A stretch of 64,000 bases of DNA. It comes from Bacteroidales bacterium. GTDB taxonomy: Bacteria; Bacteroidota; Bacteroidia; Bacteroidales; Muribaculaceae. This document shows positions 1-64,000 of this stretch, piece by piece. The translations under genes were made by a program, and so were the position numbers. How positions within the stretch are numbered: the stretch's first letter is position 1; each line of letters starts with the position of its first letter. The DNA is taken from assembly GCA_014800815.1 (NCBI GenBank), contig JAAVFI010000008.1, positions 225 through 64,224 of the forward strand, read 5' to 3'. The notes under the pieces are model-generated. The model searched no databases. It was given only the letters and a program-made list of their open reading frames with translations, and was not told where the DNA came from.

Positions 1-183
1 GAGCGAATTCTGCGGTTATATCGAGGAAGCGGCGTGACATGATGCCGCGAAGATAGTATGCAGGCTGCGGGAGGTGTGCGGGTAGATGTCGGCGATGGGG
101 AAATGGGCGTGGGAGGAGGGGGAGAGTGTGGGAGGAGTGGGGCGTAGACTCAGGAGTATTTCCTACCCACGCTTCTCTCGCTT

Positions 184-227
184 CGTACTCTACGTTTGCG
201 GCATGTTCGCCGCAAACGTAGAGTACG
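184..227. repeat. Perfect 19-bp inverted repeat (hairpin) just downstream of pspC
   Basis: cgtactctacgtttgcggc-atgttc-gccgcaaacgtagagtacg; no U-tract on either side. Confidence 0.85.
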
Positions 228-232
228 GAATC

Positions 233-1246
233 TTAGCGCCCAACGAAGAAGGCGACCGTCATCGTTATCAGGATTACCATCAGAACCACAAGCACGATAT
301 ACCATGCTGCCGATATTCGCTTGAGATTAAAGAGCACCGATGCGCAGCCCCACGAGATGAGAGCAAAGAGTACGGTGCCTGTCAGCAGAGCCGATAGAGC
401 GCTCCAAAGCATACGCAGATTCACAATGTTATCTGTCATCAGCTCAAAGCCGAGCAGTATATTGTTGCTGTCTGCGAAATAGTAGGAGATCACGCCCGTA
501 AGCACTGCAAGAAAACCAATTAGGCAGGCAAAAGTTATGGTACTCGTCACTATGCCTATGAGACCCAGCAGGCACTTTCCCGCTATCGAAAAGAGGGTAT
601 TGAAGAAATTTCCGTCTTCAACTGCCGGAGGTGTCGTGGGCGACGATGCTATGATAGTCTGTCCTACTGTGTCCAGATTCACCGGCTCTCCTTTCATCTG
701 TAGCACCTGGCGCGGTGTTACGGCTGGCGGTATTATCATCCACGCTATCAGGTAGATTACAAAGAGCGGCCACAGCTTCGTGCACAGCGCGAGCACTATG
801 ATGAGCAGGCGCATGATGTTGGCATTCCAGTTGAGATAAACGGCAAGACCGCCTATTACTCCGCCAAACACCTTGTTCTTCATATTTCTGTAGAGTTTCT
901 TGCCGCTCGGCACGTTGATAGATACGAAGGGCTTGGTTGCAGTAGCCTGCGGCGCTGCCTCAGAGCAGGTATCCTCCTCCTGAGAGCTTTCCGAGAGGTC
1001 TTCGGGGCGACCCATAGTCTCAATCACATTTTCTACATCGCTGAGTACTATCACCGTTTTACCCGTCGAAGTCTTCTCGTTGAAGAGTTCGCGTATGCGG
1101 CTTTCGATATCGGCGACTATCTCACCGCCTTCCGAGCCGGTGAATGTTGTCTTTAGTTGCTGTAGGTAATTTTGCAGAAGAATGAATGCATCTTCGTCGA
1201 TGTAGAAGATTTCACCGTCTACGTTGGTGGGATAAGAGCGTTTCAT
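233..1246 (-). CDS. pspC: PspC domain-containing membrane protein
   Basis: 337 aa; KKLYRNMKNKVFGGVIGGLAVYL PspC motif, Bacteroidetes-type N-terminus (IFYIDEDAF..L..YL), C-terminal TM helices; ATGA overlap with padR. Confidence 0.88.
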   Translation of the reverse strand: MKRSYPTNVDGEIFYIDEDAFILLQNYLQQLKTTFTGSEGGEIVADIESRIRELFNEKTSTGKTVIVLSDVENVIETMGRPEDLSESSQEEDTCSEAAPQATATKPFVSINVPSGKKLYRNMKNKVFGGVIGGLAVYLNWNANIMRLLIIVLALCTKLWPLFVIYLIAWMIIPPAVTPRQVLQMKGEPVNLDTVGQTIIASSPTTPPAVEDGNFFNTLFSIAGKCLLGLIGIVTSTITFACLIGFLAVLTGVISYYFADSNNILLGFELMTDNIVNLRMLWSALSALLTGTVLFALISWGCASVLFNLKRISAAWYIVLVVLMVILITMTVAFFVGR

Positions 1247-1587
1247 TTGATTGTAGATTTATTGAGCAAGTGATTGACTGTGAGATTAATTTCGTCCCAC
1301 GACGCACGAAGCTGATCGAGGAATTGTTGTCCTAAGGGAGTGATGGAGTAGTACTTTCGCGGCGGCCCCGAGGGAGATTCCTCCCAGCGGTAGGAAAGAA
1401 GTCCGTCGTTCTTCAGGCGGGTGAGGAGGGGATATAGCGTCCCCTCCATCACTATAAGTTGTGCCTCTTTCATCTCGGTGATGATTTCAGAGGCGTAAGC
1501 GTCGCTGTCGTTTAGCAACAGCAATACGCAGAACTCCAGCATCCCCTTGCGCATCTGCGACTTTAGATTGTCAATGTTTGTAGGCAT
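1243..1587 (-). CDS. PadR family transcriptional regulator
   Basis: QMRKGMLEFCVL...EGTLYPLLTRL..DGLL.Y.WEES.SGPPRKYY winged-helix signature. Confidence 0.95.
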   Translation of the reverse strand: MPTNIDNLKSQMRKGMLEFCVLLLLNDSDAYASEIITEMKEAQLIVMEGTLYPLLTRLKNDGLLSYRWEESPSGPPRKYYSITPLGQQFLDQLRASWDEINLTVNHLLNKSTIK

Positions 1588-1639
1588 TTTGGATTAGAAT
1601 ATAGATTGTAGTTATATCAGGGGGCTTTGTTTTACGATG

Positions 1640-1680
1640 CAAAGTTAGATATCTTTATAGTACTATGCAATACAAAGTAC
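1640..1680 (-). promoter_or_regulatory. padR promoter (TAACTTTG, -7) with overlapping palindromic operator GTACT-N11-AGTAC
   Basis: caaagtta at 1640-1647 = TAACTTTG on minus; gtactatgcaatacaaagtac at 1660-1680 overlaps the -33 region. Confidence 0.6.
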
Positions 1681-1738
1681 CATAAAAATACAAAGCTTTG
1701 ACAAATTTTAACAATTGAAAAATTCCTCAAACTCCCTC

Positions 1739-2788
1739 TTAAAACTTCCCGTCTACCATATCTCGGTATATATCAGCGTATTGCTTCACCATGCGCTTCA
1801 CCGAGAAATTAGCCTCCACATACTCCCGAGCCTCAGCCGCACGGCGAAGGCAGGCAGGGTAGTGGTCGATAACATGAGCAATAGCCTTGGCGCACGTAGT
1901 CGGATCGTCGTTGACGAAAGTCTCGGCAAGTCGGCCACTGTCAGCCACTTCCCACGGGCCGCCCCCTTCGGGAACTACAAGGGGAAGCCCTGCAGCCATA
2001 CCCTCGGCTACAGTCAGTCCGAATCCCTCGAAGCGCGACGGATGACACATCAGATCAAACTCAGCAAGTCGGCGGTATATCTCTTTGCGTGGTAAATTGC
2101 CCGTAAAGTTCACGCGGTCCGACACGCCCTCTCTGCCCGCAAGCTCTTTGAGCATTTCCAGGTCGGTACCTTCACCAATAAATGTACATTCCACATCGTA
2201 TCCGCTGCTAACGAGCTGTGCAATTGCTTGGATTAGAATATCCTGACCTTTTATTTCTGCAATCAGGCGCGATACCTGCACTATCCGCACTCTCTCCGCC
2301 GGCTTCCTGTCTCCCCGAACTTTTATAGCTGAAGTATCTATACCATTGCTCACTACTCGTATCTTTGCATTGGGTACACGAGCTTTCACATTTGCGGCTA
2401 CAGCCTCCGAAATCGCAGCCATATTACTGTCGGCTGCGTATATCATAGGTATATCGAGGGCATGTACCGTAAAAAGAGTTCTCCCCTTCATCACCTTCAG
2501 AAGTCCCGTGAGCTTGTGCATGTGCAGATGCACCACATCAGGGCGGCGGCGCAGCACAAAAAGATTCAGTCGGGCCATAAGCAGGAGCGGGGCAGCGCCG
2601 GGAGTGCGGTTAAATCGACTTACCTTTACCGACGGAGAAATAGTCTTCATCACCACATCGTTCTCGCCGCGGTTCACTATAAGGATCTCAACTTCATTGC
2701 CATTAAGGATTTGCTCGTTCACAATATCGGCAAGCATGGTTTCAGCACCGCCTGTAAGCATCTGGAAGATGATATGGAGAATCTTCAT
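1739..2788 (-). CDS. Glycosyltransferase family 4 (GT-B)
   Basis: MKILHII start (ATG 2788, downstream of TACATTTG promoter at 2806-2813); KGQDILI, PSRFEGFGLTVAEGMAAGLP motif. Confidence 0.92.
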   Translation of the reverse strand: MKILHIIFQMLTGGAETMLADIVNEQILNGNEVEILIVNRGENDVVMKTISPSVKVSRFNRTPGAAPLLLMARLNLFVLRRRPDVVHLHMHKLTGLLKVMKGRTLFTVHALDIPMIYAADSNMAAISEAVAANVKARVPNAKIRVVSNGIDTSAIKVRGDRKPAERVRIVQVSRLIAEIKGQDILIQAIAQLVSSGYDVECTFIGEGTDLEMLKELAGREGVSDRVNFTGNLPRKEIYRRLAEFDLMCHPSRFEGFGLTVAEGMAAGLPLVVPEGGGPWEVADSGRLAETFVNDDPTTCAKAIAHVIDHYPACLRRAAEAREYVEANFSVKRMVKQYADIYRDMVDGKF

Positions 2789-2877
2789 GGTCGATAATTT
2801 TTTTTGCAAATGTAGCAATTTTGCACGAACTTTGCATTGTCTTACATGTTGTATCTCTATAATTAGAACCCTTTATA

Positions 2878-4203
2878 ATGAAAAAAGCTGATTCTTCGCC
2901 AAAAGCCAAGGCTTTGGCGTACCATAGATATCCTCGGCCGGGTAAAGTTGAAGTAATCCCCACAAAACCGTTTTCTACCCCCGATGATCTCACTCTCGCC
3001 TACTCTCCCGGAGTAGCTTTCCCCTGCCTCGAAATCGCTGCCGAGGCAGACAATGTATATAAATATACCGGCCGCGGCAATACTGTTGCGGTCATTTCAA
3101 ACGGTACTGCTGTCCTCGGACTCGGAAATATCGGGCCTCTGGCATCAAAACCCGTAATGGAAGGAAAAGCCCTCCTGTTCAAGATTTTCGCCGGCCTCGA
3201 TGCTTTCGATATCGAAGTCGACGAGACCGACCCTGCAAAGTTTATAAGCATCGTCAAGGCTCTTGCTCCAACTTTCGGCGGCGTAAACCTCGAAGACATC
3301 AAAGCTCCCGAGTGCTTCGAAATCGAGCAGGGACTCGTAGGGCAGTGCGGCATCCCCGTGATGCACGACGACCAGCACGGCACTGCAGTAATCGTAGCCG
3401 CTGCATTCATCAACGCACTCATCGTCCAGGATAAGAAGATTGAAGATGTCCGACTCACTGTCAACGGTGCAGGTGCCGCTGCAATTGCGTGCACAAAACT
3501 TCTCGTGAGCCTCGGCGTGCGGCGCGAAAACATCGTGATGTGCGACAGCAAGGGTGCCATTACCACCGACCGCAAGAATCTCAACCCTCAGAAAGCGTCC
3601 TTCGCCACATCCCGTCCGGGTATCGTCACTCTCGCCGATGCAGTCCGCGACTCCGACGCATTCCTCGGACTGTCAGTGGCCGACGTCCTCACTCCCGAGA
3701 TGCTCGCTTCTATGGCTCCCCGTCCTATCGTATTCGCTCTCGCTAACCCCAACCCCGAGATAGCGCGCGACAAGGCTCTCGCCACCCGCGCTGACCTCGT
3801 ATACGCAACAGGACGCTCCGACTATCCCAACCAGATAAACAACGTTCTCGGCTTCCCATACATCTTCCGCGGTGCCCTCGATACTCGCGCCACCATGATT
3901 AACGAGGAGATGAAGCTCGCCGCCGCCCACGCCATTGCGGCTCTCGCCCGCAAACCCGCGTCAAAGGCTGTCCGCGAACTCTACAAAGGTGAAAAACTTA
4001 CCTTCGGTCCCGACTACATCCTGCCCAAACCCTTCGACCGCCGACTCCTCACCACAGTCCCTGCCGAAGTGGCCCGTGCAGCTGCCGAATCGGGCGTCGC
4101 TCTCAAGCCGATAGAAAACCTCGAGGCCTATGGCCGACGACTCAAAAAGTACGTAGCCGACACTGACGAATCGCTCCGCGCCTTCGTCGAGGCTGAAAAT
4201 TGA
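2878..4203 (+). CDS. maeB: Malic enzyme (MaeB-type N-terminal domain only, no PTA domain)
   Basis: [78 protein letters not shown]. Confidence 0.93.
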
Positions 4204-4232
4204 CAACAGACATACCCCCCTATACTCAAATT

Positions 4233-4270
4233 GGATCGGTCCCGAGATGGAGGCCGGTCCTCTTTTTTTT
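4233..4270 (+). terminator. Intrinsic terminator after malic enzyme
   Basis: GC-rich stem with G-U pairs followed by T8. Confidence 0.65.
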
Positions 4271-4368
4271 CTCTCTCAATCTCAATACATAAAAATAGTT
4301 AAAAGGAGCCAAGCTCGTCTGCCATGATTTCGCAAGATTTGTTTTGAATCTATAAGACTATTTTATCT

Positions 4369-5763
4369 ATGAGAAAGAATTCATCATTAGCAGGGCTTGC
4401 AGCTCTTGTACTTACCTTTACTTTTTCCGGGGAGGCCTTCGGCCGGGACTATCTCGAGCGCAGCCTTCCGGATGATTGGAATCCTGAAATCGAGGCTTCG
4501 GAACTCACCTTCGGCGGAGAATGGTGGAGGTCGCTTAACGACCCTATGCTCGACTCGCTCGTGAGTATAGCCACGGAAACTAACTTCGACATCAATGCGG
4601 CAGCAAGACGTATTGAGGTTGCGCGCCAGACTGTGCGCCAGGCTGCTTCGGCCTGGTATCCGCAGCTCGGTCTCGATGCCGGCTGGCAGCGTGCTCAGTC
4701 GTCAGGTCTTAATGCCGGCCGCACCGGCAATACTTCGGTATTGTCCTACTTCTCGGCTTCGGCCACTATGAACTGGGAAGTCGATGTCTTCGGCAAAACT
4801 GCGGCGCAGGTGCGTAAGGCCAAAGCTTCGCAGGGAGCGACAGTAGCACAGTATAGTGCCGCTTTGCTCTCTATCGAGGCCGAAGTTGCATCTACCTACA
4901 TCTCGCTGCTCGTTAACCGCCTCCAACTCGAGGTAGCACAGAATCACACCAAGATGCAGGAACACGTGCTCGATATCGTCGAGACCCGTTTCCGCACAGG
5001 CCTGGTATCGAAACTCGATGTTGCGCAGGCTCGCACTCTTTACTATTCCACTATCGCTTCGATACCACTTCTTGAATCATCAATCGAGGCAAATTACAAT
5101 GCGCTCGGCGTTCTTCTCGGCACCGGCCGCGACGGTCTGCCTGCCGAAATCTATGCTCCCCGGGAGCTCCCCGAGCACTATGCCCTCATCCCCTTGGGTG
5201 CTCCTCTGAACATTTTGCGTAAGCGTCCCGATATCATTCAGGCCGAGAAAAATATCGACGTTGCCTCGGCTGCTCTCGGCATTGCCCGCAAAGACTATCT
5301 GCCGTCGCTCAACCTCAGCGCATCGGTAGGTACATCGGCTCACAATATCGGTGACCTATTCTCCAAGCAGTCGTTTGCCTATTCGGTGGCTCCGACTCTC
5401 TCGTGGACAATCTTCGACGGACTGAACCGCGAAAGCTCCAACGCCGCAGCCAAGCAAAATCTCGAAATTGCTGTTGACAACTACAATACTACAGTACTTA
5501 CCGCCATTGAAGAAGTGCACAACTCCATGAACCGCTACACCGCCACACTCAAGTATATCGACAGCATGGCAAAGGTAGTAGAGAACAGCGAGGAGAGTGT
5601 AAATCTCTCGCTCGACCAGTACAAGCAGGGGCTTACAGGATTCTACAATGTAGTGGAAGCTCAGCTCAACTATCTCACTTATCAGAATAGCCTCGTGGAA
5701 GCTAAGGGTAACTCCCTCAATGCTTTGGTAGACCTCTATAAAGCTCTTGGAGGCGGTGAATAA
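4369..5763 (+). CDS. RND efflux outer membrane factor (TolC/NodT-like)
   Basis: WW..LNDPMLDSLV..A...NFDI..AA.RI, RPDIIQAE, DLYKALGGG. Confidence 0.93.
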   Translation: MRKNSSLAGLAALVLTFTFSGEAFGRDYLERSLPDDWNPEIEASELTFGGEWWRSLNDPMLDSLVSIATETNFDINAAARRIEVARQTVRQAASAWYPQLGLDAGWQRAQSSGLNAGRTGNTSVLSYFSASATMNWEVDVFGKTAAQVRKAKASQGATVAQYSAALLSIEAEVASTYISLLVNRLQLEVAQNHTKMQEHVLDIVETRFRTGLVSKLDVAQARTLYYSTIASIPLLESSIEANYNALGVLLGTGRDGLPAEIYAPRELPEHYALIPLGAPLNILRKRPDIIQAEKNIDVASAALGIARKDYLPSLNLSASVGTSAHNIGDLFSKQSFAYSVAPTLSWTIFDGLNRESSNAAAKQNLEIAVDNYNTTVLTAIEEVHNSMNRYTATLKYIDSMAKVVENSEESVNLSLDQYKQGLTGFYNVVEAQLNYLTYQNSLVEAKGNSLNALVDLYKALGGGE

Positions 5764-5798
5764 ATCGGAATAAACAGAAAATAAAAATCCCACTAAAT

Positions 5799-6929
5799 AT
5801 GAAAAACGCCTATATCCCGGCCTTAGCTGCCATTACACTCGCACTCGCGCTTCCTTCATGCCATAAGTCGGACAAGGAGGAAGACACAGCTCTTCCTCGA
5901 ATCATGGTGAGTACTCCCGTTATTGAAGATTCTGTAGTAATCTACCGCCAATATCCCGGTGCTATTACCGCCAACCGTGAGGTGCCTCTGGTATGCCTCG
6001 TAAACGGTACTCTCCTTCAGAAAAATTATGAATCGGGCGGCCGCGTGAAGCAGGGCGATGTGCTCTTCCGCATCGACGACCACACTTATCGCGATGCCGT
6101 TGTACAAGCCGAAGCTGCTTTGGCTACAGCAAAGGCAAATCTTGAATATGCCAAGACACACTATGCCGCTATGGCCGAGGCTCTCAAGGGCGATGCCGTG
6201 AGTGAAATGGAAGTAGAGCAGGCCAAGAGTACGCTCGCCACGAGCGAAGCTGCCGTGAAGAATGCCGCTGCAACACTCAGCACTGCACGTACACGCCTTG
6301 GATACTGCACGATAACAGCACCTTTCGACGGTATGGTATCTACCAATCTCTTCAGCGACGGTGCATATATTTCGGGCGAAGGTTCTCCCGCGACACTCGC
6401 TACTATTTTCGACGACAATACAATGACTGTAACCTTTGCTATCGACGATGCCGCTGCCGACGAAATTCTCGAGGAAGTGAAAGAGGGCAAGCTCGACCTT
6501 ACCGCCATTCCTCTTATATTCGATGCCGACCTCACTCACAGCTATACCGGCAATTTCTCGTATGTAGCTCCAAAGGTGAATACTTCGACAGGTACTCTCG
6601 AGTTTCAGGCAGCTATTCAGAATCCCTACAAGGAGCTCCGCTCGGGTATGTATGTGGCCGTGAAGCTCCCCGTGTCCAACGATGCGCAGGCTCTCCTCGT
6701 GCGCGATGCCTCGATCGGTGCCGACCAGCTCGGCAAGTATGTATATGTAGTGAACGACTCCAATAAAGTGGTGTACACTCCCATTACTACCGGCGACCTC
6801 GTGTCAGACTCCATGCGCATTGTCACCAAGGGCCTTCAGCCTTCCGACAAGTATGTGACCGAAGCTCTGCTTAAAGTTCGCTCAGGCATGGAGGTGACTC
6901 CGATTTCATCAGACAGTACTAAACACTAA
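5799..6929 (+). CDS. RND efflux periplasmic adaptor (MFP), lipoprotein
   Basis: Lipobox LPSC; VKQGDVLFRID, ITAPFDG.V, ELRSGMY. Confidence 0.93.
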   Translation: MKNAYIPALAAITLALALPSCHKSDKEEDTALPRIMVSTPVIEDSVVIYRQYPGAITANREVPLVCLVNGTLLQKNYESGGRVKQGDVLFRIDDHTYRDAVVQAEAALATAKANLEYAKTHYAAMAEALKGDAVSEMEVEQAKSTLATSEAAVKNAAATLSTARTRLGYCTITAPFDGMVSTNLFSDGAYISGEGSPATLATIFDDNTMTVTFAIDDAAADEILEEVKEGKLDLTAIPLIFDADLTHSYTGNFSYVAPKVNTSTGTLEFQAAIQNPYKELRSGMYVAVKLPVSNDAQALLVRDASIGADQLGKYVYVVNDSNKVVYTPITTGDLVSDSMRIVTKGLQPSDKYVTEALLKVRSGMEVTPISSDSTKH

Positions 6930-6943
6930 CAACTCCGGGTATT

Positions 6944-9900
6944 ATGTTCAGCAAATTCTTTATCAACAGGCCGATTTTCGCAACGGTACTTGCGATTATC
7001 ATGATTCTGGCCGGCTTGCTCACCGTGCGGACTCTCCCGGTTGCCCAGTACCCCGATATCACACCTCCTACGGTGTTTGTTTCAGCTACATATCCCGGAG
7101 CTGACGCCAAGACGGTCGCAGAGACCGTCGGCGTTCCTATCGAGGAACAGGTCAACGGTGTGGAGGGCATGATGTATATGAGCTCTACTTCGGGCTCCGA
7201 CGGATCTTATTCTCTCGAAATAACTTTCGAGAACGGTACAGACCCCGACATGGCTGCAGTTAAGGTGCAGAACCGCGTGGCTCAGGCAGAGTCCGTGCTC
7301 CCCGGAGCTGTCAAGCAGCAGGGAGTCTCGGTCAATTCCCGTTCTTCGAACATGATTCTTATGGTGGCTCTCGAGGGCAAGGATAAGGGACGATACAACA
7401 GTCTGTACCTTACCAACTATGCACAGCTCAGCGTTGTAGACGCACTTTCGCGCATCGACGGTGTAGGCGGTGTCGACGTTTTCGGCGCCGGTGAGTACAG
7501 CATGCGTGTCTGGCTCGACGCCGAGAAGATGCGTGCGCGCAATATCACCGCTTCCGACGTAATGGCTGCAATCTCGAGCCAGAACATGCAGGTGTCGGCA
7601 GGCTCCGTGGGTGCTCCTCCTACAGGCAACGGACAGCAGTTTGAGTACACTCTTACCGCTCAGGGCCGTCTGACAGACGCCGATGAATTCGCCAATATAG
7701 TAGTGCGTACCGACGACAAGGGAGGCATGCTGCGCCTCAAAGATATCGCTACCGTTGAGCTCGGAAGCCAGACATACTCTGCAAGCTCGAATGTATCGGC
7801 TCACGATGCCGGACTTATGGGTATCTATCAGCTCCCCGGTGCTAACGCCATGAAGGTAGCGAAGGCTGTGGAGAAGAAACTCGACGACCTCAAGCAGTAT
7901 TTCCCCGAGGGGGTAGACTACCGTATCGTGCTAAATACCACCGACTTTGTGAGCGCCTCTATCGACGATGTGCTTGTCACATTCCTTGAGACAACTCTCA
8001 TTGTGATGATCGTCATTCTCCTCTTCCTCCAGAACTGGCGCGCGGTGATCATTCCTATGCTTACCATACCTGTATCGCTTATCGCCACATTCGCCGTGAT
8101 GAAGATTATGGGATTTACCCTCAATACATTGACACTCTTCGGCCTTGTGCTTGCCATAGCCATTGTGGTGGACGATGCCATAGTGGTGGTGGAGGACTGT
8201 TCGCGAATACTTAACGCGGGCGGTGTATCTCCAAAACAGGCGGCCACCAAAGCTATGGAAGAACTTCAAGGGCCTGTCATCGGCGAGGTACTCGTACTTC
8301 TGTCGGTATTTATCCCCACGGCATTTATTTCGGGTATTACCGGCCAGCTCTACAAACAGTTCGCTCTCACTATCGCCGTATCAACGGCATTCTCGGGCTT
8401 CAACGCCCTAACCTTTACTCCGGCAATGTGCTCGCTGTTCTTGCGTCCGTCAGGTGGTCAGCCGAGGTTCTTCCTCTACCGTTGGTTCAACAAGGGCTTC
8501 GAATGGGTGCGCAATGTGTATAACAGCACCGTCGGACGCCTCCTCCGCAAGCCTGTGCTTGCCATGATAATCTTCGTGGTGATTTGCGGCGCAGCATTCT
8601 TCGGCTTCCTCCGCTGGCCGACCAGCTACGTGCCCGAAGAAGATATGGGTTACTTCATGACTTCCGTACAGCTTCCCTCGGGAGCATCTCTTGAACGCAC
8701 CGACAGCGTGTCGAGCCGTATTCAGCGCGATATCCTCTCCCTCCCTCAGGTTAAGGATGTGGTCCTCATCAACGGTATGTCGATGATGGGTGGCGGTGCC
8801 GGCAGCAACTACGCCTCAATGTTTGTAATCCTCAAACCCTGGAAAGACCGCAAGGGCAAGAAGAACGATGTGGAGTCGGTTATCGCTCAGGTAGATAAGA
8901 TGACTGCCGACGTTCAGGAGGGCATAGTATTCTCTATCAATCCTCCCGCAATCCCCGGTCTGGGTATGACTTCGGGCCTGCAGATGCAGCTCCTCGACAT
9001 CAACAACCTCGGCCCGACACAGCTCGCGCAGATCGTCGGCGAGATGCAGGCGGAAGCTGCCAAATATCCCGAGCTGAGACAGCTTACATCGCTCTATCAG
9101 GGAGGGGTGCCTCAGTACTCGATTAAGATCGACCGCGACAAGGCCAAAATCTACGGCCTCACACTCGAAGATATCTACACCGAACTATCGTCGTACATGG
9201 GCACCAGCTATGTGAACGATTTCGTGAAGTTCGGCCGCACTTACGAAGTGCTCGTCAGCGGTGATGAAGCCTCCCGTGCGCATGTGCACGACGTCCTCGA
9301 CCTCAGCGTGCGCAACGCCGAAGGAAACATGGTGCCTTTCTCAAGTTTTGCCTCGGTCAACGAAGTAATGGGTCAGGCTACAGTGAGCCGATATAATATG
9401 TACACTACCGCATCGCTGACAGGTACGGTGGCACCGCACGTAAGTTCGTCGAAGGCTATCAAGGCTATGGAAGAAATCGTCAGCAAGGTAGCGGGCAATT
9501 CTGTAAGCTATGCGTGGACAGGCGAGGCTCTGCAGGAAACTCAGGCCGGTACTACTATCGGTATGACGCTTATCTTCGCTATCATCATTACGATTCTCGT
9601 GCTCGCAGCTCAGTATGAATCGTGGACCGACCCCCTCGCCGTAGTAGTGACTACGCCTACCGCAATCCTCGGTACAGTACTCGGATGTATGTTCCTCAGC
9701 CAGAGCATCAGTATCTACACTCAGATAGGTATTATCCTGCTGCTCGGTATGGCGGCGAAGAACGCTATCCTTATCGTAGAATACGCTATGGACTACCGCA
9801 AGGCAGGAGAGCCTGTACGCAAGGCGGCCGAAGATGCGGGCAATGTACGACTCCGACCGATTCTTATGACGGCCCTCGCATTCGTCTTCGGTGTAATGCC

Positions 9901-10120
9901 TATGATTTTCGCCACAGGAGCAGGCGCCGCAAGCCGTGTATCACTCGGTACGGCTGTAGTATTCGGTATGGCAGTCAACGCGATTGCAGGCACACTCTTC
10001 GTACCGAGCTTCTGGGAACTTCTGCAGAATTTCCGCGAGAAGCATCTCTCTAACCTCTTCTCGAAGTCGACAGTCGTGGCTCCGAAGAAAGACGGTCAGG
10101 ACACTGCCGATTCGATATAA
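6944..10120 (+). CDS. RND efflux permease (HAE1/AcrB family)
   Basis: 1058 aa; FFINRPIFATV, AQYPDITPP, IVVDDAIVVVE, KNAILIVE, RLRPILMT proton-relay motifs intact. Confidence 0.96.
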   Translation: MFSKFFINRPIFATVLAIIMILAGLLTVRTLPVAQYPDITPPTVFVSATYPGADAKTVAETVGVPIEEQVNGVEGMMYMSSTSGSDGSYSLEITFENGTDPDMAAVKVQNRVAQAESVLPGAVKQQGVSVNSRSSNMILMVALEGKDKGRYNSLYLTNYAQLSVVDALSRIDGVGGVDVFGAGEYSMRVWLDAEKMRARNITASDVMAAISSQNMQVSAGSVGAPPTGNGQQFEYTLTAQGRLTDADEFANIVVRTDDKGGMLRLKDIATVELGSQTYSASSNVSAHDAGLMGIYQLPGANAMKVAKAVEKKLDDLKQYFPEGVDYRIVLNTTDFVSASIDDVLVTFLETTLIVMIVILLFLQNWRAVIIPMLTIPVSLIATFAVMKIMGFTLNTLTLFGLVLAIAIVVDDAIVVVEDCSRILNAGGVSPKQAATKAMEELQGPVIGEVLVLLSVFIPTAFISGITGQLYKQFALTIAVSTAFSGFNALTFTPAMCSLFLRPSGGQPRFFLYRWFNKGFEWVRNVYNSTVGRLLRKPVLAMIIFVVICGAAFFGFLRWPTSYVPEEDMGYFMTSVQLPSGASLERTDSVSSRIQRDILSLPQVKDVVLINGMSMMGGGAGSNYASMFVILKPWKDRKGKKNDVESVIAQVDKMTADVQEGIVFSINPPAIPGLGMTSGLQMQLLDINNLGPTQLAQIVGEMQAEAAKYPELRQLTSLYQGGVPQYSIKIDRDKAKIYGLTLEDIYTELSSYMGTSYVNDFVKFGRTYEVLVSGDEASRAHVHDVLDLSVRNAEGNMVPFSSFASVNEVMGQATVSRYNMYTTASLTGTVAPHVSSSKAIKAMEEIVSKVAGNSVSYAWTGEALQETQAGTTIGMTLIFAIIITILVLAAQYESWTDPLAVVVTTPTAILGTVLGCMFLSQSISIYTQIGIILLLGMAAKNAILIVEYAMDYRKAGEPVRKAAEDAGNVRLRPILMTALAFVFGVMPMIFATGAGAASRVSLGTAVVFGMAVNAIAGTLFVPSFWELLQNFREKHLSNLFSKSTVVAPKKDGQDTADSI

Positions 10121-10144
10121 CCTAACCTATATTCACTTAGTAAG

Positions 10145-10182
10145 ATTCCCGGTCAGACGCGATGTCAGATCGGGAATTTTTA
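10145..10182 (+). terminator. Intrinsic terminator of RND operon
   Basis: attcccg-gtcagac-gcgat-gtcagat-cgggaat followed by tttta. Confidence 0.7.
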
Positions 10183-10262
10183 GTATGACGGGCATGTCAT
10201 ACATCTGTGGTGAAAGTCCACACTGGGCGTAGTTACGACGAACCTTAAAGCGACTTGCAAGT
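10183..10262 (+). mobile_element. Probable 5' fragment of a class C (IIC) group II intron
   Basis: Begins GTATG 5 nt after the terminator stem; GAC-GGGCAT-GTC hairpin, then GTGGTGAAAGTCCAC, ending near GCAAG; resembles recalled IIC 5' ends; no RT ORF. Confidence 0.5.
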
Positions 10263-10272
10263 TTAGATGGAG

Positions 10273-10644
10273 CTACCTGCCGTCGTGTATCTTCGCGGCG
10301 TCCTGACGGAAGAAATGCCGCTGAATCAGCAACTCGGCCAGCAAGAGCAAAACCACTGGAGGAGCCAATAGAGACAGCAGGTCGAGATTGAATACCGAAG
10401 CAGACATCCCATCAAAGCGTAGCGCTCTGAAAGCAACAGCAAACATCTCGCCGCAATACACTGCAAGAGTTGCAGCTACGAAAAACACGCCGACAACAGC
10501 GAGAATGACGTTAGTCCATAAGCGGCGACGGCTGCGGCGAGCTTCGGCAAGTTTCACGGCAGCCATAATCTGCATATTCATACTTGCGGGCGGCTGAGTG
10601 CCGCGAGCTGCTATAGCTTTTTTCAGGTTTGAATTAGTCTTCAT
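10273..10644 (-). CDS. Small membrane protein, putative anti-sigma factor
   Basis: 123 aa, soluble N-terminus plus two TM segments; overlaps the ECF sigma stop. Confidence 0.7.
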   Translation of the reverse strand: MKTNSNLKKAIAARGTQPPASMNMQIMAAVKLAEARRSRRRLWTNVILAVVGVFFVAATLAVYCGEMFAVAFRALRFDGMSASVFNLDLLSLLAPPVVLLLLAELLIQRHFFRQDAAKIHDGR

Positions 10645-11194
10645 ATTGCGCAGCGAGTTTATTTATAAGTATATACAGCTGTTTGCGGATGCGGTGAAGT
10701 CTCACTTTAACGTTTGCCGGCGTCATGTCCATCACTACTGCGATGTCTACCACAGGCATTTCCTCGAAGTAGAAAAGAGTCACCAATGTGCGGTCCTGCA
10801 CAGAGATCATGTCGAGAGCCTCGGGTAGCGCGCACAGGCGCGTGTCATCCGACTCGAGAAAGACATCGACGGCAGAGTCGGATATTGCCTTCAGTCTCTC
10901 CTCATCGACAGCGACAGTCCTTGACGCCACAGAAGCCCTGCACAGATCTATCACGAGCCGGTAGGCCAAAGAGTAGAGCCATGTGCCGAAACTGCAGCGC
11001 CCATCGAATCGCGAGAGCCTCGTGAAGGCTCGCACAAATATCTCCTGCACTATATCGGGAGCCTCGACACCGCCGGGGGCGACCTTGCTCACAAGCCCGA
11101 AGACACGGGAGGAGTAACGGTCGACGAGTAACCCGAAACTGTCGGTGTCGCCGGAGAGCACGCGATTTATTATTTCTGCATCGGTGAGTTTCAC
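10634..11194 (-). CDS. ECF RNA polymerase sigma factor
   Basis: DIVQEIFVRAF..L.RFDGRCSFGTWLY (region 2); MTPANVKVRLHRIRKQL (region 4). Confidence 0.95.
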   Translation of the reverse strand: MKLTDAEIINRVLSGDTDSFGLLVDRYSSRVFGLVSKVAPGGVEAPDIVQEIFVRAFTRLSRFDGRCSFGTWLYSLAYRLVIDLCRASVASRTVAVDEERLKAISDSAVDVFLESDDTRLCALPEALDMISVQDRTLVTLFYFEEMPVVDIAVVMDMTPANVKVRLHRIRKQLYILINKLAAQYED

Positions 11195-11200
11195 ATATTA

Positions 11201-11230
11201 TTAGACGTATTACAGGGTGCCGAGGTTACA
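11201..11230 (-). promoter_or_regulatory. ECF-type promoter TGTAACC-N16-CGTCTAA driving the sigma gene (leaderless)
   Basis: ggttaca 11224-11230 and ttagacg 11201-11207; -10 ends 6 nt before the GTG at 11194. Confidence 0.7.
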
Positions 11231-11255
11231 TCCTGAAGAAAAATTTCGTAGTACA

Positions 11256-11285
11256 TGTAACCTCCGGACATATAAATCCGTCTAA
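11256..11285 (+). promoter_or_regulatory. ECF-type promoter TGTAACC-N16-CGTCTAA driving the divergent membrane protein
   Basis: tgtaacc 11256-11262, cgtctaa 11279-11285; identical elements and spacing to the opposite promoter. Confidence 0.7.
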
Positions 11286-11312
11286 AAGACAGAAACATTA
11301 AATAACACTCAC

Positions 11313-11696
11313 ATGGATCTAACACCTGTTTTCATTTTCGCAATCATCTCGGTTGCCCTTTACAAAATTCTCCAGCTCTTTGTCTGTCGTCGCGAGCGCC
11401 TTGCAATCATCGAAAAAATCAGCGACGGGATTTCTGCGACACGCATATGCGAGATGCTTAAAAATCAGTTCGGAGACTACACGACACTCCGTTGGGGCTC
11501 GCTTGCAATAGGTTTCGGCATCGGCATGTTGATTACCGCCATCGTCGCCCTTACCTCCAACTGGGACACTTCAATCCCCCATTTTTACCAATACAGGCAG
11601 ATGCTTGCCGGCGGTATCATAATACTTTGTGGAGGTCTCGGACTCATAGCAGGCTATATCATAGAATCGAAGCAACGAAAAGACGCAGAAAAATAA
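11313..11696 (+). CDS. Membrane protein, DUF6249-like
   Basis: RRERLAIIEK, TLRWG.L.IG.GIG pattern with 3 TM helices; family name recalled, not searched. Confidence 0.75.
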   Translation: MDLTPVFIFAIISVALYKILQLFVCRRERLAIIEKISDGISATRICEMLKNQFGDYTTLRWGSLAIGFGIGMLITAIVALTSNWDTSIPHFYQYRQMLAGGIIILCGGLGLIAGYIIESKQRKDAEK

Positions 11697-11750
11697 GACA
11701 TAATGATCTTCCGAAACTTAGTATAGATAACGACTGCATTCGAGTCATCG

Positions 11751-11853
11751 AAGTCGAAGTGCATCTGCAGGGGATTTAAACGGTCCGACTCCTTGCCGCT
11801 TTTTCCGAGCGACAGGCCGAGGAGACGTAGGGGAGTGCATACGTGGGCTTTGT
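11751..11853 (-). repeat. Direct repeat copy 1: decayed duplicate of the dinB 3' end
   Basis: 96/103 nt identical to 14603-14705; encodes KAHVCTPLRLLGLSLGKSGKESDRLNPLQMHFDF. Confidence 0.95.
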
Positions 11854-11857
11854 AACT

Positions 11858-11888
11858 ATCAGTTGGCAATATCTATGTGCCAACTGAT
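11858..11888. repeat. Perfect 11-bp inverted repeat at the islet left junction
   Basis: atcagttggca-N9-tgccaactgat, 4 nt from the direct repeat. Confidence 0.8.
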
Positions 11889-11950
11889 GTAACTGATAAT
11901 ATTTTCGAGCCTTTAACGGTGAAACACTTGTGTAATTTGTTATAAAGTTG

Positions 11951-11958
11951 TACCTTTG
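11951..11958 (+). promoter_or_regulatory. Bacteroidetes -7 promoter element of TA-like operon 1
   Basis: TACCTTTG, with TTG 20 nt upstream (11928-11930). Confidence 0.65.
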
Positions 11959-11985
11959 TAAGGTATTATATAAAAATTTCTGCTT

Positions 11986-12144
11986 ATGGCACGACCGATT
12001 AAAGAAACCCCCGAACTTCGAGGGAACGATGCGGTGAGATTTGAAACCCTGATCTCTACCCCAAAACCTGTGTCCAAAGAGGAGAAGGAGCGAGCCCGCA
12101 AGGCTTATGAAGTAATGAAATCTATCAGCAATTTTCAGTGGTGA
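11986..12144 (+). CDS. 52-aa putative antitoxin (not in ORF track)
   Basis: MARPIKETPELRGNDAVRFETLISTPKPVSKEEKERARKAYEVMKSISNFQW; its TGA overlaps the GNAT GTG (GTGA 12141-12144); similar to 28391-28576. Confidence 0.8.
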   Translation: MARPIKETPELRGNDAVRFETLISTPKPVSKEEKERARKAYEVMKSISNFQW

Positions 12145-12683
12145 AAATTGATTTCAGCAAACTGCGCCAGTTCCAACTCACAGAGGACTCTGACATAAAG
12201 CCGTTCAAATGTGCTGATGACGATTTGAACGAATTTCTCTTTGAAGACGCAAAGCATTTTCAAAGAGAACTCATGGCTGTGACTTATTTGCTCGAATATA
12301 TGGAGCAGAATAAGACCGTAGCCTATTTCAGTTTGCTTGCTGACAAAATTATATTCAATCCTGATGAAAAGGGCGTTTGGAATAAACTTAATCGTAATAT
12401 TCCAAACTCCAAACGTCGCAGAAGTTATCCCGCAGTAAAAGTTGGTCGCCTTGCTGTGAATGAAAATTATTCCGGTCAAGGTCTTGGTACATTCATACTT
12501 GACAACATCAAGTATGCATTCTCTAATGTAAAGCGTCTTGGTTGCCGCTTTATTACAGTAGATGCGCTGAAAACTGCCGTGCCGTTTTATGAACGTAACG
12601 GCTTTCAATGTATAACAGAGTCAGACAAGGACGAAGAAACACGCCTGATGTTCTTCGACCTTAAAAATTTCATAACAGAATGA
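12141..12683 (+). CDS. GNAT acetyltransferase, AtaT/TacT-like putative toxin
   Basis: F.C.DDDLNEFL, YPAVKVGRLAV...YSGQGLG, GCRFITVDA, AVPFYERNGF; start taken at GTG 12141 (track gives 12138). Confidence 0.85.
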   Translation: MKIDFSKLRQFQLTEDSDIKPFKCADDDLNEFLFEDAKHFQRELMAVTYLLEYMEQNKTVAYFSLLADKIIFNPDEKGVWNKLNRNIPNSKRRRSYPAVKVGRLAVNENYSGQGLGTFILDNIKYAFSNVKRLGCRFITVDALKTAVPFYERNGFQCITESDKDEETRLMFFDLKNFITE

Positions 12684-12953
12684 TGTCTATGAAATATCAA
12701 CGGAAGTTCACATGGCGATATGCACACTAACCGTTTTGGTGGTTCATGGTTCACGATGGACGCATCAGTAGGCAAGTCATTCCTGAATAAATCTCTCACT
12801 CTCAAACTGTCTGCTACTGACATTTCTCTCTTTGTGCTAAATCATTTAAATTCAAACACTCTCTAAGAAACTTCATAATGATATTTTATCTGGAAGTAAA
12901 ATTTTTGGCGTATCTTTGCTTTATAATATCCAACACTGTTTCAGTATAACGGT

Positions 12954-14006
12954 ATGTTCATAAAAGACTTTTCTAAACTTTGGTTGCTCTTTGTTATAGT
13001 CACTTTATTTAATTGCTCTACAATTAATGGAACCAATATTGTAACCTATGTTGTTTCAGATAGTATAGACCTTTCTTCAGAGAAACTTAAAATGGAATTA
13101 GAGAGTTTTTCAAATGGGGATGATAAGGTTAGAATCTCTTTTAAATTGAAAAGTGCCAATGTGCCTTTTACGATTTATGATGCAAGATGGGTGAATTGTG
13201 ATACAACACTTGTCCCATCCGAACCTTTCTCATTGATTGCGCAAACTAATGAGGTGTCCGGTAAAAACACCGAATGGCACATCTCTCTTGATTTCCCATT
13301 CTCTGATACATTTGAAGATGATGATGTTTTAATTCTAAACACTGACAAAGGAATTATAAGATGTCCTACATCGATTACCGGAAAACTAAGAGTAGAGCTG
13401 GATCTTCTTCGCAACGACTATGAGAATGCAAAAATGAGTGTGCAGAATACATGGATACTTTTATTTGTTACATTGGCGTCTGTTATTGTTATCAGTGCAA
13501 TTGTTTTAATTGTTGTCAAGCGAAGGCTTACACGAAAGCAGAGAGAGATTGAAGAACTTTCAATGCTTATTTCGGAGAGAACCAATCGCAACTATGAACT
13601 GGAGGCGCAGGTTAATACTCTATATAGCAGTCGGCTTGACACGCTGAATATGTTATGTAATGAGTATTTTGAAAAAAGTGATTCCGAGAAGGTGAAACTT
13701 TCGCTATATAATGAAGTTGAAAAACAGATATTGGCTTTACGTGATACCAAAAGGATAGCAGAACTTGAAACGATTGTCAATAAATACATGGACAATATTC
13801 TCGCAAAGGTTCGTGAACAGTTGCCCGAACTTACCGGCAAAGATTTGATATTCCTTACTTATCTCTATGCCGGTTTCGCACCTCGGGCAGTTTGTATTTT
13901 TACCGATATAAAGATTAAGAATTTTTACAACCGTCGAAGCCGACTTAAGGACCGCATCCTTGAATCAAGTGCACCGGATAAGGAAACTTTTGTTTCTAAA
14001 ATGTAG
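12954..14006 (+). CDS. Membrane-spanning regulator with C-terminal LuxR-like HTH
   Basis: Signal peptide, extracytoplasmic domain, TM (WILLFV..IVVK), coiled coil, LPELTGKDLIFLTYLYAGF.PRAVCIF...NFYNRRSRLKDRI; TATCTTTG promoter at 12911-12918. Confidence 0.75.
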   Translation: MFIKDFSKLWLLFVIVTLFNCSTINGTNIVTYVVSDSIDLSSEKLKMELESFSNGDDKVRISFKLKSANVPFTIYDARWVNCDTTLVPSEPFSLIAQTNEVSGKNTEWHISLDFPFSDTFEDDDVLILNTDKGIIRCPTSITGKLRVELDLLRNDYENAKMSVQNTWILLFVTLASVIVISAIVLIVVKRRLTRKQREIEELSMLISERTNRNYELEAQVNTLYSSRLDTLNMLCNEYFEKSDSEKVKLSLYNEVEKQILALRDTKRIAELETIVNKYMDNILAKVREQLPELTGKDLIFLTYLYAGFAPRAVCIFTDIKIKNFYNRRSRLKDRILESSAPDKETFVSKM

Positions 14007-14166
14007 TCTTAACTGGATGATTATCAAGGTGAGGAATTGCTAATTTTTCTTCATGTTGATTATCAGGCTATTAGGGACTTAAATGAGGACAGATATTTTG
14101 TGATATTTTTTGGTCTGCCTAAATATGGATGCTAATTTTGCGGTGTCAAATCAAAAATAACGTCAC

Positions 14167-14484
14167 ATGAAAAAAATCTTTTTAACTGCAGTTTTCAGCC
14201 TCGCGGTTTTTGCGGCTTCTGCTGAAATCAAGTTCCAATCTCTCGACAATGTCAAGGGGACTAACGTAGTGCTGGTAGATGAAAACGCTCCGCAAACAGT
14301 CAATATCACCGATGCTATTTTATCAAATAATGGTAGCGAGTATCCCGCGAAAGAAATAAGATGCGACGTGGTAAACGGAGTTGCAACCTACAAACTCAAG
14401 TTCAAACGACACACCCATTTCAAAGACACTAAAGTAACGCTTACTGTCAATGGGAAAAAAATCACCATAGACATTCTGGATTAA
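14167..14484 (+). CDS. Small secreted beta-rich hypothetical protein
   Basis: SPI signal MKKIFLTAVFSLAVFAASA; TAATTTTG promoter upstream. Confidence 0.8.
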   Translation: MKKIFLTAVFSLAVFAASAEIKFQSLDNVKGTNVVLVDENAPQTVNITDAILSNNGSEYPAKEIRCDVVNGVATYKLKFKRHTHFKDTKVTLTVNGKKITIDILD

Positions 14485-14520
14485 GTTGCGGTGGTAAGCC
14501 ACACATTCCGATCATCGCTT

Positions 14521-14547
14521 TAGGTGCTTCGCTTGGCGAAGCATCTA
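14521..14547. terminator. Hairpin between the converging islet gene and dinB
   Basis: taggtgcttcgc-ttg-gcgaagcatcta; no clear U-tract. Confidence 0.45.
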
Positions 14548-14598
14548 AGTTCACGACTAAAAGGCTTCAACCTCACACTCCTTATTTAACGCCGTGGT

Positions 14599-15666
14599 CT
14601 AAAAGTCGAAGTGCATCTGCAGGGGATTTTCGCGGTCCGACTCCTTGCCGCTTTTTCCGAGCGACAGGCCGAGGAGGCGTAGGGGAGTGCGCACGTTGGC
14701 TTTGTCGAGCAGGCTGCGGGCGGCTGTGAGTATTTCTTCAACCGTAGCCACGGGGGAGAATCCCGAGAGGGAGCGGGTGTGGGTGTCGAAGGCCGATGTG
14801 CGCAACTTGAGTGTGAGCACACTGCCGTCGAACTCTTTTGTGCTGATGCGTCGGTGCAGTTCCTCGGCGAGCGACGCCAGTATGCCGTCGAGTTCGGCAG
14901 GGTCGCTGATGTCGGAGTCGAATGTGCGTTCGCATCCTATTGACTTGCGGACGCGGAAAGCTTCGACGGGACGATTGTCGACGCCACGGGCAAAATCGTA
15001 GTACTGTTTGCCGGCTTTGCCGAAGTAGAGCCGAAGTTCGGGTACTGAAAGATTGCGCAGATCGGCGCCTGTGTATATTCCGAGAGAGTGCATCTTGGCA
15101 GCTGTCACGGGGCCTACTCCCCAGAAACTTTCCACGGGCATGTGGGCTATGAATTCGGCTGCGCGCTCGGGAGCTATCACGCATAGTCCGTCGGGTTTGC
15201 GGTAGTCGGATGCTATCTTGGCGAGGAACTTGTTGAACGACACGCCGGCAGATGCTACGAGGCCGAGTTCGTCGCGTATCGCCTTCTTAATGTCGCGGGC
15301 GATGTCGAGTGCAAGAGGGATGTTACGGTGATTTTCCGTTACGTCGAGGAAGGCCTCGTCGAGTGATATAGGCTCGATGATATCGGTATGGCGGTGTAAT
15401 ATTTCGTGAATCTGTGCCGATACCGCCTTGTATACGTCGAACCTGCAGTCGACGAATGTAAGCTGCGGGCACAGCTTGCGTGCTTTGGACGACGACATGG
15501 CGGATCGCACTCCGAAGCGGCGTGCCTCGTAGCTTGCCGCGCATACCACACCGCGTCCGTCGGCCTGACCTACGGCTATAGGCACACCGCGGAGGGCGGG
15601 ATTGTCGCGCTGTTCTACCGAAGCGTAGAAAGCGTCCATGTCGATGTGTATGATTTTGCGAACCAT
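14599..15666 (-). CDS. dinB: DNA polymerase IV
   Basis: RKIIHIDMDAFYASVEQRD, ASYEARRFGV.SAM, SLDEAFLD, NKFLAKIASD..KPDG; C-terminal clamp-like QMHFDF; ATG at 15666. Confidence 0.97.
   Translation of the reverse strand: MVRKIIHIDMDAFYASVEQRDNPALRGVPIAVGQADGRGVVCAASYEARRFGVRSAMSSSKARKLCPQLTFVDCRFDVYKAVSAQIHEILHRHTDIIEPISLDEAFLDVTENHRNIPLALDIARDIKKAIRDELGLVASAGVSFNKFLAKIASDYRKPDGLCVIAPERAAEFIAHMPVESFWGVGPVTAAKMHSLGIYTGADLRNLSVPELRLYFGKAGKQYYDFARGVDNRPVEAFRVRKSIGCERTFDSDISDPAELDGILASLAEELHRRISTKEFDGSVLTLKLRTSAFDTHTRSLSGFSPVATVEEILTAARSLLDKANVRTPLRLLGLSLGKSGKESDRENPLQMHFDF
14603..14705 (-). repeat. Direct repeat copy 2: functional dinB 3' end
   Basis: Pairs with 11751-11853 (7 mismatches). Confidence 0.95.
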
Positions 15667-15694
15667 AGTTTGCGGAGAGATTGAAAGAGAGGGT

Positions 15695-15729
15695 AAAAAA
15701 AGAGGCAAGCACTTGATGCGCTTGCCTCT
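15695..15729 (-). terminator. Terminator after tRNA-Glu, 28 nt upstream of dinB
   Basis: agaggcaagc..gcttgcctct stem followed by U-tract on minus. Confidence 0.8.
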
Positions 15730-15744
15730 ATCGGCTTGATTTTG

Positions 15745-15817
15745 TAGCGAATCAGGGAATCGAACCCTGGTCTCCACCGTGAGAGGGTGGCGTGCTAGGC
15801 CACTACACTAAATCGCC
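15745..15817 (-). tRNA. tRNA-Glu (anticodon CTC)
   Basis: GGCGATTTAGTGTAGTGGCCTAGCACG-CCACC-CTCTCAC-GGTGG-AGACCAGGGTTCGATTCCCTGATTCGCTA; TAACTTTG promoter at 15835-15842. Confidence 0.93.
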
Positions 15818-15910
15818 ATTTTTCGTTTGCGATGCAAAGTTAAGGCGAAATTTCTGACTGTGCAAGTATTTCGGCTGATTTTAACATTATTTTAGGCTGA
15901 GCGATTTGTC

Positions 15911-15953
15911 AAAAAATAAAGGCAGACGCACTGCCGGGAGCGCGCCTGCCTTT
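15911..15953 (-). terminator. Terminator of the clpB-lipoprotein unit
   Basis: aaaggcag.cgc stem with U-rich tail on minus. Confidence 0.7.
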
Positions 15954-15975
15954 GTAACAGACAATTGGGAATACT

Positions 15976-16461
15976 TTACTTGGGATTTGCCTGGGTGGTG
16001 GTAGGAGTGGCCACAAATGTGGTTGAACCACCGCCGGGCACTTCGTCTTCCGACTCAACAACTACCACTTTCAAACCGATAACCGCAGTGGCAACTTCTT
16101 TGTCGACAGCCAGGACGGGAGCCTGAATATCGAGTGAGTGATTGCCGAGGGGAGTGGTGTCGGAGGTAGGAATCTCGATACCGTAGGGTGCGAATACCGA
16201 GGTGCCGATGTAGCGGCCGTCCCAGAAATACGCAGCCTGGGTGATTGCGGCTTCCTTGCCTTCCTCACGGTTGGTAACGGTGATGCCGGAGATAGTGAGG
16301 GTTTCGCCCTGAACTACATATACGGCACCGTCGACCTTGGTGGCATTTTCTACTTCGACGTTGAAGTCTACGTCGGGGAGGTTTTTGTCGTCGTCGCTGC
16401 AGCTTACGAAGGCTAATGCGGGAATAGCGATTAAAGCTGCTGCAAGGAGTTTTTTAATCAT
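15976..16461 (-). CDS. Hypothetical lipoprotein
   Basis: Lipobox FVSC followed by acidic SDDDK; Ig-like beta content. Confidence 0.8.
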   Translation of the reverse strand: MIKKLLAAALIAIPALAFVSCSDDDKNLPDVDFNVEVENATKVDGAVYVVQGETLTISGITVTNREEGKEAAITQAAYFWDGRYIGTSVFAPYGIEIPTSDTTPLGNHSLDIQAPVLAVDKEVATAVIGLKVVVVESEDEVPGGGSTTFVATPTTTQANPK

Positions 16462-16493
16462 GAACTTGAAATTTGATTATGTTAATATTTAGG

Positions 16494-19085
16494 TTAATTC
16501 TTGAATACAAGGTCGTCGCCTTCAACGTCGATTACGATAGGTTGCGACTTGTCGACTTTCTGTGCGAGGATGTCCTTTGAGAGCTGGTTGAGCACCAGAC
16601 GGTGTATTGCTCTCTTCACGGGACGTGCACCGAATTCGGGGTCGAAGCCTTCGTCGGCGAGGAATGAGAGGGCCTTGGGAGTAATCTTGAGCTCGATGCC
16701 CGACGATGCCATGAGCATCTTCTGGATACTCTTGATCTGGAGTCCTACGATTTCTTCGATTTCAGTTCTGTTCAGCGGTGTGAACATGATGATTTCGTCG
16801 ATACGGTTGAGGAACTCGGGACGGATCGTCTGCTTGAGCATGTCGAGCACGGCCTCCTTGGTCTTCTCGATGGTCTCAACACGGTTCTGAGGCGTAATCT
16901 TGGCGAAGTTGTCGCGGATGAGCGAAGAACCCATGTTTGAGGTCATGATGATAATGGTGTTCTTGAAGTTGACGTTGCGGCCCTTGTTGTCGGTAAGGTG
17001 GCCGTCGTCGAGCACCTGAAGGAGGATGTTGAATACATCGGGGTGAGCCTTCTCGATTTCGTCGAAGAGCACTACGGAGTAGGGTTTGCGACGAACCGCT
17101 TCGGTGAGCTGACCGCCTTCATCGTAGCCTACGTATCCCGGAGGCGCTCCTACGAGACGCGACACTGAGTGTTTCTCCTGATACTCGCTCATGTCGATAC
17201 GGGTCATCATGTTCTCGTCGTCGAAGAGGTATTCGGCGAGAGCCTTTGCGAGTTCGGTCTTACCTACACCGGTGGTACCGAGGAAGATAAACGAACCGAT
17301 AGGACGCTTGGGGTCGTTGAGGCCTGCGCGGCTTCGGCGTACGGCATCGGCAATGGCGGTGATAGCCTCGTCCTGACCGATTACGCGGTCGTGGAGTTCT
17401 TCTTCGAGGTGGAGGAGTTTCTCCTTCTCGCTCTGAACCATCTTGTTGACGGGGATACCTGTCCAGCGCGATACTACGTCGGCGATGTCTTCGGCATCAA
17501 CTTCTTCCTTGATGAGCGATTTCTCGCCCTGCATCATCTTGAGCTGCTCCTGAGTGGTCTCGATTTCTTTCTGCTTCTCGGCGATGCGGGAGTAGCGGAT
17601 TTCGGCCACGCGGGCGTAGTCGCCTTCGCGTTCGGCTTTCTCGGCCTCGAAGTTGAGCTGCTCTATATCAATCTTATTCTGCTGAATACGGTTGATGAGG
17701 TCGCGCTCGGCCTGCCACTTGGCGGAGTATTCTTTCTCCTCCTCGCGGAGTGAGGCAATTTCGTGCTCGATTTCGCGCACTTTTTCGTCCTGACCTTCGC
17801 GCTTGATAGCCTCGCGTTCGATTTCCTTCTGGGCTATACGGCGGGTGATGTCGTCGAGCGCCTGAGGCACGGAGTCGATTTCGAGTTTGAGCTTAGATGC
17901 AGCCTCGTCGATAAGGTCAATGGCCTTGTCGGGGAGGAAGCGGTCGGTGATGTATCGCTCCGAAAGCTGCACGGCTGCAATAATCGCCTCGTCGCGGATA
18001 CGCACTTTGTGGTGATTCTCGTAGCGCTCTTTAAGACCGCGGAGGATAGCGATAGCGCTGGTCTCGTCGGGCTCGTTGACCATTACTTTCTGGAAACGGC
18101 GCTCGAGAGCCTTGTCTTTTTCAAAATATTTCTGGTATTCGTCGAGTGTGGTGGCACCGATGCTGCGGAGTTCGCCGCGGGCGAGAGCAGGCTTGAGGAT
18201 GTTTGCTGCATCCATTGCGCCTTCGCCTTTACCGGCGCCTACGAGGGTGTGGATTTCGTCGATAAAGAGGATAATCTCACCGTCGGCACCCGTCACTTCG
18301 TTGACGATAGCCTTGAGTCGTTCTTCGAACTCGCCTTTGTACTTGGCACCTGCCACAAGGGCTCCCATGTCGAGCGAATAAATCTGCTTAGTGCGGAGGT
18401 TTTCGGGCACGTCGCCGCGAACGATGCGGTGTGCAAGACCCTCTGCGATAGCTGTCTTACCTGTACCCGGCTCTCCGATAAGCATAGGGTTGTTTTTGGT
18501 TCGGCGGCTGAGAATCTGGAGCACGCGGCGGATTTCTTCGTCACGGCCGATTACGGGGTCTAGCTTGCCTGCGCGGGCGCGTTCGTTGAGGTTGATAGCG
18601 TACTTTGAGAGAGCGTTGTAAGTTTCCTCAGCGCTCTGGTCGGTTGCTTTCTTGCCCTTGCGGAGTTCCTCGATAGCCGATTCGAGTTCCTTCTTGCCGA
18701 GGCCGGCATCCTTGAGGATGGTGGCTGCGGGAGAATTTATCTCGAAGAGAGCAAGGAGCATAGCTTCAAGAGTCACATATTCGTCGCCCTGCTTCTTTGC
18801 AATGTCGAGCGACTTCTGGAGTACGTCGTTCGAAGTGCGGCTGAGGTAGGGTTCCTGACCTGAAACTTTGGGCAATTTAGCAATTTCTGCGTCGACAGCA
18901 CGTGTGACGTTGGCGGGGTTGGCTCCTATCTTCTGGAATATGAACTTAACCACCGATTCTCCCTCGTCAATCACACCCTTGAGGATGCAGACAGGTTCTA
19001 CAGCCTGACTTCCGGCACCTCGGGTAATCTCGACGGCCTTCTGTATGGCTTCCTGCGATTTTATTGTAAAACTGTTGAAATTCAT
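16494..19085 (-). CDS. clpB: ATP-dependent chaperone ClpB
   Basis: 863 aa; two AAA modules ([16 protein letters not shown]), middle coiled coil, [12 protein letters not shown]. Confidence 0.98.
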
Positions 19086-19222
19086 ATCTCTGGGGGATAA
19101 TAGATAAATGTTCGTGTTGTTATTTTCTTGTTACTGATTTTTTAACAACTCCGCGAGGGCTTTTGTTTAGCCCTGCGAGCGGTTTTGTTTCATTATATAT
19201 TTTGCAATATGTATGCCAACCG

Positions 19223-19246
19223 CTGACAATGGCAGAAAATTGTCAG
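19223..19246. promoter_or_regulatory. 8-bp inverted repeat upstream of clpB/uvrA
   Basis: ctgacaat-N8-attgtcag. Confidence 0.45.
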
Positions 19247-19355
19247 ATTTTTAAGAAAAATGAACGTATTGAAGTCTTATTTAAGTAACTTCGTGTGTGT
19301 GATGCTTGCATCAGATGAATAATTTGAGTAACTTTGTAAGTTAAATAAGTTGATA

Positions 19356-22133
19356 ATGTCAGTTTCCAATATAGTAATAAAAGGTGCCCGCGTCAACAAT
19401 CTCAAGAATGTCGACGTGGAGATTCCGCGCAACGAACTTGTAGTAGTCACCGGGCTTTCGGGTTCGGGCAAGTCTTCTCTTGCCTTCGACACTCTGTATG
19501 CCGAGGGCCGCAGACGATATGTGGAGAGTCTTTCGGCTTACGCGCGCCAGTTTATGGGCAAGCTCCGCAAGCCGGAGTGCGACTTTATACGCGGTCTGCC
19601 GCCTGCCATAGCCATTGAGCAGAAGGTGAATACACGCAACCCGCGCTCTACCGTGGGTACGTCGACCGAAATTTACGACTATATGCGTATGCTTTTCGGA
19701 CGCATCGGTCGTACTTACTCGCCTGTGAGCGGCGAACTTGTCAAAAAACATTCGGTTGAAGATATACTTGCAGCCGCACGCAGCTATCCCGAGGGTACGC
19801 GCGTGGCAGTCACGGCTCCTATCCGTCTGCCCGAAGGCCGCACTCTTGCCGAGCAGCTCGGCATATATGTCAAGGAAGGCTACTCGCGAGTGGTGGATGC
19901 GGAGAATAATTTCATAGATATTTCAGAGTATGATGCCTCGGCGGGTGTCGTGCCCGAATTGCTCATCGACCGCCTCTCGGTGGCTCATAGCGGCGACGAA
20001 TTCTCGCGCCTTGCCGACTCGGCGGAGACTGCCTTCTTCGAGGGGCACGACGAGTGTACGCTTATAGTCTGGACTCCTGAAGGCGAGGTGGTACGACATC
20101 CGTTCTCGAAGCGATTTGAGGCCGACGGTATTACTTTTACCGAGGTGTCGGAGCAGATGTTCAACTTCAACAATCCCATGGGCGCATGCCCCGTGTGCGA
20201 AGGCTTCGGACGCACTCTCGATATCGCCGAAAATCTTGTGATACCTAATGCTGCTCTGTCGCTTTTCGACGGTGCCGTAGCACCCTGGCGCGGCCCGTCG
20301 TCGGCAAAGTGGCGCACCGATTTCATACACAACGCCAAGGATTTCGATATCCATACTCCTTATAACAAGCTGTCTGCTGCCCAACGCAAGCTGCTCTGGG
20401 AGGGCGACGGCAAGAAGGTGCGAGGCATCAATGACTATTTCGACGAGGTGGCATCGCGACGTGCGGCCATTGAGTTCCGCATGATTCTCGCCCGCTACCG
20501 AGGCAAGACCACATGCCGTGCCTGCGGCGGTACACGTCTGCGTCCCGAGGCTTCGTATGTGAAAGTCGGAGGGGCTACAATCACCGAACTTGTCACCCTT
20601 CCGGTGAACCGTCTGCTCGACTGGTTCAGGGCTCTTGAGCTTGATGAACGCGATTCCAAGATTGCAGAGCGTCTTCTCACGGAGATAACCAAGCGTCTGA
20701 CTTTCCTCGTGGATATCGGTCTCGGCTATCTTACGCTCGACCGCCTGAGCAATTCGCTGTCGGGCGGCGAAAGTCAGCGTATCAACCTCGCGACCTCGCT
20801 TGGCAGCAGCCTCGTGGGCTCGCTGTATATTCTTGACGAACCGTCTATCGGGCTGCATTCACGCGACACCGAGCGCCTTATCGGAGTACTCAGAAAGCTT
20901 CAGAAACTCGGCAACACCGTAGTGGTGGTCGAGCACGACGAAGATATAATGCGCGCCGCCGACCGTATAATCGACGTCGGTCCTGCCGCCGGTACGGGTG
21001 GTGGCAACATCGTTTTCCAAGGCAAGCCGTCGGATATCGTAGGAGCTTCGGATAGCTTTACTATGAAATATCTTACCGGCCAAATGGGTATCGACGTGCC
21101 TGCGCACCGCCGTCCCTGGCGCGACTATATACGCGTAAACGGTGCCACGGAGCATAATCTCAAGGACGTTACGGTAGATTTCCCCCTCGGAGTAATGACT
21201 TGTGTGACAGGCGTAAGCGGTTCGGGTAAGTCAACTCTCGTGCGCGACATCCTGTGCCGTGCGCTTACCCGCCAGTATCTCGGCGAGGGCGATGCGCCGG
21301 GCGCTTTCACCGGCCTTACAGGCGATATCAAGCGAATGTCGGGAGTGGTGTTTGTCGATCAGAATCCTATCGGCCGTTCATCGCGTTCAAACCCCGCCAC
21401 TTACCTCAAGGCCTACGACGAAATCCGTACACTTATGGCCTCGCAACAGGCTGCGAAGCAGATGGATATACCGGCAGGCTACTTCTCATTCAATGCCGAA
21501 GGCGGCCGATGCGAAGCCTGCAAGGGCGAAGGCCATATCACGGTAGAAATGCAGTTCCTCGCCGATGTGACTATTGAGTGCGAAGAGTGCCACGGCAAGC
21601 GCTTCAAGCGCGATGTGCTTGAGGTGAAGTACCGCGACAAAAATATCTACGATATACTTGAGATGACGGTGGACGATGCCATAGACTTTTTCGGTCAGGG
21701 CGACGGTGCGACCGAAAAGCGTATCGTGCAGCGCCTCAAGCCTCTCCACGATGTCGGCCTGGGATATATCAAGCTCGGCCAGTCTTCGTCGACGCTCTCG
21801 GGCGGTGAGAACCAGCGCGTGAAGCTCGCCTACTTTCTCGCACAGGGCAAGGCGCAGCCGCAGATATTTATTTTCGACGAACCTACCACCGGACTTCACT
21901 TCCACGATATCCACCTGCTCCTCAAGGCATTCGACGATTTGATAAAACTCGGACATACCTTGATTGTGGTAGAACACAACCTCGACGTGATAAAGTGTGC
22001 CGACCATATAATCGACCTCGGCCCTGACGGCGGCGACGCAGGCGGTACTATAGTGGCTACCGGCACCCCCGAAGAAGTTGCGGCCAATGACAAGAGTGTC
22101 ACCGGCCGCTTCCTGAAAGATAAACTTTCGTAA
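19356..22133 (+). CDS. uvrA: Excinuclease ABC subunit A
   Basis: Two ABC cassettes ([28 protein letters not shown]), Zn fingers; ATG at 19356. Confidence 0.97.
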
Positions 22134-22139
22134 GCCTTA

Positions 22140-22305
22140 TAAGTAAGTCATGAAAATTATTTTATATCAACCTTTGAGTAGTTAAGGCAATCTTCGTGCT
22201 TGTTCATCTGTCGTTATGGAGCCCCATAACTCCTTCTTCGCAAGTACGAATCTCGCTCATAACTACTTCAAATTTTAATATAAACTAATTTACATGACTT
22301 ACTTA
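22140..22305. repeat. 166-bp rod-like imperfect palindrome (MITE/REP-like or structured RNA)
   Basis: 28-bp terminal IRs (26/28 match) at 22140-22167 and 22278-22305, plus nested internal stems. Confidence 0.85.
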
Positions 22306-22326
22306 GCTTAAATATCTTATCTGAAA

Positions 22327-22977
22327 TCAGAATCTGTACCCGAGGCTGATTGCCACGGTGTTTCTATGGATTCTGATTTTTTTGTCTTTATCGCCGTAGC
22401 TGGCAAGCGGTGTGAACGCTATACCTGTAGTGAGGCCCACATAGTAGCTGTCGGCAAAAGTGGCTCCGAGGTGTATTCCCCAGAGAGCATCCACGTGTTC
22501 CCAACCGTGGTCAAAGAGATTAATCGTCTTGTTCGGAACTATCTCGGGAGCGCTGAAATTGGGGAGCAACTTCTGGCGAGCGGATATATTTACGTTTATC
22601 CACGGGCCTGTAGACACGTCAAGGTCCACGAAATCACCTACATTGAAAGAGTAGCCTACTGTCAGCGGCACTCTGATGCCGTACATATTGGCTGCGCCTT
22701 CGTAGTAGTATGTATCATCGAAACTTACAAGGTCTTTCGACGACATGGCTGTGTAGTTGAACAGTAAACCCGGTTCGAAATAACAACTTTTGGGCAGCTG
22801 CACACGGTAGTATGCACCAAGGGTAAGGCCCGCGCCTGTCTTATATATAGACGACGCACCCGTAGGCACCGTCACTTCCATAGCCGCATGTATGCCAAGT
22901 CCTGTCGGCAGTTGTGCCGCTGCTGAAGCCGATAGCATCCCTGATAGGGCGAGAGGGAGAAGGATTTTAGCTTTCAT
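22327..22977 (-). CDS. Outer membrane beta-barrel protein
   Basis: Signal peptide MKAKILLPL..AAA; alternating beta strands; C-terminal SLGYRF. Confidence 0.85.
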   Translation of the reverse strand: MKAKILLPLALSGMLSASAAAQLPTGLGIHAAMEVTVPTGASSIYKTGAGLTLGAYYRVQLPKSCYFEPGLLFNYTAMSSKDLVSFDDTYYYEGAANMYGIRVPLTVGYSFNVGDFVDLDVSTGPWINVNISARQKLLPNFSAPEIVPNKTINLFDHGWEHVDALWGIHLGATFADSYYVGLTTGIAFTPLASYGDKDKKIRIHRNTVAISLGYRF

Positions 22978-23095
22978 AGATTGAATGTTTCTTATTAATA
23001 CATTCAGCCGGCTCACATAGTTTGCGGCAACGGCGATTTTTTTTGTCGGGAAAACACGGTGTTCTGTCGATTATAGTTTTGATTTTAGGCAGATA

Positions 23096-24196
23096 GTGGT
23101 TATTTTTGCAAAAAATACCGGAACTGTGAATCATATATCATCGCATGATGCAGGGCGCCGTAAGGTGGTGTCGACTGCTACACATGTGCTTTTCATTATC
23201 ATCATCTTCGTGCTGCCCGAGCTGCTTATGGCTATGGCATTGCCACGACGCGGCTCATTCCTGATGATGCCGGGCTTCTATGGTCGCAACCTGTTCTATA
23301 TCTGTGTATTCTATCTCAACTATTTCTATATAGTAGATACTACTTTTGCACACCGTCGTGGCCGAAAAGTTGTACCTTTTGTAGTCATCAATCTTCTGCT
23401 GCTTGCGGTAGGGCTGATGTTGAGCTACTATCTGGCGCGTGTGATGCCTTATGGGCCGAAACATCACGAACCGAGCACGCTCAAGTCGTTCAGTTTCCTT
23501 ATGCGCGATGCCGTGATGATAATTCTCACCATAGGTCTTGCCGTAGCTCTCCGCCTTTCGGCCCGTATGCAGGATATCGACAATCAGCAGCGCCAGTTGC
23601 AGTCGGAACAACAGGCTACCGAGCTCGCGAGCCTCAAGAGTCAGCTCAATCCGCACTTCCTCTTCAATACGCTCAATACCATTTATGCACTTATCGACGT
23701 CGCACCCGACGATGCCCGCAAAGCAGTGCACCGTCTGTCGGGTATGCTGCGGTATGTGCTCTACGAAGATGTGAAGTTTGTGAGCCTGACACAGGAGGCC
23801 GACTTCATACGCAACTATGTGGAACTCATGCGTCTGCGTATAGCATCGCGACCCGTCAGTGTCAATATAGATCTCGACGGGAAAGGCGATGTGCAGGTGC
23901 CTCCGCTCCTGTTCATCCCTATTATCGAAAATGCTTTTAAATACGGAATACTCGATTCTTCGGGCAGCCCGATAGAGCTCTCGCTCGTAGTGCGCGGCGA
24001 TAGTATCTGCTGCCGCACCGTCAACGCTATTGCCGGCGAGCGTGAACAGAGCGATGAAAAGAATTCAGGCATCGGACTTGCCAATCTCCGCCGCCGACTA
24101 CACCTGATCTATGGTTCGAGAGCTTCGTTTGTCACCCGTAGCTCCGGCGGTATATTCACGGCGACGCTCACCATTCCTCTCCAAATCGAAAAATAA
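23096..24196 (+). CDS. LytS-type sensor histidine kinase
   Basis: TM region; ELASLKSQLNPHFLFNTLN, IPIIENAFKYG, SGIGLANLRRRL; start codon uncertain. Confidence 0.93.
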   Translation: MVIFAKNTGTVNHISSHDAGRRKVVSTATHVLFIIIIFVLPELLMAMALPRRGSFLMMPGFYGRNLFYICVFYLNYFYIVDTTFAHRRGRKVVPFVVINLLLLAVGLMLSYYLARVMPYGPKHHEPSTLKSFSFLMRDAVMIILTIGLAVALRLSARMQDIDNQQRQLQSEQQATELASLKSQLNPHFLFNTLNTIYALIDVAPDDARKAVHRLSGMLRYVLYEDVKFVSLTQEADFIRNYVELMRLRIASRPVSVNIDLDGKGDVQVPPLLFIPIIENAFKYGILDSSGSPIELSLVVRGDSICCRTVNAIAGEREQSDEKNSGIGLANLRRRLHLIYGSRASFVTRSSGGIFTATLTIPLQIEK

Positions 24197-24945
24197 TGAC
24201 TCCTCAGAATACAACATCGACAAAGCTCCGCTGCCTGGTGGTGGACGATGAGCCCCTGGCTGCCAAACTGATAAGCACTTACGTAGAGCGTACGCCGTTC
24301 CTCGAACTCGTGGCCGAGGTATATACTGCCGAAGATGCCATAGCGCATCTCCGCGGCAGCGATATCGACCTTGTTTTTCTCGACATCCACATCCCGCGCC
24401 TGTCGGGCCTCGAACTCGCACGCCTCGTGCCCGAGCGCACGCGCATAGTGTTTACCACGGCGTACTCCGACCACGCCGTCGAAGGTTTCCGCGTGAATGC
24501 CCTCGACTATCTTCTCAAGCCGGTGAGCTACGAGGAATTTCTTGAAGCGGCCTCGCGCGGACTGCGTCATGTGGCAAAACCTGAGACTGTATCCGTAGTC
24601 GAGACGCGCCCTGCCAACCGCGAGTTTCTGCTCGTAAAGAGCGAATACCGACTTCTGCGCATACCTCTCGACGATATTCTGTATCTCGAGGGACTCAAGG
24701 ATTACGTGAAGATATTTCTTGCATCCGACTCCAAGCCCGTTCTCTCGCTTATGAGCATGAAAGCCGTGGCCGAGGAGTTGCCTCAGCCGGCTTTTATGAG
24801 GGTGCACCGGTCGTTCATTGTGAATGTAGACAAGGTGCGTGTGCTTGAGCGTAATTCAGTGATTATCGGAGGTCGCTGCATCCCTGTGAGCGACAGCTAC
24901 CGTCCCGATTTCATGGAGATTATTATGGGCAATCGTCACGACTGA
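24196..24945 (+). CDS. LytTR family response regulator
   Basis: VVDDEPLA, FLDIH, FTTAY, DYLLKPV receiver; F.RVHRSFIVN LytTR. Confidence 0.96.
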   Translation: MTPQNTTSTKLRCLVVDDEPLAAKLISTYVERTPFLELVAEVYTAEDAIAHLRGSDIDLVFLDIHIPRLSGLELARLVPERTRIVFTTAYSDHAVEGFRVNALDYLLKPVSYEEFLEAASRGLRHVAKPETVSVVETRPANREFLLVKSEYRLLRIPLDDILYLEGLKDYVKIFLASDSKPVLSLMSMKAVAEELPQPAFMRVHRSFIVNVDKVRVLERNSVIIGGRCIPVSDSYRPDFMEIIMGNRHD

Positions 24946-25727
24946 CGCTTGTAGAGCGCCGTCATAGGCAGGCCTACGAAGAGTGCGCCTCCCACGATAT
25001 TTCCGAGTGTGGCAGGCAGCAGATTTGCAGTGAACATCTCCGAAATTCCTATCGGCGCGCCCTGCATCATGGCAAGGGGGATGAAGAACATATTGGCCAC
25101 GCAGTGCTCATATCCGAGGGCTACGAAAGCGAATACGGGAATCTCGCAGGCAAGCAGTTTCTCGCCCAAGTGACGACCGCTGAGCGCGAGCCATACGGCA
25201 AGACATACACACCAGTTGGCTCCTATACCTTTGAGAAATACCACCCACGGCGATGCCGAAACTTTGGCCATGCCTATGCGGCATACAGCGTCGGAGTAGG
25301 GTTGGGCTGCCGTGATATCGGTAAGATATACAAGAAAATAAGCCACGATAAGCGCACCCGCGAAGTTGGCGCACCATACCAGTATCCAGTTTGTGGCTAC
25401 TCGCAGAGGGCTTATAGAGCGCGATGCCAGCGGCGGCATGAGCAGGGCGTTGTTGCCTGTGAAGAGGTCGGCTCCAAGAATTACTACGAGCATAAGTCCA
25501 ATGGGGAATACGGCGCCGCTGAGCAGGCGCTGTATGCCCGGATTCTCTGCCGTAATGGTAGGGAAGCCAAAGCCTATAATAATGGAAAGCACGCCTCCGA
25601 GAGCTATGTAAGCTCCGGCAAGCGTGCTTGATAATGCGAAATTGAAGGCCGGACGATTCGCCGCGGCTTTAGTTAATCCTGCCTGGTGTGCGGCAGTTAG
25701 GGTCTCGGCGGGTGTTCGAACCGGCAT
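24936..25727 (-). CDS. Formate/nitrite transporter (FNT)
   Basis: LAGAYIALG, GADLFTGN, KGIGANWCVCLA, GYEHCVANM, GNIVGG. Confidence 0.95.
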   Translation of the reverse strand: MPVRTPAETLTAAHQAGLTKAAANRPAFNFALSSTLAGAYIALGGVLSIIIGFGFPTITAENPGIQRLLSGAVFPIGLMLVVILGADLFTGNNALLMPPLASRSISPLRVATNWILVWCANFAGALIVAYFLVYLTDITAAQPYSDAVCRIGMAKVSASPWVVFLKGIGANWCVCLAVWLALSGRHLGEKLLACEIPVFAFVALGYEHCVANMFFIPLAMMQGAPIGISEMFTANLLPATLGNIVGGALFVGLPMTALYKRQS

Positions 25728-25728
25728 A

Positions 25729-26229
25729 TCAGTCTTGTCTTGCTTTTTCGTTATTGTTTCGTATTCCTTCTCTTTGTGTGCGGTGGTGCCTTACGAGGCG
25801 CTGAGTGAACGAGCGCTCGGCAGCACGCAATTTCAGAAGCTGACGGGGCGAGAGAATTTCTTTGAAGCGGTCGAAATACTCCATTTCCACCTTGCCTTCA
25901 CGTTCTTTCTGGCTGTAGACGGCATTGGCTGCCGCCTCGATTTCTGTCTGTGATGCGTCCTTGCTGGCCTCGACACGCTTCTCGAGGTCGCGTGTTTCGG
26001 TAGAAATCTGCTGCAGACGGTCGTCCATTTCGTCGTAGACGGTGAAGAACTCTTTCTGCTGCTCTTTTGTGAGATTTAATTCTTTAGCGAGCACTTCGTG
26101 CTTATAGCCGCGGAGCTCGTTGAAGAATCTGTCGCGACGGTTCTCCGGAGAGTCCTGAGCCGAGACGGCGGCGGGGAAGATTATTGCCAGAATGGCAGCG
26201 ATAACTATTCGCCGTAGGGTGATGATCAT
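25729..26229 (-). CDS. Periplasmic helical protein (Spy/CpxP-like)
   Basis: Signal peptide; LNLTKEQQKEFF..Y, ILSPRQL..L motifs. Confidence 0.65.
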   Translation of the reverse strand: MIITLRRIVIAAILAIIFPAAVSAQDSPENRRDRFFNELRGYKHEVLAKELNLTKEQQKEFFTVYDEMDDRLQQISTETRDLEKRVEASKDASQTEIEAAANAVYSQKEREGKVEMEYFDRFKEILSPRQLLKLRAAERSFTQRLVRHHRTQREGIRNNNEKARQD

Positions 26230-26241
26230 AGGGAAACGTAT

Positions 26242-26724
26242 TTATTGAGGAAGTATATAATCCGCATCAGATTCGGGCTCGGTGAGGAAGCTCTCAAAAT
26301 ATGTCTCGTCGTCGAAAGTTTCGTCGTCGAGCATTTCATCTACTATATCCCATGAGTTGACATCGTCGTAGATGTAGTCGAGCACGAACGAATCATCCGA
26401 CAGCGCGTTTGCAAGTACGGGGTTATCGGAGAGGGGAGTGAGCTGTCCGGCGCCCGATAGGTTTGTGAAGAGCTGCATCATGAGCCAGATACCGGCAAAC
26501 ATTGCGGCCATATATACATACGGCCTCACTTTCTGCCAGAACGAACGCACCTCGGCAACTTCTGCCCGAGTAGAGCTTTCAATCTCGGGACGTTCGGGAA
26601 GCATCTCGGCCATGCGTGTGGCGAAGTTCTCGAAGTAACCTTCCGGTACCTCAAGGCCTGCCGACGGTCGTTTCAGCCCCAGCTCCTGAGCTTTAGCTAA
26701 TATGTCGTTGTTTTTTGTTGCCAT
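26242..26724 (-). CDS. Single-TM protein, putative anti-sigma factor
   Basis: VPEGYFENF..R motif, one TM, acidic C-terminus; directly downstream of an ECF sigma. Confidence 0.7.
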   Translation of the reverse strand: MATKNNDILAKAQELGLKRPSAGLEVPEGYFENFATRMAEMLPERPEIESSTRAEVAEVRSFWQKVRPYVYMAAMFAGIWLMMQLFTNLSGAGQLTPLSDNPVLANALSDDSFVLDYIYDDVNSWDIVDEMLDDETFDDETYFESFLTEPESDADYILPQ

Positions 26725-26769
26725 GATTAAATTCCATATAATACATAGATAGAAAGAAGTGCGGAAGGT

Positions 26770-27330
26770 TTAACCGAGCCGGTCGAAAAATTGTTCGATT
26801 TTCTTTACCGCAAGGTGGTAGGAGGCTTTCAAGGCACCTACCGATGTGCCGAGTATCTCCGACATTTCTTCGTATTTCATGTCATCGAAGTACTTCATGT
26901 TGAACACAAGGCGCTGCTTTTCGGGGAGTGAATCTACGGCCTTGCGCAGATTTTCAGCCAGAGCTTCACCGTCGGGGCTCTCGTCGGCTGTCAGTCCTCT
27001 GAGTTCCGAGGCTTCGTCGGCCTCGATTGAGACTGTGCCCCTGCGCTTTTCTTTCTCTAAGAACGACAGGCTCTCGTTGATTGCTATCTTGTAGAGCCAC
27101 GTGGTGAGGCGTGCCTCGCCTCTGAAATTCTCAATCGACTGCCAGGCCTTCATAAATGTATTCTGCAGCAGGTCGTTGGCATCATCGTGAGAAGGTACCA
27201 TGCGGCGTATCTGCCAGTAGAGGGGTTCGCTGTACAGCCGTATCACCTCGTTGAATGCCGAACGCACAGTCTCTGGCTCGCGTAGCTGTGCCGTGAGTTC
27301 TTCTATCTTTTCCGGTTTAATGTTCGCCAT
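26770..27330 (-). CDS. ECF RNA polymerase sigma factor
   Basis: DANDLLQNTFMKAW..I.NFRGEARLTTWLYKIA; GTSVGALKASYH. Confidence 0.95.
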   Translation of the reverse strand: MANIKPEKIEELTAQLREPETVRSAFNEVIRLYSEPLYWQIRRMVPSHDDANDLLQNTFMKAWQSIENFRGEARLTTWLYKIAINESLSFLEKEKRRGTVSIEADEASELRGLTADESPDGEALAENLRKAVDSLPEKQRLVFNMKYFDDMKYEEMSEILGTSVGALKASYHLAVKKIEQFFDRLG

Positions 27331-27563
27331 ACTGTGGGGTGAATTTCAATGTCCAAAGTTACAAAATTTTTCCCAAATAGAGAAGACGTGGGCGCCAAAG
27401 AGTCTTTCAAAAGCCTTAAATACTGTCTATAAACATTAAATAAACTATAAATATGTAGTTAAATGTTAAACATGAATTTGTTAATGCGCAGATAATTAAG
27501 TATTTACGATTTTACACTAATTTCGAGGCGATTCAGGTACTTGCACAAACAAAAATACCTCCC

Positions 27564-27571
27564 TAACTTTG
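27564..27571 (+). promoter_or_regulatory. Bacteroidetes -7 promoter with no protein gene downstream
   Basis: TAACTTTG, with TTG at 27541-27543. Confidence 0.65.
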
Positions 27572-27575
27572 CAGT

Positions 27576-27738
27576 GCAAAAAATAGCAGATACATAAGAT
27601 CAGATGTTGTGAAACATCCTCGTTGTAAAAGACTCAACTTTACGCAATTATCTAACACAATGTCTATAGGACAACTGTTTAGGCTGAGTAATTCAGCGCA
27701 AGTACCCGTTCCAAGTGTGGCACGGGTACTTTTGTTTT
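27576..27738 (+). ncRNA. Candidate structured small RNA (~160 nt)
   Basis: Promoter; GATGTT-GTGA-AACATC, TGTC-TATAG-GACA and GCTGA-GTAAT-TCAGC hairpins; perfect 10-bp terminator stem (27700-27709/27722-27731) plus TTGTTTT. Confidence 0.6.
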
Positions 27739-27785
27739 ATGATTAAAGTGAAGTATGCTAAAGACTTTTAGACGTTGAAGATTGG

Positions 27786-28394
27786 TTATCGAGATTTTAA
27801 GTCGAAGAACATAAATCGAGTTTTTAGAGGTTCTTGCGGTGATAATTCCAGAAAAGTTCTTTCTTCGTCTTCTGATTTATACAAAGGTTTAAAACCATTT
27901 TTTTTGTAGAAATGTATGGTTTTATCATTGTTATACGCATCAACTACAATGAACCGACACCCGGTTTTATTGTCTGTAGATTTAAACCACTCTTTTACAT
28001 AATCAATAATCTGACTTCCGATTTTCAAACCTTTACCGCGATATAGGGTGGAGACTCCAAGACGTCCTATAAGCACTGCAGGGTAATTTATACCACGTTT
28101 AGTATTTATAACGGAGCGCTGAAGTCTGTTGAGGGCAGATTTTGCAATAAGTTTCAACTTTACACTATCATTGGACAGTGTAATCATTCCTAAAATTTCT
28201 TTAGGGTCAGATTTGTTGACCCAAGCGTAAGTTTTGCCTAACAGTTCTGAGTCGTAATGTAAGGCTACGTTGGTGAAAAAATCATCTAAATCATTATCCT
28301 CACAGCAAAATGGAGTGCAGAATGCCGCTAATTCTGCTGTATAGGGAACTTTGACTGCATCTTTTGAAAGATCAAAATTTAGAGATTTATTCAT
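27786..28394 (-). CDS. GNAT acetyltransferase, AtaT/TacT-like putative toxin
   Basis: FCCEDNDLDDFF, YPAVLIGRLGV...YRGKG..IG, GCRFIVVDA, FYKKNGF, MFFDLK. Confidence 0.85.
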   Translation of the reverse strand: MNKSLNFDLSKDAVKVPYTAELAAFCTPFCCEDNDLDDFFTNVALHYDSELLGKTYAWVNKSDPKEILGMITLSNDSVKLKLIAKSALNRLQRSVINTKRGINYPAVLIGRLGVSTLYRGKGLKIGSQIIDYVKEWFKSTDNKTGCRFIVVDAYNNDKTIHFYKKNGFKPLYKSEDEERTFLELSPQEPLKTRFMFFDLKSR

Positions 28395-28576
28395 CCTTTC
28401 TTTCCAAATAACTGTTGATAGAATTCCCGAGATTTGCGTTCAATTTCTCGGAGATATTCTTCGCGCTCAGGAGATAGGCGAGGAGTTGGATTCTGTGCAT
28501 TTCTTTCTGCCTCTTCAAAAAAGATACGGGCAGATTCACCGGTAAGAATTGGTGAAGAGTTGATTGTCATTGCCAT
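28391..28576 (-). CDS. 61-aa putative antitoxin
   Basis: MAMTINSSPILTGESARIF...; ATGA overlap with the GNAT; TATATTTG promoter at 28597-28604; similar to 11986-12144. Confidence 0.78.
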   Translation of the reverse strand: MAMTINSSPILTGESARIFFEEAERNAQNPTPRLSPEREEYLREIERKSREFYQQLFGKKG

Positions 28577-28652
28577 AATAATATACTTTTAGACTACAAA
28601 TATACTACTATATAACATATTGCGCAAAAAAATTGCACAATATTAATTAGTA

Positions 28653-29405
28653 TTACCAAAAAAATCGGTGGTGCTTGCGGTAAAAGTAGAGCAGGGCGCG
28701 GGTGTGAACGCGGGCGCCGCGTGAAAGAAGCGAGGAGGTGGTGGCGCGCTGCCAGTCGTGGACTATGGAGAGGGTGGGGATGTAGACTACCTTCTTGCCG
28801 GCGGCACGTACACTCATGCAGAAGTCGGCATCCTCGGGCCCGTAGAAGATGTTTTCGTCGAGGCCGCCCGACGAGCGGTAGATTTCGGCATCGAACATCT
28901 GGGCTGCCCCGATTACGTAGAATGGTTCGACGGGTGTAGCGGGTACGCTACGGGCTATCGACGATTTCCGTTTTCCTGCAATGATGTTGGAAAGTTTGCT
29001 GAAAATGCCGGGGTAAGGGCGGAAACTGCTCTGGACGTCGCCCTGAGGACTGATGAGCCGGGGAGCGACAAGACCAACGTCGGGATGCTTGTCAAGGTAT
29101 TCCGAGAGTGCTTCTATGGCGTCGGGGCTTGCTACGGTATCGTTGTCGAGTATCATCAGCCGACGGCCTCGGGCGAGGGATAATCCTCTGTTGCGGCCGC
29201 CTGCCACTCCGTAATTTTTATCGAGCTTGAGAATGCTTATGGCAGGGAATTCGGCTTTCACCGATTCCGACGTCCCGTCGGTCGAACCGTTGTCGACAAG
29301 TATTATCTCGCGTCCCGGGCGCTCCAGAAGCCCGTAGACAGAGCGGATGCAGCGCAGAGTGAGCTCGCGCTGATTGCATGTAAGGATTACGAGCGAGATA
29401 TCCAT
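28653..29405 (-). CDS. Glycosyltransferase family 2
   Basis: LVDNGSTDG, N.GVAGGRN.G, ILDNDT, YGPEDADFC. Confidence 0.93.
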   Translation of the reverse strand: MDISLVILTCNQRELTLRCIRSVYGLLERPGREIILVDNGSTDGTSESVKAEFPAISILKLDKNYGVAGGRNRGLSLARGRRLMILDNDTVASPDAIEALSEYLDKHPDVGLVAPRLISPQGDVQSSFRPYPGIFSKLSNIIAGKRKSSIARSVPATPVEPFYVIGAAQMFDAEIYRSSGGLDENIFYGPEDADFCMSVRAAGKKVVYIPTLSIVHDWQRATTSSLLSRGARVHTRALLYFYRKHHRFFW

Positions 29406-29421
29406 AGCGAGGTATGGATTT

Positions 29422-30861
29422 TTAGCCGAAAAGCTTTATCTTGAGAGCTTTAAGGGCGTGGGTGAATTCTCCTACCGAGCGGAAGCGGCCAAGCTGGCGC
29501 GCTATGAACCAAGGCGAAAGGAAGTAGCGCAGATTGTTGGTGAAGAGCAGGCGCTCCATTTCCTTGGCACTGAGGTGCGGCAGGTTGAGAATAGACTCAC
29601 GCTGCACGTCGGTAGGCACATAGTCGTCGGTTTTGAGCCAGCCGTTTTCCTTGCAGATTTTGTAGAACTCCGTGCCGGGGAAGGGCGAAACGATGTTGAA
29701 CATCACCTGGTCGACGCGCAGTTTCTGAGCCTCGCGCAGTGTGTGAAGCACTGTCTCGCGGGTCTCGAGGGGGCTTGAGCCTATGAGTACGTTCAGTTTG
29801 ACGGGCACATCGTACTTCTTGAGCAGCTCCACGGCGCGGTAGATATCCTCGGCAGTCTCACCTTTCTTGATATACTTCAGAATTTCGTCGTTGAACGACT
29901 CTACGCCGATATCGACATAACGGCAGCCGCTCTCGCTGAGCATGCGGGCTATCGGTTCGGTGATAGCGTCGGCACGAGACTGACAGCCCCAAATCATGCC
30001 GTATTTCTTCATGATACCGCACAATGCGGCAGTGCGGGTCTCGTTCCAGATGAAGTTATCATCCATAAATCCAATGGCTTTGTAGCCTTGGGTGGCGAGT
30101 TCCGCAATTTCTTTCTCCACACTCTCGGGCGAGCGGAATCCAATAGTCGGTTTGTGGCCGTGCTCGCCGCGGAATTCTATCTCACGGGCGAAAGTGAGCG
30201 ACGAAGGCACGCAGTAGATGCACTTATAGGGGCAGTTGCGCGAAGTCACTACCGTGGTATAGGGGCCTTGCTTGAGCTTCGGATTGTGGTACATGGCCTC
30301 TCCGAGCAGGTGGCGGGCAGGGAAGGGCAGAGCATCGAGGTCTTTAATGAGGGGGCGGGGCGGATTGTTGACAATCTTGCCGTCGCGCATCCACGAAATA
30401 CCCTTGATACCATCGGGACTTTCGCCGCGCGAAAGGGCTTCTACAAGTTCTTTGAGCGATTCCTCAGGCTCGCCGCGTACCACAAAAGTATTGGCATCGG
30501 GTATGCAACGGGCGGTGAAGTGCGTCGGGCCGGGGCCGAGAAGTATCACCTTTGCATCAGGGCGATGACGGCGGAGAACTTCTATGGCGTGAAGGTCGGT
30601 GGGAATGGAGAGGTTTACAGTCCAGAAAATGTAAATATCAGAGTCGTCGCCCGCAAAAAAACTTTCGAATTCCTCGGCTGTCGTCTTGTGATAGACGAAG
30701 TCGTGGTAGCTGATTTTGTTTGCAGGATTCTGCTCGAGTACGGCAGCTGCGGTGAGCTCGTAGATGTTGGGCGCGAGGTAAACCACGCGTGTACATCCTG
30801 CGGTGCGCTCTGCGGGCTGGCGGTGATCAAAGCAGGGAGGGACAACGAATGATATTTTCAT
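29422..30861 (-). CDS. B12-binding radical SAM protein
   Basis: TSRNCPYKCIYC (CxxxCxxC), N-terminal cobalamin-binding-like region, MDDNF, IGVES. Confidence 0.92.
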   Translation of the reverse strand: MKISFVVPPCFDHRQPAERTAGCTRVVYLAPNIYELTAAAVLEQNPANKISYHDFVYHKTTAEEFESFFAGDDSDIYIFWTVNLSIPTDLHAIEVLRRHRPDAKVILLGPGPTHFTARCIPDANTFVVRGEPEESLKELVEALSRGESPDGIKGISWMRDGKIVNNPPRPLIKDLDALPFPARHLLGEAMYHNPKLKQGPYTTVVTSRNCPYKCIYCVPSSLTFAREIEFRGEHGHKPTIGFRSPESVEKEIAELATQGYKAIGFMDDNFIWNETRTAALCGIMKKYGMIWGCQSRADAITEPIARMLSESGCRYVDIGVESFNDEILKYIKKGETAEDIYRAVELLKKYDVPVKLNVLIGSSPLETRETVLHTLREAQKLRVDQVMFNIVSPFPGTEFYKICKENGWLKTDDYVPTDVQRESILNLPHLSAKEMERLLFTNNLRYFLSPWFIARQLGRFRSVGEFTHALKALKIKLFG

Positions 30862-30903
30862 AATTTTATAATTGGCTGTCTATATAACGCCGACGCTCCT
30901 ATA

Positions 30904-32754
30904 TTATTGCGTACGCACCACTTTCATGCCGCAACGTGCGCAGTCGAAGTCGAGGCGGTATAGGCCCGACTTGTTGCGCAGGAAGAGTGGAGAGGGGAGG
31001 GCCTTTGCGTTCTTCTCTCGAAGACAGGCGCCGAGTTCACGGCGTATGCAGTAGCGTGTAGTCATCACCGTAAGGTCGTCGCCCGCATCTTTCTTTCCGC
31101 TGATTTCAAGGGCTTTCTGTGCTATCGTGGCACTGTGGCTCTTGTAAAAATGTTCGGAAAGGCGGTTGGCCACATTGTCGTGGTAGGTGAGCGGTGCCGC
31201 GTCTGCGAAAGCATCCTTTTCGAGCGTCGATTTCTTGCGTCGGTCGTATGTGTAAGTAGCCTCTGCGGCAGTGTCGAGGGCTTCGACAGCCTTTCGGCGT
31301 CCCTCGGCGAGCACCGAAGCGGCAACGAAACGGTCGCCGAGTCGGTCGTCGACGTCCCGGAGTTCATATATGGTATCACCCAGGCGCGCGAGGGTCTTGC
31401 GGCGTGCTTCGGTCTGAGGTGTACGGGCTTTCTGATCAGGACTTTCTATAACTACCTCTGCACGGCAACCGCGACCGTCGGTCACGGCTATGGCTATATG
31501 GTTTTCGCCCGCCTCCGAGAGCATGAAGTCAAGTGGAATAGTCCGTTTGCACGACGAATCGGTGCGGTCGAGCACATCGAAAAATGCTTTGTCGGAGTTG
31601 CGGTATAATGCTGTCCCTACTGTAAGGCCGGGGAGTTCGCCGAGCGGGAACAGACGCTTGCCCTCAACCTTATTCAGACGGAAGCCGTGAAAACTTCCCG
31701 ACTTGTCGAAGTATCCGAGGCCGTCGCCGTTGGTCAGTTCTGCCGAAAGCGACGCCGTGAACGTTCCCCGGCTGTCGGGTGCCGAGGTCACTTTTCCTAC
31801 GAGCAGACCGGCCCACTTCGGGGTGTCGAGCGACGCCATTCTGCCGGCCAAACCTCTGCCGCGAAGAAAGTAATTAGTATATCCTCGGTTGAATGTACGG
31901 TCGGGGTCGGGAGTGAAGTCGCACACCGAAGTGCCTGCAGATGAACGACAAATATCCTGCCGTCCGGCTATTATTTTGTCGAGAGCCTGCGAATATGCTG
32001 CCGTTACATTTGCTACATAACGCGCATCTTTGAGTCTGCCTTCGATTTTGAACGACGATGCTCCTGCGTCTATCAGTTCTTCGAGGTCGGCACGGCGGTC
32101 GAGGTCGCGCAGCGAAAGATAGTGCTTTTCGGGAGCTACGGCATTGCCGTCGGCATCGACGAGTTCGTAAGGCAGACGGCACATCTGTGGACATACACCG
32201 CGGTTGGCACTGCGCCCCATTGCGGCTTGGCCTGCCTGACAATCACCGCTGTAGCTCACACACAAGGCTCCGTGAACGAATACCTCGACGGGCACGCCGG
32301 CGGCTTCCTGCGCAGCCTTGATTTCTGCAAGAGTAAACTCGCGCGGCAACACCAGTTGGGAGAATCCCGCCGATGCAAGCAGTGCGGCCTTCTCGGGAGT
32401 GCGGATATCGCACTGGGTGCTGGCATGGAGGGCTATTGGCGGCAGATCCATTTCGAGATATGCCATGTCCTGCACTATCAGGGCGTCAACGCCTGCTGCA
32501 AAGAGTTTCCATACGAGCTTGCGGGCCTCTTCGAGCTCATTGTCGAAGAGTATGGTATTCATTGTCACATATACCCTTGCGCGGTATTTGTGAGCGAAAG
32601 TCGCAAGAGCAGCTATATCTTCCACGCTGTTGCCTGCGGCGGCGCGTGCGCCGAATGCCGGAGCACCTATATATACGGCATCGGCACCGGCAAGTATGGC
32701 GGTGCGGCCCACGGAAGCATCGCGGGCGGGAGCAAGAAGTTCGATACTACGCAT
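30904..32754 (-). CDS. U32 family peptidase-like protein with C-terminal extension (RlhA-like)
   Basis: IELLAPA, GADAVYIG, HASTQ, FVHGALCVSYSG.C, NRGVCPQMCR, SFKIEGRLK. Confidence 0.9.
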   Translation of the reverse strand: MRSIELLAPARDASVGRTAILAGADAVYIGAPAFGARAAAGNSVEDIAALATFAHKYRARVYVTMNTILFDNELEEARKLVWKLFAAGVDALIVQDMAYLEMDLPPIALHASTQCDIRTPEKAALLASAGFSQLVLPREFTLAEIKAAQEAAGVPVEVFVHGALCVSYSGDCQAGQAAMGRSANRGVCPQMCRLPYELVDADGNAVAPEKHYLSLRDLDRRADLEELIDAGASSFKIEGRLKDARYVANVTAAYSQALDKIIAGRQDICRSSAGTSVCDFTPDPDRTFNRGYTNYFLRGRGLAGRMASLDTPKWAGLLVGKVTSAPDSRGTFTASLSAELTNGDGLGYFDKSGSFHGFRLNKVEGKRLFPLGELPGLTVGTALYRNSDKAFFDVLDRTDSSCKRTIPLDFMLSEAGENHIAIAVTDGRGCRAEVVIESPDQKARTPQTEARRKTLARLGDTIYELRDVDDRLGDRFVAASVLAEGRRKAVEALDTAAEATYTYDRRKKSTLEKDAFADAAPLTYHDNVANRLSEHFYKSHSATIAQKALEISGKKDAGDDLTVMTTRYCIRRELGACLREKNAKALPSPLFLRNKSGLYRLDFDCARCGMKVVRTQ

Positions 32755-33577
32755 TTTCTTTTCCGAGAAGTGCCAGAGCTTCGGCGCGGGAGGCTGTGAT
32801 TCTGTCAGGATGATGAGCGTCGCTGTTTACGAGAATGGTGACGCCGGCATCTACGAGTCGCGGCAGATAGCGTTCGCCGGGGAAGAAGCGCCCGTGCTGA
32901 ATACGTGCTTTTGTGTTGAGCTCAATAGTGATATCGCGCTCTATTATCAGGTCGATCAGGCCGTTGACGAGCGACTGATAGTGGTTGCCGTCCTCAATGC
33001 CGGGGGCGAAGTAAGAAGCATTCTGCCCGACCTTGTCGAAGTGACCGAGTATATCGAAGCCGCCGGCCTCGATCATGGCACGGTTCTGATCGAAGTATGT
33101 CTGAACAACATAGTCGATATCGTTGCGGAAATACTCGCGCATACGTCGGGTGAAGTTGTCGAAGTGGCCGTCGATGTCTACCGGTTCGCCGCTCTGAGTG
33201 GGTATGAAGTGCACCGAGCCTATAGTATAGTCGAGCGGCAGATTCTTGAAGTAAGAGTGTGCCGGACCCCATTCTTCCGATAGATAGTCCACCTCCATGC
33301 CGATATAGAATCGGCAGGCGGCGAGCGAGGGATCGGACGCTATACGGCGACCTTGAGTTATGAATTCCTCCACGTCTTCGGCCTTCATATTGCAGGGCGA
33401 AGGTATGGGTATAGGGCTGTGAGGAGTGAATCCGTAGTGCTTCATACCCGCTGCGACAGCGGCCTCGGCCATTACGGTCATAGGAGCCCTGCCGTCGCAG
33501 AATTGGGTGTGACTGTGGAAGTTATAGTTGTTTGTAGATGAAATTATCTTATCGAAATCCATATCAATATGATACAT
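32747..33577 (-). CDS. PHP-family histidinol-phosphatase (HisJ-like)
   Basis: NFHSHTQFCDG, GFTPHSP, IGMEVDY, IGSVHF, GHFDK, NSDAH. Confidence 0.88.
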   Translation of the reverse strand: MYHIDMDFDKIISSTNNYNFHSHTQFCDGRAPMTVMAEAAVAAGMKHYGFTPHSPIPIPSPCNMKAEDVEEFITQGRRIASDPSLAACRFYIGMEVDYLSEEWGPAHSYFKNLPLDYTIGSVHFIPTQSGEPVDIDGHFDNFTRRMREYFRNDIDYVVQTYFDQNRAMIEAGGFDILGHFDKVGQNASYFAPGIEDGNHYQSLVNGLIDLIIERDITIELNTKARIQHGRFFPGERYLPRLVDAGVTILVNSDAHHPDRITASRAEALALLGKENA

Positions 33578-35018
33578 CGTGAATCAGACGTCCGCTCTTG
33601 CGAAGTGCCTGGTAGCGGGCGAACAGTCCGAGGAAACAGAGGTCGACTACAACAGCCGATCCGAGTGCCACCTCCATAGGAAGGCCGAAGCCCTCGGGCG
33701 AGGGTGCGAAAAGTATATAGGTGATTACTACGGTGGTCATGAAGAGCGCTGGCACGAGACATATCACGTATGCCTTGCCGTGGCGGGCGAGATATACCGT
33801 GGCTGCCCAGAGTGTGAATGCTGCAAGTGTCTGATTTGTCCACGCAAAGTAGCGCCACAGCACATTGAAGTCAATCATCATTATACCGAATGTAAGCACG
33901 AATATCGGGATGGATATCAGCAGGCGGTTGCGCAGCGAGCTCTGCGACGTGTGCATGAAATCGGCTACGATAAGTCGGGCCGAACGCAGCGCTGTATCGC
34001 CGGTGGTGATAGGTGCGGCAATCACTCCGAGGAGTGCGAGGAAGCCACCCAAAGTGCCGAGCCAACCTACTGAAATATCGTGTACCAACGCGCCTGCACC
34101 TGCGTGTGAACCCATATAGTCGGCAAGTTCGCCGTATCCGCCGGTGAATGCTATGGCAGCCGCAGCCCAGATAAGAGCCACGATACCTTCGGCTACCATT
34201 GCGCCGTAGAACACGGGGCGCGCGAGTTTCTCTGTCTTGAGGCAGCGAGCCATCATTGGCGACTGTGTGGCATGGAAGCCCGAGATAGCACCGCACGCTA
34301 TGCTCACAAACATCATGGGGAAGAGCGGAGCAGTCTCCGGCGAGGAGTGCCTGTTCTGCAGGCCTTCGCTGAATCCGTCGGGGATTGTCACATCTCCGAA
34401 GATGAGCACGCCGAGCAGACCCGCAGCCATGAAGAGGAGAGCGAAGCCGAACACGGGGTAGAAACGGCCGATTAGTTTGTCGATAGGAAGCACGGTAGCA
34501 AGCATGTAATATAGGAAGATGATTCCTATCCAGAAGAAATTACCCGCCCAGTCGGGAGTCATGTCGGCGAGTAGGCCGGCAGGAGTGAGCACAAACACTG
34601 CTCCGACAAGAATGAGGAGCACGGTGGAGACTACGCGCATAGTCATCTTTACGGCCGGACCGAGTTCACGGCCAACAAGTTCGGGCAAGGAGTCGCCTCC
34701 GCTGCGGAGCGACATCATGGCTGAGATGAAGTCGTGCACGGCGCCGCCGAAGATTGTTCCGGCCACAATCCATATAAACGCGGCCGGCCCGAACATCACG
34801 CCCATTATGGCACCGAAAATCGGGCCGAGCCCGGCGATGTTGAGGAATTGTATGAGGAAAACCTTCCACGTAGGCAGGGGGATGTAGTCAACGCCGTCGG
34901 CCTTGGTCTGTGCCGGAGTAGGGCGTGAATAGTCTGTGCCGAATACCTTTTCGGCAATCAGACCGTACACGAAGTATCCTCCGATGAGGACTGCGAGAGA
35001 TATCAGGAGAGTGGTCAT
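33564..35018 (-). CDS. cstA: Carbon starvation CstA family transporter
   Basis: [47 protein letters not shown]. Confidence 0.93.
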
Positions 35019-35998
35019 TCGCCTATTTCGGGGGTAGAAGTGGGGTTATTGCCGAGAGACTGACGCATGTTGGTGTCGGCCTCCATATTTTTCATACGGT
35101 AGTAGTCCATGATACCGAGGTTGCCGTTGAGGAATGCCTGAGCCATAGCTTCGGGCAGACGACATTCGGCTTCGATAACCTTGGCGCGGGCTTCCTGCGC
35201 GAGAGCTTTCATCTCCTGCTCGCGGGCGATAGCCATGGCGCGGCGTTCCTCGGCCTTGGCCTGGGCGATGTTCTTGTCGGCTTGAGCCTGGTCGATCTGA
35301 AGGGCTGCACCGATGTTGCGGCCTATGTCGATATCGGCGATGTCGATAGAGAGAATTTCGAAGGCTGTACCTGAGTCGAGACCCTTGCGGAGCACGAGTT
35401 TGGATATCGAGTCGGGGTTCTCGAGCACCTGCTTGTGGCTCTCTGCCGAACCGATAGACGATACTATACCTTCGCCTACACGAGCGAGCACGGTGTCTTC
35501 GCCGGCACCGCCAACGAGCTGACGGATATTGGCGCGCACTGTCACGCGGGCCTTGGCAATGAGCTGAATACCGTCTTTTGCAACTGCGGTAACGGGCGGA
35601 GTGTCAATGACTTTGGGGTTGACACTCATCTGCACGGCCTGGAATACATCGCGGCCGGCAAGGTCGATAGCTGTGGCCATTTTGAAGCCGAGGTCGATGT
35701 TGGCTTTCGATGCCGACACGAGGGCGTGTACCACTCGTTCAACATTACCGCCGGCGAGGTAGTGAGCCTCAAGGTCGTCGCGGGTCACGTCTTTAAGACC
35801 GGCCTTGTGAGCCTCGATGAGGGCGCGTACGATGACACTTGCGGGCACCTGACGGATACGCATGAGCACAAGCTGAAGCAGAGAGATGCGCACGCCGCTC
35901 ACGCGTGCCGAAATCCATAGGAAGAAGGGGCAGTAGTAGAAGAATACTATAAGCAGAAGTACTGCTGCTACAATTATGAGAATGACAGTAAGTTCCAT
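35015..35998 (-). CDS. floA: Flotillin-like protein FloA (YqfA)
   Basis: [52 protein letters not shown]. Confidence 0.93.
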
Positions 35999-36041
35999 TC
36001 GCGTAATTATTTAAGGTGATAGATGTTTGTTTACTAAGATA

Positions 36042-37481
36042 TCAGCGGCTCTCGAGCCGTATCGCGGTGTTGCGCTGAGAGAGGATGCGTCCGCGGAGCG
36101 AGGCTTCTTCCTTTTCGGCCTCAAGTATGCGGGAGGCTACCGAGCGGTCGCCCGAGCGATATGTGTTGCGGAGGGCGTCGAGTTGAGCTGAGAGCTTGCG
36201 GAGAGTCGATTCTGTAGCTATGGCTTCGAGCATAGCAGCTCGTGCCTGCTTGTTTTTGAAGTCGTTGAGGCGGTAGAGTATGCGTCCGTTGCCGAGGTCA
36301 AGGGCAAATTTCACACCCTGGCTGTCGGTGTCGCTGCCGTTAGCCGTTGCTGCAGGCAATTTCTCGTTGAGCAGAGCCTTGTAGTCAACGCCTTCTTTCT
36401 GCGTGAGCGAGATATCCGACAGCATGGCGAGTGACGCCAGATTCGGGTCGGACACGTCTACATTGACGCGTTTGGGAGCGGGAGCGAAGATGAATATTTT
36501 GAGCTTGCCCGGCTCGCAGTCGCGGTCGGAAGCCCACCAGCCGAGGCCTGTGGTTTCGTCAATAGCCAGGAGGTAGTCGTTTGCGGGCGAATTGTAGGGC
36601 ATGCCTATATTCTGCGGTTGGAAGTAGTCGCGGCCGTTGCCCGAGGCATCAGTGCGTCGGGTCATGAATATATCGTATCCGCCGAGCGAACCTTCGCCGT
36701 CTGATGCGAAATAGAGAGTCACGCCGTCGGGCATAAGGAAGGGGTAGAGCGCGTTTGCGCCGCCTGCAAGGCTTTCGTCAAGCATCTGAGGGTGATCGAT
36801 AGTGCCGTCGTCGAGTATGTCGGCACTGAACAGACGGAAGTACTCTGTTGAGTCGGAAGCTGCCCAAAGGAGCTCGGAGCGGTTTTCGGGCATATAAGCC
36901 ATTGAGAGCCTGTCGGAACGGTTGCCGGCTCCGAGACGGCTCACGGCTTCGGGCGGAAGGAGCGAGCCGGCTTCGGGCGAGAGACGGTAGACGCGGAAAA
37001 ATGCAGCGCTGTCTACTGTCAGAGTATCAAGCACTTCTATCTTCTCAACCCTGTCGAGCATGTTCTGCATCTGCACGGTCTTCGACGAAAGTTCATCGAA
37101 GAGCTCGGGTACACTTTTTTTATTCTTCTTGAGTATCGCCTCCCATGTATCGAGGTGCTCGCGGGCCTCCTCTGCATCGTAGATGTCGAGCGAATACTGA
37201 GCGAGCATGCGTGCGGCTTCGGCCACGCTCTTGCTCTCAGCCATTTCAAGCGGCTCTACGGCCTCCTCGAAATTTCCGAGCATAAAAAGCGATGCGCCGA
37301 GGAAGAAATTGGCGTTGCCGTCACGCGGCGAGCGCTTTACGAGCGGACGTGCCTTCTCTGCAGCCTCCTCGTAGCGGCCTTCATTATATAGTTTGCGCAC
37401 ATCATCTATCGGTGCGGCAGATGATGCGAATACACATGCAGCCAGAAGAGCTGCGCCTGTTATAAGTCTAAAGCTGTGCAT
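36042..37481 (-). CDS. Secreted TPR plus PD40-like repeat protein
   Basis: Signal peptide, N-terminal TPRs, YPFLMPDGVTLYFASDG..SLGGYDIFMT. Confidence 0.75.
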   Translation of the reverse strand: MHSFRLITGAALLAACVFASSAAPIDDVRKLYNEGRYEEAAEKARPLVKRSPRDGNANFFLGASLFMLGNFEEAVEPLEMAESKSVAEAARMLAQYSLDIYDAEEAREHLDTWEAILKKNKKSVPELFDELSSKTVQMQNMLDRVEKIEVLDTLTVDSAAFFRVYRLSPEAGSLLPPEAVSRLGAGNRSDRLSMAYMPENRSELLWAASDSTEYFRLFSADILDDGTIDHPQMLDESLAGGANALYPFLMPDGVTLYFASDGEGSLGGYDIFMTRRTDASGNGRDYFQPQNIGMPYNSPANDYLLAIDETTGLGWWASDRDCEPGKLKIFIFAPAPKRVNVDVSDPNLASLAMLSDISLTQKEGVDYKALLNEKLPAATANGSDTDSQGVKFALDLGNGRILYRLNDFKNKQARAAMLEAIATESTLRKLSAQLDALRNTYRSGDRSVASRILEAEKEEASLRGRILSQRNTAIRLESR

Positions 37482-37559
37482 TTTGTGCGTCTTTTTTCTT
37501 TGTTTTCACAAAGGTACGAAAAAAAGCGCACATATCACACACTATACGTGTAAAGTGTG

Positions 37560-38258
37560 TTAACCGAATTTGCTGATTTTACGCAGTTGAGCCTCGTTGA
37601 TGATTTTTATACGGCGACCGTCGACAATAAGAAGATGCTCGTTTACAAACGCCGAGAGGGTGCGGATAGCGTTTGAGGTGGTCATGTTCGAGAGGTTTGC
37701 GAGGTCTTCGCGAGCCATATATATGCGCAGTGTACAGTTGTCGTCCTCATACCCGTAGTTGTCGAGAAGCACCATGAGGGCTTCGGCCAGACGGCCTCGG
37801 ATGTGTTTCTGGGTAAGGTTTACAATCTTTGTGTCGGAGCCGCCGAGGTTGCGCGACAGCTCGTGGATGAAGAACCAAGCGAGATTGATATTATTCTGTA
37901 TCAAATCTTTGACGATGCCGAGGGGTAGAGCTCCGAGGGTGGAGGGCTCAAATGCTTCGGCACTCGACACATAGGGCTCGCCTGCGAAGAATGCTCGATA
38001 TCCGAAATATTGGACAGGGCGGATGAGGCGGAGTATCTGCACGCGGCCGCCTACTCCTTCTTTTGTCTTTTTTACTTTACCTTTGAAGAGGCACCATAGG
38101 TATTCGGGCTCATCTCCTTCAGCATATATCAGCTGATTTTTCTTGAATGTGTGAAATTGCAGATTGTCGGTTACGATTCTCTTTTCGTCGGGGGATAGAA
38201 CCGTCCAGATTTCGGCCATATCTTCATTCAGAACTTTTTCAAGAGCAGACTTCAGCAT
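37560..38258 (-). CDS. Crp/Fnr family transcriptional regulator
   Basis: cNMP-binding fold (IYAEGD, YFGYRA) plus HTH (REDLANLSNMTTSNAIRTLS.F). Confidence 0.93.
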   Translation of the reverse strand: MLKSALEKVLNEDMAEIWTVLSPDEKRIVTDNLQFHTFKKNQLIYAEGDEPEYLWCLFKGKVKKTKEGVGGRVQILRLIRPVQYFGYRAFFAGEPYVSSAEAFEPSTLGALPLGIVKDLIQNNINLAWFFIHELSRNLGGSDTKIVNLTQKHIRGRLAEALMVLLDNYGYEDDNCTLRIYMAREDLANLSNMTTSNAIRTLSAFVNEHLLIVDGRRIKIINEAQLRKISKFG

Positions 38259-38452
38259 AAGGGTAGGTTAGAGAGTACAGTGCGATTTTTTATGTTTTAC
38301 AACATGCAAAGGTACAAAAAATTATCCTTAAACCAATAATTTGAGGCCATGAATTTCTCGAAAATGCCCGTTTTGTGGCAAAATCGCGCTTTCGGAGCCT
38401 CTGCCGTCCATGTTTTTCAGTAAGAATTCCGAATTTTTATTCGACCGCGTCG

Positions 38453-39022
38453 CTATTCTCGGAGCGCCTCTCTGATTTCTTCCTGCATACTTTTGGAAAG
38501 CTTGCGGGCCTGCCTCCATTTCCGTATACCGATTATAGCGCCGACAATAGCGCCAGCAAACATACCCGGGAGTACGTCGCTGATGCTGAGATACCAGGCG
38601 TAGCCGATTATGATGCCAACTACCGGAAATCCTAATACCATGCCTAATGCGCGCAGTTGTTTCTGGAGCTTTCGCAGATTTATAATTACCGACAAAGCTG
38701 TGACTACGGGCATGGACAGTAGATTGCATTTTCTGATTTTTTCAGAGAACCAAAAGTCGACTATTGCCATGACAATTCCGTATAAGCCATAGATTACAGA
38801 CACCCACACGGGGCAGCCCAGAATGTAATACAGATTGGGCGAGAGTGCGGTGACACACAGAGCAAATATCGACGCTTTCTGATAGAAAGCCACGAGGCGC
38901 TGCTGCGAAGTCTCGACTTTGCCTCGGGCAATACGTCGGGTCGCTTCGCGTGTTTCAGCATCGATCTTTTCATCCGAAATGCTGAAGTTCCGCCATGAGC
39001 TTTTGAGTGAGTCTAAATCCAT
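38453..39022 (-). CDS. Membrane protein, putative anti-sigma factor
   Basis: MDLDSLKSSW N-terminus with four TM helices, downstream of an ECF sigma. Confidence 0.72.
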   Translation of the reverse strand: MDLDSLKSSWRNFSISDEKIDAETREATRRIARGKVETSQQRLVAFYQKASIFALCVTALSPNLYYILGCPVWVSVIYGLYGIVMAIVDFWFSEKIRKCNLLSMPVVTALSVIINLRKLQKQLRALGMVLGFPVVGIIIGYAWYLSISDVLPGMFAGAIVGAIIGIRKWRQARKLSKSMQEEIREALRE

Positions 39023-39049
39023 ATTCAGGTGCAGGTTAGAGAGATAAAA

Positions 39050-39556
39050 TCAGGCCTCGGCCATTTTGGAGAGTTTGTCTTTGATTCGGTGAATCTTCAC
39101 GGCTACATTGCCCGATGTCATACCCATGATAGTGCCTATCTCCGAGTACGATTTTTCGTCGAGCCAGAGAGTGATAAGAGCCTTGTCGATGGGCGATAGC
39201 TGTGCTATGAGTTTCAGAAGTTCCTGGTACTGCTCCAGTTTTTCGTTTGCTGGAGATTTGTCGGGGAGGTCAAACCCGATATCGTCCAGACGGAGTGTGT
39301 CCGACTGCCGGTGCTTGCTGTTGCGTCGGTGCCAGCTTATACACGTGTTGAGGGCGGCACGATATATCCAGGTAGATAGTTTGGCTTCGGCTCTGAAAGA
39401 GTCAAGGCCGAGCCATATATTTATGAGAACTTCCTGAAAGAGATCGTCGAAAGGCGACGTCGGCGACGAGTAAAGGCAGCACACCTTCGCTATCACATCT
39501 TTATATTCGCGTGTGATAGCTGCAAAGCGTTCTTCTTTGTCTGCGTCGGGTCTCAT
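39050..39556 (-). CDS. ECF RNA polymerase sigma factor
   Basis: DDLFQEVLINIW.GL..FR.EAKLSTWIYR.ALNT; NVAVKIHRIK. Confidence 0.95.
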   Translation of the reverse strand: MRPDADKEERFAAITREYKDVIAKVCCLYSSPTSPFDDLFQEVLINIWLGLDSFRAEAKLSTWIYRAALNTCISWHRRNSKHRQSDTLRLDDIGFDLPDKSPANEKLEQYQELLKLIAQLSPIDKALITLWLDEKSYSEIGTIMGMTSGNVAVKIHRIKDKLSKMAEA

Positions 39557-39562
39557 ACTATC

Positions 39563-39591
39563 TTAGACGCGAAAAATGCAGATATATTACA
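39563..39591 (-). promoter_or_regulatory. ECF-type promoter TGTAATA-N15-CGTCTAA (leaderless)
   Basis: ttagacg 39563-39569, tattaca 39585-39591; 6 nt from the ATG at 39556. Confidence 0.6.
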
Positions 39592-39657
39592 ACCTGATAT
39601 GAAAAAACACAAAAAAAATCCGGAATACCATGTCGGTACTCCGGATTGATATGGAGC

Positions 39658-40143
39658 TTAGATAAGCGTGTTCAGTTCATCAGGCGAAGGATTGTAGGCG
39701 ACTATCCGGCCTTCGGGATTGATAAGCACCGAGCCGAAACCTTGGTCGAGGCCATATTTGTCGGAGAGTTCCTTCGCTCGCTCTCCGGAAATATGAAATT
39801 GCTGGTCGTTGACAAGGCTGTCGCGCCTTACTATCTCGCGGAACAGAGCCTGAGAATCGTCGAAGTTGATACCTATCATTTTAAGGTCGGCTTCGGGATT
39901 GCGCCGTTCCCATGCGGTGTAGAGGTTGGCAGCCTGACGCGAAAGTGCGTCGGTCGACGACCAGAACGTGAGCAGCACGTAGTCGCCTCGCATGCGGTCA
40001 AGGTTTATCACGCTGTCGGCTTCTTCAAGAGCTATAGCCGGAGCGTGCAGTCCTATAGGCTTGTGATGTCGGCTTTCGGCATACCCGCCGGCAAAGAGGA
40101 GCACGCCTATAAAAAGAGCCGCAATTAAAAATGTCTTTTTCAT
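39658..40143 (-). CDS. Thioredoxin-like (TlpA/AhpC-TSA fold) exported protein without CxxC
   Basis: RGDYVLLTFWSST, LINPEGRIVA.N. Confidence 0.75.
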   Translation of the reverse strand: MKKTFLIAALFIGVLLFAGGYAESRHHKPIGLHAPAIALEEADSVINLDRMRGDYVLLTFWSSTDALSRQAANLYTAWERRNPEADLKMIGINFDDSQALFREIVRRDSLVNDQQFHISGERAKELSDKYGLDQGFGSVLINPEGRIVAYNPSPDELNTLI

Positions 40144-40195
40144 TAGTGTATTCCTTTCTTATCAAAAGAATAACACTTGACACTGCCGCGAGGTT

Positions 40196-42655
40196 CTACA
40201 CGGGGTCTACGTCGTAGTATACGGTGAGGCCGCGCATCAGCGGCGATGCCACAAGGTCGGTATATCGGCGGCGGAGTATCTCTTTCACTTTCGTCATCGA
40301 GGCTTCGCGCTCCATTTTCAGCATTATTTTGCGTATATACATACCCTGCACACGGCTCACTCCGGGCTCTTGTGGAGGCGAGACGCGACTGCCGAACACT
40401 TCGCGAAGCGATGCCGCAAATCGTGAGGCACATTCGGCCACGGTAGATGCGTCGCGGTGCTTCAGGTATATGTTGATGATACGCGTGAACGGAGGGAAAC
40501 CGAACGCACGGCGCTGCTCGAGTTCGTAACGGTAGAACCCGTCGTAGTCGTGACGCGATGCGAAATTGAGAATGGGCGAGGATGTGTTGTATGTCTGGAT
40601 TACGACGCGTCCGTTGCCGTCGCGACGTCCCGCACGCCCCGACACCTGCTCTATCATATTGAACGCCCGTTCGGCCGAACGGAAGTCGGGGAAGTTGATC
40701 AGAGAGTCGCCGTTGAGTACGCCCACCACATCCACATCGCCGAAGTCGAGACCCTTCGTCACCATTTGTGTACCCACGAGGATATCCGCTCTGTGTGCCG
40801 AGAAATCGTCGATTATCTTGCTGTATCCTTCCTTGTTGCGGGTGGTGTCGAGGTCCATGCGCAGCACTTTGCGGTCGCGGAAATTTTCGCTGATTTCCTC
40901 CTCGAGACGCTCCGTGCCATAGCCTAAAATCTCTATAGCCGGCTCTTTACACTCGGGGCATACTTCGGGCACGGGATATTCCTTGCCGCAGTAGTGGCAC
41001 ACGAGGCGGTGAGTGCGTCGGTGGTATGTGAGCGACACGTCGCAGAAGTCGCATTTGGGCGTGAAAGCGCACATCTTGCATCGTGCAACGGGTGCGTAGC
41101 CGCGTCGGTTGTGGAAGAAAATGGCCTGCCGTCCTTTATTCACAGCGTTGAGAGTCACGTCGAGCAGGCGGTGCGAGAAGTAGCCCGCAACGGCTTTGCC
41201 GGCACGGTGCGCCTTCATGTCCACTATCTCGATCTGAGGCAATGTGGCACCCCCGAAGCGCTCCGAGAGAGTGACGAGTCCGAATTTCCCGCTCTCGGCC
41301 TTGAAGTAAGTTTCGACAGTCGGCGTCGCACTTCCGAAGAGTGTCTTGGCACCGTGAATTGCTGCAAGCACGGCGGCGGCATCGCGGCCGTTGTAGCGCG
41401 GAGCGGGGTCGTACTGTTTGTAGCTTGCCTCATGCTCTTCGTCAACTATCACAAGTCCGAGGCGCGAGAAGGGCAGGAATACTGCCGAGCGGGCGCCGAT
41501 AACCACACAAGGTTCGTCGCTCTCGGCCAGCCGTCGCCACATATCCACTCGCTCGTTATCTGAAAACTTCGAGTGGTATATTATCACCTTGTCGCCGAAT
41601 ACGCGCTGCAGGCGACGTGTGAGCTGCGTGGTGAGGGCTATTTCAGGTACGAGAAATAGTGCCTGACGGCCTTGGCGAAGCACATATTCTATGAGGTGGA
41701 TATAAATTTCGGTCTTTCCCGAACCTGTTATGCCGTGCAGAAGCACGATATCTTTTTCGATAAACGATTTGTGAATGTCGTCGAGGGCGCGGTTCTGAGC
41801 CGGAGAGAGGGTAGGTAGGGTACCTGTCGCACTGCCAGTATACGAAAACCGCGATATCTCCTTTTTATATATAGTGCATATGCCCTTGTCGGCAAGAGCT
41901 TTGATGATGCTCCTTGTCACGCCGGCCTTCTCGGCAAGCACTTCGAGCGGCACCTCGGTGGCAGGCGCGTCCTGCCGATAGAATCCCGACAAGGCGACGA
42001 GTGCCGTAAGAGCCTCCTCCTGCTTGGGCGAGCGGCGCACGGCGGCAAAAGCCGCGTCGAGAGCCGCGCGGTCGCCCTTTGGAGCGCATACCGCCACATA
42101 TTCTTTTTTTACGGCGCGGTATCGCTCGACGAGTTTTTCGCTTACGCACAGCAGCCCTTTGTCTATCAGTCGGCTTACAACCACGCTTTTCACCCCCGTT
42201 TTGGCGGTGACAGCGTCGGCGGCAACGCTTCCTTCGCGCCTTACGAAGTCGAGCACGGCGATTTCGTCGCCCGAACATTCGCCGAATGCGTCCGCTTCAA
42301 GGTCGGGCGCTATCATCAGTCGCGTCTCGCTCTCTATCTTGAGGCCGGCGGGAAGAGCAGCCTTGTACACTTCGCCCGGTGAGCAGAGGTAGTAGTCAGC
42401 CACCCACTGCCAGAATCGCAGCTGAGATTGTCGCACTATCGGTTTGGCGTCGAGCACCGAACTTATCTCCTTGAGATTGAAAGCCTCCTCGGGGCGGACG
42501 TTACTAACGCTCTCCACTATTCCGGTGTAGAAATGCTTCTTGCCGAAAGGCACTATAACTCTTACACCTGCTTTGACAGCGGGTGCGAGAGCCTGCGGAA
42601 CTATATAAGTGAAAAGGCCGTGCAGGGGCAGAGGGAGGATGATGCGGGCGTACAC
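40196..42655 (-). CDS. priA: Primosomal protein N'
   Basis: LLHGITGSGKTE, VDEEHE.SYKQ, NRRGY, CxxC zinc motifs, GTQMVTKGLDF, QVSGRAGR. Confidence 0.97.
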   Translation of the reverse strand: MYARIILPLPLHGLFTYIVPQALAPAVKAGVRVIVPFGKKHFYTGIVESVSNVRPEEAFNLKEISSVLDAKPIVRQSQLRFWQWVADYYLCSPGEVYKAALPAGLKIESETRLMIAPDLEADAFGECSGDEIAVLDFVRREGSVAADAVTAKTGVKSVVVSRLIDKGLLCVSEKLVERYRAVKKEYVAVCAPKGDRAALDAAFAAVRRSPKQEEALTALVALSGFYRQDAPATEVPLEVLAEKAGVTRSIIKALADKGICTIYKKEISRFSYTGSATGTLPTLSPAQNRALDDIHKSFIEKDIVLLHGITGSGKTEIYIHLIEYVLRQGRQALFLVPEIALTTQLTRRLQRVFGDKVIIYHSKFSDNERVDMWRRLAESDEPCVVIGARSAVFLPFSRLGLVIVDEEHEASYKQYDPAPRYNGRDAAAVLAAIHGAKTLFGSATPTVETYFKAESGKFGLVTLSERFGGATLPQIEIVDMKAHRAGKAVAGYFSHRLLDVTLNAVNKGRQAIFFHNRRGYAPVARCKMCAFTPKCDFCDVSLTYHRRTHRLVCHYCGKEYPVPEVCPECKEPAIEILGYGTERLEEEISENFRDRKVLRMDLDTTRNKEGYSKIIDDFSAHRADILVGTQMVTKGLDFGDVDVVGVLNGDSLINFPDFRSAERAFNMIEQVSGRAGRRDGNGRVVIQTYNTSSPILNFASRHDYDGFYRYELEQRRAFGFPPFTRIINIYLKHRDASTVAECASRFAASLREVFGSRVSPPQEPGVSRVQGMYIRKIMLKMEREASMTKVKEILRRRYTDLVASPLMRGLTVYYDVDPV

Positions 42656-42675
42656 GATGAATGGCAGTTTATGTT

Positions 42676-42710
42676 AAAAGCGGCTATTCCGCAATTGGGA
42701 TAGCCGCTTT
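42676..42710 (-). terminator. Terminator after tRNA-His
   Basis: aaagcggctat.cc...gg.atagccgcttt stem with U-tract on minus. Confidence 0.75.
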
Positions 42711-42711
42711 C

Positions 42712-42789
42712 TGGGGTGCTTAGTGGGATTCGAACCCACGACCTTCGGAACCACAATCCGACATTCTAACCAGCTGAACTATAAGCACC
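42712..42789 (-). tRNA. tRNA-His (anticodon GTG), with G-1 and encoded CCA
   Basis: GGTGCTTATAGTTCAGCTGGTTAGAATG-TCGGA-TTGTGGT-TCCGA-AGGTCGTGGGTTCGAATCCCACTAAGCACCCCA. Confidence 0.96.
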
Positions 42790-42910
42790 ATTTTTCAAAG
42801 GCACTGCAAAGGTACGCACTTTTTTTGAATCTGCAAGCGTTTGAGCCATTTTTTTTCGGTCAAAGTGCATTTTTCTACTTTATGACAAAAAATATCGCTA
42901 ATTTTGCGCT

Positions 42911-43861
42911 ATGAAAATGCCTGAAAACCGTATTACGACGGGTCGCTTCGCTCCTTCGCCAACAGGGCGCATGCACCTCGGCAATGTATATTCTGCAGTA
43001 CTTTCCTGGCTCTCGGCGCGAAAATCGTCGGGCCGCTGGGTGCTTCGAATCGAAGACCTCGACCCGCAGCGCTCCAAAATTGAATATTCTCGCTTGATTG
43101 AAGACGACCTCCGCTGGCTCGGCCTCGACTGGGATGAGGGAGGCCTCGCCGACCTTGGTCCTTCGGGTCCGTATAGCCAGAGTCGCCGCGCCGATATATA
43201 TAATGAATGGTATGTCCGCCTTGAGACGCTCGGCCTGACTTACCGCTGCCGCTGTCGACGCTCCGACATCCTCGCCTCGCAGGCTCCGCACCAGTCCGAC
43301 GGGCGCGTGGTGTACGCCGGCACATGCCGCCCGTCGGCTGCGCCTCCGTTTCCGCGCCCGACCTCCGATGCCGGTTCGCTCCGCCTCTACGTCCCCGACC
43401 GCGACGTGGTATATACCGACCGAGTCTTCGGCGAGCAGTGTGTCAATCTCGCCCGCGATTGCGGCGACTTCATCCTCAGGCGCACCGACGGCGTATGGGC
43501 GTATCAGCTCGCCGTGGTGGTGGACGATGCCTGTATGGGTGTGACCGAAGTGGTGCGAGGCGCCGACCTACTTCTTTCTGCCGCCCAGCAGATATACCTC
43601 TACGGACTCTTCGGCCTCACGCCGCCCGAGCATGCCCACCTCCCGCTATTGTGCAACAGCAGCGGCCAACGCCTCTCCAAGCGCGACGGCGCTATGGCAA
43701 TGGACGCTCTCCGAAGCACACTGTCGCCCGAAGAAGTTCTCGGGCGAGTGGCATTCCTCGCGGGAGTCATTCCGCACGACGAGGCAATTTCGCTCGTCGA
43801 ACTCCTCCACGAATTTTCGTGGGATAAGATAGTGGACAAAACAAAAAGCACTCCGGCCTGA
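42911..43861 (+). CDS. gluQ: Glutamyl-Q tRNA(Asp) synthetase
   Basis: RFAPSPTGRMHLGN, RIEDLD..R, YQLAVVVDD, VRGADLL, RLSKRDG; no anticodon-binding domain (316 aa). Confidence 0.9.
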   Translation: MKMPENRITTGRFAPSPTGRMHLGNVYSAVLSWLSARKSSGRWVLRIEDLDPQRSKIEYSRLIEDDLRWLGLDWDEGGLADLGPSGPYSQSRRADIYNEWYVRLETLGLTYRCRCRRSDILASQAPHQSDGRVVYAGTCRPSAAPPFPRPTSDAGSLRLYVPDRDVVYTDRVFGEQCVNLARDCGDFILRRTDGVWAYQLAVVVDDACMGVTEVVRGADLLLSAAQQIYLYGLFGLTPPEHAHLPLLCNSSGQRLSKRDGAMAMDALRSTLSPEEVLGRVAFLAGVIPHDEAISLVELLHEFSWDKIVDKTKSTPA

Positions 43862-43876
43862 CAGATCGGGGTGCTT
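43846..43876 (-). terminator. Terminator between the convergent gluQ and dnaA
   Basis: aagcactccg..cggggtgctt stem; A-tract on the left. Confidence 0.6.
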
Positions 43877-43949
43877 AATAAGTTTGTTCCGGAATAAGAA
43901 TAGTAAGTCTTTTCATGACTTACATATAAGGTAGAAAAGATGTCGTTGA

Positions 43950-45368
43950 TCAACGGGCCGCAATAGCTGCCTCGATAGCCTCGATATCGGCCGAGAGTTT
44001 CTTCTCGGTGGCCAGACGGTCTTCGATATTGTTGCAGGCATATATTACGGTTGCGTGTGTGCGGTCGATTTTGTGGCCGATAGTAGTGAGGGGCATCTTG
44101 GCAATCTTCTTGGCAAGATACATCACCACCTGACGCGCATCCGAAACCTCGCGCTTGCGGGTTTTGGTAAACATGAGGTCGGGCTCGATATTGTAGTGAG
44201 CAGCCACGGCATCGGCAATCATCTCGAAGTTTACCTGCTTGCGGTTGATTTTTACCGCGTTGCTTATCACTCGGCGGGCAAGGTCGATAGATATCTCGCG
44301 ATTGAGTACGGTAGCGTGTGCTATGAGCGATACCATGATGCCCTCGAGCTCACGCACGGTGTTGGTTACGTTGGCTGCGATAAATTCTGCCACATCGTCG
44401 GGGAGCGAGATGCCTTCCTGTTCGGCCTTGAGACGAAGCACATCGCGTCGGAGGTCGATGTCAGGACGCTCGAGAGCTACCTGCATACCCCACTTGAAGC
44501 GGCTGAGCATACGCTCGTCGAAGCCCTCCATTTCGGCGGGCGAACGGTCGCTCGACAGAATGATCTGCTTGTCGAGCTGGCGCAGGTGATTGAAGATATG
44601 GAAGAAAGTATTCTGGGTGCTCGGAGAATTCTGGAGGTCCTGAATATCGTCGATGATAAGAGTATCAATCTTCTGATAGAAATTGAAGAAGTTGTTGATA
44701 GTCTTGAGCGACGCCGTGTACTGGCTCTGGAAGAGACGGGCCGTTACGTAGAGGACCTTGGCCTTCGGGTTGCGTTCCTTGATGCGGATACCGATAGCCT
44801 GTATCAGGTGAGTCTTGCCTACACCGGCGGGACCGAACACAAACAGAGGGTTGAAAGTCTTGAGGGTAGGGTTGTTACCGATAGCTTCACCGATAGAGCG
44901 TGCTATCTTGTTGCTGTCGCTGGCGCAGTAGTTCTCGAAAGTGTAGCGCGGGTTGAGCTGTGAGTCAAAGTCGTCGCCGCTGTCTTCAACGAAAGGATTG
45001 GCGGGCTTGGCTGTGCGCTGTGCGAGAATTGCTGGCGAGGGAGCGGCTGTCTTCTGTACACTTACCGAAGAGGGGTCGCTGCCGACGTTGCGATATGCGT
45101 AGAATATATTAATGTCGTCGCCGAACACTTTCTTGACGGCGGCGCGGAGCACGGGCTGAAAGCGCTCCTCGAGCATATCTACGAAGAACGAAGACTGCAC
45201 CATGAGCACAAGCTTTAGTGCCTCGGCATCAAACTCAAGAAGTGTGATGTCGCGGAACCAGGTGTCGAAGTGTGTGGGCGAGATGTTGTCCTTGATAAAG
45301 GCGCGACACTCTTCCCATTTTTCCAGGTGCGTTGCGTTCATAAATATTAAGGATTGTTTGTCGGCCAT
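43950..45368 (-). CDS. dnaA: Chromosomal replication initiator DnaA
   Basis: LNPRYTFENY, NPLFVFGPAGVGKTHL, DDIQ, RELEG, R.R.VSDARQVVMYL, DRTHATVIYA. Confidence 0.97.
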   Translation of the reverse strand: MADKQSLIFMNATHLEKWEECRAFIKDNISPTHFDTWFRDITLLEFDAEALKLVLMVQSSFFVDMLEERFQPVLRAAVKKVFGDDINIFYAYRNVGSDPSSVSVQKTAAPSPAILAQRTAKPANPFVEDSGDDFDSQLNPRYTFENYCASDSNKIARSIGEAIGNNPTLKTFNPLFVFGPAGVGKTHLIQAIGIRIKERNPKAKVLYVTARLFQSQYTASLKTINNFFNFYQKIDTLIIDDIQDLQNSPSTQNTFFHIFNHLRQLDKQIILSSDRSPAEMEGFDERMLSRFKWGMQVALERPDIDLRRDVLRLKAEQEGISLPDDVAEFIAANVTNTVRELEGIMVSLIAHATVLNREISIDLARRVISNAVKINRKQVNFEMIADAVAAHYNIEPDLMFTKTRKREVSDARQVVMYLAKKIAKMPLTTIGHKIDRTHATVIYACNNIEDRLATEKKLSADIEAIEAAIAAR

Positions 45369-45896
45369 GCCGATTTGCGGTTACAAAATTCGTTGAAAAA
45401 AATATGAAAATCAAGTGCCGAAAAATTTGGAAATTACATTTTATTTGCAATGTAGTTGTTTTCAGTGAGTTAGAGTATCTTCCGTTATTGCGTTATATCA
45501 ATACTTTAATAGGCGCACTGAAATTAATTATGTATCAATACAATAAGGCATATTTAAAGTACGAATTCAATCAACTCTGTTCTCAATCGCAAACTTAAAT
45601 TAATACTCTAAACATACGTCTGAGTACGTTTTAGCATTTTATCAACTATTTGGAATGATTTTAAATAAGCTTTTGGGTGTTCCCACCACTAATCACCCGA
45701 CGTCTTTCGACCGCGCAGGAATCCGTCTCTGTTAGAATACGTAAAAAGTAAGTATATTTAACTAAAAAAAGTTGATGAAAAAGCTTCGCCGTGTGCAAAA
45801 TATTCAGTAATTTTGTTCTTGATATTGGAGCTGTTTTAAGGCTCTGATATAATACCCTGAAATTCAACAAATTAATTATATAGGACGACTATTCTA

Positions 45897-47870
45897 ATGA
45901 GAAACAACTTAAGCAGCCAGATTAAACTGGACAGGATTCCGCGCCGATATTACAACCCGGACAGCGAAATCGAACTCGCCACTATCCGGCGGGAAGAAAA
46001 GATTGATACGCGTGTCTACGAGACTGCCGCTGACGGTGCCGACTTCATCGCCTCGGAAATCGTTCGCTACATTCAGCGTTATCTCGGCCTCAACGGCAAG
46101 TGTGTGCTTGCCCTCGGTGCCGGAGACAGCACTTTCGGTGTGTATGCGAGCCTTATCCGCCTCTACAACGAGGGTAAGGTAGACTTCTCGAATGTAATAG
46201 TGTACAATATCTCGGAGTTCTTCCCCCTCGTGCCCGACGGACCTTCTACTCTTGCCCGTCTGACAGAGATTTTCCTCCGTCACGTAAATATTAAACCCGA
46301 GAACATTCGCTCGTTCAATCCTGCAGTAACAAAAGAAAGTATGTATGAGTACTGCCAGGCCTACGAGCAGTCTATCGCCGACGAAGGCGGTATCGACGTT
46401 GCCCTCTGCGAAGTGGCAAGCAACGGTGCTATCGCTTTCAACGAACCCGGTACTCTCGCTTCCAGCTACTGCCGCCTCGTTCTTCTCGGCAGCGAAGCCC
46501 GTCACCGCGTTAGCAAGAGCTACAAGACTGAGAATGTTCCCACCACAGCTATCACCCTCGGTATAGCAAATATCGCTTCTGCTCGCCGTGTGCTCACTAT
46601 GGCATGGGGCGAAAACAGCGCCGAAATCATCCGTCGCGCTGTCGAAGAGCCCAGCAGCACTGCAGTGCCCGCATCGCTCCTCCAGGGTCACCCCCACGTG
46701 AAACTCATCACCGACCTCAATGGTGCTGAAGACCTCACACGTATCTCTCACCCTTGGATCGTAACCTCTTGCGAGTGGAACAACAAGCTCATCCGCCGTG
46801 CTATCGTATGGCTCAGCCAGAAGACATCCAAGCCTATCCTCAAACTCACCGATAAGGACTATAACGACTGGGGTCTCGGCGAACTCCTCGCACTCTACGG
46901 TTCTGCCTACAACGTCAACATCAAGGTGTTCAACGACCTCCAGCACACTATCACCGGCTGGCCCGGCGGCAAACCCAATGCCGACGACACCGACCGTCCC
47001 GAGCGTGCAACTCCCTATCCCAAGCGCGTCATCGTATTCTCTCCCCACCCCGACGACGACGTAATCTCGATGGGCGGTACACTCCAGCGCCTCGTCGACC
47101 AGCACCACGACGTACACGTTGCCTACGAAACATCAGGCAATATCGCAGTGGGCGACGAAGATATGATGCGTTACTTCCTCATGATGGACAAAATCGCTCC
47201 TATCTTCGGCTTCGAAAAAGGCTACGACAAACTCTCTAAGGAGGTGCGTGAATTCGTCGCCAAGAAGAAATCCGGCGACATGGACAGCTCCGATATCCGC
47301 GAAATCAAGACCATGATTCGTCAGGCCGAAGCTACTATCGCCTGCAACTATATCGGTGTCAAGCCCGACCACATCCACTTCCTCCGTCTTCCCTTCTACG
47401 AGACCGGCGCTATTAAGAAAGGTGAACTCACACAGAAAGACGTCGATATCGTTAAGCGACTTCTCGAAGAGGTTAAGCCTCATCAGATTTTCGTCGCCGG
47501 CGACCTTGCCGACCCCCACGGAACTCACAAGGTATGTACCGATGCCGTACTCGCCGCTGTCGACGAACTCAAGAACGAACCCTGGATGGCCGACTGCCGT
47601 ATCTGGATGTATCGTGGAGCATGGGCAGAATGGGAAATCGACCACATCGAAATGGCTGTGCCCATCAGCCCCGAAGAGCTTCGCTCTAAGCGTAACTCTA
47701 TCCTCAAGCACCAGAGCCAGATGGAAAATGCGCCCTTCCTCGGCGACGACGACCGTCTTTTCTGGCAGCGTGCCGAAGAGCGCAACCGCGCTACAGCACG
47801 TCTCTACGAGGATCTCGGCCTTGCTTCCTACGAAGCTATGGAGGCTTTCGTAGAGTATAAGCCCCTCTGA
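45897..47870 (+). CDS. NagB-like domain (degenerate) fused to a PIG-L/LmbE deacetylase domain
   Basis: NagB fold (IAFNEPG) with NISEFFP and NGAIAFNEP; C-terminal FSPHPDDDVISMGG and DPHGTH. Confidence 0.88.
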   Translation: MRNNLSSQIKLDRIPRRYYNPDSEIELATIRREEKIDTRVYETAADGADFIASEIVRYIQRYLGLNGKCVLALGAGDSTFGVYASLIRLYNEGKVDFSNVIVYNISEFFPLVPDGPSTLARLTEIFLRHVNIKPENIRSFNPAVTKESMYEYCQAYEQSIADEGGIDVALCEVASNGAIAFNEPGTLASSYCRLVLLGSEARHRVSKSYKTENVPTTAITLGIANIASARRVLTMAWGENSAEIIRRAVEEPSSTAVPASLLQGHPHVKLITDLNGAEDLTRISHPWIVTSCEWNNKLIRRAIVWLSQKTSKPILKLTDKDYNDWGLGELLALYGSAYNVNIKVFNDLQHTITGWPGGKPNADDTDRPERATPYPKRVIVFSPHPDDDVISMGGTLQRLVDQHHDVHVAYETSGNIAVGDEDMMRYFLMMDKIAPIFGFEKGYDKLSKEVREFVAKKKSGDMDSSDIREIKTMIRQAEATIACNYIGVKPDHIHFLRLPFYETGAIKKGELTQKDVDIVKRLLEEVKPHQIFVAGDLADPHGTHKVCTDAVLAAVDELKNEPWMADCRIWMYRGAWAEWEIDHIEMAVPISPEELRSKRNSILKHQSQMENAPFLGDDDRLFWQRAEERNRATARLYEDLGLASYEAMEAFVEYKPL

Positions 47871-47891
47871 TAAGTAAGTAATACAGCATAT

Positions 47892-47928
47892 ATGCGGTCG
47901 CACGACATTTTCGTTCGTGCGGCCGCAT
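47892..47928 (+). terminator. Terminator after the nagB-like gene
   Basis: atgcggtcgcacga..tcgtgcggccgcat stem. Confidence 0.65.
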
Positions 47929-47995
47929 TCTTATATTATGTTTGTCAGGTTGAGAAATAATTAGTACCTTTGTGCAATTTATTTTAAAAGTAAAA

Positions 47996-48538
47996 ATGAA
48001 AGAAGTCACTTACGAGGGTTTAACTTTTGAGCCCTACATATTGAAGTCTGATATAGCCTCCAGAGTAGAAGAACTCGGCAAGGAGATTGTGCGCGACTGC
48101 GCCGGTAAAATGCCTCTGTTTGTGTGTGTGCTCAACGGGGCATTTCCTTTTGCAAGCGACCTCTTCCGTGCTGTAGAGACTATTGATGCCGAAATCGCAT
48201 TTATCCGTCTCAAAAGCTATGAGGGAACTTCCACTTCGGGCAACGTCAAAGAAGTGCTCGGCCTCACCGACAGCATCGAAGGTCGTACCGTCATTGTCGT
48301 CGAAGATATCGTAGACACCGGCAACACTATCTACAGCCTCGTCGAAGACCTGAAGAAAAAGAATCCTGCCGAAATCAAAATCGCCACTCTTCTCTTCAAG
48401 CCCGATGCACTCGTGCGTCCGGTTACGCCCGACTATGTAGGCTTCAACATCCCCACGAAATTTATTATTGGCTACGGTCTCGACCTCAACGGTAAAGCCC
48501 GCAACCTCAATGATATATACATCCTGAAAGAACAATGA
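47996..48538 (+). CDS. hpt: Hypoxanthine phosphoribosyltransferase
   Basis: [32 protein letters not shown]; ATG 47996 lies after the TACCTTTG promoter (47965-47972). Confidence 0.95.
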
Positions 48539-49104
48539 ATATAGTTATTTTCGGTGCCCCCGGAAGTGGTAAGGGTACACAGAGCGAAAAGATTATCGAC
48601 CGTTACGGTTTGCATCACATCTCTACAGGCGAGCTCCTCCGCAAGCACATCGCTGAAGGTACAAAGATTGGTAAGGTTGCCGACGAATTCATCTCCAAGG
48701 GCCTTCTCATCCCTGATCAGCTCATGATCGACATCCTCGCCGACCTCTTCCACAACGATGCTACACTCATTGAAAAAGGTGTTATCTTCGACGGTTTCCC
48801 CCGCACCGTACCCCAGGCCGAAGCTCTTGCCGATCTTCTCAAAGAATTCGGCACAGGCGTCGATGCCGTTGTAGGTCTTGAAGTAGAAGAAGACGAGCTC
48901 ATCAACCGTATGCTCGAGCGTGGCAAGACATCAGGCCGTGCCGACGATAATATCGACACTATCCGCAAGCGTCTCGAAGTATATCATAGCCAGACTTCGC
49001 CCCTCAAAGACTACTACACAGAGCGTGGCCAGTATCGTAAAATCGACGGCAACCGCACTGTAGAAGAGATTTTCACCGATATTTCTAAAGAACTCGACCG
49101 CTGA
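48535..49104 (+). CDS. adk: Adenylate kinase (short LID)
   Basis: [35 protein letters not shown]. Confidence 0.96.
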
Positions 49105-49107
49105 TAA

Positions 49108-50850
49108 TTGTATAATTTCGAAGCACCATACTGCGACCCGCCGTATAACGACCTTATGGCGGTATACGCCGGGTCTTTTGCCGACAACCATGCGTTGCCG
49201 GCTCTTACTGATTATATATCCGGAAGGACGCTCACCTATCTCGATGTTGCACGCCGCATAGCACGTCTGCATCTGTTCTTCGAACTGGCGGGCATTAAGC
49301 GAGGCGATAAGATAGCCTTGCTCGGAAAGAACACACCCAACTGGGTGATAACTTTCATGGGCACCATTACTTACGGTGCTGTCATCGTACCCGTTCTTCC
49401 CGACTTCAATCCCTCTGATGCCGAAAATATCATCGACCATTCCGATGCTGTAGCACTCTTTGTGGCCGACGATATCTACAGTCATCTCAATTTTGAGGCT
49501 ATGCCCAAACTCAGGGTAGTGGTTTCGCTTGTAAGCCGCACTGTACTCGCCGAGCGCGAAGTGCCCCGCGAAGAAGGCAAGCGCCGCCCCGTATCGCATC
49601 GTTCGATTGTAGTCAACCTCACACGCCGCCTCAAAGAGCGTTATCCCGAAGGGTTCGCACCCTCCGACATCACCTACCGCTCAATTCCCGGAGGCAGTGT
49701 CGCCGTTATCAACTACACTTCCGGCACCACCGGTTTCTCCAAGGGCGTAATGCTCACCATCGACAATCTCAGAGGAAATGTAGTGTTCGGCATACGCTCC
49801 AAGCTCCACTATCAGGGCTCGCGTGCATTGTCGTTCCTGCCGCTGTCTCATGCCTACGGCTGCGCTTTCGACATGCTCGTGCCGCTCGCCGTAGGTTCGC
49901 ACATAACATTGCTCGGCAAGACGCCCACACCTCAGATTCTGCTCAAAGCCCTCAAGCAGGTGCGCCCGTCGCTCATTGCCTGTGTGCCGCTCATCCTTGA
50001 GAAGATATACCGCAAGGTAGTCGTGCCCCTCATCACGCGCAAACCCATACGTTGGGTACTCGCCGTACCGATGCTCGACAAGGCTATCTACAGCATGATA
50101 CGCACCAAACTCGTAGATGCTTTCGGTGGCTCCTTCGAGGAAGTTATCGTGGGTGGCGCAGCCCTCAACTATGAAGTAGAGGAGTTCCTGCACAAAATTC
50201 ACTTCCCCTTGACCGTAGGTTATGGTATGACAGAGTGCGGCCCGCTCATCAGCTACTCGCCGTGGCGCCGCTTTGCGCTCGGTTCGTCAGGCCGTACGCT
50301 CAACCATATCATGGAAGCGAAGATAGTTCCCGACAGCTCGCTCGGATTGTCGCCCGAAGGTACCCCTCAGGGCGAAATCGTGGTACGCGGACTCAACGTC
50401 ATGGCCGGATACTACAAGAATCCCGAGGCTACCGAGGCAGTTCTCGAACCCGACGGCTGGTTGCATACAGGCGATATGGGTTGGCTCGGCGCCCCCAACA
50501 GCCGCACGGTGTATATCCGTGGCCGCTATAAGACTATGATTCTTACAGCCAACGGCCAGAATATATATCCTGAGGAGATTGAGGCCAAGCTGAACAACAT
50601 GCCGTATGTCAACGAGTGTATCGTCATCGAGCGAGAGGGACGGCTTATAGCACTCTGTTTCCCCGAGGCCGACGAACTCGAGCGCGACGGCATAGACACT
50701 CCCGAGAAGCTCGCCGAGCTTATGGAGGCCAACCGTCGTAATCTCAACGCCCTCGTCGCTCCCTACGAGCAGGTGCAGTCCATTGAGATAGTGAACGAAG
50801 AATTTCAGAAAACTCCCAAGCGGTCTATCCGCCGATTCCTTTATAAATAA
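49108..50850 (+). CDS. Long-chain fatty acid-CoA ligase
   Basis: YTSGTTGFSKGVML, GYGMTE, LHTGDMG, GQNIYPEEIE. Confidence 0.93.
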   Translation: MYNFEAPYCDPPYNDLMAVYAGSFADNHALPALTDYISGRTLTYLDVARRIARLHLFFELAGIKRGDKIALLGKNTPNWVITFMGTITYGAVIVPVLPDFNPSDAENIIDHSDAVALFVADDIYSHLNFEAMPKLRVVVSLVSRTVLAEREVPREEGKRRPVSHRSIVVNLTRRLKERYPEGFAPSDITYRSIPGGSVAVINYTSGTTGFSKGVMLTIDNLRGNVVFGIRSKLHYQGSRALSFLPLSHAYGCAFDMLVPLAVGSHITLLGKTPTPQILLKALKQVRPSLIACVPLILEKIYRKVVVPLITRKPIRWVLAVPMLDKAIYSMIRTKLVDAFGGSFEEVIVGGAALNYEVEEFLHKIHFPLTVGYGMTECGPLISYSPWRRFALGSSGRTLNHIMEAKIVPDSSLGLSPEGTPQGEIVVRGLNVMAGYYKNPEATEAVLEPDGWLHTGDMGWLGAPNSRTVYIRGRYKTMILTANGQNIYPEEIEAKLNNMPYVNECIVIEREGRLIALCFPEADELERDGIDTPEKLAELMEANRRNLNALVAPYEQVQSIEIVNEEFQKTPKRSIRRFLYK

Positions 50851-50862
50851 ACTGTCAGGGAT

Positions 50863-53800
50863 ATGAACGAGGAAGCCCTCAGCCGAATGTATCTGAAGGA
50901 AACATCCTTCCAGGCTTTGATGCAGCACCGCGTGTTCAACGTACTGCTCATTGCATCGCCTTACGATGCCTTCATGATGGAAGAGGACGGACGCGTCGAA
51001 GAGCAGCTGTATAATGAGTATGTGGCTCTCAACCTGAGTTCGCCCCCGCGCGTCAACCGCGTGTCGACCATGGACGAGGCTCTCGCTGCCATGCACGCCA
51101 AGCCCTACGACCTCGTGATTGCCATGCCCGGCGGCGACCTCTCCGACACTTTCGACGGAGCGGCAAAACTCAAGGCGGCGCATCCTGCTGTCCCCCTCGT
51201 CGTACTCACGCCTTTCAGCAAGGAAGTATCGCGCCGTCTGGCCAAGGAAGACCTCTCGCACGTCGACTACGTTTTCAGTTGGCTCGGCAATATGGACCTC
51301 CTCCTTGCCATTATCAAGCTGCTTGAAGACAAGCTCAACGCCGACGACATCACCGACGTGGGCGTGCAGGCTATCCTCGTCATAGAAGACTCCGTACGAT
51401 TCTATTCGTCGGTGCTCCCTCATATTTACAAATTCCTCCTCAAGCAATCCAAACTCTTCTCTACCGAGGCGCTCAACCAGCACGAGCAGATGCTCCGCAT
51501 GCGCGGTCGTCCCAAGGTGATGCTTGCCCGAAACTACGAGGAGGCCGTGGAGCTTTACCGGCGCTACGGCAAGAACATGCTCGGAGTCATTAGCGACGTT
51601 TCGTTCAACCGCAACGGTGTCAAAGACCGCGAGGCAGGTCTCAGTCTTGCACGTTATTTCAGAACGTGCGACCCATATCTTCCTATCATCATCGAGTCGT
51701 CGGAGATTGAGAACGAAAAGAAAGTGGGCGATTTCGGCGGTGTCTTCATTGACAAAAACTCGAAGAAGTTGCCCGTCGACCTCGGCGACGCGATTATGAA
51801 CAACTTCGGTTTCGGAGATTTCATTTTCCGCGACCCGGCTACAGGCGAGCCACTCATCACCATTCGCGACCTCAAGGATATGCAGAAGAATATCTTCAAT
51901 ATCCCTGCCGACTCGCTCCTGTACCACGCCTCACACAACGACCTCTCGCGCTGGCTCTACTCCCGTGCGCTTTTCCCCATAGCCGATGTGGTGAAGCGCC
52001 ACCGTTTCACCGACATATCCGAAGCACCCGCTGCACGTCAGCTCTTCTTCGACCTTATCGTCAAGTATCGAAAGATGAAGAACCGCGGCGTGGTGGCAGT
52101 ATTCAAGAAAGACCGCTTCGACCACTATTCCAACTTTGCGCGAATAGGGCAGGGCAGTCTCGGTGGCAAAGGCCGCGGTCTGGCTTTTGTCGACTCTATC
52201 ATCAAGAAAAATCCTGTATGCGACAATTTCGGAGGTCTCTCAATCTCCATTCCGCGTACAGTAGTGCTCTGCACGGATATTTTCGACGAGTTCATGGTTG
52301 AGAACGGACTCTATCCGCTCGCTCTCAGCGATGTTCCCGACGATACAATCCTCAAGACCTTCCTTGCCGCCCGCCTCCCCGAGCGCGTGCGTGAAGACCT
52401 CGAAGCCCTCCTCGACGTGGTAGACCGCCCGCTGGCCGTACGCAGTTCGAGCCTCCTCGAAGACTCCCACTACCAGCCCTTCGCAGGTATCTACTCCACC
52501 TATATGGTGCCATTCTCCTCCGACGCGGACAAGCGCCTCAAGTGGATTACCGACGCCATAAAAGGCGTCTACGCATCTGTATTCTATGCCGCAAGCAAGA
52601 CCTATATGACGGCTACAAGCAATGTTATCGACCAGGAAAAAATGGCCGTTATCATTCAGGAAGTTGTAGGCGAAGACCGCGGCGGATGCTACTTCCCCTC
52701 CTTTGCAGGCGTCGGACGCTCCCTCAACTACTATCCTCTCGGCGATGAATCTATCGACGACGGCGTTGTCGAACTCGCCGTCGGTCTCGGAAAACACATC
52801 GTCGACGGCGGTCGCGGACTCCGTTTCTCTCCTGCACATCCCGACCACATTCTCCAGACCTCGACCCTCGACCTTGCACTGCGCGATACGCAGACCGATC
52901 TGTTTGCGCTCCGCACCGGCATCGACGCCGACTTTACGGCAGACGTCGACGAAGGCCTGAACCTCGTCAAGAAAAACGTGCAGGACTTTGCCGGCTCGGG
53001 GCATCTCCGATACATGGTATCGACCTACAACGCTCTCGACGGCGTACTCAACGACTACGAAGGCGGTCCCGGCCGACGCGTAGTTACGTTCACCAACATC
53101 CTGCGCGACAAAGTACTCCCACTCTCCGACGCCCTCGGCTTCATGCTACGCGAAGGTCAGGCGGCCATGCAGCGCCCTGTCGAGATAGAATTTGCAGGCA
53201 ACATCTTTGCCAAACCCACCGAAGAAGGTCTGCGCGGCAGCCTCTACTGGTTGCAGATTCGCCCGATTATTGACAAGAAAAATCTTATCAACGACGACGT
53301 GCTCGATCATCCCGAGGAAGCACTCATACTACGAAGCACCCGTGCCCTTGGCAATGGTATGGTCGACAGCGTACGCACCATTATCTACGTCCGCCCCGAC
53401 AGCTTCGACTCTGCGGCAAATACTTCGCTTGTCGAGGTCATCCGACGGCTCAACAGCGAACTCGCCGCCCGAAACGAAGGATACATACTTATCGGTCCGG
53501 GCCGCTGGGGCTCCTCCGATGCAGCCCTCGGCATCCCTGTCCGCTGGGCCGACATATCCTCTGCCCGCGTCATAGTCGAAGCCGCCACCGACAGCTACCG
53601 CATAGAGCCGAGCCAAGGCACGCATTTCTTCCAGAACCTCACATCTTTCGGCGTGGGATATCTGACTGTAAGCCCGTTTGCTAACGACGGCTCGTATTAC
53701 GACAGCGCCTTCCTCGATTCGCTCCCCGCAGTGTACGACGACGGCAAAGTGCGTATGATCACTTTTGCGAAACCCCTCACAGTGGCTATCAACGGCCGCT

Positions 53801-53868
53801 CGGGGCTCGCCACAATTCTTAAACCGGACGAGGCAACAGCCGACTCTCAAGATTCTGTGCTACCATGA
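50863..53868 (+). CDS. Receiver-domain / PEP-pyruvate-binding (PPDK_N) fusion protein
   Basis: Receiver-like N-terminus; GSLGGKGRGL, AVRSSSLLEDS..QPFAGIY.T, EKMAVIIQEVVG, GPGRWGSSD. Confidence 0.88.
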   Translation: MNEEALSRMYLKETSFQALMQHRVFNVLLIASPYDAFMMEEDGRVEEQLYNEYVALNLSSPPRVNRVSTMDEALAAMHAKPYDLVIAMPGGDLSDTFDGAAKLKAAHPAVPLVVLTPFSKEVSRRLAKEDLSHVDYVFSWLGNMDLLLAIIKLLEDKLNADDITDVGVQAILVIEDSVRFYSSVLPHIYKFLLKQSKLFSTEALNQHEQMLRMRGRPKVMLARNYEEAVELYRRYGKNMLGVISDVSFNRNGVKDREAGLSLARYFRTCDPYLPIIIESSEIENEKKVGDFGGVFIDKNSKKLPVDLGDAIMNNFGFGDFIFRDPATGEPLITIRDLKDMQKNIFNIPADSLLYHASHNDLSRWLYSRALFPIADVVKRHRFTDISEAPAARQLFFDLIVKYRKMKNRGVVAVFKKDRFDHYSNFARIGQGSLGGKGRGLAFVDSIIKKNPVCDNFGGLSISIPRTVVLCTDIFDEFMVENGLYPLALSDVPDDTILKTFLAARLPERVREDLEALLDVVDRPLAVRSSSLLEDSHYQPFAGIYSTYMVPFSSDADKRLKWITDAIKGVYASVFYAASKTYMTATSNVIDQEKMAVIIQEVVGEDRGGCYFPSFAGVGRSLNYYPLGDESIDDGVVELAVGLGKHIVDGGRGLRFSPAHPDHILQTSTLDLALRDTQTDLFALRTGIDADFTADVDEGLNLVKKNVQDFAGSGHLRYMVSTYNALDGVLNDYEGGPGRRVVTFTNILRDKVLPLSDALGFMLREGQAAMQRPVEIEFAGNIFAKPTEEGLRGSLYWLQIRPIIDKKNLINDDVLDHPEEALILRSTRALGNGMVDSVRTIIYVRPDSFDSAANTSLVEVIRRLNSELAARNEGYILIGPGRWGSSDAALGIPVRWADISSARVIVEAATDSYRIEPSQGTHFFQNLTSFGVGYLTVSPFANDGSYYDSAFLDSLPAVYDDGKVRMITFAKPLTVAINGRSGLATILKPDEATADSQDSVLP

Positions 53869-55187
53869 GTTTATTTTCTGTTGTAAAAAATATATTCGGA
53901 TTCGGTCCTGACGTAGAATTCGATGTTGAAACATCCGACGACGTCGAAACCGACACCCCCGCTCTCCCTACCGCCGAAGAACCGTCGGCAACCGACGACA
54001 CTCCACAAGTCGAAGGTCTGGTAGAGGTCCCCACCCTGCCCGAAATCGACCCTGAGATGAAGCGCAAGATATTCGAGGGCGTCGTGGCTATGTTCAACGA
54101 GTCGCTGCCCGGATTCCTTGCCAATAGTGTCGACCCTGCCAAGCAGGAGCAGCTCCTTGTCGATGCACTCGACAAAGGCCTCGTAGACTACCTCAACGGC
54201 CTCATGCTCAGCGCAGAGCAATATGCCGAGGCCAAGCTCAAAGGTGCCACAGAGACGGCGCGTCGCGAGAGCGAACGCCTCCGCTCCGATATGCAGCAGA
54301 TTGAGCAGCAGCGCACTACACTCCGCGAGCAGCAGCTCAGCGCCGACCGTCGCCGCCGTGCCCTTGCCGACCGCGTAACCGATCTCGAAGCACAGCTTGC
54401 CAGTGCCGAGGCCGAACGCGAGCAGTTCGAACTCGAGCGCCGCAGCCTACTCAACAAGCTCAAAGTCTCCGACGTGCAGCCCGGCGTGGTAGAAGAACTC
54501 CGTCAGGAAGTCGACACCCTCCGCGCACAGCTCGCCGCTGCCGCCCAAGAAAATCCCGCCGAAGCTCCCGAACCCGTAGTTCAGACAGTCATTCAGGGCG
54601 TTCCCGAAGAAGAGCATCAGGCCGCTCTTGAGCGCGAGCAGGAAGCCGGCAAGAAGATAGAGGAACTCGAAAAGCTTCTCGCCGACATACGCAACCAGCA
54701 GGAACTCTCGCAGGGTATGTACAGCGACCTCCAGAACCAGTACGCTACTGAGCGCGAGGCCCGTCAGCAGGCCGAAGCCTCGCTCGAAGAAGCACACAAG
54801 ATAGTAGACTCCGTCAACGAGATACAGCAGCAGATGAATCAGGTCGAATCCATGATTCAGAAGCGCGACGAGCGCATAGCACGCCTCAAAGCCAACAACA
54901 AAAAGCTCAAAGAACAGCTCGAAGAAGCCCTCAACGCCTGCCGCGCGGGTGCCGACAACGGCCTCTTCGGCCTCCCCCAACAGGCCGAGCGCGCAGCGGC
55001 TGCAGCCGTACCCTCCGACTCTCTCGCCTCGCTCGAAGACGACTTCGAGGTGCCCGACTGGTTTGTATCCGAACCTCAGCCCGGTGAAGTAAGTCCGCTC
55101 CTCACCTCCGACGCCGAATTCGGCTATCAGGAGCCACCGCGCAAACCCCGCAAACCCGAGAATGACGCACAGCTCTCACTGTTCTAA
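53865..55187 (+). CDS. Coiled-coil protein with a C-terminal QLSLF motif
   Basis: Long E/Q/R-rich heptads; acidic linkers; ends PENDAQLSLF. Confidence 0.85.
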   Translation: MSLFSVVKNIFGFGPDVEFDVETSDDVETDTPALPTAEEPSATDDTPQVEGLVEVPTLPEIDPEMKRKIFEGVVAMFNESLPGFLANSVDPAKQEQLLVDALDKGLVDYLNGLMLSAEQYAEAKLKGATETARRESERLRSDMQQIEQQRTTLREQQLSADRRRRALADRVTDLEAQLASAEAEREQFELERRSLLNKLKVSDVQPGVVEELRQEVDTLRAQLAAAAQENPAEAPEPVVQTVIQGVPEEEHQAALEREQEAGKKIEELEKLLADIRNQQELSQGMYSDLQNQYATEREARQQAEASLEEAHKIVDSVNEIQQQMNQVESMIQKRDERIARLKANNKKLKEQLEEALNACRAGADNGLFGLPQQAERAAAAAVPSDSLASLEDDFEVPDWFVSEPQPGEVSPLLTSDAEFGYQEPPRKPRKPENDAQLSLF

Positions 55188-55199
55188 GTATCGTAAGAT

Positions 55200-56507
55200 A
55201 TGAAGTTCATTTCGACCGAAGGGCATTCGGCCCCTATGACCCTGAAAGAAGCTGTAGCTCGGTGTGTGGCACCGGGAGGAGGCCTCCTCATGCCCGAATT
55301 CCTTCCGCGCATCCCTGCAGCTCTCTACCGCAATATCGCTGAGATGAATCTGCGCGAGATAGCATTCGTCGTGGCTGAAACATTGCTCGGCGAAGACATC
55401 TCCGGCCCTCAGCTCAAGACCGTCACCGACTACGCCTTCGCTCAGGATATCCCTCTCCGGCATCTCGACGGCAATATCTACGCCCTCGAACTCTTCCACG
55501 GCCCGTCGCTCACCTTCAAGGACTACGGCGAGCGCTTCATGGCGCGCCTTCTCCCGCTCATCGACGGTAACAGCCGACGCACCGTACTCGTTGCCACAAC
55601 GGGAAATACCGGAGCTGCGGCTGCCAACGGCCTTTTCCGTCAGCCCGACACCGACCTTTTTGTCCTCTATCCCCGGGGCCGCCTCTCCCGCTCGCAGACC
55701 GCAATGTTTGCCTCGCTTGGCGAGAACATACACCCCGTAGAGGTTGCAGGTACTATCGAGGAGTGCAAATTGCTAATGCAGAAAGCAATAGACGACCCCT
55801 CGCTTGCCGCATACAATCTCACCGGGGCAAACTCCATAAACATTGCGCGCCTCATCCCGCAGATTACATTCGTAATGCACGCATACGCCCGTCTGCGTCA
55901 GCTCGAAGTTCCCGAGGCCGACAGTGCCGTCTACTCCATACCCTGCGGCAATGCAAGCAACATAGTTGCCGCCACCATGGCGCGCTTCATGGGACTGCCT
56001 ATGGGGCGAATCATCGCGGCGACGAACACCAACAATCAGCTCGCCCCGCTTATCGCAGGACAACCGCCCGTGCACGGTGTAGCCCCGGTGCGCACACTCG
56101 CACCGTCTACCGACATGACCTACCCCTCATCGTGGCCGCGAATAGCGTATCTCTATAAGGACGACCCTGAGGCTCTCGCACGCGACATCTATGCGGCGCC
56201 CCCGCTGAGCGACGCCGAAATAGCAGCGGCGGTAAATCATCTCAAAGACACCACAGGCTACATCATCGACCCTCACGGCGCAATGGCCTACAAGGCCGCC
56301 GAGGACTATCCCGCCGGCAACGCTCCCAAGGTAGTGTTCGCTACAGGACACCCCGCGACACGACTCGACATAATGACAGGAATTACAGGGTCGGCTATCG
56401 AACTGCCTCACCAGCTCAACCGTTTTATGAGCGGAAGACATTCGGCAGTGATAATCCCGCCGACAATTCCCGCTCTACGTAAAATACTTCAAACAACAAT
56501 TCACTAA
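55200..56507 (+). CDS. thrC: Threonine synthase (divergent)
   Basis: ELFHGPSLTFKD (PLP lysine), ANSINIARLIPQ, DPHGA, TGHPA. Confidence 0.8.
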   Translation: MKFISTEGHSAPMTLKEAVARCVAPGGGLLMPEFLPRIPAALYRNIAEMNLREIAFVVAETLLGEDISGPQLKTVTDYAFAQDIPLRHLDGNIYALELFHGPSLTFKDYGERFMARLLPLIDGNSRRTVLVATTGNTGAAAANGLFRQPDTDLFVLYPRGRLSRSQTAMFASLGENIHPVEVAGTIEECKLLMQKAIDDPSLAAYNLTGANSINIARLIPQITFVMHAYARLRQLEVPEADSAVYSIPCGNASNIVAATMARFMGLPMGRIIAATNTNNQLAPLIAGQPPVHGVAPVRTLAPSTDMTYPSSWPRIAYLYKDDPEALARDIYAAPPLSDAEIAAAVNHLKDTTGYIIDPHGAMAYKAAEDYPAGNAPKVVFATGHPATRLDIMTGITGSAIELPHQLNRFMSGRHSAVIIPPTIPALRKILQTTIH

Positions 56508-56519
56508 TACCAGACTCTT

Positions 56520-56882
56520 ATGGCAAACAAACGCGACCTTAAGAAATTTGTCCGCAACACTTGCGGCGCCCTCGCAGCAGAAATCATCTTCGCCCGCGCG
56601 GCATTCCCCTCAATCGAAGGCAAAAAAGTACAGGAAATCGTTACAGATATCGCTCGTCTTCAGGGCGACACTCTCACCAAAGCTTCAATCTCTTTCGACA
56701 AGTCTCCCCGCGACTTCGAGACCCGTGCCGCTTATCACAAAGCACGCACCGACTACTACAACAAAGCATACACCAAGCTCCTTGACAACTTCGACGAAGC
56801 CGTTCTCGCTATCGTTAAGAACATGAACGCTGCTCTCCCCGCCGACGTCAAGGCAGAAATCAAAAAAGTAGCAGCTGAATGA
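56520..56882 (+). CDS. Conserved Bacteroidales hypothetical protein
   Basis: MANKRDLKK..N..CG.L N-terminus; coupled to neighbouring genes; host codon usage. Confidence 0.8.
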   Translation: MANKRDLKKFVRNTCGALAAEIIFARAAFPSIEGKKVQEIVTDIARLQGDTLTKASISFDKSPRDFETRAAYHKARTDYYNKAYTKLLDNFDEAVLAIVKNMNAALPADVKAEIKKVAAE

Positions 56883-57424
56883 ATCTTTCAGCAAATATAC
56901 TGAAGCTCTTCGGGTGGAAGGTGCGCATCACCGTGCCCGACTACCCGAAGAGCATCATCTGTGTAGCTCCGCACACAAGCAACTGGGATTTTATCCTCGG
57001 TGAGCTTGCATATCACTCCGCAGGGCGTAGCGCCGGCTTCCTGATGAAGGAAACATGGTTCTTCTGGCCCCTCGGATGCTTTTTCCGTGCCATAGGTGGC
57101 ATAGCCGTGCCGCGACGCAAGCCCGGCAGCGCCTCGCTCACTTCTTTCCTCACCGAAAAATTCAAAACTTCAGAGCGCCTCAACATCGCCATCACCCCCG
57201 AAGGTACCCGCAGCCGCACCACCAACTGGCACTCGGGCTTCCTCCACATAGCCCTCAACGCCGGCGTCCCCATAGTTCTCGGAGCTATCGACGCGGCCAC
57301 ACGCACTATCATCATTGAGCGTACCTTCACCCCTACGGGCGATATCGAGGCCGATATACGGGCCGTCAAAGACTACTACGCTCACTTCACCGGACTGCGT
57401 CCCGAAAAATTCACCGCCGAATGA
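56879..57424 (+). CDS. 1-acyl-sn-glycerol-3-phosphate acyltransferase family
   Basis: APHTSNWDF, ITPEGTRS. Confidence 0.92.
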   Translation: MNLSANILKLFGWKVRITVPDYPKSIICVAPHTSNWDFILGELAYHSAGRSAGFLMKETWFFWPLGCFFRAIGGIAVPRRKPGSASLTSFLTEKFKTSERLNIAITPEGTRSRTTNWHSGFLHIALNAGVPIVLGAIDAATRTIIIERTFTPTGDIEADIRAVKDYYAHFTGLRPEKFTAE

Positions 57425-58230
57425 ATACCCTCACCGACCGACTCAGAGTTGCCGCGCTCCCGCTGAAGATCAAGTGGGCCGACAAGGAAGCAAACCTCGC
57501 CGCTGTGGCCGAGGCCATGAAATCGCTGCCAGCCGGCACCGATATTGTGGTGCTCCCCGAACTGTTCTCGACAGGCTACTCCGACGATCCCGAACTCATG
57601 CGCGAGCTCGCCGAGAGAAACACAGGAGAGACTGTCGACACCCTCAAGGCGCTCGCCGCACAATATTCCGTGGCAATTGCAGGCAGTTTCCTTGCCTTCA
57701 CAGCCCCCAAGGTCTACAACCGCGGCTTCTTCATCGAGCCCTCGGGCGAGGAGACTTTCTACGACAAGCGTCACCTCTTCTCTCTCAGTCAGGAAGCTTC
57801 CATATTTACCAAAGGCTCCTCTCCGCTGCCTATAGTGCGCTTCAGAGGCTGGAACGTTGCCATGATAGTGTGCTACGACCTCCGTTTCCCCGTATGGTGC
57901 CGTTGCCGCGCCAATAGCTACGACCTCCTTCTCGTGCCCTCCAACTGGCCTCAGAGCCGCGGATATGCCTTCGAGCATCTCCTCATAGCCCGCGCAATCG
58001 AAAACCAATGCAGCGTAGTGGGCGCCAACCGAGGCGGAGCCGACAGCTACGGCGTGTACGACGACCTCACATTCATCTTCGACGGCCGCGGAATGCCCGT
58101 CTCGAGAATCGAAGGCCCGTTTGTTGTGGCCGACTTGAGCAGGATGAGTCAGGAGAAATACCGCAAGAATTTCCCCGTGTCATTCGATGCCGACGATTTC
58201 ACAATCATCGAGAAAGTTGTCGAAAAATAA
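57421..58230 (+). CDS. Nitrilase-family amidohydrolase (YafV/omega-amidase-like)
   Basis: VLPELFSTG, YDKRHLF, VCYDLRFP catalytic E-K-C. Confidence 0.92.
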   Translation: MNTLTDRLRVAALPLKIKWADKEANLAAVAEAMKSLPAGTDIVVLPELFSTGYSDDPELMRELAERNTGETVDTLKALAAQYSVAIAGSFLAFTAPKVYNRGFFIEPSGEETFYDKRHLFSLSQEASIFTKGSSPLPIVRFRGWNVAMIVCYDLRFPVWCRCRANSYDLLLVPSNWPQSRGYAFEHLLIARAIENQCSVVGANRGGADSYGVYDDLTFIFDGRGMPVSRIEGPFVVADLSRMSQEKYRKNFPVSFDADDFTIIEKVVEK

Positions 58231-58249
58231 CCACATAAGATAGCGACCT

Positions 58250-58804
58250 ATGGATTACTGCATTAAAAATATGGTGTGCGACCGTTGCATAGCAGCGGTG
58301 AAAGCCGTCCTCGCCTCTTTAGGCGTCGAACACTACGACGTGAAGCTCGGTACCGTTTCTGTCCCCGAACCTCTCGGCGCCGACACCCTTAAATCTTTTG
58401 ATGCAGGACTCCGTGAACTCGGATTTCAGCGCGTGTCCGACCAGAATGACGAACTGGTAGAGCGTGCAAAAGCCGCCGTACTCGACCACGTACGCAACGA
58501 AGCCGAGTGCCACCTCAAACTATCGGCCTGTGTCGAGCACCAGATGGGAGTGCCATACGACACCGTCAGCCGTATCTTCTCTCAGCGCGAGGGTCGGACC
58601 ATAGAAAAATATCACATCGCCCAGAAGGTAGAGCGAGTCAAAGAGCTCCTTTCGTACGGCGGTCGTTCGCTCGACGAGATAGCCGATATCTCGGGATACT
58701 CGAGCGGTGCGCATCTCTCGCGCCAGTTCAAAGCCGTAACAGGCCTTACGCCCTCGGAATTCGTAAAACTCGGATGCCCGCGTAACCCTCTCGACAAAAT
58801 ATGA
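58250..58804 (+). CDS. AraC family regulator with an N-terminal HMA-like CxxC
   Basis: IKNMVCDRC..AV; SLDEIA...GYSS.AHLSRQFK.VTG.TPSEF. Confidence 0.9.
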   Translation: MDYCIKNMVCDRCIAAVKAVLASLGVEHYDVKLGTVSVPEPLGADTLKSFDAGLRELGFQRVSDQNDELVERAKAAVLDHVRNEAECHLKLSACVEHQMGVPYDTVSRIFSQREGRTIEKYHIAQKVERVKELLSYGGRSLDEIADISGYSSGAHLSRQFKAVTGLTPSEFVKLGCPRNPLDKI

Positions 58805-60279
58805 CATACAGCAAGAACTCGTTCTTAAACCGTGGAGTGATACTAATGGCCGCATTCATCGGTGTGGTCTACTTTTATTTATCATTCTACCTGCCGTTCA
58901 CCGGCGACGACCTCGGATATCGCGAAGACTACATAGCCGCCTCAGGCTCGCTCGAAAGCATCATACATTACTGCCGCGTACACAGGTATTTTTCCAATGC
59001 ACGCCTCGCCGACCTGCTCAACCCCATACCGCTGGTGTATATGCCCCTGTGGCTCAATGCGCTGTGCTGCGGAGTGGCTACCGCCGCCTTTTTTATACTC
59101 ATGGTGCGTTGGTCGGGCTTGCGCAACCGCCTGCTGCAATTCGCAGTTCTTGCTCTCACTGCCTTCACATTCCGCTGGGATGCCCTGTGGATGGAATTCG
59201 TCACCCAGTACAACTACGTCTGGCCCTCGGCCATGATATTGGCATCTATCGCTCTCATTGTCAGCGACAGATGCACCGCGAGGTGGATGACAGTCCTTGG
59301 CATCTTCCTTTGCCCGCTTGCTGCGGGAATGCACGAGGCCGGCGGCAATCCCGTGTGCATAGGCCTGATACTCTATTTCGCAGTCAACCGCGCATGGCTC
59401 ACTCGGCCACGGACAGTCCTTCTTGTACTCTTTATCCTCGGAAGCATATTCACCTTGCTTTCTCCCGCCCACTTCACACACTCCGACAATTTTGTCGCGC
59501 CTGAAAGTTTCGCCGAGAAAGTATTCGGCTCGGCATATTACATCGTTATTCTCATCGCCGTCACCCTCTGCCTGCTGATTTTCGACCGCAAGCGTCTGCG
59601 GGCACTCATGCACGACACCACCCTCATCTTCGCGGCAGCTGCCATAGCCTCACTCGCCTTCGTGATAGTAGCCGGCTACGGCGGACGTCCCGCATGGTAT
59701 GGCCAGGTGTATGCCCTGATAGCTCTCTGCCGCATAGCTTCAACTTACACGATACGCATCCCCGATAATGTCGACAAAGCCATGAGCACGGCCCTCGTAT
59801 GCTTTCTCGTTTTCCATTTCGGCTCCGTGGCATGGTGGCAGCACCACCTCGGGAAAGAGAACGATGCCGTGTGCTCGCTCATCCGCAAATCGCCCGACGG
59901 CGTGGTTTTCTACGACTACACGCGCGATACCGACACTCCCTTCTACCTCCTCAACAAGACACGCGGAGTACCTGACACCGACGATGTGTACTACCTCGCA
60001 AGATTAAGCCAACACATAGCAGGAGGCAAGAAAGTGACCATACTCCCCGCGGCACTCTCGGCTCTCGACTTCAACACATTCAGCGGCGAACTGCACCTTT
60101 CGGATGACATCCTCACTGACCGCCGCCTGCCCGGAGTCACCGAGCGCTCGTTCTATAAAAGTCATCCCCGCTTCGTGGTGAAGCAGGGACAGACAGAGCT
60201 TATCGAACGCAGCTTTGAAAAAGCCGGACGAACTTTCTACTATTATACGCCCGTCGACGTAGACCGAGGCGAAAAATAA
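58801..60279 (+). CDS. Polytopic membrane protein (DUF6056/GtrII-like)
   Basis: About 11 TM helices, GDDLGY, NARLAD, NYVWP, HEAG motifs typical of GT-C-like proteins; family recalled. Confidence 0.6.
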   Translation: MTYSKNSFLNRGVILMAAFIGVVYFYLSFYLPFTGDDLGYREDYIAASGSLESIIHYCRVHRYFSNARLADLLNPIPLVYMPLWLNALCCGVATAAFFILMVRWSGLRNRLLQFAVLALTAFTFRWDALWMEFVTQYNYVWPSAMILASIALIVSDRCTARWMTVLGIFLCPLAAGMHEAGGNPVCIGLILYFAVNRAWLTRPRTVLLVLFILGSIFTLLSPAHFTHSDNFVAPESFAEKVFGSAYYIVILIAVTLCLLIFDRKRLRALMHDTTLIFAAAAIASLAFVIVAGYGGRPAWYGQVYALIALCRIASTYTIRIPDNVDKAMSTALVCFLVFHFGSVAWWQHHLGKENDAVCSLIRKSPDGVVFYDYTRDTDTPFYLLNKTRGVPDTDDVYYLARLSQHIAGGKKVTILPAALSALDFNTFSGELHLSDDILTDRRLPGVTERSFYKSHPRFVVKQGQTELIERSFEKAGRTFYYYTPVDVDRGEK

Positions 60280-60837
60280 TCAGTGCTTTATTCGGATTAT
60301 GCCATGACGGTCGGTTATGATAAAGTCGACTGCCACGTCGTGCTCCTCGGCCTCGATTTCATCTTCGTCGAAGAGCTGGAAGTCGTAGCAAACTCCGATT
60401 TTCAGAGCCTTCGACCGGCCTAAAAGTCGGTCGTAGTAGCCCTTGCCTCGGCCAACTCGGTTGCCCGAGCGATCGTAAGCCACCGCAGGAACTATTATCA
60501 GGTCCATATCACTCACGTCGGCGGTATCCTCACCGTCGGGCTCCTCGATATGGAATGCGCCGAGGTGGGTGCGAGTGCGCGAGTAGGGTAGTATCTCGAG
60601 GTCAAGACCGTTGACGCGCGGCAGGTAGAACTCTTTGTCGCTCTCCCAACGGTCGAGGAAAGCGTGTGTGCCGAGCTCGTCGGGCAGGGAGTGATACATC
60701 AGCACCTTGCGCGCCATAGTGAACGCCGCCATCGACGCCAGAGTGTCGAATACTCGCGCCGCAGCCTCCGTACGCTCGATGTCGTCGAGCATGGCCTTTC
60801 GGGCACGTACGCGTGCCCTTATCTCATCTTTTTTCAT
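60280..60837 (-). CDS. 5-formyltetrahydrofolate cyclo-ligase
   Basis: IIVPAVAYDRSGNRVGRGKGYYDRLL, HDVAVDFIIT. Confidence 0.95.
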   Translation of the reverse strand: MKKDEIRARVRARKAMLDDIERTEAAARVFDTLASMAAFTMARKVLMYHSLPDELGTHAFLDRWESDKEFYLPRVNGLDLEILPYSRTRTHLGAFHIEEPDGEDTADVSDMDLIIVPAVAYDRSGNRVGRGKGYYDRLLGRSKALKIGVCYDFQLFDEDEIEAEEHDVAVDFIITDRHGIIRIKH

Positions 60838-60852
60838 TTCGGTTATGAAAGT

Positions 60853-62475
60853 TTAGTCGGTAAGCGGGAAGTCGGCACCTCCGTTGTTGAGCTGCCGCAC
60901 AGCCTCGATTACCACAGGGTCAGTTTCGTTGATTATTTCAAAGTAGCCGTCAAGACCCACTATATCGCGGGCAATGAGGGCTTTCAGTTGATTAACAATC
61001 AGCGGAGCCGAAATGTTGATGTAGTACCAGCGTGGAGCTATACCGCCCTTGGCCGATGCGTAGTTTACAAACGACTGCAGCAGCACATTGTCCGACGGAA
61101 GCATCGAGAGCAGTTCCTTGGTATCGCGGCTCTCGGTGAGGCGCGGACGGTTGAGGTCGGCATATTCGTAGGCAAACTGGCGCAGGAGGCCGGCATTTGC
61201 CACCTTGATGAAATAAGATGTTACGTTTGAGGTATCCGAAGGCACGAATACATCGGGCACTATACCGCCGCCACCGTACACGAGTCGGCCCGTAGTGGTG
61301 GAGAATATCAGGGTAGAGTCCACTTTCAGAGAGTCGGCGCTGAATATCTCGCCGCGGTCGTAGCGGTCGAAAATCTCGGTGGCGTACTCGCTGTTGTGGC
61401 CGGGCTTGTAAGTCTTCTGTATGCAGCGTCCCGAAGGAGTGTAGTAGCGCTGAACGGTAAGGCGGAACTCGCTCGAATCGGGCAACTCGAACGACCTCTG
61501 CACGAGGCCCTTGCCGAAAGTGCGTCGTCCGATTATCAGACCGCGGTCGTTATCCTGGATAGCTCCCGCGAGAATTTCGCTCGAACTTGCCGTAAACTCA
61601 TCCACGAGTACCACTATCTTTTCGTTGGTGAAAGCTCCCGTGCCGTCGCTGAAAAGTATGGTATGGTCGGCGCGGTTGCGGCCCTTGGTGGCGACAATCA
61701 CATTCTGCGGTCCGAAGAATTCATTGGCGACGAGTACCGCCGGATTCATATATCCGCCGCCATTACCGCGAAGGTCGAGGATAAACGATTTCGCACCGTC
61801 GTAGCGCTGCTGCGAGAGTGTATTGAGCATCTCGGGATAAGTGCTCTCGGAGAACTTGCCCAGGCGGATATACCCGATAGTGTCGCCGATGATATACGAT
61901 GCGTCGATAGGCGAAACGGGCACCTGTGCACGCGTGAGGTCGAAGGTGATGAGCGACGGTGAATTGTTGCGCTTGATTTTCAGCTGCACGTGTGTGCCTT
62001 CGGGGCCGCGGAGCATATCGAATATATGGTCCTGACCGATTTCCACACCTGCTATATTCACACTGTCTACCTCAATGATGCGGTCTCCGGGGAGTATACC
62101 GGCCTGCTCGGCGGCGCCACCCGATATCACCTCAAGTATATAGAGGGTATCGTTCATCATCTGGAATTGTATGCCCACGCCCGAGAATGCGCCCTCGAGG
62201 TCTCTGTTTGCCGCCGTGCGTTCATCGTAGGGGATGTACGACGAGTGCGGGTCGAGGTTGGAGAGCAGTTCGGGTATAGCGAGTTCGACAAGACTGTCGA
62301 AGTCCACGGGGTCGACATAGCTCTGTTCGATGATATCGAATACCTGATCGAGTTTCTGCCTTGCGGCCGAGTGGCGGTCGTTGTTGGCATAGTACACACC
62401 GATCCAGATACCCGCAATCAGAAAGAGTGTGCAGGCTATCGGAAGCCAAAGGAGATATTTGCGATTGTCAGACAT
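60853..62475 (-). CDS. S41 family C-terminal processing peptidase
   Basis: LDPHSSY, PDZ domain, ILDLRGNGGG, ASSSEILAGAIQDNDRG, TFGKGLVQ. Confidence 0.95.
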   Translation of the reverse strand: MSDNRKYLLWLPIACTLFLIAGIWIGVYYANNDRHSAARQKLDQVFDIIEQSYVDPVDFDSLVELAIPELLSNLDPHSSYIPYDERTAANRDLEGAFSGVGIQFQMMNDTLYILEVISGGAAEQAGILPGDRIIEVDSVNIAGVEIGQDHIFDMLRGPEGTHVQLKIKRNNSPSLITFDLTRAQVPVSPIDASYIIGDTIGYIRLGKFSESTYPEMLNTLSQQRYDGAKSFILDLRGNGGGYMNPAVLVANEFFGPQNVIVATKGRNRADHTILFSDGTGAFTNEKIVVLVDEFTASSSEILAGAIQDNDRGLIIGRRTFGKGLVQRSFELPDSSEFRLTVQRYYTPSGRCIQKTYKPGHNSEYATEIFDRYDRGEIFSADSLKVDSTLIFSTTTGRLVYGGGGIVPDVFVPSDTSNVTSYFIKVANAGLLRQFAYEYADLNRPRLTESRDTKELLSMLPSDNVLLQSFVNYASAKGGIAPRWYYINISAPLIVNQLKALIARDIVGLDGYFEIINETDPVVIEAVRQLNNGGADFPLTD

Positions 62476-62512
62476 TGTTATCTGTCACTTTTGTTGGTTT
62501 TTTAAGAGAGTC

Positions 62513-62962
62513 TTATCTCTCCGCATCCTCGTCGGGAATGTGTACGCACTCCACGCCTGCGCGCTTCAGCAGGTCGATGCCGTCGGCGAGGCGGTAGAGG
62601 TCGTTGAATACCACACGGGTGATACCCGCCTGGATTATCAGCTTGGAGCACTCGAGGCAGGGCGATGCCGTGATGTAGAGAGTCGACCCCTCGCTGGAGT
62701 TGTTGCTGCGGGCTACTTTGGTTATAGCGTTGGCCTCGGCGTGGAGCACGTAGGGCTTGGTAAGTCCGCTCTCGTCCTCACACACATTCTCGAAGCCGGC
62801 GGGAGTACCGTTGAAGCCGTCGGAGATTATCATCTTGTCCTTGACCATGAGGCAACCGACCTGCCTGCGCCGGCAGTAGGAGTTCTCGGCCCAGATGCGG
62901 GCCATGCGCAGGTATCGGCGGTCAAGAGTTTCCTGCTTTAAGTTCGAGTTGCTCATAGTCAT
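62513..62962 (-). CDS. dCMP deaminase family protein
   Basis: GFNGTPAG, HAEANAI, TASPCLECSK. Confidence 0.95.
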   Translation of the reverse strand: MTMSNSNLKQETLDRRYLRMARIWAENSYCRRRQVGCLMVKDKMIISDGFNGTPAGFENVCEDESGLTKPYVLHAEANAITKVARSNNSSEGSTLYITASPCLECSKLIIQAGITRVVFNDLYRLADGIDLLKRAGVECVHIPDEDAER

Positions 62963-64000
62963 TCTTTTACTTCAGTCGCTTCAACGTCGGTGATATTGTC
63001 ATCGTCGTCCACCGGCGGAGGTGTGGGTTCCGACTTCTTTTCGCCGGCACCCTCGTCGTCCTTGTGGCCGAAGAGCTCGTCGGTGCGCGAAGTCCACTTG
63101 CGGGGACCGAAGATACGCTTCACGTCGTCGGTATAGATCACCTCGCGTGAGATAAGCGTCTCGGCAAGTTCGTGGTGGCCCTTGGCATACTCTGTAAGTA
63201 TGGCTTTGGCACGCTCGTACTGCTCGGTGATGATGCGGGATACCTCTTCGTCGATGATTTTGGCGCGGTCGTCGCTGTACGGGTTGGTAAACATGCTGTT
63301 CTGACCCGTAGAGTCGTAGTAGCTGAGGTTGGGCAGACGGTCGCTCATACCGTAGTAGACTACCATGGCATAAGCCTGCTTGGTGACACGCTCGAGGTCG
63401 TTGGCAGCGCCGGTAGATATGTGGCCGAGGAATAGTTCTTCGGCAGCACGTCCGCCGAGTAGCGAGCAGATATCGTCGAGGAGTACCTGTGAGGGTACTA
63501 TCTGACGTTCTTCGGGCATATACCATGCAGCACCGAGAGCCTTGCCGCGGGGCACGATAGTAACCTTCACGAGAGGATTGCCGTACTGCAGATGCCACGA
63601 TACTGTGGCATGGCCGGCTTCGTGGATAGCGATCGATTTCTTTTCGTCGACGGTAAGTATCTTGTTGCGCTTCTCAAGACCGCCGATTATGCGGTCTACG
63701 GCAGCGTTGAAGTCTTCTGTATCAACCGATTCCTTGTTGTGGCGGGCTGCTATAAGTGCGGCCTCGTTGCATACGTTGGCGATATCGGCGCCCGAGAATC
63801 CCGGAGTCTGGCGTGCGAGCATCTCCACGTCAAGGCCGGGAGCGGTCTTGATTTTGCGCAGGTGCACATTGAAGATTTCCACGCGGTCGGGGAGGTCGGG
63901 GAGGTCTACATATATCTGACGGTCGAAACGGCCGGCTCGCATAAGAGCTTTGTCGAGGATATCGGCGCGGTTGGTGGCGGCAAGAATTATCACACCGCTG
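62959..64000 (-). CDS. ftsH: ATP-dependent zinc metalloprotease FtsH (3' part; runs off the window)
   Basis: ATNRADILDKALMRAGRFDRQI, NEAALIAAR, HEAGH, GGRAAEE, TGAANDLE. Confidence 0.97.
   Translation of the reverse strand, partial: SGVIILAATNRADILDKALMRAGRFDRQIYVDLPDLPDRVEIFNVHLRKIKTAPGLDVEMLARQTPGFSGADIANVCNEAALIAARHNKESVDTEDFNAAVDRIIGGLEKRNKILTVDEKKSIAIHEAGHATVSWHLQYGNPLVKVTIVPRGKALGAAWYMPEERQIVPSQVLLDDICSLLGGRAAEELFLGHISTGAANDLERVTKQAYAMVVYYGMSDRLPNLSYYDSTGQNSMFTNPYSDDRAKIIDEEVSRIITEQYERAKAILTEYAKGHHELAETLISREVIYTDDVKRIFGPRKWTSRTDELFGHKDDEGAGEKKSEPTPPPVDDDDNITDVEATEVKE

Follow-up and report, generated by a model that had tools for sequence, protein, structure and literature searches.

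The last codons of dinB hold a phage-derived islet with a putative toxin-antitoxin pair, bracketed by a duplicated dinB tail

In Escherichia coli, the cryptic prophage e14 and phage 21 occupy icd, where the element supplies the last codons of the gene and a 163-bp pseudo-icd' is left (PMC6379469). CIMEs (cis-mobilizable elements) are what is left of ICEs or IMEs after decay: attL and attR persist, but the genes for integration and transfer are gone (PMC5704250). The islet described here, part of a 64,000-nucleotide stretch of gut Muribaculaceae DNA that was analysed as a whole (the window), is similar to e14 and phage 21 in that a housekeeping gene has foreign DNA in its 3' end, the junction supplies the last codons, which keeps the gene intact but slightly alters the end of the protein, and a direct-repeat pseudogene fragment beyond the insert, 163 bp long in icd and 103 nt here, preserves the displaced native 3' end. 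However, e14 excises and possesses an integrase and defined att sites, while the islet has no integrase, its ends cut phage genes, its repeat copies started out nearly identical and no phage with a dinB tail was found in IMG/VR. The interior is decayed in both CIMEs and the islet, but the repeats of CIMEs serve a related resident element as functional att sites, whereas the islet shows no sign of att function or of a relative with the same specificity, and the boundaries of its repeats look like illegitimate joints.

Illegitimate and homology-facilitated illegitimate recombination and template-switch (MMBIR-type) insertions, reportedly treated by de Vries & Wackernagel in 2002 and by Hastings et al. 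in 2009, share with the islet joints placed arbitrarily within genes with little or no microhomology and no recombinase, together with a flanking target duplication and orphan filler (pieces of 24 and 34 bp in the islet, and in L001 the pump-gene tail copied over 67 bp). These mechanisms were, in contrast, defined experimentally in other bacteria, the 103-nt duplication is at the long end of the reported range, and we know of no demonstration of either an illegitimate-recombination or an MMBIR-type insertion in Muribaculaceae. GNAT/antitoxin type II modules such as TacAT, AtaRT and KacAT are carried as phage morons or in cryptic prophages. The islet module is similar to these in that a small upstream ORF overlaps a GNAT of ~180 aa homologous to solved tRNA-acetylating toxins, and in that it lies in a phage accessory region and persists after the surrounding element has gone; it differs in its 52-aa partner, which has no family match and no detectable RHH or DUF1778 similarity, and both toxicity and neutralisation are putative.

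A repeat search and direct comparison revealed a direct repeat of 103 nt at positions 11751-11853 and 14603-14705, with 96 of 103 bases matching, a start-to-start distance of 2852 nt and a longest perfect block of 44 nt; being so long, with copies so alike, it cannot have arisen by chance. The interval between the copies has a GC content of 29-42% against ~55% in the flanks, and is a phage-derived piece of ~2.7 kb with a toxin-antitoxin pair, lodged in the last codons of dinB. The sequence-only reading had described a duplicated dinB tail around an integrase-free islet, and both points were confirmed, since the repeat brackets the low-GC islet at the dinB 3' end and no integrase, transposase or relaxase was annotated within ~10 kb on either side (Pfam tables, 98%-identical strain L002) or, as to integrases, found in the pieces that make up the islet. 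The same architecture was seen in four further assemblies, namely L002, an independent ENA contig of 65 kb that is 98% identical to the window, and X26, X27 and X45, short unitigs from three other metagenome runs.

The dinB gene (14599..15666, minus strand) encodes an intact DNA polymerase IV of 355 aa, scoring 435 bits against the NCBIfam Pol IV equivalog (cut-off 256) and ending in the clamp-binding-type QMHFDF followed directly by a new stop codon (14599-14601, minus strand) that adjoins a 24-bp orphan. Copy 2 of the repeat (14603-14705, minus strand) is the true dinB 3' end in the window, while copy 1 (11751..11853, minus strand) is the original dinB tail, now a pseudogene fragment, followed at 11739..11750 (minus strand) by the decayed DE and stop codons of the displaced native terminus, as recognised by comparison with L113, X26 and X45. 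Homology to the L113 dinB begins at 11745 for copy 1 and only at 14603 for copy 2, and so extends 6 nt further in copy 1. Since the L113 gene ends in ...DFDE-stop and the less decayed versions of copy 1 likewise end in ...FDE-TAG (X26) and ...FDE-TAA (X45, with a stop identical to that of L113), the native end is the displaced copy 1, and the insertion created the new end, copy 2, which reads ...DF-stop. The sequence-only reading was right about this polarity and about foreign DNA having entered the dinB 3' end with the gene restored; the polymerase with the shortened end is probably still functional. A tRNA-Glu(CTC) gene (15744..15817, minus strand) upstream of dinB had no part in the insertion.

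The two copies of the repeat differ at 2 positions in X45, 3 in X26, 6 in L002 and 7 in the window; their initial identity was therefore at least 98%. The decay of copy 1 was stepwise: in the AAA/TCG cluster TCG became TAG and then AAA, with X26 holding the intermediate. Five of the seven differences in the window are GC-to-AT, in agreement with the neutral, AT-biased decay of the displaced native end that had been proposed; not all of them belong to copy 1, as had been assumed, since at 14692 the other three copies carry T and the change is in copy 2 of the window strain. The same dinB-tail segment is only ~80% identical between the window and L113, so that dinB tails diverge by ~20% even between sister lineages.

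The empty site was found in two relatives, L113 and L003 (dinB 91% and 80% identical to that of the window, respectively), in which an RND pump gene and dinB lie tail to tail. This AcrB-like efflux pump gene (6944..10120, plus strand, 1058 aa; Pfam ACR_tran in the 98%-identical strain) is the ancestral convergent neighbour of dinB. In the window it has kept a native intergenic remnant (10121..10181) that includes a terminator hairpin (10142-10180; -20.8 kcal/mol, z -4.65) and is homologous to the 58-bp pump-dinB spacer of L113, an equal score being reached in 18 of 2000 shuffles.

Analysis of the islet revealed its phage origin and synteny. At the left end are the stop codon of terL and a terminator hairpin (11852..11891, plus strand; arms 11858-11868 and 11878-11888; -17.6 kcal/mol, z -4.84). 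From this stop codon through the toxin-antitoxin pair the islet is 97.75% identical to L121, where the left-end sequence comes after a 541-aa gene that matches the PHROG 2 terminase large subunit, has head protease and capsid-like genes upstream and counts 447 relatives in IMG/VR. Since L001, L114, L099 and L121 all read through the left breakpoint of the window into terL (8 codons being retained in L001 and 4 in L114), the joints are one-off breakpoints. The 52-aa ORF (11986..12144, plus strand), which overlaps the start of the toxin gene and whose exact sequence occurs on at least 625 contigs, is a putative antitoxin by its position alone. The 181-aa GNAT-type toxin (12138..12683, plus strand; Pfam Acetyltransf_7 and Acetyltransf_10) matched the solved toxins KacT, AtaT and TacT at E values of 1e-8 to 4e-4 and PHROG 1758 at 2.5e-35.

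The right part of the islet is 91% identical to loci L086-L089. It begins with an internal fragment of an outer-membrane beta-barrel (OMP_b-brl_3) gene left by an internal deletion (12692..12825, plus strand), 91% identical to codons ~593-637 of a 693-aa gene of these loci, which in turn has 80% protein identity to a 708-aa gene that the IMG/VR contig L124 carries 1.7 kb downstream of its terL. A 34-bp orphan filler (12826..12859), with no match elsewhere, replaces 185 bp of L086-type sequence. The 350-aa membrane protein (12954..14006, plus strand) has 227 homologues, most of them from Muribaculaceae, and no Pfam, NCBIfam or PDB match; its AlphaFold model (pLDDT 67) predicts a first helix of signal or transmembrane type, then a beta-sandwich, a transmembrane segment that leads into a long helix, and a C-terminus that is helical. 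The gene for a secreted DUF8177 protein of 105 aa (14167..14484, plus strand; Pfam DUF8177 on the L002 orthologue) comes after the 350-aa gene in L086-L089 as well. Of the cargo proposed earlier, the toxin proved to be GNAT-type and the small protein secreted, while a regulator found no support, the 350-aa protein having no family or structure match. A hairpin-containing intergenic repeat together with the 8 last codons (14550-14574, minus strand) of an 88-aa gene occupies 14512..14574 and folds at -20.8 kcal/mol; L114 and L119 have a 62-bp piece resembling it upstream of their toxin-antitoxin cassette. At 14574 the homology to the donor-type locus comes to an end, and the 24-bp orphan (14575..14598), without match in any fetched locus or in IMG/VR, separates the phage-derived DNA from the new dinB stop; in L002 a 42-bp deletion between CTAAAAG repeats has taken away part of it.

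Phage sequence is cut at both joints, on the left at the stop codon of terL and on the right inside another phage-region gene, followed by the 24-bp orphan. The L121-type and L086-type pieces plus the 24-bp and 34-bp orphans account for all 2.7 kb, leaving no space for an integrase remnant. The islet is an internal piece of a phage-like element and lacks the coherence of an integrative one; it is best read as an immobile scar of insertion, not as a working mobile element.

Our preferred explanation, held with slightly less than even confidence, is that a phage fragment was captured without a recombinase, with a 103-bp target duplication, and was held by the toxin-antitoxin pair. In the ancestral state the RND pump gene would have faced dinB at a distance of ~58 bp, with a shared terminator hairpin and dinB ending in ...QMHFDFDE-stop. 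The accessory 'moron' region just 3' of a phage-like terminase gene, carrying the terminase stop and terminator, the GNAT toxin-antitoxin pair, an outer-membrane gene, the 350-aa membrane protein and the DUF8177 protein, would have been joined to the chromosome at the hairpin base without a site-specific recombinase, one end 103 nt inside dinB and the other between the last codon of the clamp motif (F) and the final two codons. Because these joints would have fallen 103 nt apart in the host sequence, the 103 nt between them would have come to lie on both sides of the islet, as a target duplication of staggered or template-switch type. The copy on the gene body would have taken its stop codon from the 24-bp filler, so that dinB stayed intact as ...DF-stop, while the copy on the old downstream DNA would have retained the native ...DE-stop end and decayed later. 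As the toxin-antitoxin pair would have made loss costly, the insert would have been inherited by the whole strain cluster, internal deletions trimming it meanwhile. The joining mechanism, which is not observable from sequence, is a reconstruction from the joints; the pair may well have a role in retention, and it plausibly counter-selects excision.

At no fewer than five other chromosomal sites the same toxin-antitoxin cassette occurs by itself and has no repeats around it. In L115, L116, L120, L114 and L117 it lies between unrelated housekeeping genes with varying boundaries, and both flanking repeats of at least 12 bp and an adjoining integrase are absent; this phage region is evidently often captured without a recombinase. 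On the other hand, these solo insertions show no target duplication and, to our knowledge, bacteria rarely show illegitimate insertions that duplicate 100 bp of the target. The new stop directly after the clamp motif would be roughly a 1-in-20 coincidence if the joint were random, while it is expected of an evolved element. The source phage-like family could carry an integrase outside the 10-kb flanks that were read, the second, differently truncated copy of the phage region in L001 could mean that the locus is a preferred target, and insertion by an integrase classically leaves a duplicated gene 3' end and a restored frame, as for e14 in icd (PMC6379469).

The main rival, which extends the sequence-only reading and which we consider less likely, is that a temperate phage of the L121/L124 family used a tyrosine integrase of its own to enter the dinB 3' end and was later whittled down. 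Its attP would have held a dinB-tail copy ending in ...DF-stop, the 103-nt repeats would be the remains of attL and attR, and deletions would have spared only the moron region anchored by the toxin-antitoxin pair, one ending inside the attR copy and the other 24 bp from attL; a free phage attP would then carry 'ACACTCCTTATTTAACGCCGTGGTCTAA' with the dinB tail after it. The arrangement and its polarity match e14 or phage 21 in icd exactly, integrative mobilizable elements likewise target housekeeping-gene 3' ends (PMC5704250), relatives have an empty site, the islet comes from a phage-like element, the new dinB stop follows the clamp motif directly, and X28 as well as L001 holds the differently truncated copy at this locus. 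However, no integrase or remnant was found in the islet, whose bases are all otherwise explained, and because both islet ends are internal phage sequence, two large deletions ending 0-24 bp from the repeats are needed. Together with an initial identity of the copies estimated at 98% or more, against the ~20% divergence of tails between sister lineages, the position of the two joints tells against the attL and attR of a site-specific element that the sequence-only reading had proposed. Neither IMG/VR nor the JGI metagenomes yielded the larger element with a dinB tail and an integrase that it called for: the dinB-tail 31-mer matched nothing in either, the 24-bp filler and the dinB C-terminal profile matched no IMG/VR contig (80 terL-family relatives included), and no recurrent att site was found. 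Tail duplication was also absent from 83 other dinB loci, a weak test since all of them are at most 67% identical.

It is improbable that the islet moves without an integrase by portable homology, as a circle of islet plus one dinB tail, arising when RecA recombines the repeats or when excision goes astray, that enters the dinB tail of naive strains by a Campbell-type single crossover and recreates the duplication each time. Such a crossover would yield this structure with copies identical at first, the 44-nt perfect block suffices for RecA, and L002 shows that short-repeat deletions happen here. But identical joints and graded decay of copy 1 in all five observations point to one old, vertically inherited event and not to repeated entries, no islet-skipping contig or circle joint was seen (among low-depth contigs only), and the circle itself would first need the same two illegitimate joints. 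That a strain misjoin in metagenome assembly made the duplication deserves practically no credence, for although the window stems from an assembly of metagenome type, in a study where strain variants are found together, this reading is refuted by the independent 65-kb contig, by single unitigs of 218-243 nt covering flank, copy 1 and islet in two other runs, and by diagnostic substitutions particular to each copy.

A further insertion, module A (10269..11706), without counterpart in L113 and L003, carries an anti-sigma-like gene (10273-10644, minus strand), an ECF sigma factor gene (10634-11194, minus strand) and a DUF6249 gene (11313-11696, plus strand), all assigned by Pfam. Consequently, L113 and L003 provided the islet-free site that had been sought, but not an empty dinB-DUF6249 junction, as the whole block is also missing between their pump gene and dinB. 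Module A occurs as one block with ~94% identity and other flanks in X1, X3, X29 and L112. At its left edge is a short high-copy repeat (10177..10234), present once in the window and without Rfam match, whose word depth reaches 1680 in gut metagenome unitigs, with many and varied flanks. Module A and the right joint of the islet are separated by no more than ~12 nt, at the base of the terminator hairpin, and additional rearrangements were observed in L001/X28 and in L090; the locus is a rearrangement-prone region.

Direct comparison of the nucleotide sequences at positions 11751-11853 (copy 1) and 14603-14705 (copy 2) indicated that the two copies of the 103-nt direct repeat are identical at 96 of the 103 bases, with mismatches at 11778-11780, 11825, 11839, 11840 and 11845, and a repeat search returned this pair as the sole long direct repeat in the region 10000-17000. 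The duplicated dinB tail around an islet, as described in the sequence-only reading, is thereby confirmed; the GC content of the islet interior is 29-42% as compared with ~55% outside. The copies cease to be homologous exactly at the last dinB codon at one end and, at the opposite end, after ...GCTTTGT. Copy 2 constitutes the 3'-end of dinB (15666..14599, minus strand), a 355-aa ORF whose product is DNA polymerase IV, as indicated by the Pfam domains IMS, IMS_HHH and IMS_C and by a score of 435 bits over residues 2-347 against the NCBIfam Pol IV equivalog NF002677 (cut-off 256 bits). The DinB terminus reads ...NPLQMHFDF*, and QMHFDF aligns with the QLxLDF clamp-binding terminus in 20 relatives. 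A tRNA-Glu(CTC) gene is located 78 nt upstream of dinB. To judge from how the homologues of its dinB are named, the host belongs to the Muribaculaceae. Exact-protein look-ups recorded no identical proteins for the dinB, 350-aa and DUF8177 products of the window.

The same islet and the same repeat were identified in L002, a 65-kb ENA contig from another sample that is 98.0% identical to the window across 17.6 kb. Unitigs of 218 and 243 nt from metagenome runs X26 and X45 cover the left flank, copy 1 and the islet, and run X27 spans the junction between DUF6249 and this flank. Since the same joints occur in all carriers, the arrangement derives from one event inherited by a strain cluster.

An unoccupied site was identified in the relatives L113 and L003; no same-species empty site was found. 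In L003 (dinB 80% identical) dinB converges on an AcrB-like RND pump gene, and the ends of the two genes overlap with nothing in between. In L113 (GCA_964472555.1; dinB 91% identical) a 58-bp spacer containing a hairpin separates the two genes, the dinB terminus being ...ENPLQLHFDFDE*. The adjacency of the pump gene and dinB in both relatives indicates that the window carries about 4.5 kb of inserted DNA (10182-14598). Alignment revealed that homology to L113 extends 6 nt further for copy 1 (11745) than for copy 2 (14603). The flank of copy 1 reads ...F-D-E-TAA in X45, with the same stop as L113, and F-D-E-TAG in X26, and the D-E-stop codons beside copy 1 have decayed in L002 and in the window. 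The two copies differ at 2 positions in X45, 3 in X26, 6 in L002 and 7 in the window, and one X26 change in copy 1 (GAA to TAA) lies en route to the TTA of the window. The longer homology to L113, the native stops in X45 and X26 and the graded differences identify copy 1 and its left flank as the original dinB terminus, so that the polarity proposed from the sequence was right. Copy 1 is displaced and decaying with an AT bias, and the ...DF* terminus of copy 2 is new, its stop codon coming from junction DNA. The copies were at least 98% identical at the outset; by contrast, the window and L113 share only about 80% identity over this dinB tail segment. The consequence for dinB is small, as the polymerase is without two C-terminal residues and keeps the clamp-binding motif, and a DinB ending in ...DF would be expected to be fully functional.

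Analysis of the left part of the islet revealed that positions 11852-12696 are 97.75% identical to L121, covering the terL stop, its terminator and a toxin-antitoxin pair. The upstream 541-aa gene of L121 matches PHROG 2 (terminase large subunit), has 447 IMG/VR relatives and is preceded by a ClpP-type head-maturation protease gene and capsid-like genes. The terL terminator (-17.6 kcal/mol, z -4.84) is formed by a perfect inverted repeat of 11 bp (11858-11888), which was accordingly rejected as a recombinase site or a toxin-antitoxin operator. The cassette (11986-12683) consists of a 52-aa ORF, the putative antitoxin, and a 181-aa GNAT gene whose start the ORF overlaps by 7 nt. The 52-aa ORF showed no similarity in Pfam, NCBIfam or PDB, RHH and DUF1778 included. 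The phmmer matches of the GNAT protein were 7f37, KacT (5zgn, 5xun), AtaT (6ajm, 6gts) and TacT (5fvj, 7ak7), with E values from 1.5e-8 to 4e-4, and it also matches PHROG 1758; this homology to tRNA-acetylating toxins makes it a predicted toxin. The own terminator of the pair is halved at 12696.

The right part of the islet, 12692-12825 and 12860-14574, is 91% identical to the donor-type loci L086-L089, in which a complete 693-aa OMP_b-brl_3 gene, a 350-aa gene, DUF8177 and an 88-aa gene follow one another in this order. The L086-type outer-membrane protein is 80% identical to the product of a 708-aa gene that the IMG/VR contig L124 carries 1.7 kb downstream of its terL, and the far end of L086 likewise matches L124. 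The left and right homologies together show both halves of the islet to be collinear with a single family of phage-like elements. The islet is the variable 'moron' region that lies downstream of terL in this family, and an internal deletion has removed what lay between the toxin-antitoxin terminator and about codon 593 of the outer-membrane gene. Orphan fillers were recognized at two places, of 34 bp (12826-12859) and 24 bp (14575-14598); all 2745 nt of the islet are explained by other homologies and no stretch is left that could be what remains of an integrase. Neither an integrase gene (tyrosine, serine or DDE) nor a transposase or relaxase gene was detected in the islet or within about 10 kb, and the window itself retains no phage structural gene. 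The AlphaFold model of the 350-aa protein (pLDDT 67) comprises a signal or transmembrane helix, a beta-sandwich, a transmembrane segment with a long helix and a helical C-terminus; neither a family nor a structure match was obtained in Pfam, NCBIfam or PDB, and its earlier designation as a regulator remains a guess. The origin of a small 'orphan' islet is reconstructed unusually fully, with the empty site, the native end at four decay stages and the phage source.

Comparison of L121 with the IMG/VR terL-family contigs L124-L203 showed that the sequence right after the terL stop differs in almost every member, and this site is a moron hot spot. Its cargo includes toxin-antitoxin pairs, XRE regulators and an OmpR-like regulator with a 700-aa outer-membrane-type gene, among others; it is unusual for an outer-membrane beta-barrel/TonB-receptor-like gene to be carried by a phage-like element. 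The right end of the islet holds a ~62-bp hairpin-containing intergenic sequence (14512-14574; GGTGCTTCGCTTGGCGAAGCATC…GACTAAAAGGCTTCAACCT), and a sequence of this type lies directly upstream of the toxin-antitoxin cassette in another genus (L114/L119, 9792-9858). It is possibly a REP-like intergenic repeat marking junctions.

At the left joint, the host sequence ...GGCTT meets CGTAACTATCAG in X45 and TGTAACT... in the window, at the terL stop. A TTGT 'microhomology' at this joint was weakened as a candidate, as the X45 joint reads TTCGTAAC and the true overlap is about 1 nt. Loci L001, L114, L099 and L121 all read on past the left breakpoint, which is therefore a one-off event and not an element terminus. 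At the right joint, donor homology stops at 14574, within the final 8 codons of the 88-aa gene, and 24 orphan bases separate this point from the new dinB stop, CTA. L002 is without 42 bp at the islet-dinB junction (window 14557-14598), between two CTAAAAG repeats, one of them native to the phage-derived DNA and the other made by the new dinB stop; this loss is a short-repeat deletion trimming the islet. Both islet joints are of the illegitimate type.

The exact antitoxin sequence was found on at least 625 Bacteroidales contigs from pig, rodent and other gut samples. Its usual form is the cassette alone between unrelated housekeeping genes (L115/L122, L116, L120/L123, L114/L119 and L117). The left limit of window homology in these solo cassettes varies from 11859 to 11927, the right limits vary too, and neither flanking direct repeats of at least 12 bp nor an integrase beside them were found; the dinB site is the only one with the 103-nt duplication. 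The cassettes carry nested terL stubs of 0, 4 or 8 codons, which point to a phage origin: the window retains the stop codon only, L114 the 4 last codons and L001 8, and L121 and L099 contain the gene body. A DDE transposase beside the inverted repeat in L099 was rejected, the match being weak (E 7e-4), below the cut-off and on the opposite strand; the terL tail is the relevant sequence there. The toxin has been lost and the antitoxin kept in L114, L117 and L119, and one X2 contig has a 451-nt deletion in the toxin gene. Given solo cassettes with varying limits and with neither repeats nor integrase, this phage region is evidently often captured without a recombinase. The presence of one cassette across hundreds of gut Bacteroidales contigs gives a testable lead on the passage from phage morons to chromosomal addiction modules.

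Every model of the dinB islet requires illegitimate joints at both of its ends. The explanation that we tentatively favor, at somewhat less than an even chance, is the recombinase-independent capture of a phage fragment. The two ends of a linear phage fragment would have been joined to host positions lying 103 nt from each other, by way of a staggered break or of template switching where a hairpin had stalled the fork. Capture in one event yields identical copies automatically, and the fillers and the many solo cassettes are consistent with it. Its weakness is that a long target duplication is a rare outcome and that the immediate stop codon is a mild coincidence.

The nearest alternative extends the sequence-only reading, in which the repeats are attL and attR, to a decayed integrase-mediated prophage at the dinB 3'-end, and we regard it as possible, if on the unlikely side. 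This model accounts for the geometry and for the neat new stop codon, and its precedent is strong: e14 in icd, with a pseudo-icd' of 163 bp (PMC6379469), and, at the 3'-ends of genes, CIMEs and integrative mobilizable elements (PMC5704250). However, the model calls for an integrase that was not seen, for two large deletions that each stopped within 0-24 bp of the repeats, and for an unseen attP, such as ACACTCCTTATTTAACGCCGTGGTCTAA plus the dinB tail, that carried a species-specific dinB tail at least 98% identical to that of the host. The search for a larger element carrying this tail and an integrase yielded no phage-borne tail in IMG/VR, and a 31-mer of the tail was absent from both the JGI metagenomes and IMG/VR. 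A profile of the dinB C-terminus gave 19 pattern matches in IMG/VR, none of them confirmed, and dinB was absent from 80 terL-family loci (of the 447 IMG/VR relatives). The 24-bp filler was absent from IMG/VR, where the inverted repeat, the toxin and the 350-aa protein likewise had no match, and neither the plasmid nor the phage GenBank collection contained a match to the islet. Of 21 matches that the inverted repeat gave in a degenerate scan of the JGI metagenomes, 20 were due to chance and one (L099) was useful. None of the 83 dinB loci listed carried the tail duplication, a weak test because close relatives were missed, all 83 being distant relatives at most 67% identical. With no integrase and with ends that cut terL and the 88-aa gene, the attL/attR of a site-specific element are undemonstrated and on balance disfavored; the attL/attR-like geometry around an integrase-free islet alone does not prove site-specific integration.

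Entry of a circular islet by RecA in the Campbell manner, again with illegitimate joints at both ends, is very improbable; no joint skipping the islet was seen in the metagenome runs examined, which consist of low-depth assembled contigs that hide rare forms. An assembly artefact, named beforehand as a refuting outcome, is contradicted by the independent L002 contig and by the X26 and X45 unitigs with the same joints, and its probability is negligible.

The feature is best read as an insertion scar of phage origin in an unusual target, anchored by the toxin-antitoxin pair, which would account for its retention. A wider reading, quite improbable as a whole, is that phage accessory cassettes with an addictive toxin-antitoxin pair become fixed in Bacteroidales by a recombinase-free 'capture and hold', in which hairpin landing pads, footprints of the 100-nt class and portable homology for RecA belong to one process. 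Break-prone terminator hairpins between convergent genes would be the landing pads, the duplicated host tail could let the islet hop between strains by RecA alone, and the dinB islet, a 67-bp duplicated segment in the variant strain L001 and the solo cassettes with terL stubs would be products of the same process.

The anti-sigma-like/ECF sigma/DUF6249 block (10269-11706) is an insertion relative to L113 and L003, and as a unit of ~94% identity it was found with other flanks in X1, X3, X29 and L112. The block and a high-copy repeat (10177-10234) form one insertion, bordered by the native hairpin retained beside the pump gene (18/2000 shuffles) and by the native dinB stop; the islet right joint is no more than about 12 nt away. 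A possible 13-nt duplication flanking it, ACTTAGTA(T)AGAT, is marginal (104/2000 shuffles). Its right boundary, 11701-11706, is a recurrent breakpoint. The ~58-nt sequence at 10177-10234 (…TATGACGGGCATGTCATACATCTGTGGTGAAAGTCCACACTGGGCG) reaches a unitig depth of up to 1680 (X4) with many flanks in rodent and other gut metagenomes; it is single-copy in the window, with no Rfam match and no significant fold, and may be a dispersed Muribaculaceae repeat at the edge of the insertion.

In L001, also represented in X28 and thus in two independent datasets, the arrangement between DUF6249 and the islet is different. A 67-bp copy of the pump gene tail (L001 554-620; window 9998-10064, 98.5%) replaces the dinB fragment and is followed by the 8-codon terL stub; it may be templated filler or another duplication. 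The islet part of L001 is 96.3% identical to the window and DUF6249 is 99% identical, a disparity that suggests exchange with a related phage. In L090 (98.5% identical), dinB is broken at about codon 251 (window 14914; L090 1226-1302) and continues into an unrelated convergent gene tail (…GFTADNILGEVQKLL*), which indicates that dinB is dispensable in at least some strains. The 3' half of dinB is a site of repeated rearrangement, and the locus as a whole is prone to rearrangement. L001 shares only the DUF6249 cassette (11277-11701) of the inserted block and has a different gene on its left. In the space from which the ECF sigma and DUF6249 genes diverge, an imperfect inverted repeat of 31 nt (11201-11285; 74% complementary) was observed, and the left boundary of the shared cassette (11277) falls in its right arm.

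Follow-up and report, generated by a model that had tools for sequence, protein, structure and literature searches.

A short peptide gene paired with a GNAT acetyltransferase gene in gut Bacteroidales: a candidate toxin–antitoxin-like cassette with a minimal antitoxin

The window, i.e., the whole 64,000-nucleotide stretch of Bacteroidales DNA analysed here (contig JAAVFI010000008.1), carries two cassettes, each comprising a leader with a -7 promoter box, a small peptide gene and a gene for a GNAT acetyltransferase (Table 1). A sequence-only reading of copy 1 had described a 52-aa ORF with its own -7 promoter and a GTGA overlap with the GNAT gene, and this layout holds: both ORFs are present, the TGA stop of the peptide (12142-12144) overlaps a GTG at 12141, and the ATG of the peptide lies 35 nt downstream of the TAnnTTTG box TACCTTTG. 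The GNAT has two candidate starts in frame, namely this GTG (180 aa) and the GTG at 12138 (181 aa, with a 7-nt overlap). Judging from the sequence, the start/stop overlap implies translational coupling of the two genes. The reading frame of the copy-1 peptide opens at 11974, 12 nt before the ATG, so that no longer N-terminal extension (e.g., an RHH domain) is possible in this frame.

The limits of copy 1 are sharp. In blastn comparisons with 19 related loci and contigs of public runs, the matching ended at ~11895 and ~12696, and the flanks were genome-specific. The ‘RNA?’ runs carrying the cassette consist of multi-kb assembled contigs that probably include DNA; they are informative on presence and boundaries only. 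The minus-strand pair (28576-27786), previously taken as a diverged second copy that makes the peptide a member of a family, indeed shares the N-terminal peptide motif: hhalign aligns the first 19 residues of the two peptide families (E 3.5e-5, probability 72%), and the identity between the GNATs is 36% (E 1e-31). Small inverted repeats are located near both promoters (11860-11886 and 28617-28643).

Table 1. Positions of the features of the two cassettes in the window.
Feature	Position	Strand	Basis
Copy-1 conserved cassette, ~0.8 kb (from the promoter through both genes to 13 nt past the GNAT)	11895..12696	+	blastn
Copy-1 upstream part, A/T-rich leader and -7 box	11895..11985	+	sequence; genome homology starts at ~11895
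Copy-1 Bacteroidetes-type -7 promoter box TACCTTTG, TAnnTTTG	11951-11958	+	sequence
Copy-1 52-aa peptide gene MARPIKETPELRGNDAVRFETLISTPKPVSKEEKERARKAYEVMKSISNFQW, candidate minimal antitoxin	11986..12144	+	ORF, ATG start
Copy-1 GTGA start/stop overlap, peptide to GNAT	12141..12144	+	sequence
Copy-1 GNAT acetyltransferase gene, candidate toxin	12138..12683	+	ORF, GTG start, 181 aa
Copy-2 leader with -7 box TATATTTG (box 28604-28597)	28577..28604	-	sequence; family-wide motif position
Copy-2 peptide gene, 61 aa MAMTINSSPILTGESARIFFEEAERNAQNPTPRLSPEREEYLREIERKSREFYQQLFGKKG	28391..28576	-	ORF
Copy-2 GNAT gene, 202 aa, ATGA overlap on peptide stop	27786..28394	-	ORF

The peptide is a genuine gene under strong purifying selection. 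Its copy-1 ORF was intact in all 46 related genome loci, with a median dN/dS of ~0.05, and 50 of the 53 third codon positions were variable. A full HMMER scan (E<=1e-3) recovered a family of 801 clusters at 50% identity, small proteins throughout. The copy-1 peptide had 162 close clusters, and the copy-2 peptide 254 clusters of homologs, mostly of 58-63 aa. The family motif, MA-x2-I-x3-P-x-L-x-G-x2-A-x2-F, begins at residue 1 save where an upstream start was called, and I5, P9, L11, G13, A16 and F19 are near-invariant. The homologs are called as genes in NCBI records under the name ‘hypothetical protein’ (e.g., WP_004295314.1), and a homolog search with a diverse peptide alignment listed only close relatives with uninformative names. 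In gut Bacteroidales the pair is one member of a large family without a name. As had been proposed, no RHH domain was recognised in the peptide: neither copy had a Pfam or NCBIfam match at E<=1, and no RHH family appeared among the 25 most frequent of the 35 Pfam families matched, at the same threshold, by 77 diverse members. We also considered that the peptide gene might be a frameshifted or truncated DUF1778 pseudogene, a possibility rejected on account of the frame opening 12 nt before the ATG and the 52-aa length kept across hundreds of clusters.

Family loci, used here for the gene order and the promoter, were collected by scanning metagenomes and viral contigs for a degenerate DNA pattern. 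A GNAT homolog was found directly downstream of 95 of the 117 peptide ORFs that could be assessed (81%), with the distance from peptide stop to GNAT start being mostly between -4 and +6 nt in those 95 loci. Of 112 loci, 90 have a TAnnTTTG box starting at -50..-20, compared with 13 occurrences elsewhere in -120..-1, an enrichment far above chance; the promoter proposed for copy 1 occupies a position that recurs across the family. When the loci were located through the GNAT instead, an intact peptide stood beside each of the 42 full-length GNATs, and the loci devoid of the peptide contained GNAT fragments only. In the opposite direction, ~12-19% of the sampled peptides had no intact GNAT neighbour, and intact peptides were seen next to truncated, frameshifted or absent GNATs (loci L022, L042, L109, L163, L178 and others). 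Such an asymmetry of decay, in which full-length GNATs come with the peptide but the peptide also occurs without the GNAT, is what a toxin/antitoxin pair predicts. The sequence-only reading of the peptide as one of a family is supported: the family is large, and its linkage to this type of GNAT is tight.

The cassette occurs in unrelated chromosomal contexts, in some cases adjoining an integrase, and is also carried by the temperate Bacteroides phage BS-TP1. Such a distribution is typical of TA modules. The hosts identified are mostly Bacteroidales. The neighbours of the cassette vary by species (carA/TPR, MFS/Sel1, an integrase, a dinB insert), and in several species it is flanked by housekeeping genes, without mobile-element genes in the vicinity. 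As the conserved DNA covers only ~11895-12696 and the neighbours vary, no conserved third gene encoding a DNA-binding regulator accompanies the pair. Neither protein matched any family of PADLOC-DB 2.0 at E<=1. In the annotation of phage BS-TP1, the peptide is buried inside a longer ORF, gp121.

The GNAT of copy 1 passes the curated cut-offs of Pfam Acetyltransf_7 (2.8e-9), Acetyltransf_10 (4.1e-9) and Acetyltransf_1 (6.1e-6). Among PDB sequences, the top matches of both GNATs were the entries for AtaT (6gts/6ajm), KacT (5zgn/5xun) and TacT (6g96/7ak7-9/5fvj and 7f36), together with the entries 7f37 and 9ilr; the E values ranged from 1.5e-8 to ~4e-4 for copy 1 and from 1.3e-7 to 0.1 for copy 2. 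The first match outside this set was GNA1 (E 2e-3), which covered the AcCoA motif only, while the alignments to the set span residues ~13 to ~160, taking in the N-terminal half with the F-x-C-G..L-N-x-F/W-L motif and the catalytic Tyr. Y151 and R153 of the copy-1 GNAT align with Y145 and R147 of KacT, the former being the catalytic residue of KacT (PMC6698736). The Bacteroidales GNATs and 11 DUF1778-linked plasmid GNATs have in common F23, C25, G26, L30, N31, F/W33 and L34, as well as G103-R-L-A106, the G113-x-G-x-G117 loop, F150-Y151 and G155-F156. The Bacteroidales clade is marked by a K-R-R insertion at 92-94 (N-x-K-R-R-x-S-Y-P), D69, D142, T168-R169 and D174. By these sequence criteria the GNAT is specifically related to the TA toxins TacT, AtaT and KacT, and the AtaT/TacT-type motifs noted earlier are retained in both copies.

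The proposed likeness of the peptide to the toxin-binding tail of DUF1778 antitoxins stands in part: the register was recovered by hhalign, but the match is weak. The best local alignment places peptide positions 10-56 on the C-terminal tail with a score of 22.7 (P 6e-4 against the whole antitoxin), to be compared with a mean of 8.9 and a maximum of 17.1 in 300 column shuffles of the whole alignment, a control that overstates significance because column shuffling destroys helical periodicity. A second control, in which only the tail columns were shuffled, produced one aberrant outlier (maximum 134.6), and we relied on the whole-alignment shuffle instead. Against the tail alone the P value was 9e-5, versus 0.11 against the RHH part; the matches to the whole antitoxin and to the tail had HH probabilities of 28-60%. 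The copy-2 peptide family taken by itself fell short of significance against DUF1778 (P 0.09), and searches of PDB sequences with the peptide-family profile returned no AtaR, KacA or TacA chain and nothing else of relevance. When the hhalign register is combined with a MAFFT alignment, A16, F19, L22, I23 and P26 of the peptide stand opposite W61, V64, A67, I68 and P71 of KacA-type antitoxins, of which W61, V64, A67 and I68 contact KacT in the KacAT structure (PMC6698736). The AF2 model of the copy-1 peptide (mean pLDDT 82.6) consists of a coil (1-13), a helix (14-24), a loop (25-30, TPKPVS) and a second helix (31-49), and this predicted coil-helix-Pro-linker-helix shape matches the betaB-alphaC-PPAP-alphaD region with which KacA binds its toxin (PMC6698736). 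Foldseek, which is weak on models this small, returned a single meaningless match for it in the PDB (E 9.9) and no RHH protein.

On balance, we consider it fairly probable that each copy is a self-contained type II TA-like cassette, representing, within the GNAT (TacT/AtaT/KacT) family, a Bacteroidales lineage equipped with a minimal, RHH-less antitoxin. A conserved promoter of the sigma-ABfr type would give a bicistronic message, of which the first gene would encode an antitoxin of 50-60 residues and the second, translationally coupled, the GNAT. By homology, the GNAT may acetylate the amino group of charged tRNA and thereby block translation. The peptide would correspond only to the toxin-neutralising half of DUF1778 antitoxins, in which an extended N-terminal segment leads into an amphipathic helix, joined by a Pro-containing linker to a second helix; the N-terminal motif of the peptide (I5, P9, L11, G13, A16 and F19) could dock on the GNAT as betaB-alphaC of KacA does on KacT, blocking acetyl-CoA binding and/or dimerisation of the toxin. 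Lacking an RHH domain, the peptide is probably not a repressor of its own promoter, and we speculate that the antitoxin:toxin ratio is set by coupled translation and turnover of the peptide. Only tentatively do we extend this to a wider scenario, which we regard as possible but doubtful: a large Bacteroidales lineage of tRNA-acetylating GNAT toxins would have reduced its antitoxin to a bare neutralisation module of 50 residues and dropped antitoxin autorepression, and the 0.8-kb cassette would move between sites in chromosomes, integrative elements and temperate phages (e.g., BS-TP1), where, in gut Bacteroidales, it would serve for addiction or for abortive infection/superinfection exclusion.

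Several other explanations deserve consideration. The GNAT may be an ordinary acetyltransferase that descends from the toxin lineage and acts on a small molecule, an antibiotic or a protein, with the peptide as a dedicated regulatory or accessory subunit or simply a co-translated partner, the pair then forming a functional unit of two genes with no role in addiction or defence. The cassettes that sit amid housekeeping genes without nearby mobile-element genes in several species, as well as the lack of a PADLOC match, would suit such an enzyme, and the clade-specific residues (K-R-R 92-94, D69, D142, T168-R169 and D174) could reflect a changed substrate; furthermore, TA-like GNATs behind short upstream ORFs that do not bind DNA have been placed outside the ‘true TA clade’, with other physiological roles left open (PMC9177977). 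We nevertheless judge this explanation rather unlikely, as (i) the species-variable context and the homology ending at the cassette edges argue against integration into a pathway, (ii) toxicity predicts both that each of the 42 intact GNATs comes with the peptide and that decayed GNATs occur next to intact peptides, and (iii) the catalytic Tyr and the N-terminal motif of the TA toxins have been kept.

Two further explanations concern the peptide rather than the GNAT. If the peptide were a very divergent minimal RHH (or another dimeric DNA-binding) protein, the module would be a conventional autoregulated RHH-GNAT TA system. An extended basic N-terminus (R3, K6) followed in the model by two helices of 11 and 19 residues with a loop between them, all within ~50 aa, does look superficially like beta-alpha-alpha, and inverted repeats lie close to both promoters. 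RHH proteins have a tight G-x-S/T turn between their helices. The peptide differs from this in its six-residue Pro-containing linker, and its N-terminal segment carries (near-)invariant P4 and P9; in addition, the Pfam matches of the 77 members and the Foldseek search, for what the latter is worth at this size, yielded no RHH protein, the hhalign signal falls on the tail and not on the RHH half, and an RHH domain of 52 aa would leave no residues for neutralising the toxin. Taken together, these points make a minimal RHH protein very unlikely. It would be more improbable still that the peptide, instead of inhibiting the GNAT, is its substrate or a product precursor, e.g., a small protein acetylated at its N-terminus or on lysine, or a precursor of the RiPP kind. 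The extreme conservation of the N-terminus, including a Met-Ala whose Ala would be exposed by removal of Met, fits a substrate, and GNATs do acetylate peptide N-termini in other systems; TacT acetylates TacA according to a work in the reference list of PMC6698736. Yet no transporter, protease or maturation gene is conserved with the pair in a cassette of only 0.8 kb, the closest relatives of the GNAT act on aa-tRNA, and the asymmetry of gene decay would be left unexplained.

Of the TA toxins, those of the GNAT type are comparatively well understood, with roles in persistence in Salmonella and plasmid maintenance in Shigella. To our knowledge, nearly all that has been learned of them comes from Proteobacteria and from systems with DUF1778 antitoxins. 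The present data place the same kind of candidate toxin in hundreds of Bacteroidales lineages, partnered by a peptide that is unnamed in domain libraries. If the reading as a TA-like cassette is correct, the peptide would provide a natural ‘minimal antitoxin’ for dissecting the neutralisation of GNAT toxins, and the cassette a case in which to test how toxin and antitoxin stay balanced in an operon that lacks an autorepressor. The family motif would then be a new marker, easy to search for, when gut metagenomes and Bacteroides phages are annotated for TA or defence cassettes, and annotations such as that of gp121 could be corrected.

Among known systems, the GNAT/DUF1778 TA modules (TacA-TacT, AtaR-AtaT, KacA-KacT, ItaRT and GmvAT) are the closest. 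They share with the present cassettes the order of antitoxin and then toxin in overlapping or abutting ORFs, the GNAT fold with its F-x-C-G..L-N-x-F/W-L motif, GRLA strand, AcCoA loop and catalytic Tyr, and, as far as the weak alignment of the peptide with the C-terminal neutralising region goes, a strand/coil-helix-Pro linker-helix architecture. They differ in that the partner here has 50-60 aa instead of ~90, with no RHH domain and no match to PF08681, and in that the GNAT here bears the basic insertion and the other residues of its clade; moreover, the candidate cassettes described here reside mostly in Bacteroidales, as far as hosts were identified, and have a Bacteroidetes-type promoter. 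Antitoxins without a DNA-binding domain exist in PaaA2 (paaR2-paaA2-parE2) and epsilon (omega-epsilon-zeta), both of which are accompanied by a separate repressor gene. Like the peptide as predicted here, these are short, largely helical proteins that only neutralise the toxin, but the 0.8-kb cassette contains no conserved third gene that could take the place of their repressors. A precedent for a GNAT toxin swapping its DUF1778 antitoxin for another partner is the DUF4065 (Panacea)-GNAT pair VcaA-VcaT (Bikmetov et al. 2022, PMC9177977). The peptide, which matches no Pfam family and is far too short for a DUF4065 protein, seems to be not a swapped domain but a DUF1778 antitoxin cut down to its tail. 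The literature search returned nothing specific on a characterised Bacteroidales GNAT TA system or on the RefSeq accessions of the homologs; the ‘GNAT/XAT’ pair of the B. fragilis cfiA element is a different proposal. The suggestion that the module is undescribed can thus be kept insofar as no family has been defined or characterised, but not in full, as bicistrons of this kind had been remarked on generically: the Discussion of Bikmetov et al. 2022 mentions GNATs outside the ‘true TA clade’ whose genes form TA-like bicistrons with a preceding short ORF that encodes no DNA-binding domain (PMC9177977). That description fits the present module exactly. The short ORFs were called ‘divergent’ there, with no family defined and nothing tested, whereas the peptides analysed here are united into a single coherent family by their nearly invariant N-terminal motif.

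The window contains two peptide–GNAT pairs, copy 1 at ~12 kb, organised as the sequence-only reading had described, and the diverged copy 2 at ~28 kb. Every element of that observation was confirmed, as the ORFs, the −7 boxes, the stop/start overlaps, the Pfam GNAT models and a common peptide motif were all found (see the table). In copy 1, the GTG at 12141 overlaps the TGA of the peptide, and a further in-frame GTG lies at 12138. The peptide frame is open from only 12 nt upstream of its ATG, and therefore no longer protein can be encoded there. The large proteins of both copies matched Pfam GNAT models above threshold and are 36% identical to each other (E 1e-31). Both peptides carry MA-x2-I-x3-P-x-L-x-G-x2-A-x2-F at the extreme N-terminus, and a profile–profile comparison related the two peptide families across these 19 residues (E 3.5e-5), bearing out the view that the diverged second copy marks a family.

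Features of the two peptide–GNAT pairs and of the insert carrying copy 1
Feature	Position	Strand	Remark
Direct repeats	11751-11853 and 14603-14705		103 nt, 93% identical; copy the 3' end of dinB
Copy-1 −7 box, Bacteroidetes-type	11951–11958	+	TACCTTTG; 35 nt upstream of peptide ATG
Copy-1 peptide ORF	11986–12144	+	52 codons; ATG start, TGA stop
Copy-1 GNAT ORF	12138 or 12141 to 12683	+	181/180 codons; two in-frame GTGs
350-aa membrane protein	12954..14006		in copy-1 insert
105-aa secreted protein	14167..14484		in copy-1 insert
dinB	14599..15777	−	3' end duplicated by the repeats
Copy-2 −7 box	28604–28597	−	TATATTTG
Copy-2 peptide ORF	28576–28391	−	61 aa
Copy-2 GNAT ORF	28394–27786	−	202 aa; ATGA overlap with peptide stop

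The peptide is a real gene under selective constraint, and it defines a large family. The 159-nt ORF was intact in all 46 related genome loci, with a median pairwise dN/dS of 0.05 and variation at 50 of 53 third codon positions versus 27 first and 23 second positions. Close clusters (162 for the copy-1 peptide and 254 for the copy-2 peptide) are nearly all of the same length, come mostly from Muribaculaceae and other Bacteroidales, and are called 'hypothetical protein' wherever any name is given. A full HMMER search of 1.84 billion representatives with a profile combining both subfamilies retrieved 801 clusters (E ≤ 1e-3), all small proteins of 40–115 aa, in which the match begins at residue 1 except where an upstream start was clearly miscalled. 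Among 77 diverse members, M1, P9, G13 and F19 never vary and A2, I5, L11 and A16 hardly do; they are followed by a hydrophobic residue at 23, often P-x-P, S/T30, E32, Y41 and F50. None of the 77 gave a credible Pfam match (the 25 most frequent of 35 matched families being listed), and the window peptides had zero matches in NCBIfam and PADLOC. One locus (L038, JAMPHR010000002.1) is labelled as a Paenibacillus sp. MAG; this is probably a binning error, because it shares an identical peptide with a Duncaniella MAG (L037) and the two GNATs are equally identical to the query.

The co-occurrence of peptide and GNAT was examined from both sides. Metagenome and IMG/VR contigs were searched with a degenerate DNA pattern for MARPIKETPxLxG, which samples peptides independently of the GNAT, and yielded 125 complete peptide ORFs. 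In 95 of these, the gene directly downstream is a homolog of the window GNATs, mostly starting at −4 to +6 nt relative to the stop of the peptide, and eight run off the contig. The remaining 22 include frameshifted GNATs (L109, L163, L178), a HEPN-domain protein after a 54-nt gap (L121; Pfam 2.9e-19) and apparently orphan peptides. Conversely, among 185,579 species genomes sampled through the GNAT, all 42 full-length matches had an intact peptide upstream; loci lacking the peptide held GNAT fragments only, and at two loci a truncated or frameshifted GNAT had kept its peptide. Such asymmetry would be expected of a GNAT that does harm when the peptide is missing, and it is the strongest indirect functional evidence that we obtained. 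The −7 box starts at −50 to −20 in 90 of 112 loci, versus 13 occurrences in the remainder of the 120 nt surveyed, and, judging from this position, is part of the same unit.

Two side observations concern the partners. Besides the HEPN protein, a 167-aa protein of unknown family (1-nt gap) and a 249-aa coiled-coil protein follow the peptide in metagenome and viral contigs (L121, L100, L090/L155/L179); these non-GNAT neighbours reflect either loss of the GNAT, leaving an orphan peptide, or an exchange of partners. In six predicted proteins (P0377, P0382, P0386, P0374, P0246, P0263), the peptide continues directly into GNAT sequence. These fusions are probably frameshifts or assembly errors, and they provide independent confirmation that peptide and GNAT are adjacent in distant members of the family.

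Nucleotide similarity to related genomes and public-run contigs spans about 11895 to about 12696 and stops 13 nt past the GNAT stop, with unrelated flanks on both sides. Elsewhere the pair is flanked by carA and a TPR gene or by an MFS transporter and a Sel1 gene; in a Parabacteroides distasonis record, where RefSeq annotates it as WP_004295314.1 and WP_004295313.1, it lies next to an integrase. The temperate Bacteroides phage BS-TP1 (L204, PQ571274, 1978-3007) likewise carries the pair alongside its integrase. There, the GNAT is gp120, 41% identical to copy 1, and the peptide (MARPIKNTPVLYGKDAERF...) lies inside the 3′ portion of gp121, which is annotated with 167 aa and was probably called too long. 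In none of the settings compared does a third gene accompany the pair, and neither terminal repeats nor a recombinase were seen at the 0.8-kb segment 11895-12696. By these comparisons, the peptide and GNAT form a cassette. Copy 1 sits in a 2.85-kb, 38%-GC insert between the dinB repeats; no recombinase was found within it, and it resembles a scar left where an element integrated into the 3' end of dinB.

A perfect 9-nt inverted repeat (CAGTTGGCA-N9-TGCCAACTG, 11860-11886) lies immediately to the left of the copy-1 cassette, and an 11-nt one (ATATTGCGCAA / TTGCACAATAT, 28617-28643) just upstream of the copy-2 −7 box; both could be upstream-gene terminators, recombination sites or operators. The region upstream of copy 1 (6944-11696) carries an RND efflux pump (6944..10120), an ECF-type sigma factor and a putative anti-sigma membrane protein read from translations (10634..11194 and 10273..10644, minus strand), and a DUF6249 membrane protein (11313..11696; Pfam 7.6e-11).

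The relationship of the GNATs to AtaT/TacT-type toxins was upheld. Among all PDB chains, the best sequence matches of both copies are GNAT toxins of TA systems, namely AtaT (6gts, 6ajm, 6ajn, 7chd) and KacT (5zgn, 5xun), together with 6g96, 7ak7–9 and 5fvj, which the PDB annotates only as acetyltransferases and which we take to be TacT-family entries. Also among them are 9ilr and the GNAT chain of 7f37, whose entry code adjoins 7F36, TacT with tRNA (PMC13219725). For copy 1, these matches range from E 1.5e-8 to about 4e-4 and extend over residues ~13–160, and the next chain, GNA1 (E 2e-3), covers the generic AcCoA region only. An alignment of 49 Bacteroidales GNATs with 11 plasmid GNATs having annotated DUF1778 partners revealed a common N-terminal F-x-C-G…L-N-x-F/W-L, a G-R-L-A strand, a G-x-G-x-G loop, F-Y and G-F; Y151 aligns with the catalytic Y145 of KacT. 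Specific to the Bacteroidales set are D69, D142, T168-R169, D174 and a basic N-x-K-R-R-x-S-Y-P insertion (P-N-x-K-R-R-x-S-Y-P at residues 89-98, listed under window 12088-12105; K92 invariant in 49/49). This insertion, absent from the 11 DUF1778-linked GNATs, could be an added tRNA-binding or peptide-docking element.

The peptide lacks a detectable RHH domain, and the proposal that it resembles only the toxin-binding tail of DUF1778 antitoxins stood in part. Against 11 DUF1778 antitoxins from annotated plasmid loci, the best local hhalign alignment of the family profile placed peptide residues 10–56 on the C-terminal tail in the proposed register, a weak match (score 22.7, P 6e-4, probability 28%) that exceeded 300 column-shuffled controls (mean 8.9, SD 1.9, maximum 17.1) and a reversed alignment (15.6). 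The tail alone gave P 9e-5 (probability 60%) versus P 0.11 for the RHH half. The copy-1 family by itself reached P 0.0035, whereas the copy-2 family by itself did not reach significance. For the peptide, AF2 (26 sequences, mean pLDDT 82.6) predicted coil 1–13, helix 14–24, loop 25–30 (TPKPVS) and helix 31–49, a predicted shape that matches the toxin-binding region of KacA. In the KacA–KacT–DNA crystal structure, the toxin-binding region of KacA comprises βB (52–56), which pairs with KacT strand β3, αC (57–70), the linker 71-PPAP-74 and αD (75–86); W61, V64, A67 and I68 pack against hydrophobic residues of KacT, R77 perturbs the AcCoA site, and binding of the antitoxin prevents KacT from dimerising (PMC6698736). 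In the hhalign register and a MAFFT alignment, peptide A16, F19, L22, I23 and P26 stand opposite W61, V64, A67, I68 and P71 of KacA, F19 being invariant and A16 nearly so. This correspondence is suggestive, not proof, and the likeness could reflect either common descent by RHH loss or convergence on the same binding groove.

We consider it reasonably probable that the pair is a type II TA-like cassette. One promoter would give a bicistronic mRNA in which translation of the GNAT is coupled to that of the peptide, which is made first. The invariant N-terminal motif and the first helix of the peptide would bind the GNAT, specificity would come from the second, more variable helix, and the bound GNAT would be kept off AcCoA, tRNA or a second GNAT subunit; we infer that a freed GNAT would acetylate charged tRNA and halt translation. 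Since no DNA-binding domain was detected in the peptide and no regulator gene is linked, classical autorepression of the operon is improbable. This reading would also accommodate a candidate role in defence against phages or in maintaining prophages; PADLOC has no model for the pair.

Among the alternatives, a detoxified GNAT with an accessory peptide is rather unlikely. That the peptide hides a minimal RHH fold is still less probable: the β-α-α order of an RHH is superficially compatible with the AF2 prediction, but the prolines, the long inter-helix linker, the lack of spare residues and the negative profile comparisons all speak against it. The peptide serving as the substrate of the GNAT seems the most improbable of all.

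If the TA-like reading is correct, the pair would work like TacAT, AtaRT and KacAT. Nevertheless, their defining antitoxin feature, DUF1778 with RHH, is absent from the peptide, and therefore we do not file the pair as a strict member of that family; nor is it of the DUF4065–GNAT type. Antitoxins without a DNA-binding domain are known elsewhere, such as PaaA2 and ε, albeit each with a separate repressor gene, which this cassette does not have. The closest published statement is one sentence on TA-like bicistrons with GNATs behind 'divergent' short ORFs without DNA-binding domains, without deciding whether these are TA pairs (Bikmetov et al. 2022, PMC9177977). In view of this remark, 'undescribed' holds only in part. 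The interpretation of the sequence-only reading is partly supported: gene reality, selection, linkage, homology to TA toxins and the lack of a detectable RHH are shown here, and binding, toxicity, target and regulation are inferred. Compared with that sentence of Bikmetov et al., what is new is that the short ORFs belong to a single coherent family, very large and with an invariant motif, that the dependence between them and the GNAT is asymmetric, and that, by a weak profile match, they resemble the neutralising half of DUF1778. The pair is a solid lead for experiment rather than a new principle.

Follow-up and report, generated by a model that had tools for sequence, protein, structure and literature searches.

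A probable lineage-restricted small RNA gene beside an ECF sigma operon in gut Muribaculaceae

Introduction

MasB is reportedly a trans-acting sRNA of Bacteroides thetaiotaomicron, while in the Proteobacteria the envelope-stress sRNAs MicA, RybB, MicL and CpxQ are linked to ECF or Cpx systems. A different type of small RNA, 6S RNA, is a rod-like helix of ~180 nt, opened by a large central bubble, and is present in all relatives. GNAT toxins are type II toxins with protein antitoxins. GibS and the FopS family have been described as intergenic trans-acting sRNAs of B. thetaiotaomicron (PMC11697453). Members of the FopS/GibS family, which is found in the Bacteroidaceae and was deposited in Rfam according to its authors, share the R1 seed, consist of a terminator preceded by a single-stranded 5' region, and occur in multiple copies per genome (PMC11697453). 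Bacteroides polysaccharide utilisation loci also carry cis-antisense sRNAs of the DonS type, as far as the account of Cao et al. (2016) given in PMC11697453 goes. A full-text literature search found no description of an sRNA from the Muribaculaceae, a family of dominant, mostly uncultured gut bacteria of rodents and other animals.

Here we describe a locus in a 64,000-nt stretch of DNA (the window) from a Bacteroidales bacterium. The initial annotation had described a stand-alone structured RNA facing a GNAT toxin–antitoxin (TA) module, and had suggested that it was either a component or regulator of that module or the sRNA of a mobile element. The sequence comparisons below indicate that this is very likely a real, previously undescribed non-coding RNA gene of ~160 nt, which goes with a neighbouring sigma operon and not with the GNAT module. 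Like stand-alone sRNA genes in general, it has its own promoter and an intrinsic terminator that bound a short intergenic unit, is conserved above the neutral level with structure-preserving substitutions, and is non-coding.

Results

Genomic setting

The closest relatives of the sigma factor adjacent to the RNA identify the host of the window as a Muribaculaceae genome. The best 80 GTDB species relatives of this protein share 65-78% identity with it and mostly bear Muribaculaceae or related Bacteroidales labels, although a few of the MAGs among them have evidently wrong taxon labels. The RNA locus is AT-rich (38% GC versus ~54% around it) and diverges from the following operon:

26770..27330, minus strand: ECF sigma factor gene, which heads the operon, is divergent from the RNA and is its conserved neighbour
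26242-26724, minus strand: second operon gene, encoding a 160-aa membrane protein without family match
25729-26229, minus strand: third operon gene, encoding a periplasmic protein that resembles Spy/CpxP/LTXXQ

This arrangement of sigma factor and RNA is kept in the related loci L092, L093-L095, L103 and L037, and the sigma gene is the sole neighbour common to all carriers of the RNA. The gene downstream of the RNA is convergent on it in the window, L092 and L093 (and apparently in L037, judged by eye only), and the RNA is therefore not a 5' leader; on the L103 contig no gene is called beyond the RNA. In most other Muribaculaceae the slot of the RNA is taken by a TonB-dependent receptor gene, likewise divergent from sigma. 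At L010, L024, L042, L045, L056, L064, L069 and further loci, this receptor gene lies upstream of sigma with a TAnnTTTG promoter of its own. On the far side of the sigma operon, and syntenic in L092 and L093, the window has a block consisting (by Pfam label) of a gene of the formate/nitrite transporter family (24936-25727, minus strand), adjoined by a LytTR response regulator (24196-24945) and a histidine kinase (23096-24196).

Promoter and transcript

The promoter, the hairpins (at least three, namely H1 with its GUGA loop, hairpin 2 and H4) and the perfect 10-bp terminator named in the initial annotation are all present at 27564-27738, and the promoter proved to be of Bacteroidota type. The elements of the gene, together with two overlapping reading frames, are as follows:

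27541..27544, plus strand: upstream promoter element TTGC in the -33 region, conserved in L092, L093, L103 and L037
27564..27571, plus strand: -7 element TAACTTTG of the Bacteroidota TAnnTTTG type, with TAATTTTG or TTACTTTG at the same site in relatives
27577..27738, plus strand: predicted primary transcript of ~160 nt, its 5' end placed (~2 nt) from promoter geometry and the start of homology, its 3' end from the U tract
27578..27595, plus strand: conserved 5' segment AAAAAAUAGCAGAUACAU, A-rich and predicted to be mostly unpaired, identical in the window, L092 and L093 save for the length of an A run
27603..27618, plus strand: hairpin H1, GAUGUU-GUGA-AACAUC, with a 6-bp stem and a GNRA tetraloop, pairing in 100% of cells over five sequences
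27619..27633, plus strand: conserved linker CUCGUUGUAAAAGAC, a candidate seed or partner of ACAAC, with CUCGUUGUAAAAGA invariant in the window, L092 and L093
27642..27654, plus strand: motif 1, ACGCAAUUAUCUA, identical in L092 and L037 and near-identical in L093, L048 and L103
27655..27677, plus strand: motif 2 or hairpin 2, ACACAAUGUCUAUAGGACAACUG, which holds the family-wide UCUAU and the C-N2-C of ACAAC/ACGAC
27683..27697, plus strand: hairpin H4, GCUGA-GUAAU-UCAGC, present only in three close species
27700..27738, plus strand: Rho-independent terminator, with a perfect 10-bp stem (27700-27709/27722-27731) followed by UUUUGUUUU
27660-27746, plus strand: 28-codon ATG reading frame, which overlaps the RNA and passes through the terminator
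27609-27746, plus strand: 45-codon GTG reading frame, which overlaps the RNA

The promoter has the layout TTGC-N19-TAACTTTG (27541-27571, plus strand). Its TTTG / TAnnTTTG elements, reportedly described for Bacteroidota by Bayley and colleagues in 2000, are of what we take to be the housekeeping promoter type of that phylum rather than the E. coli sigma-70 consensus. A scan for E. coli-type sigma-70 promoters missed it because a promoter of Bacteroidota type lies outside the rules of such a scan. The composite TTGC-N19-TAnnTTTG occurs five times in the 64-kb window, where 0.14 occurrences are expected, and the other four motif matches precede the following genes:

15835-15865, minus strand: tRNA-Glu
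28597-28627, minus strand: the GNAT operon
19306-19336, plus strand: a uvrA-like gene (named from its N-terminal sequence only)
1640-1670, minus strand: a PadR-like gene (named from its N-terminal sequence only)

The composite is thus common to stable-RNA and protein-coding genes. The RNA promoter resembles that of tRNA-Glu: over 43 nt around the RNA promoter, the identity to positions 15868-15826 is 79%, and in other Muribaculaceae contigs a match to the RNA promoter alone is followed by tRNA-like sequence. A housekeeping-type promoter of this tRNA-promoter design would be strong, with transcription starting at ~27577 and ending at the intrinsic terminator at ~27738, which would yield an RNA of ~160 nt.

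The terminator hairpin spans 27700-27731, with AAGUACCCGU/ACGGGUACUU as its outer stem and a U tract that runs to 27738; its loop size falls outside the rules of a simple terminator scan, which missed it. The fold of the whole RNA has a minimum free energy of -44.5 kcal/mol (z = -3.4 versus shuffled sequences). As the fold of the opposite strand is just as good (z = -3.6), folding energy cannot set the strand, and the RNA was assigned to the plus strand on account of its promoter, its U tract and its G-U pairs, which fit that strand only. Read on the minus strand, the terminator hairpin has hardly any U tract behind it, and a weak reverse-strand match of the covariance models described below (27691-27883, minus strand, 22.6-27 bits) rests only on this palindromic hairpin. 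It may be, judging from this sequence, that the GNAT operon lacks an efficient terminator and reads into the RNA gene.

The middle of the RNA has at least two competing folds. In one, hairpin 2 (27661-27673) forms a local stem (27661-27665/27669-27673), which is kept in L092 with a G-U to A-U change and is replaced by another hairpin in L093; in the alternative given by RNAalifold, the GUUGU of the linker pairs over a longer range with ACAAC at 27672-27676. The conserved sequence blocks are predicted to be unpaired only in part, and the motifs ACGCAAUUAUCUA and ACACAAUGUCUAUAGGACAAC within the RNA are related to each other.

The initial annotation had been unable to assign the RNA to a known family, and this assessment stands: cmscan of the RNA against Rfam 15, whose families include 6S, SRP, tmRNA and the Bacteroidales and Bacteroides motifs, gave no match at the gathering score or at E <= 10. 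Over the whole window, two tRNAs alone reach the gathering score, and the region 27300-27900 has three chance-level matches at E <= 10, each below 15.1 bits. There is no second copy of the RNA in the window.

Conservation in close relatives

In L092, whose sigma factor is 90% identical to that of the window, the RNA lies in the same place, divergent from sigma, and is ~86% identical (85% by blastn); in L093-L095 (sigma 81% identical) it again lies there and is 79% identical. These values of 86% and 79% compare with 58% and 50% at the third codon positions of sigma, and with 62% and 58% in the spacer between sigma and the RNA promoter, for L092 and L093, respectively. As it is conserved above both the third codon positions and the spacer, the RNA is under purifying selection, with conservation that begins at the promoter and ends at the terminator. 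The window and L092 show 17 differences, and of these only one affects the 52 nucleotides that are paired, turning G-U into A-U. The stem of H4 is identical in L092 and L093, while its loop has changed to AUAAU in the former and to GAAA, with 1 nt deleted, in the latter. A further RNA variant, ~90% identical, occurs in four other samples in a different context with unlike outer flanks. The aligner clipped this match to 27579-27736, although visual inspection shows similarity upstream as far as and including the -7 box (TAATTTTG). Where the variant differs, the differences listed are confined to loops and linkers.

The initial annotation had proposed covariation as a check, and compensatory changes are seen in both H1 and the terminator of the five sequences compared. 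In this alignment, which was fitted to the covariance model and includes three close relatives, 95.5% of cells pair, versus ~40% after shifting the partners by 1-3 columns; double changes occur in nine pairs, and none of 500 shuffles reaches the observed values. Three of the six pairs of H1 have compensatory changes (G-C/A-U/C-G/U-G; A-U/U-A; U-A/C-G), visible in the raw sequences of L103 (CUUGUU-GUGA-AACAAG) and L037 (UUUGCU-GUGA-AGCAAG), while the GUGA tetraloop is invariant across all five sequences. The terminator has compensatory changes in five of its nine modelled pairs, for example from GUACCCG/CGGGUAC to GUAUCCG/CGGAUAC in L093. Together with the promoter, the terminator and the conservation, these changes bear out the description of the locus as a stand-alone structured RNA gene.

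Distant members and distribution

Searches of the 80 sigma-orthologue loci (GTDB species) with the RNA by blastn and nhmmer gave no match, and distant members were found first by eye and then by covariance model. A model built from the three close sequences (R1) recovers L103 at full length (38.6 bits, E ~1e-5), and a second (R2), built from the same set plus L103, recovers L037 (29.5 bits, E ~1e-3) and gives a weak match to L003 (18.6 bits; E = 0.3-1.5 by covariance model). The matches in L092, L093 and L103 span the whole model, and those in L103, L037 and L003 lie on the divergent strand, a few hundred nt upstream of the sigma orthologue. Among the weak matches of nhmmer, three of the best five fall in the small zone beside sigma (L048 at E = 1.7), a clustering that is unlikely to arise by chance (rough estimate ~2e-4). 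L048 and L003, which have the AUUAUCUAUAAAA motif, the position and the strand in common with the other sequences, are possible members only, so that the confident family comprises n=5 sequences, three of them close relatives. L078 and other matches to the motif lie in coding-like sequence and were rejected as chance. RNA runs from the window organism were looked for, with none found; in RNA-labelled runs with the L037 locus, only flat contigs at a low depth of 3-6 were seen, at contig level, a pattern as compatible with a discrete transcript as with its absence.

The features found family-wide are the promoter, the GUGA hairpin, a core motif like AUUAUCUAUAAAACAAC and the terminator; a MAFFT alignment of seven sequences shows TCTAT without any variation and C..C as conserved. 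The AUUAUCUA/UCUAU motif occurs twice in L037 (3572-3749, minus strand) and L048 (3648-3825, minus strand), as in the window. The copies in L048 are 23 nt apart, and the second copy in L037, GUUUUCUAUCAGAACGAC, resembles hairpin 2 of L093; such doubling of the motif suggests an internally duplicated module.

Approximately 75 of the 80 Muribaculaceae species loci have no such RNA at the sigma position, and it is therefore dispensable for the Muribaculaceae as a whole. The RNA is also absent beside the sigma homologues P0123, P0127 and P0138 (L096-L102), where too little space lies between the genes. Metagenome contigs from JGI and viral contigs, each scanned for two exact patterns, gave 0 matches; the JGI metagenomes seem to hold few close relatives of the window organism.

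The toxin–antitoxin cassette

Beyond its terminator, the RNA faces an inserted segment with a GNAT toxin gene:

27740..28677, minus strand: inserted AT-rich segment, not part of the RNA gene, with the GNAT operon promoter (28597-28627) inside it, ~940 bp where L092 has ~49 bp
27786-28394, minus strand: GNAT toxin gene, within the insertion
28391-28576, minus strand: gene of the 61-aa upstream partner of GNAT, within the insertion, without Pfam or NCBIfam match

As first described, the RNA converges on the GNAT reading frame, which ends at 27786, leaving 48 nt between the end of the RNA and the toxin stop. A global alignment of the window and L092 is collinear from the start of sigma to 27739 and again from 28678. 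The gene order of L092 (peptidase U32, radical SAM, glycosyltransferase, RNA, sigma) is that of the window but has no TA pair, and the RNA terminator lies ~24 nt from the glycosyltransferase stop; in L093-L095, two unrelated genes lie beyond the RNA and there is no GNAT module. The nucleotide homology of the cassette to other loci is confined to 27794-28627 (~69% identity), outside the RNA. On the evidence of this collinearity and of the limits of the cassette, the TA cassette was inserted later, just behind the RNA terminator, and the convergent arrangement seen in the window is best read as an accident of insertion.

Homologues of the GNAT toxin number in the thousands, and eleven loci were examined for three of them. 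In these loci (L082-L091), which have GNAT modules 67-73% identical to that of the window in approximately four genomic contexts besides that of the window, the toxin is accompanied by its ~61-aa partner and the RNA is absent; most of them have only 84-118 nt downstream of the toxin. Homologous cassettes elsewhere sit in unrelated contexts; within the same sample set, L086 has an integrase in place of the upstream sequence, and L089 and L090 have a serine recombinase on the downstream side of the cassette. The window has a second GNAT gene (12138-12683, plus strand), which encodes a 181-aa protein 36% identical to the first, lies in a low-GC patch (12000-14000, 37-39% GC) and is followed on its 3' side by the gene of a 350-aa protein (12954-14006). 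No copy of the RNA lies beside it.

Discussion

We consider the locus to be a chromosomal, lineage-restricted sRNA gene of a subgroup of Muribaculaceae, most likely encoding a trans-acting regulator, and give this reading a probability of approximately 60%. Base-pairing in trans is our best guess at its mode of action. The conserved blocks (CUCGUUGUAAAAGA; ACGCAAUUAUCUA; UCUAU...ACAAC) would base-pair with mRNAs encoded elsewhere, and the hairpins and the terminator would confer stability and possibly offer a protein-binding site.

The gene-neighbourhood comparison, also proposed as a check in the initial annotation, turned up the divergent ECF sigma operon as the constant partner of the RNA, and not GNAT. 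The RNA might accordingly work with or on the adjacent envelope-stress module of ECF sigma factor, anti-sigma factor and Spy-like protein, as the non-coding arm of its regulon or as a protein-binding decoy, a proposal that is the main alternative although we regard it as unlikely. It is suggested by the retention of sigma as the only neighbour in every carrier and by the resemblance of the third operon gene to Spy/CpxP/LTXXQ, and the invariant GNRA hairpin could dock a protein or an RNA. In L093, moreover, the hairpin-2 region of the RNA (3640-3670, minus strand, AGUUUUCUAUUGAACGACUG) is nearly antisense to the sigma coding sequence at ~+180 (CAGUCGAUAGAGAACU), being complementary to the codons for WQSIENF at -24.6 kcal/mol, within the top 0.4% of the locus background, and L092 has a weaker match at the same sigma site. 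However, the window (-10.3 kcal/mol, 54th percentile), L103 and L037 lack this complementarity. Pairing with the sigma coding sequence was thus rejected as a conserved mechanism, and what is seen in L093 is due to coincidence or to an interaction specific to that lineage. The target scan covered the local sigma operon with the conserved core of the RNA, as duplexfold of the whole RNA gave meaningless long duplexes, and found no conserved base-pairing site there. Further, the RNA promoter is of the housekeeping type common to tRNA genes and not obviously of ECF type, and the linkage to sigma may simply be inherited. The more specific version, in which the RNA occupies the slot of the TonB-dependent receptor as the non-coding arm of the module and feeds back on sigma or represses envelope proteins, appears less probable still; if true, it would provide a Bacteroidota counterpart of the MicA/RybB/CpxQ logic.

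It is also improbable that the locus makes no functional RNA and is instead a conserved region that regulates the sigma operon at the DNA level, or a promoter and terminator orphaned by gene loss. The discrete transcript is a prediction from sequence, most Muribaculaceae have in that place a TonB-dependent receptor gene, which could be the gene lost, and proteins could bind to the DNA at the repeats of the AUUAUCUA/UCUAU motif; yet compensatory changes preserve helices of RNA, with G-U pairs that suit one strand, conservation is bounded by promoter and terminator while the spacer toward sigma is as diverged as silent sites, and the RNA has no similarity to the leaders of receptor genes. The suggestion that the RNA belongs to a mobile element (an island, transposon, phage or plasmid) now seems very unlikely. 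Its AT-rich locus adjoins an inserted cassette and its distribution among the Muribaculaceae is patchy, but in at least five species the RNA keeps one and the same place beside the sigma operon, with a variable flank on its far side, and the spacer between the genes aligns collinearly with that of L092. Searches of 72,556 plasmids, 50,697 phage records and viral contigs gave no match to the RNA, and no integrase, transposase or flanking repeats lie beside it. A role in the GNAT module, whether as RNA antitoxin, as regulator or as antisense partner of the 3' end of the TA mRNA, is more doubtful again. The RNA does converge on the toxin at close range within one AT-rich patch, and the poor U tract of the minus strand could let TA transcripts read into the RNA gene, giving an incidental antisense overlap which, to judge from the loci compared, would be specific to the window species. 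Against this, the orthologues in L092 and L093-L095 have no TA neighbour, neither the eleven similar GNAT loci nor the second GNAT gene has the RNA, the homology of the cassette stops at 27794, short of the RNA, and the RNA has no tandem repeats and does not overlap the toxin coding sequence. A type III (ToxI-like) RNA antitoxin was rejected on similar grounds, the RNA lying on the opposite strand, downstream of the toxin, without repeats and not co-inherited, as was a type I antisense RNA, given the 48-nt gap from the toxin stop. Least probable of all is that the locus encodes a small protein. Both the 28-codon and the 45-codon reading frame exist in the window, the former with the coordinates and the run through the terminator first described, but in L092 it is cut short after 10 codons, in L093 its ATG is missing, and the ~90% identical variant has frame-shifting indels at 27654, 27680, 27709, 27714 and 27716. 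Conservation tracks stems and loops and not codon positions, and no gene is called at the RNA locus in public assemblies, so that the 28-codon frame, broken in relatives, is not considered a gene.

A conserved RNA of ~160 nt that is syntenic with an envelope-stress-type sigma operon would provide an entry point to RNA-based regulation in the Muribaculaceae, and its covariance model could serve to annotate the RNA in other genomes. Should it be just one more lineage-specific sRNA, it would be useful for annotation and unsurprising. The locus also warns against guilt by association, as the adjacent TA cassette is a recent insertion and not a functional partner.

Among the systems described, RNA antitoxins of the ToxI type are similarly small, structured and beside a toxin gene (here in one genome), but in contrast to type I and III antitoxins the RNA lies on the opposite strand, has no repeats or overlap with the toxin coding region, and is not co-inherited; the GNAT module has its own 61-aa upstream partner, comparable to the protein antitoxins of type II systems. 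6S RNA was rejected, since the RNA forms several local hairpins, matches neither RF00013 nor 6S-Flavo and is absent from most Muribaculaceae loci. In so far as the source describes them, DonS-type RNAs are comparable in having an sRNA gene beside an ECF sigma/anti-sigma pair in a Bacteroidales genome, but they are antisense to a susC-like gene, whereas the RNA here overlaps no gene and has no adjacent SusC/SusD pair. MicA, RybB, MicL and CpxQ offer the parallel of a small RNA genetically tied to a module of ECF sigma factor, anti-sigma factor and periplasmic chaperone-like protein. However, those RNAs are sigma-E-dependent or processed from the cpxP 3' UTR, while the RNA here is a separate, divergent gene with a housekeeping-type promoter and no homology to them, and its functional link to such a module is putative.

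Membership of the FopS/GibS family, whose structure is simpler, was rejected, as the RNA has 3-4 hairpins, no second copy in the window and no match in Rfam 15, a release that may include the model which the authors of the family deposited in Rfam. Compared with GibS, FopS and MasB more broadly, the RNA matches them neither in sequence nor through Rfam, occurs once in the window, has several hairpins, including one with a GNRA loop, and is confined to a few Muribaculaceae species. It resembles them in having, as a stand-alone gene, its own canonical TAnnTTTG promoter and Rho-independent terminator, in its conserved, probably part-unpaired blocks as possible seeds, and in belonging to a phylum without Hfq and ProQ. 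By these comparisons it appears to be a new, lineage-restricted family, present in a few gut Muribaculaceae species, of a kind of sRNA that is already known.

Follow-up and report, generated by a model that had tools for sequence, protein, structure and literature searches.

A 61-residue mini-protein and a TacT/AtaT-like acetyltransferase form a putative mobile toxin-antitoxin-like cassette in a Muribaculaceae genome

Does a short AT-rich patch in the genome of a Muribaculaceae bacterium, in which a 61-residue reading frame runs into the gene of a GNAT acetyltransferase, encode a toxin and its antidote, or an enzyme of another kind with a small companion? The patch lies in a stretch of 64,000 nucleotides (contig JAAVFI010000008.1), referred to here as the window. 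A first-pass annotation of this DNA had described it as a second, diverged copy of a mini-antitoxin/GNAT pair situated 15 kb away in the same window. The two genes of the patch are called pep2 and GNAT2 (pair 2) and those of the other pair pep1 and GNAT1 (pair 1).

The architecture that had been proposed for pair 2 was found as described: on the minus strand, a gene for a 61-aa peptide is followed, through an ATGA overlap, by a GNAT gene whose product contains NYPAVLIGRLGVS and TGCRFIVVDAYN (Table 1). The overlap suggests translational coupling of pep2 and GNAT2. Equivalent overlaps (GTGAATAA, ATGGATAA) occur in homologous cassettes, and the overlapping or tightly adjacent placement of the two genes is conserved among them. 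The composition of the cassette is foreign. Its GC content is 0.359, compared with 0.527 for the whole window, and the GC3 values of GNAT2 (0.30) and pep2 (0.29) lie far below the 0.64-0.67 of the flanking genes. The patch is therefore AT-rich and separate, as had been noted, and no flanking direct (att-like) repeats were detected around pair 2 beyond chance matches of 12-23 nt.

Table 1. Positions in the window of the two pairs and of the elements around pair 2
Feature	Position	Strand	Description
pep1	11986..12144	+	52-aa mini-protein of the first pair; distant pep2 homologue by profile comparison
GNAT1	12138..12683	+	181-aa GNAT of the first pair; GTG start overlaps pep1 stop
Hairpin	27700..27731	.	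14-bp stem; 55 nt past GNAT2 stop; T-run on + strand only
GNAT2	27786..28394	-	202-aa GNAT acetyltransferase, putative TacT/AtaT-like toxin
ATGA overlap	28391..28394	-	TGA stop of pep2 over ATG start of GNAT2
pep2	28391..28576	-	61-aa mini-protein, putative cognate antitoxin; N-terminal motif MAMTINSSPILTGESARIF
TATATTTG	28597..28604	-	Predicted Bacteroidetes-type -7 box (TAnnTTTG); 20 nt before pep2 ATG
TTGCGCAA	28620..28627	-	Palindromic -33-like TTG element; 20 nt upstream of -7 box
TTGTGCAA	28633-28640		Second copy of TTGCGCAA box

The TATATTTG box had been taken in the first-pass annotation as a promoter belonging to the pair itself. The box is present. The window has 44 matches to the pattern TAnnTTTG where 23 are expected, and a lone match is therefore weak evidence by itself. 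Homologous cassettes lend the predicted promoter the support of conservation: about 30 of them, in other contexts, have a -7 box and a -33-like TTG at matching positions, and an alignment of 40 upstream regions showed the -33-like TTG and the -7 TAnnTTTG at fixed spacing. Hence, the predicted promoter appears to travel with the genes. The region upstream of pep2 (28577-28652) contains two TTGNGCAA boxes. Among the cassettes carrying the -33-region box, TTG(C/T)(G/A)(C/T)AA (about 30), the box is palindromic in only some, and a conserved palindromic operator, when sought across the aligned cassette promoters, was not established.

What kind of enzyme GNAT2 is was approached through its sequence and its predicted fold. 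The protein matched the Pfam families Acetyltransf_1 and Acetyltransf_7, and exhibits the motifs PF.C..DLDDFF, YPAVLIGRLGV, GCRFIVVDA, and FYKKNGF. When it was searched against the PDB with phmmer, the best matches were all GNAT toxins of toxin-antitoxin (TA) systems, namely AtaT2, AtaT, TacT, and KacT (E 1.3e-7 to 5e-3). An AF2 model of GNAT2 was computed from an alignment of 28 sequences (pLDDT 81, pTM 0.78) and compared with the PDB by Foldseek. tRNA-acetylating toxins took every rank from 1 to 37 (target-normalised TM-scores 0.61-0.80); they included TacT1-3, AtaT, AtaT2, KacT, GmvT, and 7byy, an entry deposited as 'bacterial toxin'. The generic GNATs in the list were all below rank 37. 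Judged by sequence and predicted fold together, GNAT2 is closest to the TacT/AtaT/KacT/GmvT group of aminoacyl-tRNA-acetylating toxins.

The catalytic tyrosine of the canonical toxins is Y144 in AtaT, Y145 in KacT, and Y140 in TacT. Y163 of GNAT2 aligns with Y144 of AtaT; this residue does not vary within the GNAT2 family and is conserved up to a canonical, DUF1778-linked Klebsiella GNAT. GNAT2 also keeps the toxin-type N-terminal motif (F-x-C-G-x-x-x-L-x-x-F / F-x-C-x-x-x-DL-x-x-F) and the P-A-V-x-I-G-R-L strand. Residues 76-104, immediately before this strand (beta-4), form a basic loop modelled with low confidence, in which seven K/R residues stand against one D/E. In the AtaT complex 7CHD, the equivalent region faces the acceptor end of the tRNA, which we take as a lead only. 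The glycine-rich acetyl-CoA loop of GNAT2 reads RGKGLKIG, with a two-residue insertion relative to GNAT1 and the canonical toxins. Besides this insertion in the G-x-G loop, proteins of the GNAT2 type carry an N-terminal extension and a C-terminal insert in comparison with the canonical toxins. Both GNATs of the window were matched over their full length by phrog_1758, a phage family annotated 'acetyltransferase' (E 6.7e-32 for GNAT2 and 2.5e-35 for GNAT1).

The standing of pep2 as a protein was examined next to that of the enzyme. Its homologues fall into 254 clusters at 90% identity, nearly all of 58-64 aa; every one carries the annotation 'hypothetical', and the assemblies of origin are those of Muribaculaceae, Paramuribaculum, and Bacteroidales. 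In the alignment of the family, 16 columns are invariant. Between cassettes of different genomes, pN for pep2 was 0.17-0.23 and pS was 0.72-0.96, the latter being saturated. By this evidence, pep2 is a real protein under purifying selection. Automatic gene calling on the identical Logan contig had left it uncalled; callers sometimes miss it. In the AF2 model of pep2 (pLDDT 86), residues 1-12 are extended and residues 13-28 and 36-60 form two helices. Such an outline could be read as RHH-like; a fold search of the model against the PDB returned no match, which speaks neither for nor against this reading.

Searches against curated collections were negative for the peptides. Pfam had no hit for the two window peptides or 32 diverse relatives, and NCBIfam gave no consistent match for them and none for pep2. 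Sequence and profile searches of the PDB with the peptides found no match, and no AtaR, TacA, or KacA chain was among the hits. When the peptide family profile was aligned by hhalign with a Klebsiella DUF1778 antitoxin, the probability was 0.04%. In PADLOC-DB 2.0, none of the four proteins of the two pairs had a match at E<=1. The window peptides weakly match two PHROGs of 52 aa whose function is unannotated (phrog_16712 and phrog_13585). A literature search, which was not exhaustive and is no proof of absence, found no paper on the mini-protein family.

BLAST gave no alignment between pep1 and pep2. Their family profiles do match, with an E value of 1.2e-4 and a probability of 55%, over the N-terminal 37-41 residues; pep1 and pep2 are distant homologues. 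Common to both families is an N-terminal motif, MAxxIxxxPxLxGxxAxxF. An exhaustive HMMER search with a joint profile recovered 901 cluster representatives (50% identity) at E<=1e-3, almost all of them 45-110 aa long. The C-terminal half differs by subfamily, ending in ...SISNFQW in the pep1 type, in ...SREFYxxLFG in the pep2 type, and in ...F-x-F-P-P in others. A few longer proteins share the N-terminal motif only and have no adjacent GNAT; these non-GNAT-linked proteins, carrying the motif alone, suggest that it is a separable module. Complementarity of charge and pI between peptide and GNAT was inconsistent across the families.

For the comparison of loci, a mini-ORF/GNAT pair was defined as a protein of 45-70 aa, beginning with MAxxIxxxPxLxGxxAxxF and encoded on the same strand directly upstream of a TacT-like GNAT. 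By this definition pep2/GNAT2 and pep1/GNAT1 are both such pairs, and HMM scans of all ORFs of the window found these two only. A scan of metagenomes with the GNAT alignment yielded 80 loci in 30 lineages (95% nucleotide identity). An ORF of the peptide family lay immediately upstream on the same strand in 78/78 of the metagenome loci that had enough upstream DNA. On IMG/VR viral contigs, a member of the peptide family was present in 13 of the 33 loci with a GNAT homologue. The GNATs of these 13 were 31-50% identical, and the loci were those of the closer homologues, plus one further locus (L120); of the remaining ones that were inspected, most had other short ORFs, of 53-86 aa, at the peptide position. 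Working from the side of the peptide, three distant environmental representatives were each followed by the same GNAT type. Plasmids carry the pair as well. On a Parabacteroides distasonis plasmid, a 55-aa 'hypothetical protein' and a 'GNAT family N-acetyltransferase' stand beside an integrase, and a Segatella copri plasmid also has a mini-ORF/GNAT pair. In the Bacteroides phage BS-TP1 the pair adjoins the integrase; in that genome the mini-ORF proper, which would start MARPIKNTPVLYGKDAERF, is probably masked by the annotated 167-aa gp121.

Some of the loci had decayed. In four independent lineages, a small count in which sequencing errors are possible for single contigs, the peptide gene was intact while the GNAT following it was damaged. 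L009-L011 have a frameshift in the GNAT, which appeared in three samples, and L166 has one as well; in L165 the GNAT is cut short at the catalytic Tyr, and in L161/L162 its C-terminus has been replaced. An intact GNAT lacking the peptide was not encountered among the 78 metagenome loci examined. A GNAT that does harm when its partner is missing would be expected to leave such an asymmetry.

Close homologues of the cassette were found in three unrelated chromosomal neighbourhoods. In their DNA, these copies resemble the window only between a point about 45 nt ahead of the peptide ATG (about 28620) and the end of the GNAT gene. When RNA-seq support was looked for, the cassette sequence of the window turned up in a single run, of DNA from a gut metagenome. 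In the window, pair 2 has a glycosyltransferase and an ECF sigma operon as neighbours, and no defence genes are adjacent. Genomes of 80 Muribaculaceae species have the sigma/anti-sigma/166-aa operon beside the pair in synteny. Not one of the 80 had a GNAT or a peptide gene within 5 kb of the operon, and none had DNA similar to the 1.3-kb intergenic region of the window. The presence/absence comparison suggested in the first-pass annotation, which set its reading against vertical conservation, thus came out as the pair being absent from the locus in 80 related species. Because of this absence and the foreign composition, a vertically inherited housekeeping gene is ruled out at the pair 2 locus. 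By these genomic comparisons, the cassette (~0.85 kb, including its own predicted promoter) is mobile and horizontally acquired.

The relation between the two pairs was considered in the same way. GNAT1 and GNAT2 share 36% identity across 174 residues (E 2.6e-27), which, together with the match of the peptide profiles, bears out the description of pair 2 as a diverged second copy of the same architecture. Pair 1 lies in an island of 2.85 kb bounded by 103-nt direct repeats, which duplicate the 3' end of dinB. The nearest relatives elsewhere have 78-82% identity to pair 2 and 98-100% identity to pep1. A local duplication of pair 1 as the origin of pair 2 was rejected, given the 36% identity, the different subfamilies, and the different contexts. 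Since each pair has closer relatives elsewhere, the composition is foreign, the pair is absent in relatives, and pair 1 has an island of its own, the comparisons support two independent acquisitions from two widespread subfamilies. The repeated acquisition that had been proposed earlier is in agreement with this result.

To our knowledge, the partners of GNAT toxins, a well-studied TA class, have so far been of two types, DUF1778 and DUF4065. A DUF1778 antitoxin has an N-terminal RHH and a C-terminal neutralising region, and is about 88-95 aa long. The GNAT/DUF1778 systems (TacAT, AtaRT, KacAT, ItaRT, and GmvAT) are like GNAT2 in fold, catalytic Tyr, acetyl-CoA loop, and N-terminal motif; they also share with the cassette a small partner gene located upstream, which overlaps or abuts the GNAT gene, and carriage on mobile DNA. 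Unlike the DUF1778 antitoxins, the window peptides are of 52-61 aa, show no RHH signature, and have a superfamily of their own, with about 900 clusters. GNAT2, at 202 aa, is longer than the canonical toxins (about 160-175 aa), is about 20-30% identical to them, and has extra segments. As a DUF1778 domain was searched for and was absent, the cassette stands outside the GNAT/DUF1778 family.

In the GNAT/DUF4065 (Panacea-type) pairs, for example VcaAT, the partner has been validated experimentally (PMC9177977). These pairs set a precedent for GNAT toxins that have exchanged DUF1778 for an unrelated partner while still working as TA pairs. In contrast to the DUF4065 partners, the 61-aa pep2 is much smaller and has no DUF4065 match in Pfam, and the cassette falls outside this family too. 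The same study reported TA-like bicistronic loci outside the true TA clade, whose short 'divergent' upstream ORFs are without DNA-binding domains (PMC9177977). In description the cassette fits these loci exactly, being a GNAT-toxin homologue behind a short ORF in which no DNA-binding domain is recognisable. While no family was defined for the short ORFs in that work (PMC9177977), the mini-proteins here cohere into a superfamily whose N-terminal motif is invariant, and both window pairs are included in it. On phage and viral contigs, phrog_1758 and the neighbouring 52-aa PHROGs have the same two-gene order, and are annotated only as 'acetyltransferase'. What our comparisons add is that short ORFs upstream of GNATs seem to constitute one coherent, widespread, GNAT-linked superfamily.

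We favour, with a probability of roughly 0.6, the reading that the cassette is a type II toxin-antitoxin-like module with a non-canonical mini-antitoxin, GNAT2 being the putative toxin and pep2 its putative neutraliser. The antitoxin label is drawn indirectly from gene order and overlap, from the strict co-occurrence of the two genes, from a GNAT fold that is toxin-like, and from the way in which the loci decay. According to this reading, a single promoter would give a bicistronic mRNA, from which the mini-protein would be translated first and the GNAT would follow by coupling through the ATGA overlap. The mini-protein would bind GNAT2 and block the enzyme. On depletion of the mini-protein, free GNAT2 would acetylate the alpha-amino group of charged tRNAs with acetyl-CoA, and translation would stall. 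The conserved N-terminal PxLxGxxAxxF may serve as a shared module for docking, for dimerisation, or for contact with DNA. The variable helix at the C-terminus follows the GNAT subfamily and may provide cognate specificity. These roles of the two halves are speculative, drawn from the conservation pattern and from analogy with modular type II antitoxins. Counted against the toxin-antitoxin reading are the missing similarity of the peptide to DUF1778 or any curated family, the missing match to a solved fold, the inconsistent charge complementarity, the failure to establish a conserved palindromic operator, and the occurrence of the N-terminal motif in longer proteins not adjacent to a GNAT.

A wider form of the same proposal can be stated, to which we give slightly less than even odds. 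The 50-60-aa proteins would be a new antitoxin superfamily (~900 clusters) that neutralises TacT-like toxins in a 'plug-only' manner, without a recognisable DNA-binding domain, and PxLxGxxAxxF would be a new toxin-docking or DNA-contacting element. The 0.85-kb cassette would circulate among chromosomes, plasmids, and temperate phages of gut Bacteroidales in the service of addiction or phage exclusion, with co-resident subfamilies insulated from each other.

The main rival explanation, one without a toxin, is that GNAT2 is an accessory acetyltransferase with some other substrate (a small molecule, an antibiotic, a protein, or the mini-protein), that the mini-protein is its regulator, adaptor, or substrate, and that the cassette is a beneficial mobile 'moron'. 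The functions of GNATs are very diverse, the peptide has no recognised antitoxin or DNA-binding domain, and the extra segments of the GNAT2 type are absent from canonical toxins. Other functions are also allowed for GNATs with short, unrecognisable upstream ORFs in the survey of TA-like loci (PMC9177977). Yet the tRNA-acetylating toxins are nearest to GNAT2 by sequence and fold, ahead of other GNATs, and the toxin-type N-terminal motif and the basic loop before beta-4 have been retained. The strict overlapping pairing and the decay of the GNAT with the peptide kept would also be unexpected for a beneficial enzyme, and we consider a non-toxic role improbable. Far less probable still, to the point of being nearly negligible, is a vertically inherited housekeeping acetyltransferase whose upstream ORF arose by chance or is a non-coding leader. 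The failure of automatic gene calling to report the peptide on the Logan contig would agree with that explanation; against it stand the conservation of the peptide at the protein level in spite of saturated synonymous sites, the lack of the pair at the syntenic locus in 80 Muribaculaceae species, its unrelated contexts elsewhere, and a GC3 of about 0.30 compared with 0.65.

A further possibility shares the chemistry of toxin and neutraliser with the toxin-antitoxin reading and is compatible with it. Here the cassette would be mainly a module of phage-host conflict, serving bacteria in abortive infection or defence, and serving temperate phages and plasmids in stabilisation or the exclusion of superinfecting phages; loss of the labile mini-protein, through shut-off or degradation by an infecting phage, would trigger it. 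The full-length matches of both GNATs to phrog_1758 and the weak ones of the peptides to 52-aa PHROGs are in line with such a role, as are the pairs on IMG/VR contigs and beside the integrase of BS-TP1, a typical moron position, and the plasmid copy beside an integrase. Neither protein has a PADLOC match, however, and the neighbours of pair 2 in the window are the glycosyltransferase and the ECF sigma operon instead of defence genes. We regard phage conflict as a rather unlikely main role of the cassette.

The mini-ORF family is common in gut Bacteroidales and in mobile elements, where little is known of TA biology. Should the mini-protein be an antidote, as the toxin-antitoxin reading has it, few protein antitoxins would be smaller; the window would then offer a natural two-pair system for cognate specificity, and the cassette would be a very compact device for stabilisation or defence in Bacteroidales genetics. 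If it is not, GNATs closest to tRNA-acetylating toxins would have been recruited to another function, which is also worth knowing.

Two minor observations concern the DNA beyond the GNAT2 stop. The AT-rich spacer of 455 bp (27331-27785) had no homologue in any of the compared loci, and an Rfam scan of 26.5-29.5 kb returned no RNA family. The hairpin within this spacer (Table 1) is possibly a bidirectional terminator, or a terminator for a small RNA of the plus strand.

The promoter of the cassette formed by GNAT2 and its 61-aa mini-ORF carries, across its -33 region, two near-identical palindromic boxes, TTGCGCAA and TTGTGCAA, at a spacing of 13 nt. At the equivalent position, related cassettes have a single TTG(C/T)(G/A)(C/T)AA box. 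The paired boxes could be just the -33 element, or else an operator.

In several homologous cassettes from other metagenomes (L009-L011, at about 5190-5790; L166; L165; L161/L162), the GNAT, a putative toxin, was found to be frameshifted or truncated while the mini-ORF was intact. A sequencing error is an unlikely cause of the L009-L011 frameshift, since three independent samples share it.

Gene calls around the cassettes were sometimes faulty. The gene call for the Logan contig with the same sequence as the window lacks the peptide, and GTG-start GNATs (L002/L004) are annotated 70 residues too short. For gp121 of Bacteroides phage BS-TP1 (167 aa; L207 1978-2481), the annotated start appears to lie too far upstream, and the true mini-ORF appears to begin at an internal Met, MARPIKNTPVLYGKDAERF.

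The N-terminal motif of the mini-ORF family was also observed, as MAxPIKxTPxLxGxDAxxF, in a 108-aa protein, P0396 (L210 1589-1915), in a phage-like context. Because the neighbour of P0396 is a DNA methyltransferase and not a GNAT, the motif may be a general small module that serves other partners too. More distant GNAT homologues (28-35% identity) were seen on Acinetobacter-phage-like viral contigs (L104-L118). Upstream of these lies a different conserved 53-aa ORF (MGNIMKAPAMLVTPTFGV...), which may represent a further family of mini-partners of toxin-like GNATs.

The first pair, pep1 and GNAT1, lies inside a 2.85-kb AT-rich island (window 11751-14705) together with a membrane-anchored protein. 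Direct repeats of 103 nt, with 93% identity to each other, edge the island, which contains no integrase; these repeats are a duplication of the dinB 3′ end.

Features of the window discussed in the text
Feature	Position	Strand	Remark
350-aa membrane-anchored protein	12954..14006		same island as first pair
Promoter-like box TAACTTTG	27564-27571	+	candidate small RNA
Hairpin, 14-bp stem, then T-run	27700-27731	+	candidate small RNA
Palindromic box TTGCGCAA	28620-28627	-	cassette promoter
Palindromic box TTGTGCAA	28633-28640	-	cassette promoter
dnaA	43950..45368	-	

From the stop codon of GNAT2 to the ECF sigma gene runs an AT-rich spacer of 455 bp, in which a candidate small RNA of ~160 nt (window 27564-27740, plus strand) was noted. 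Its fold z-score is -4.0, and none of 200 shuffles folded equally well. No Rfam match was obtained, and a homologue was absent from all comparison loci retrieved. The first 43 nt at its promoter end are similar to the dinB upstream region (15826-15868).

Next to dnaA, the sequence is non-coding and AT-rich for 0.5 kb (45.4-45.9 kb; GC ~0.41); gene and stretch together span window 43950-45900. The window's cumulative GC skew reaches its maximum in this stretch, which is therefore probably the chromosomal replication origin.
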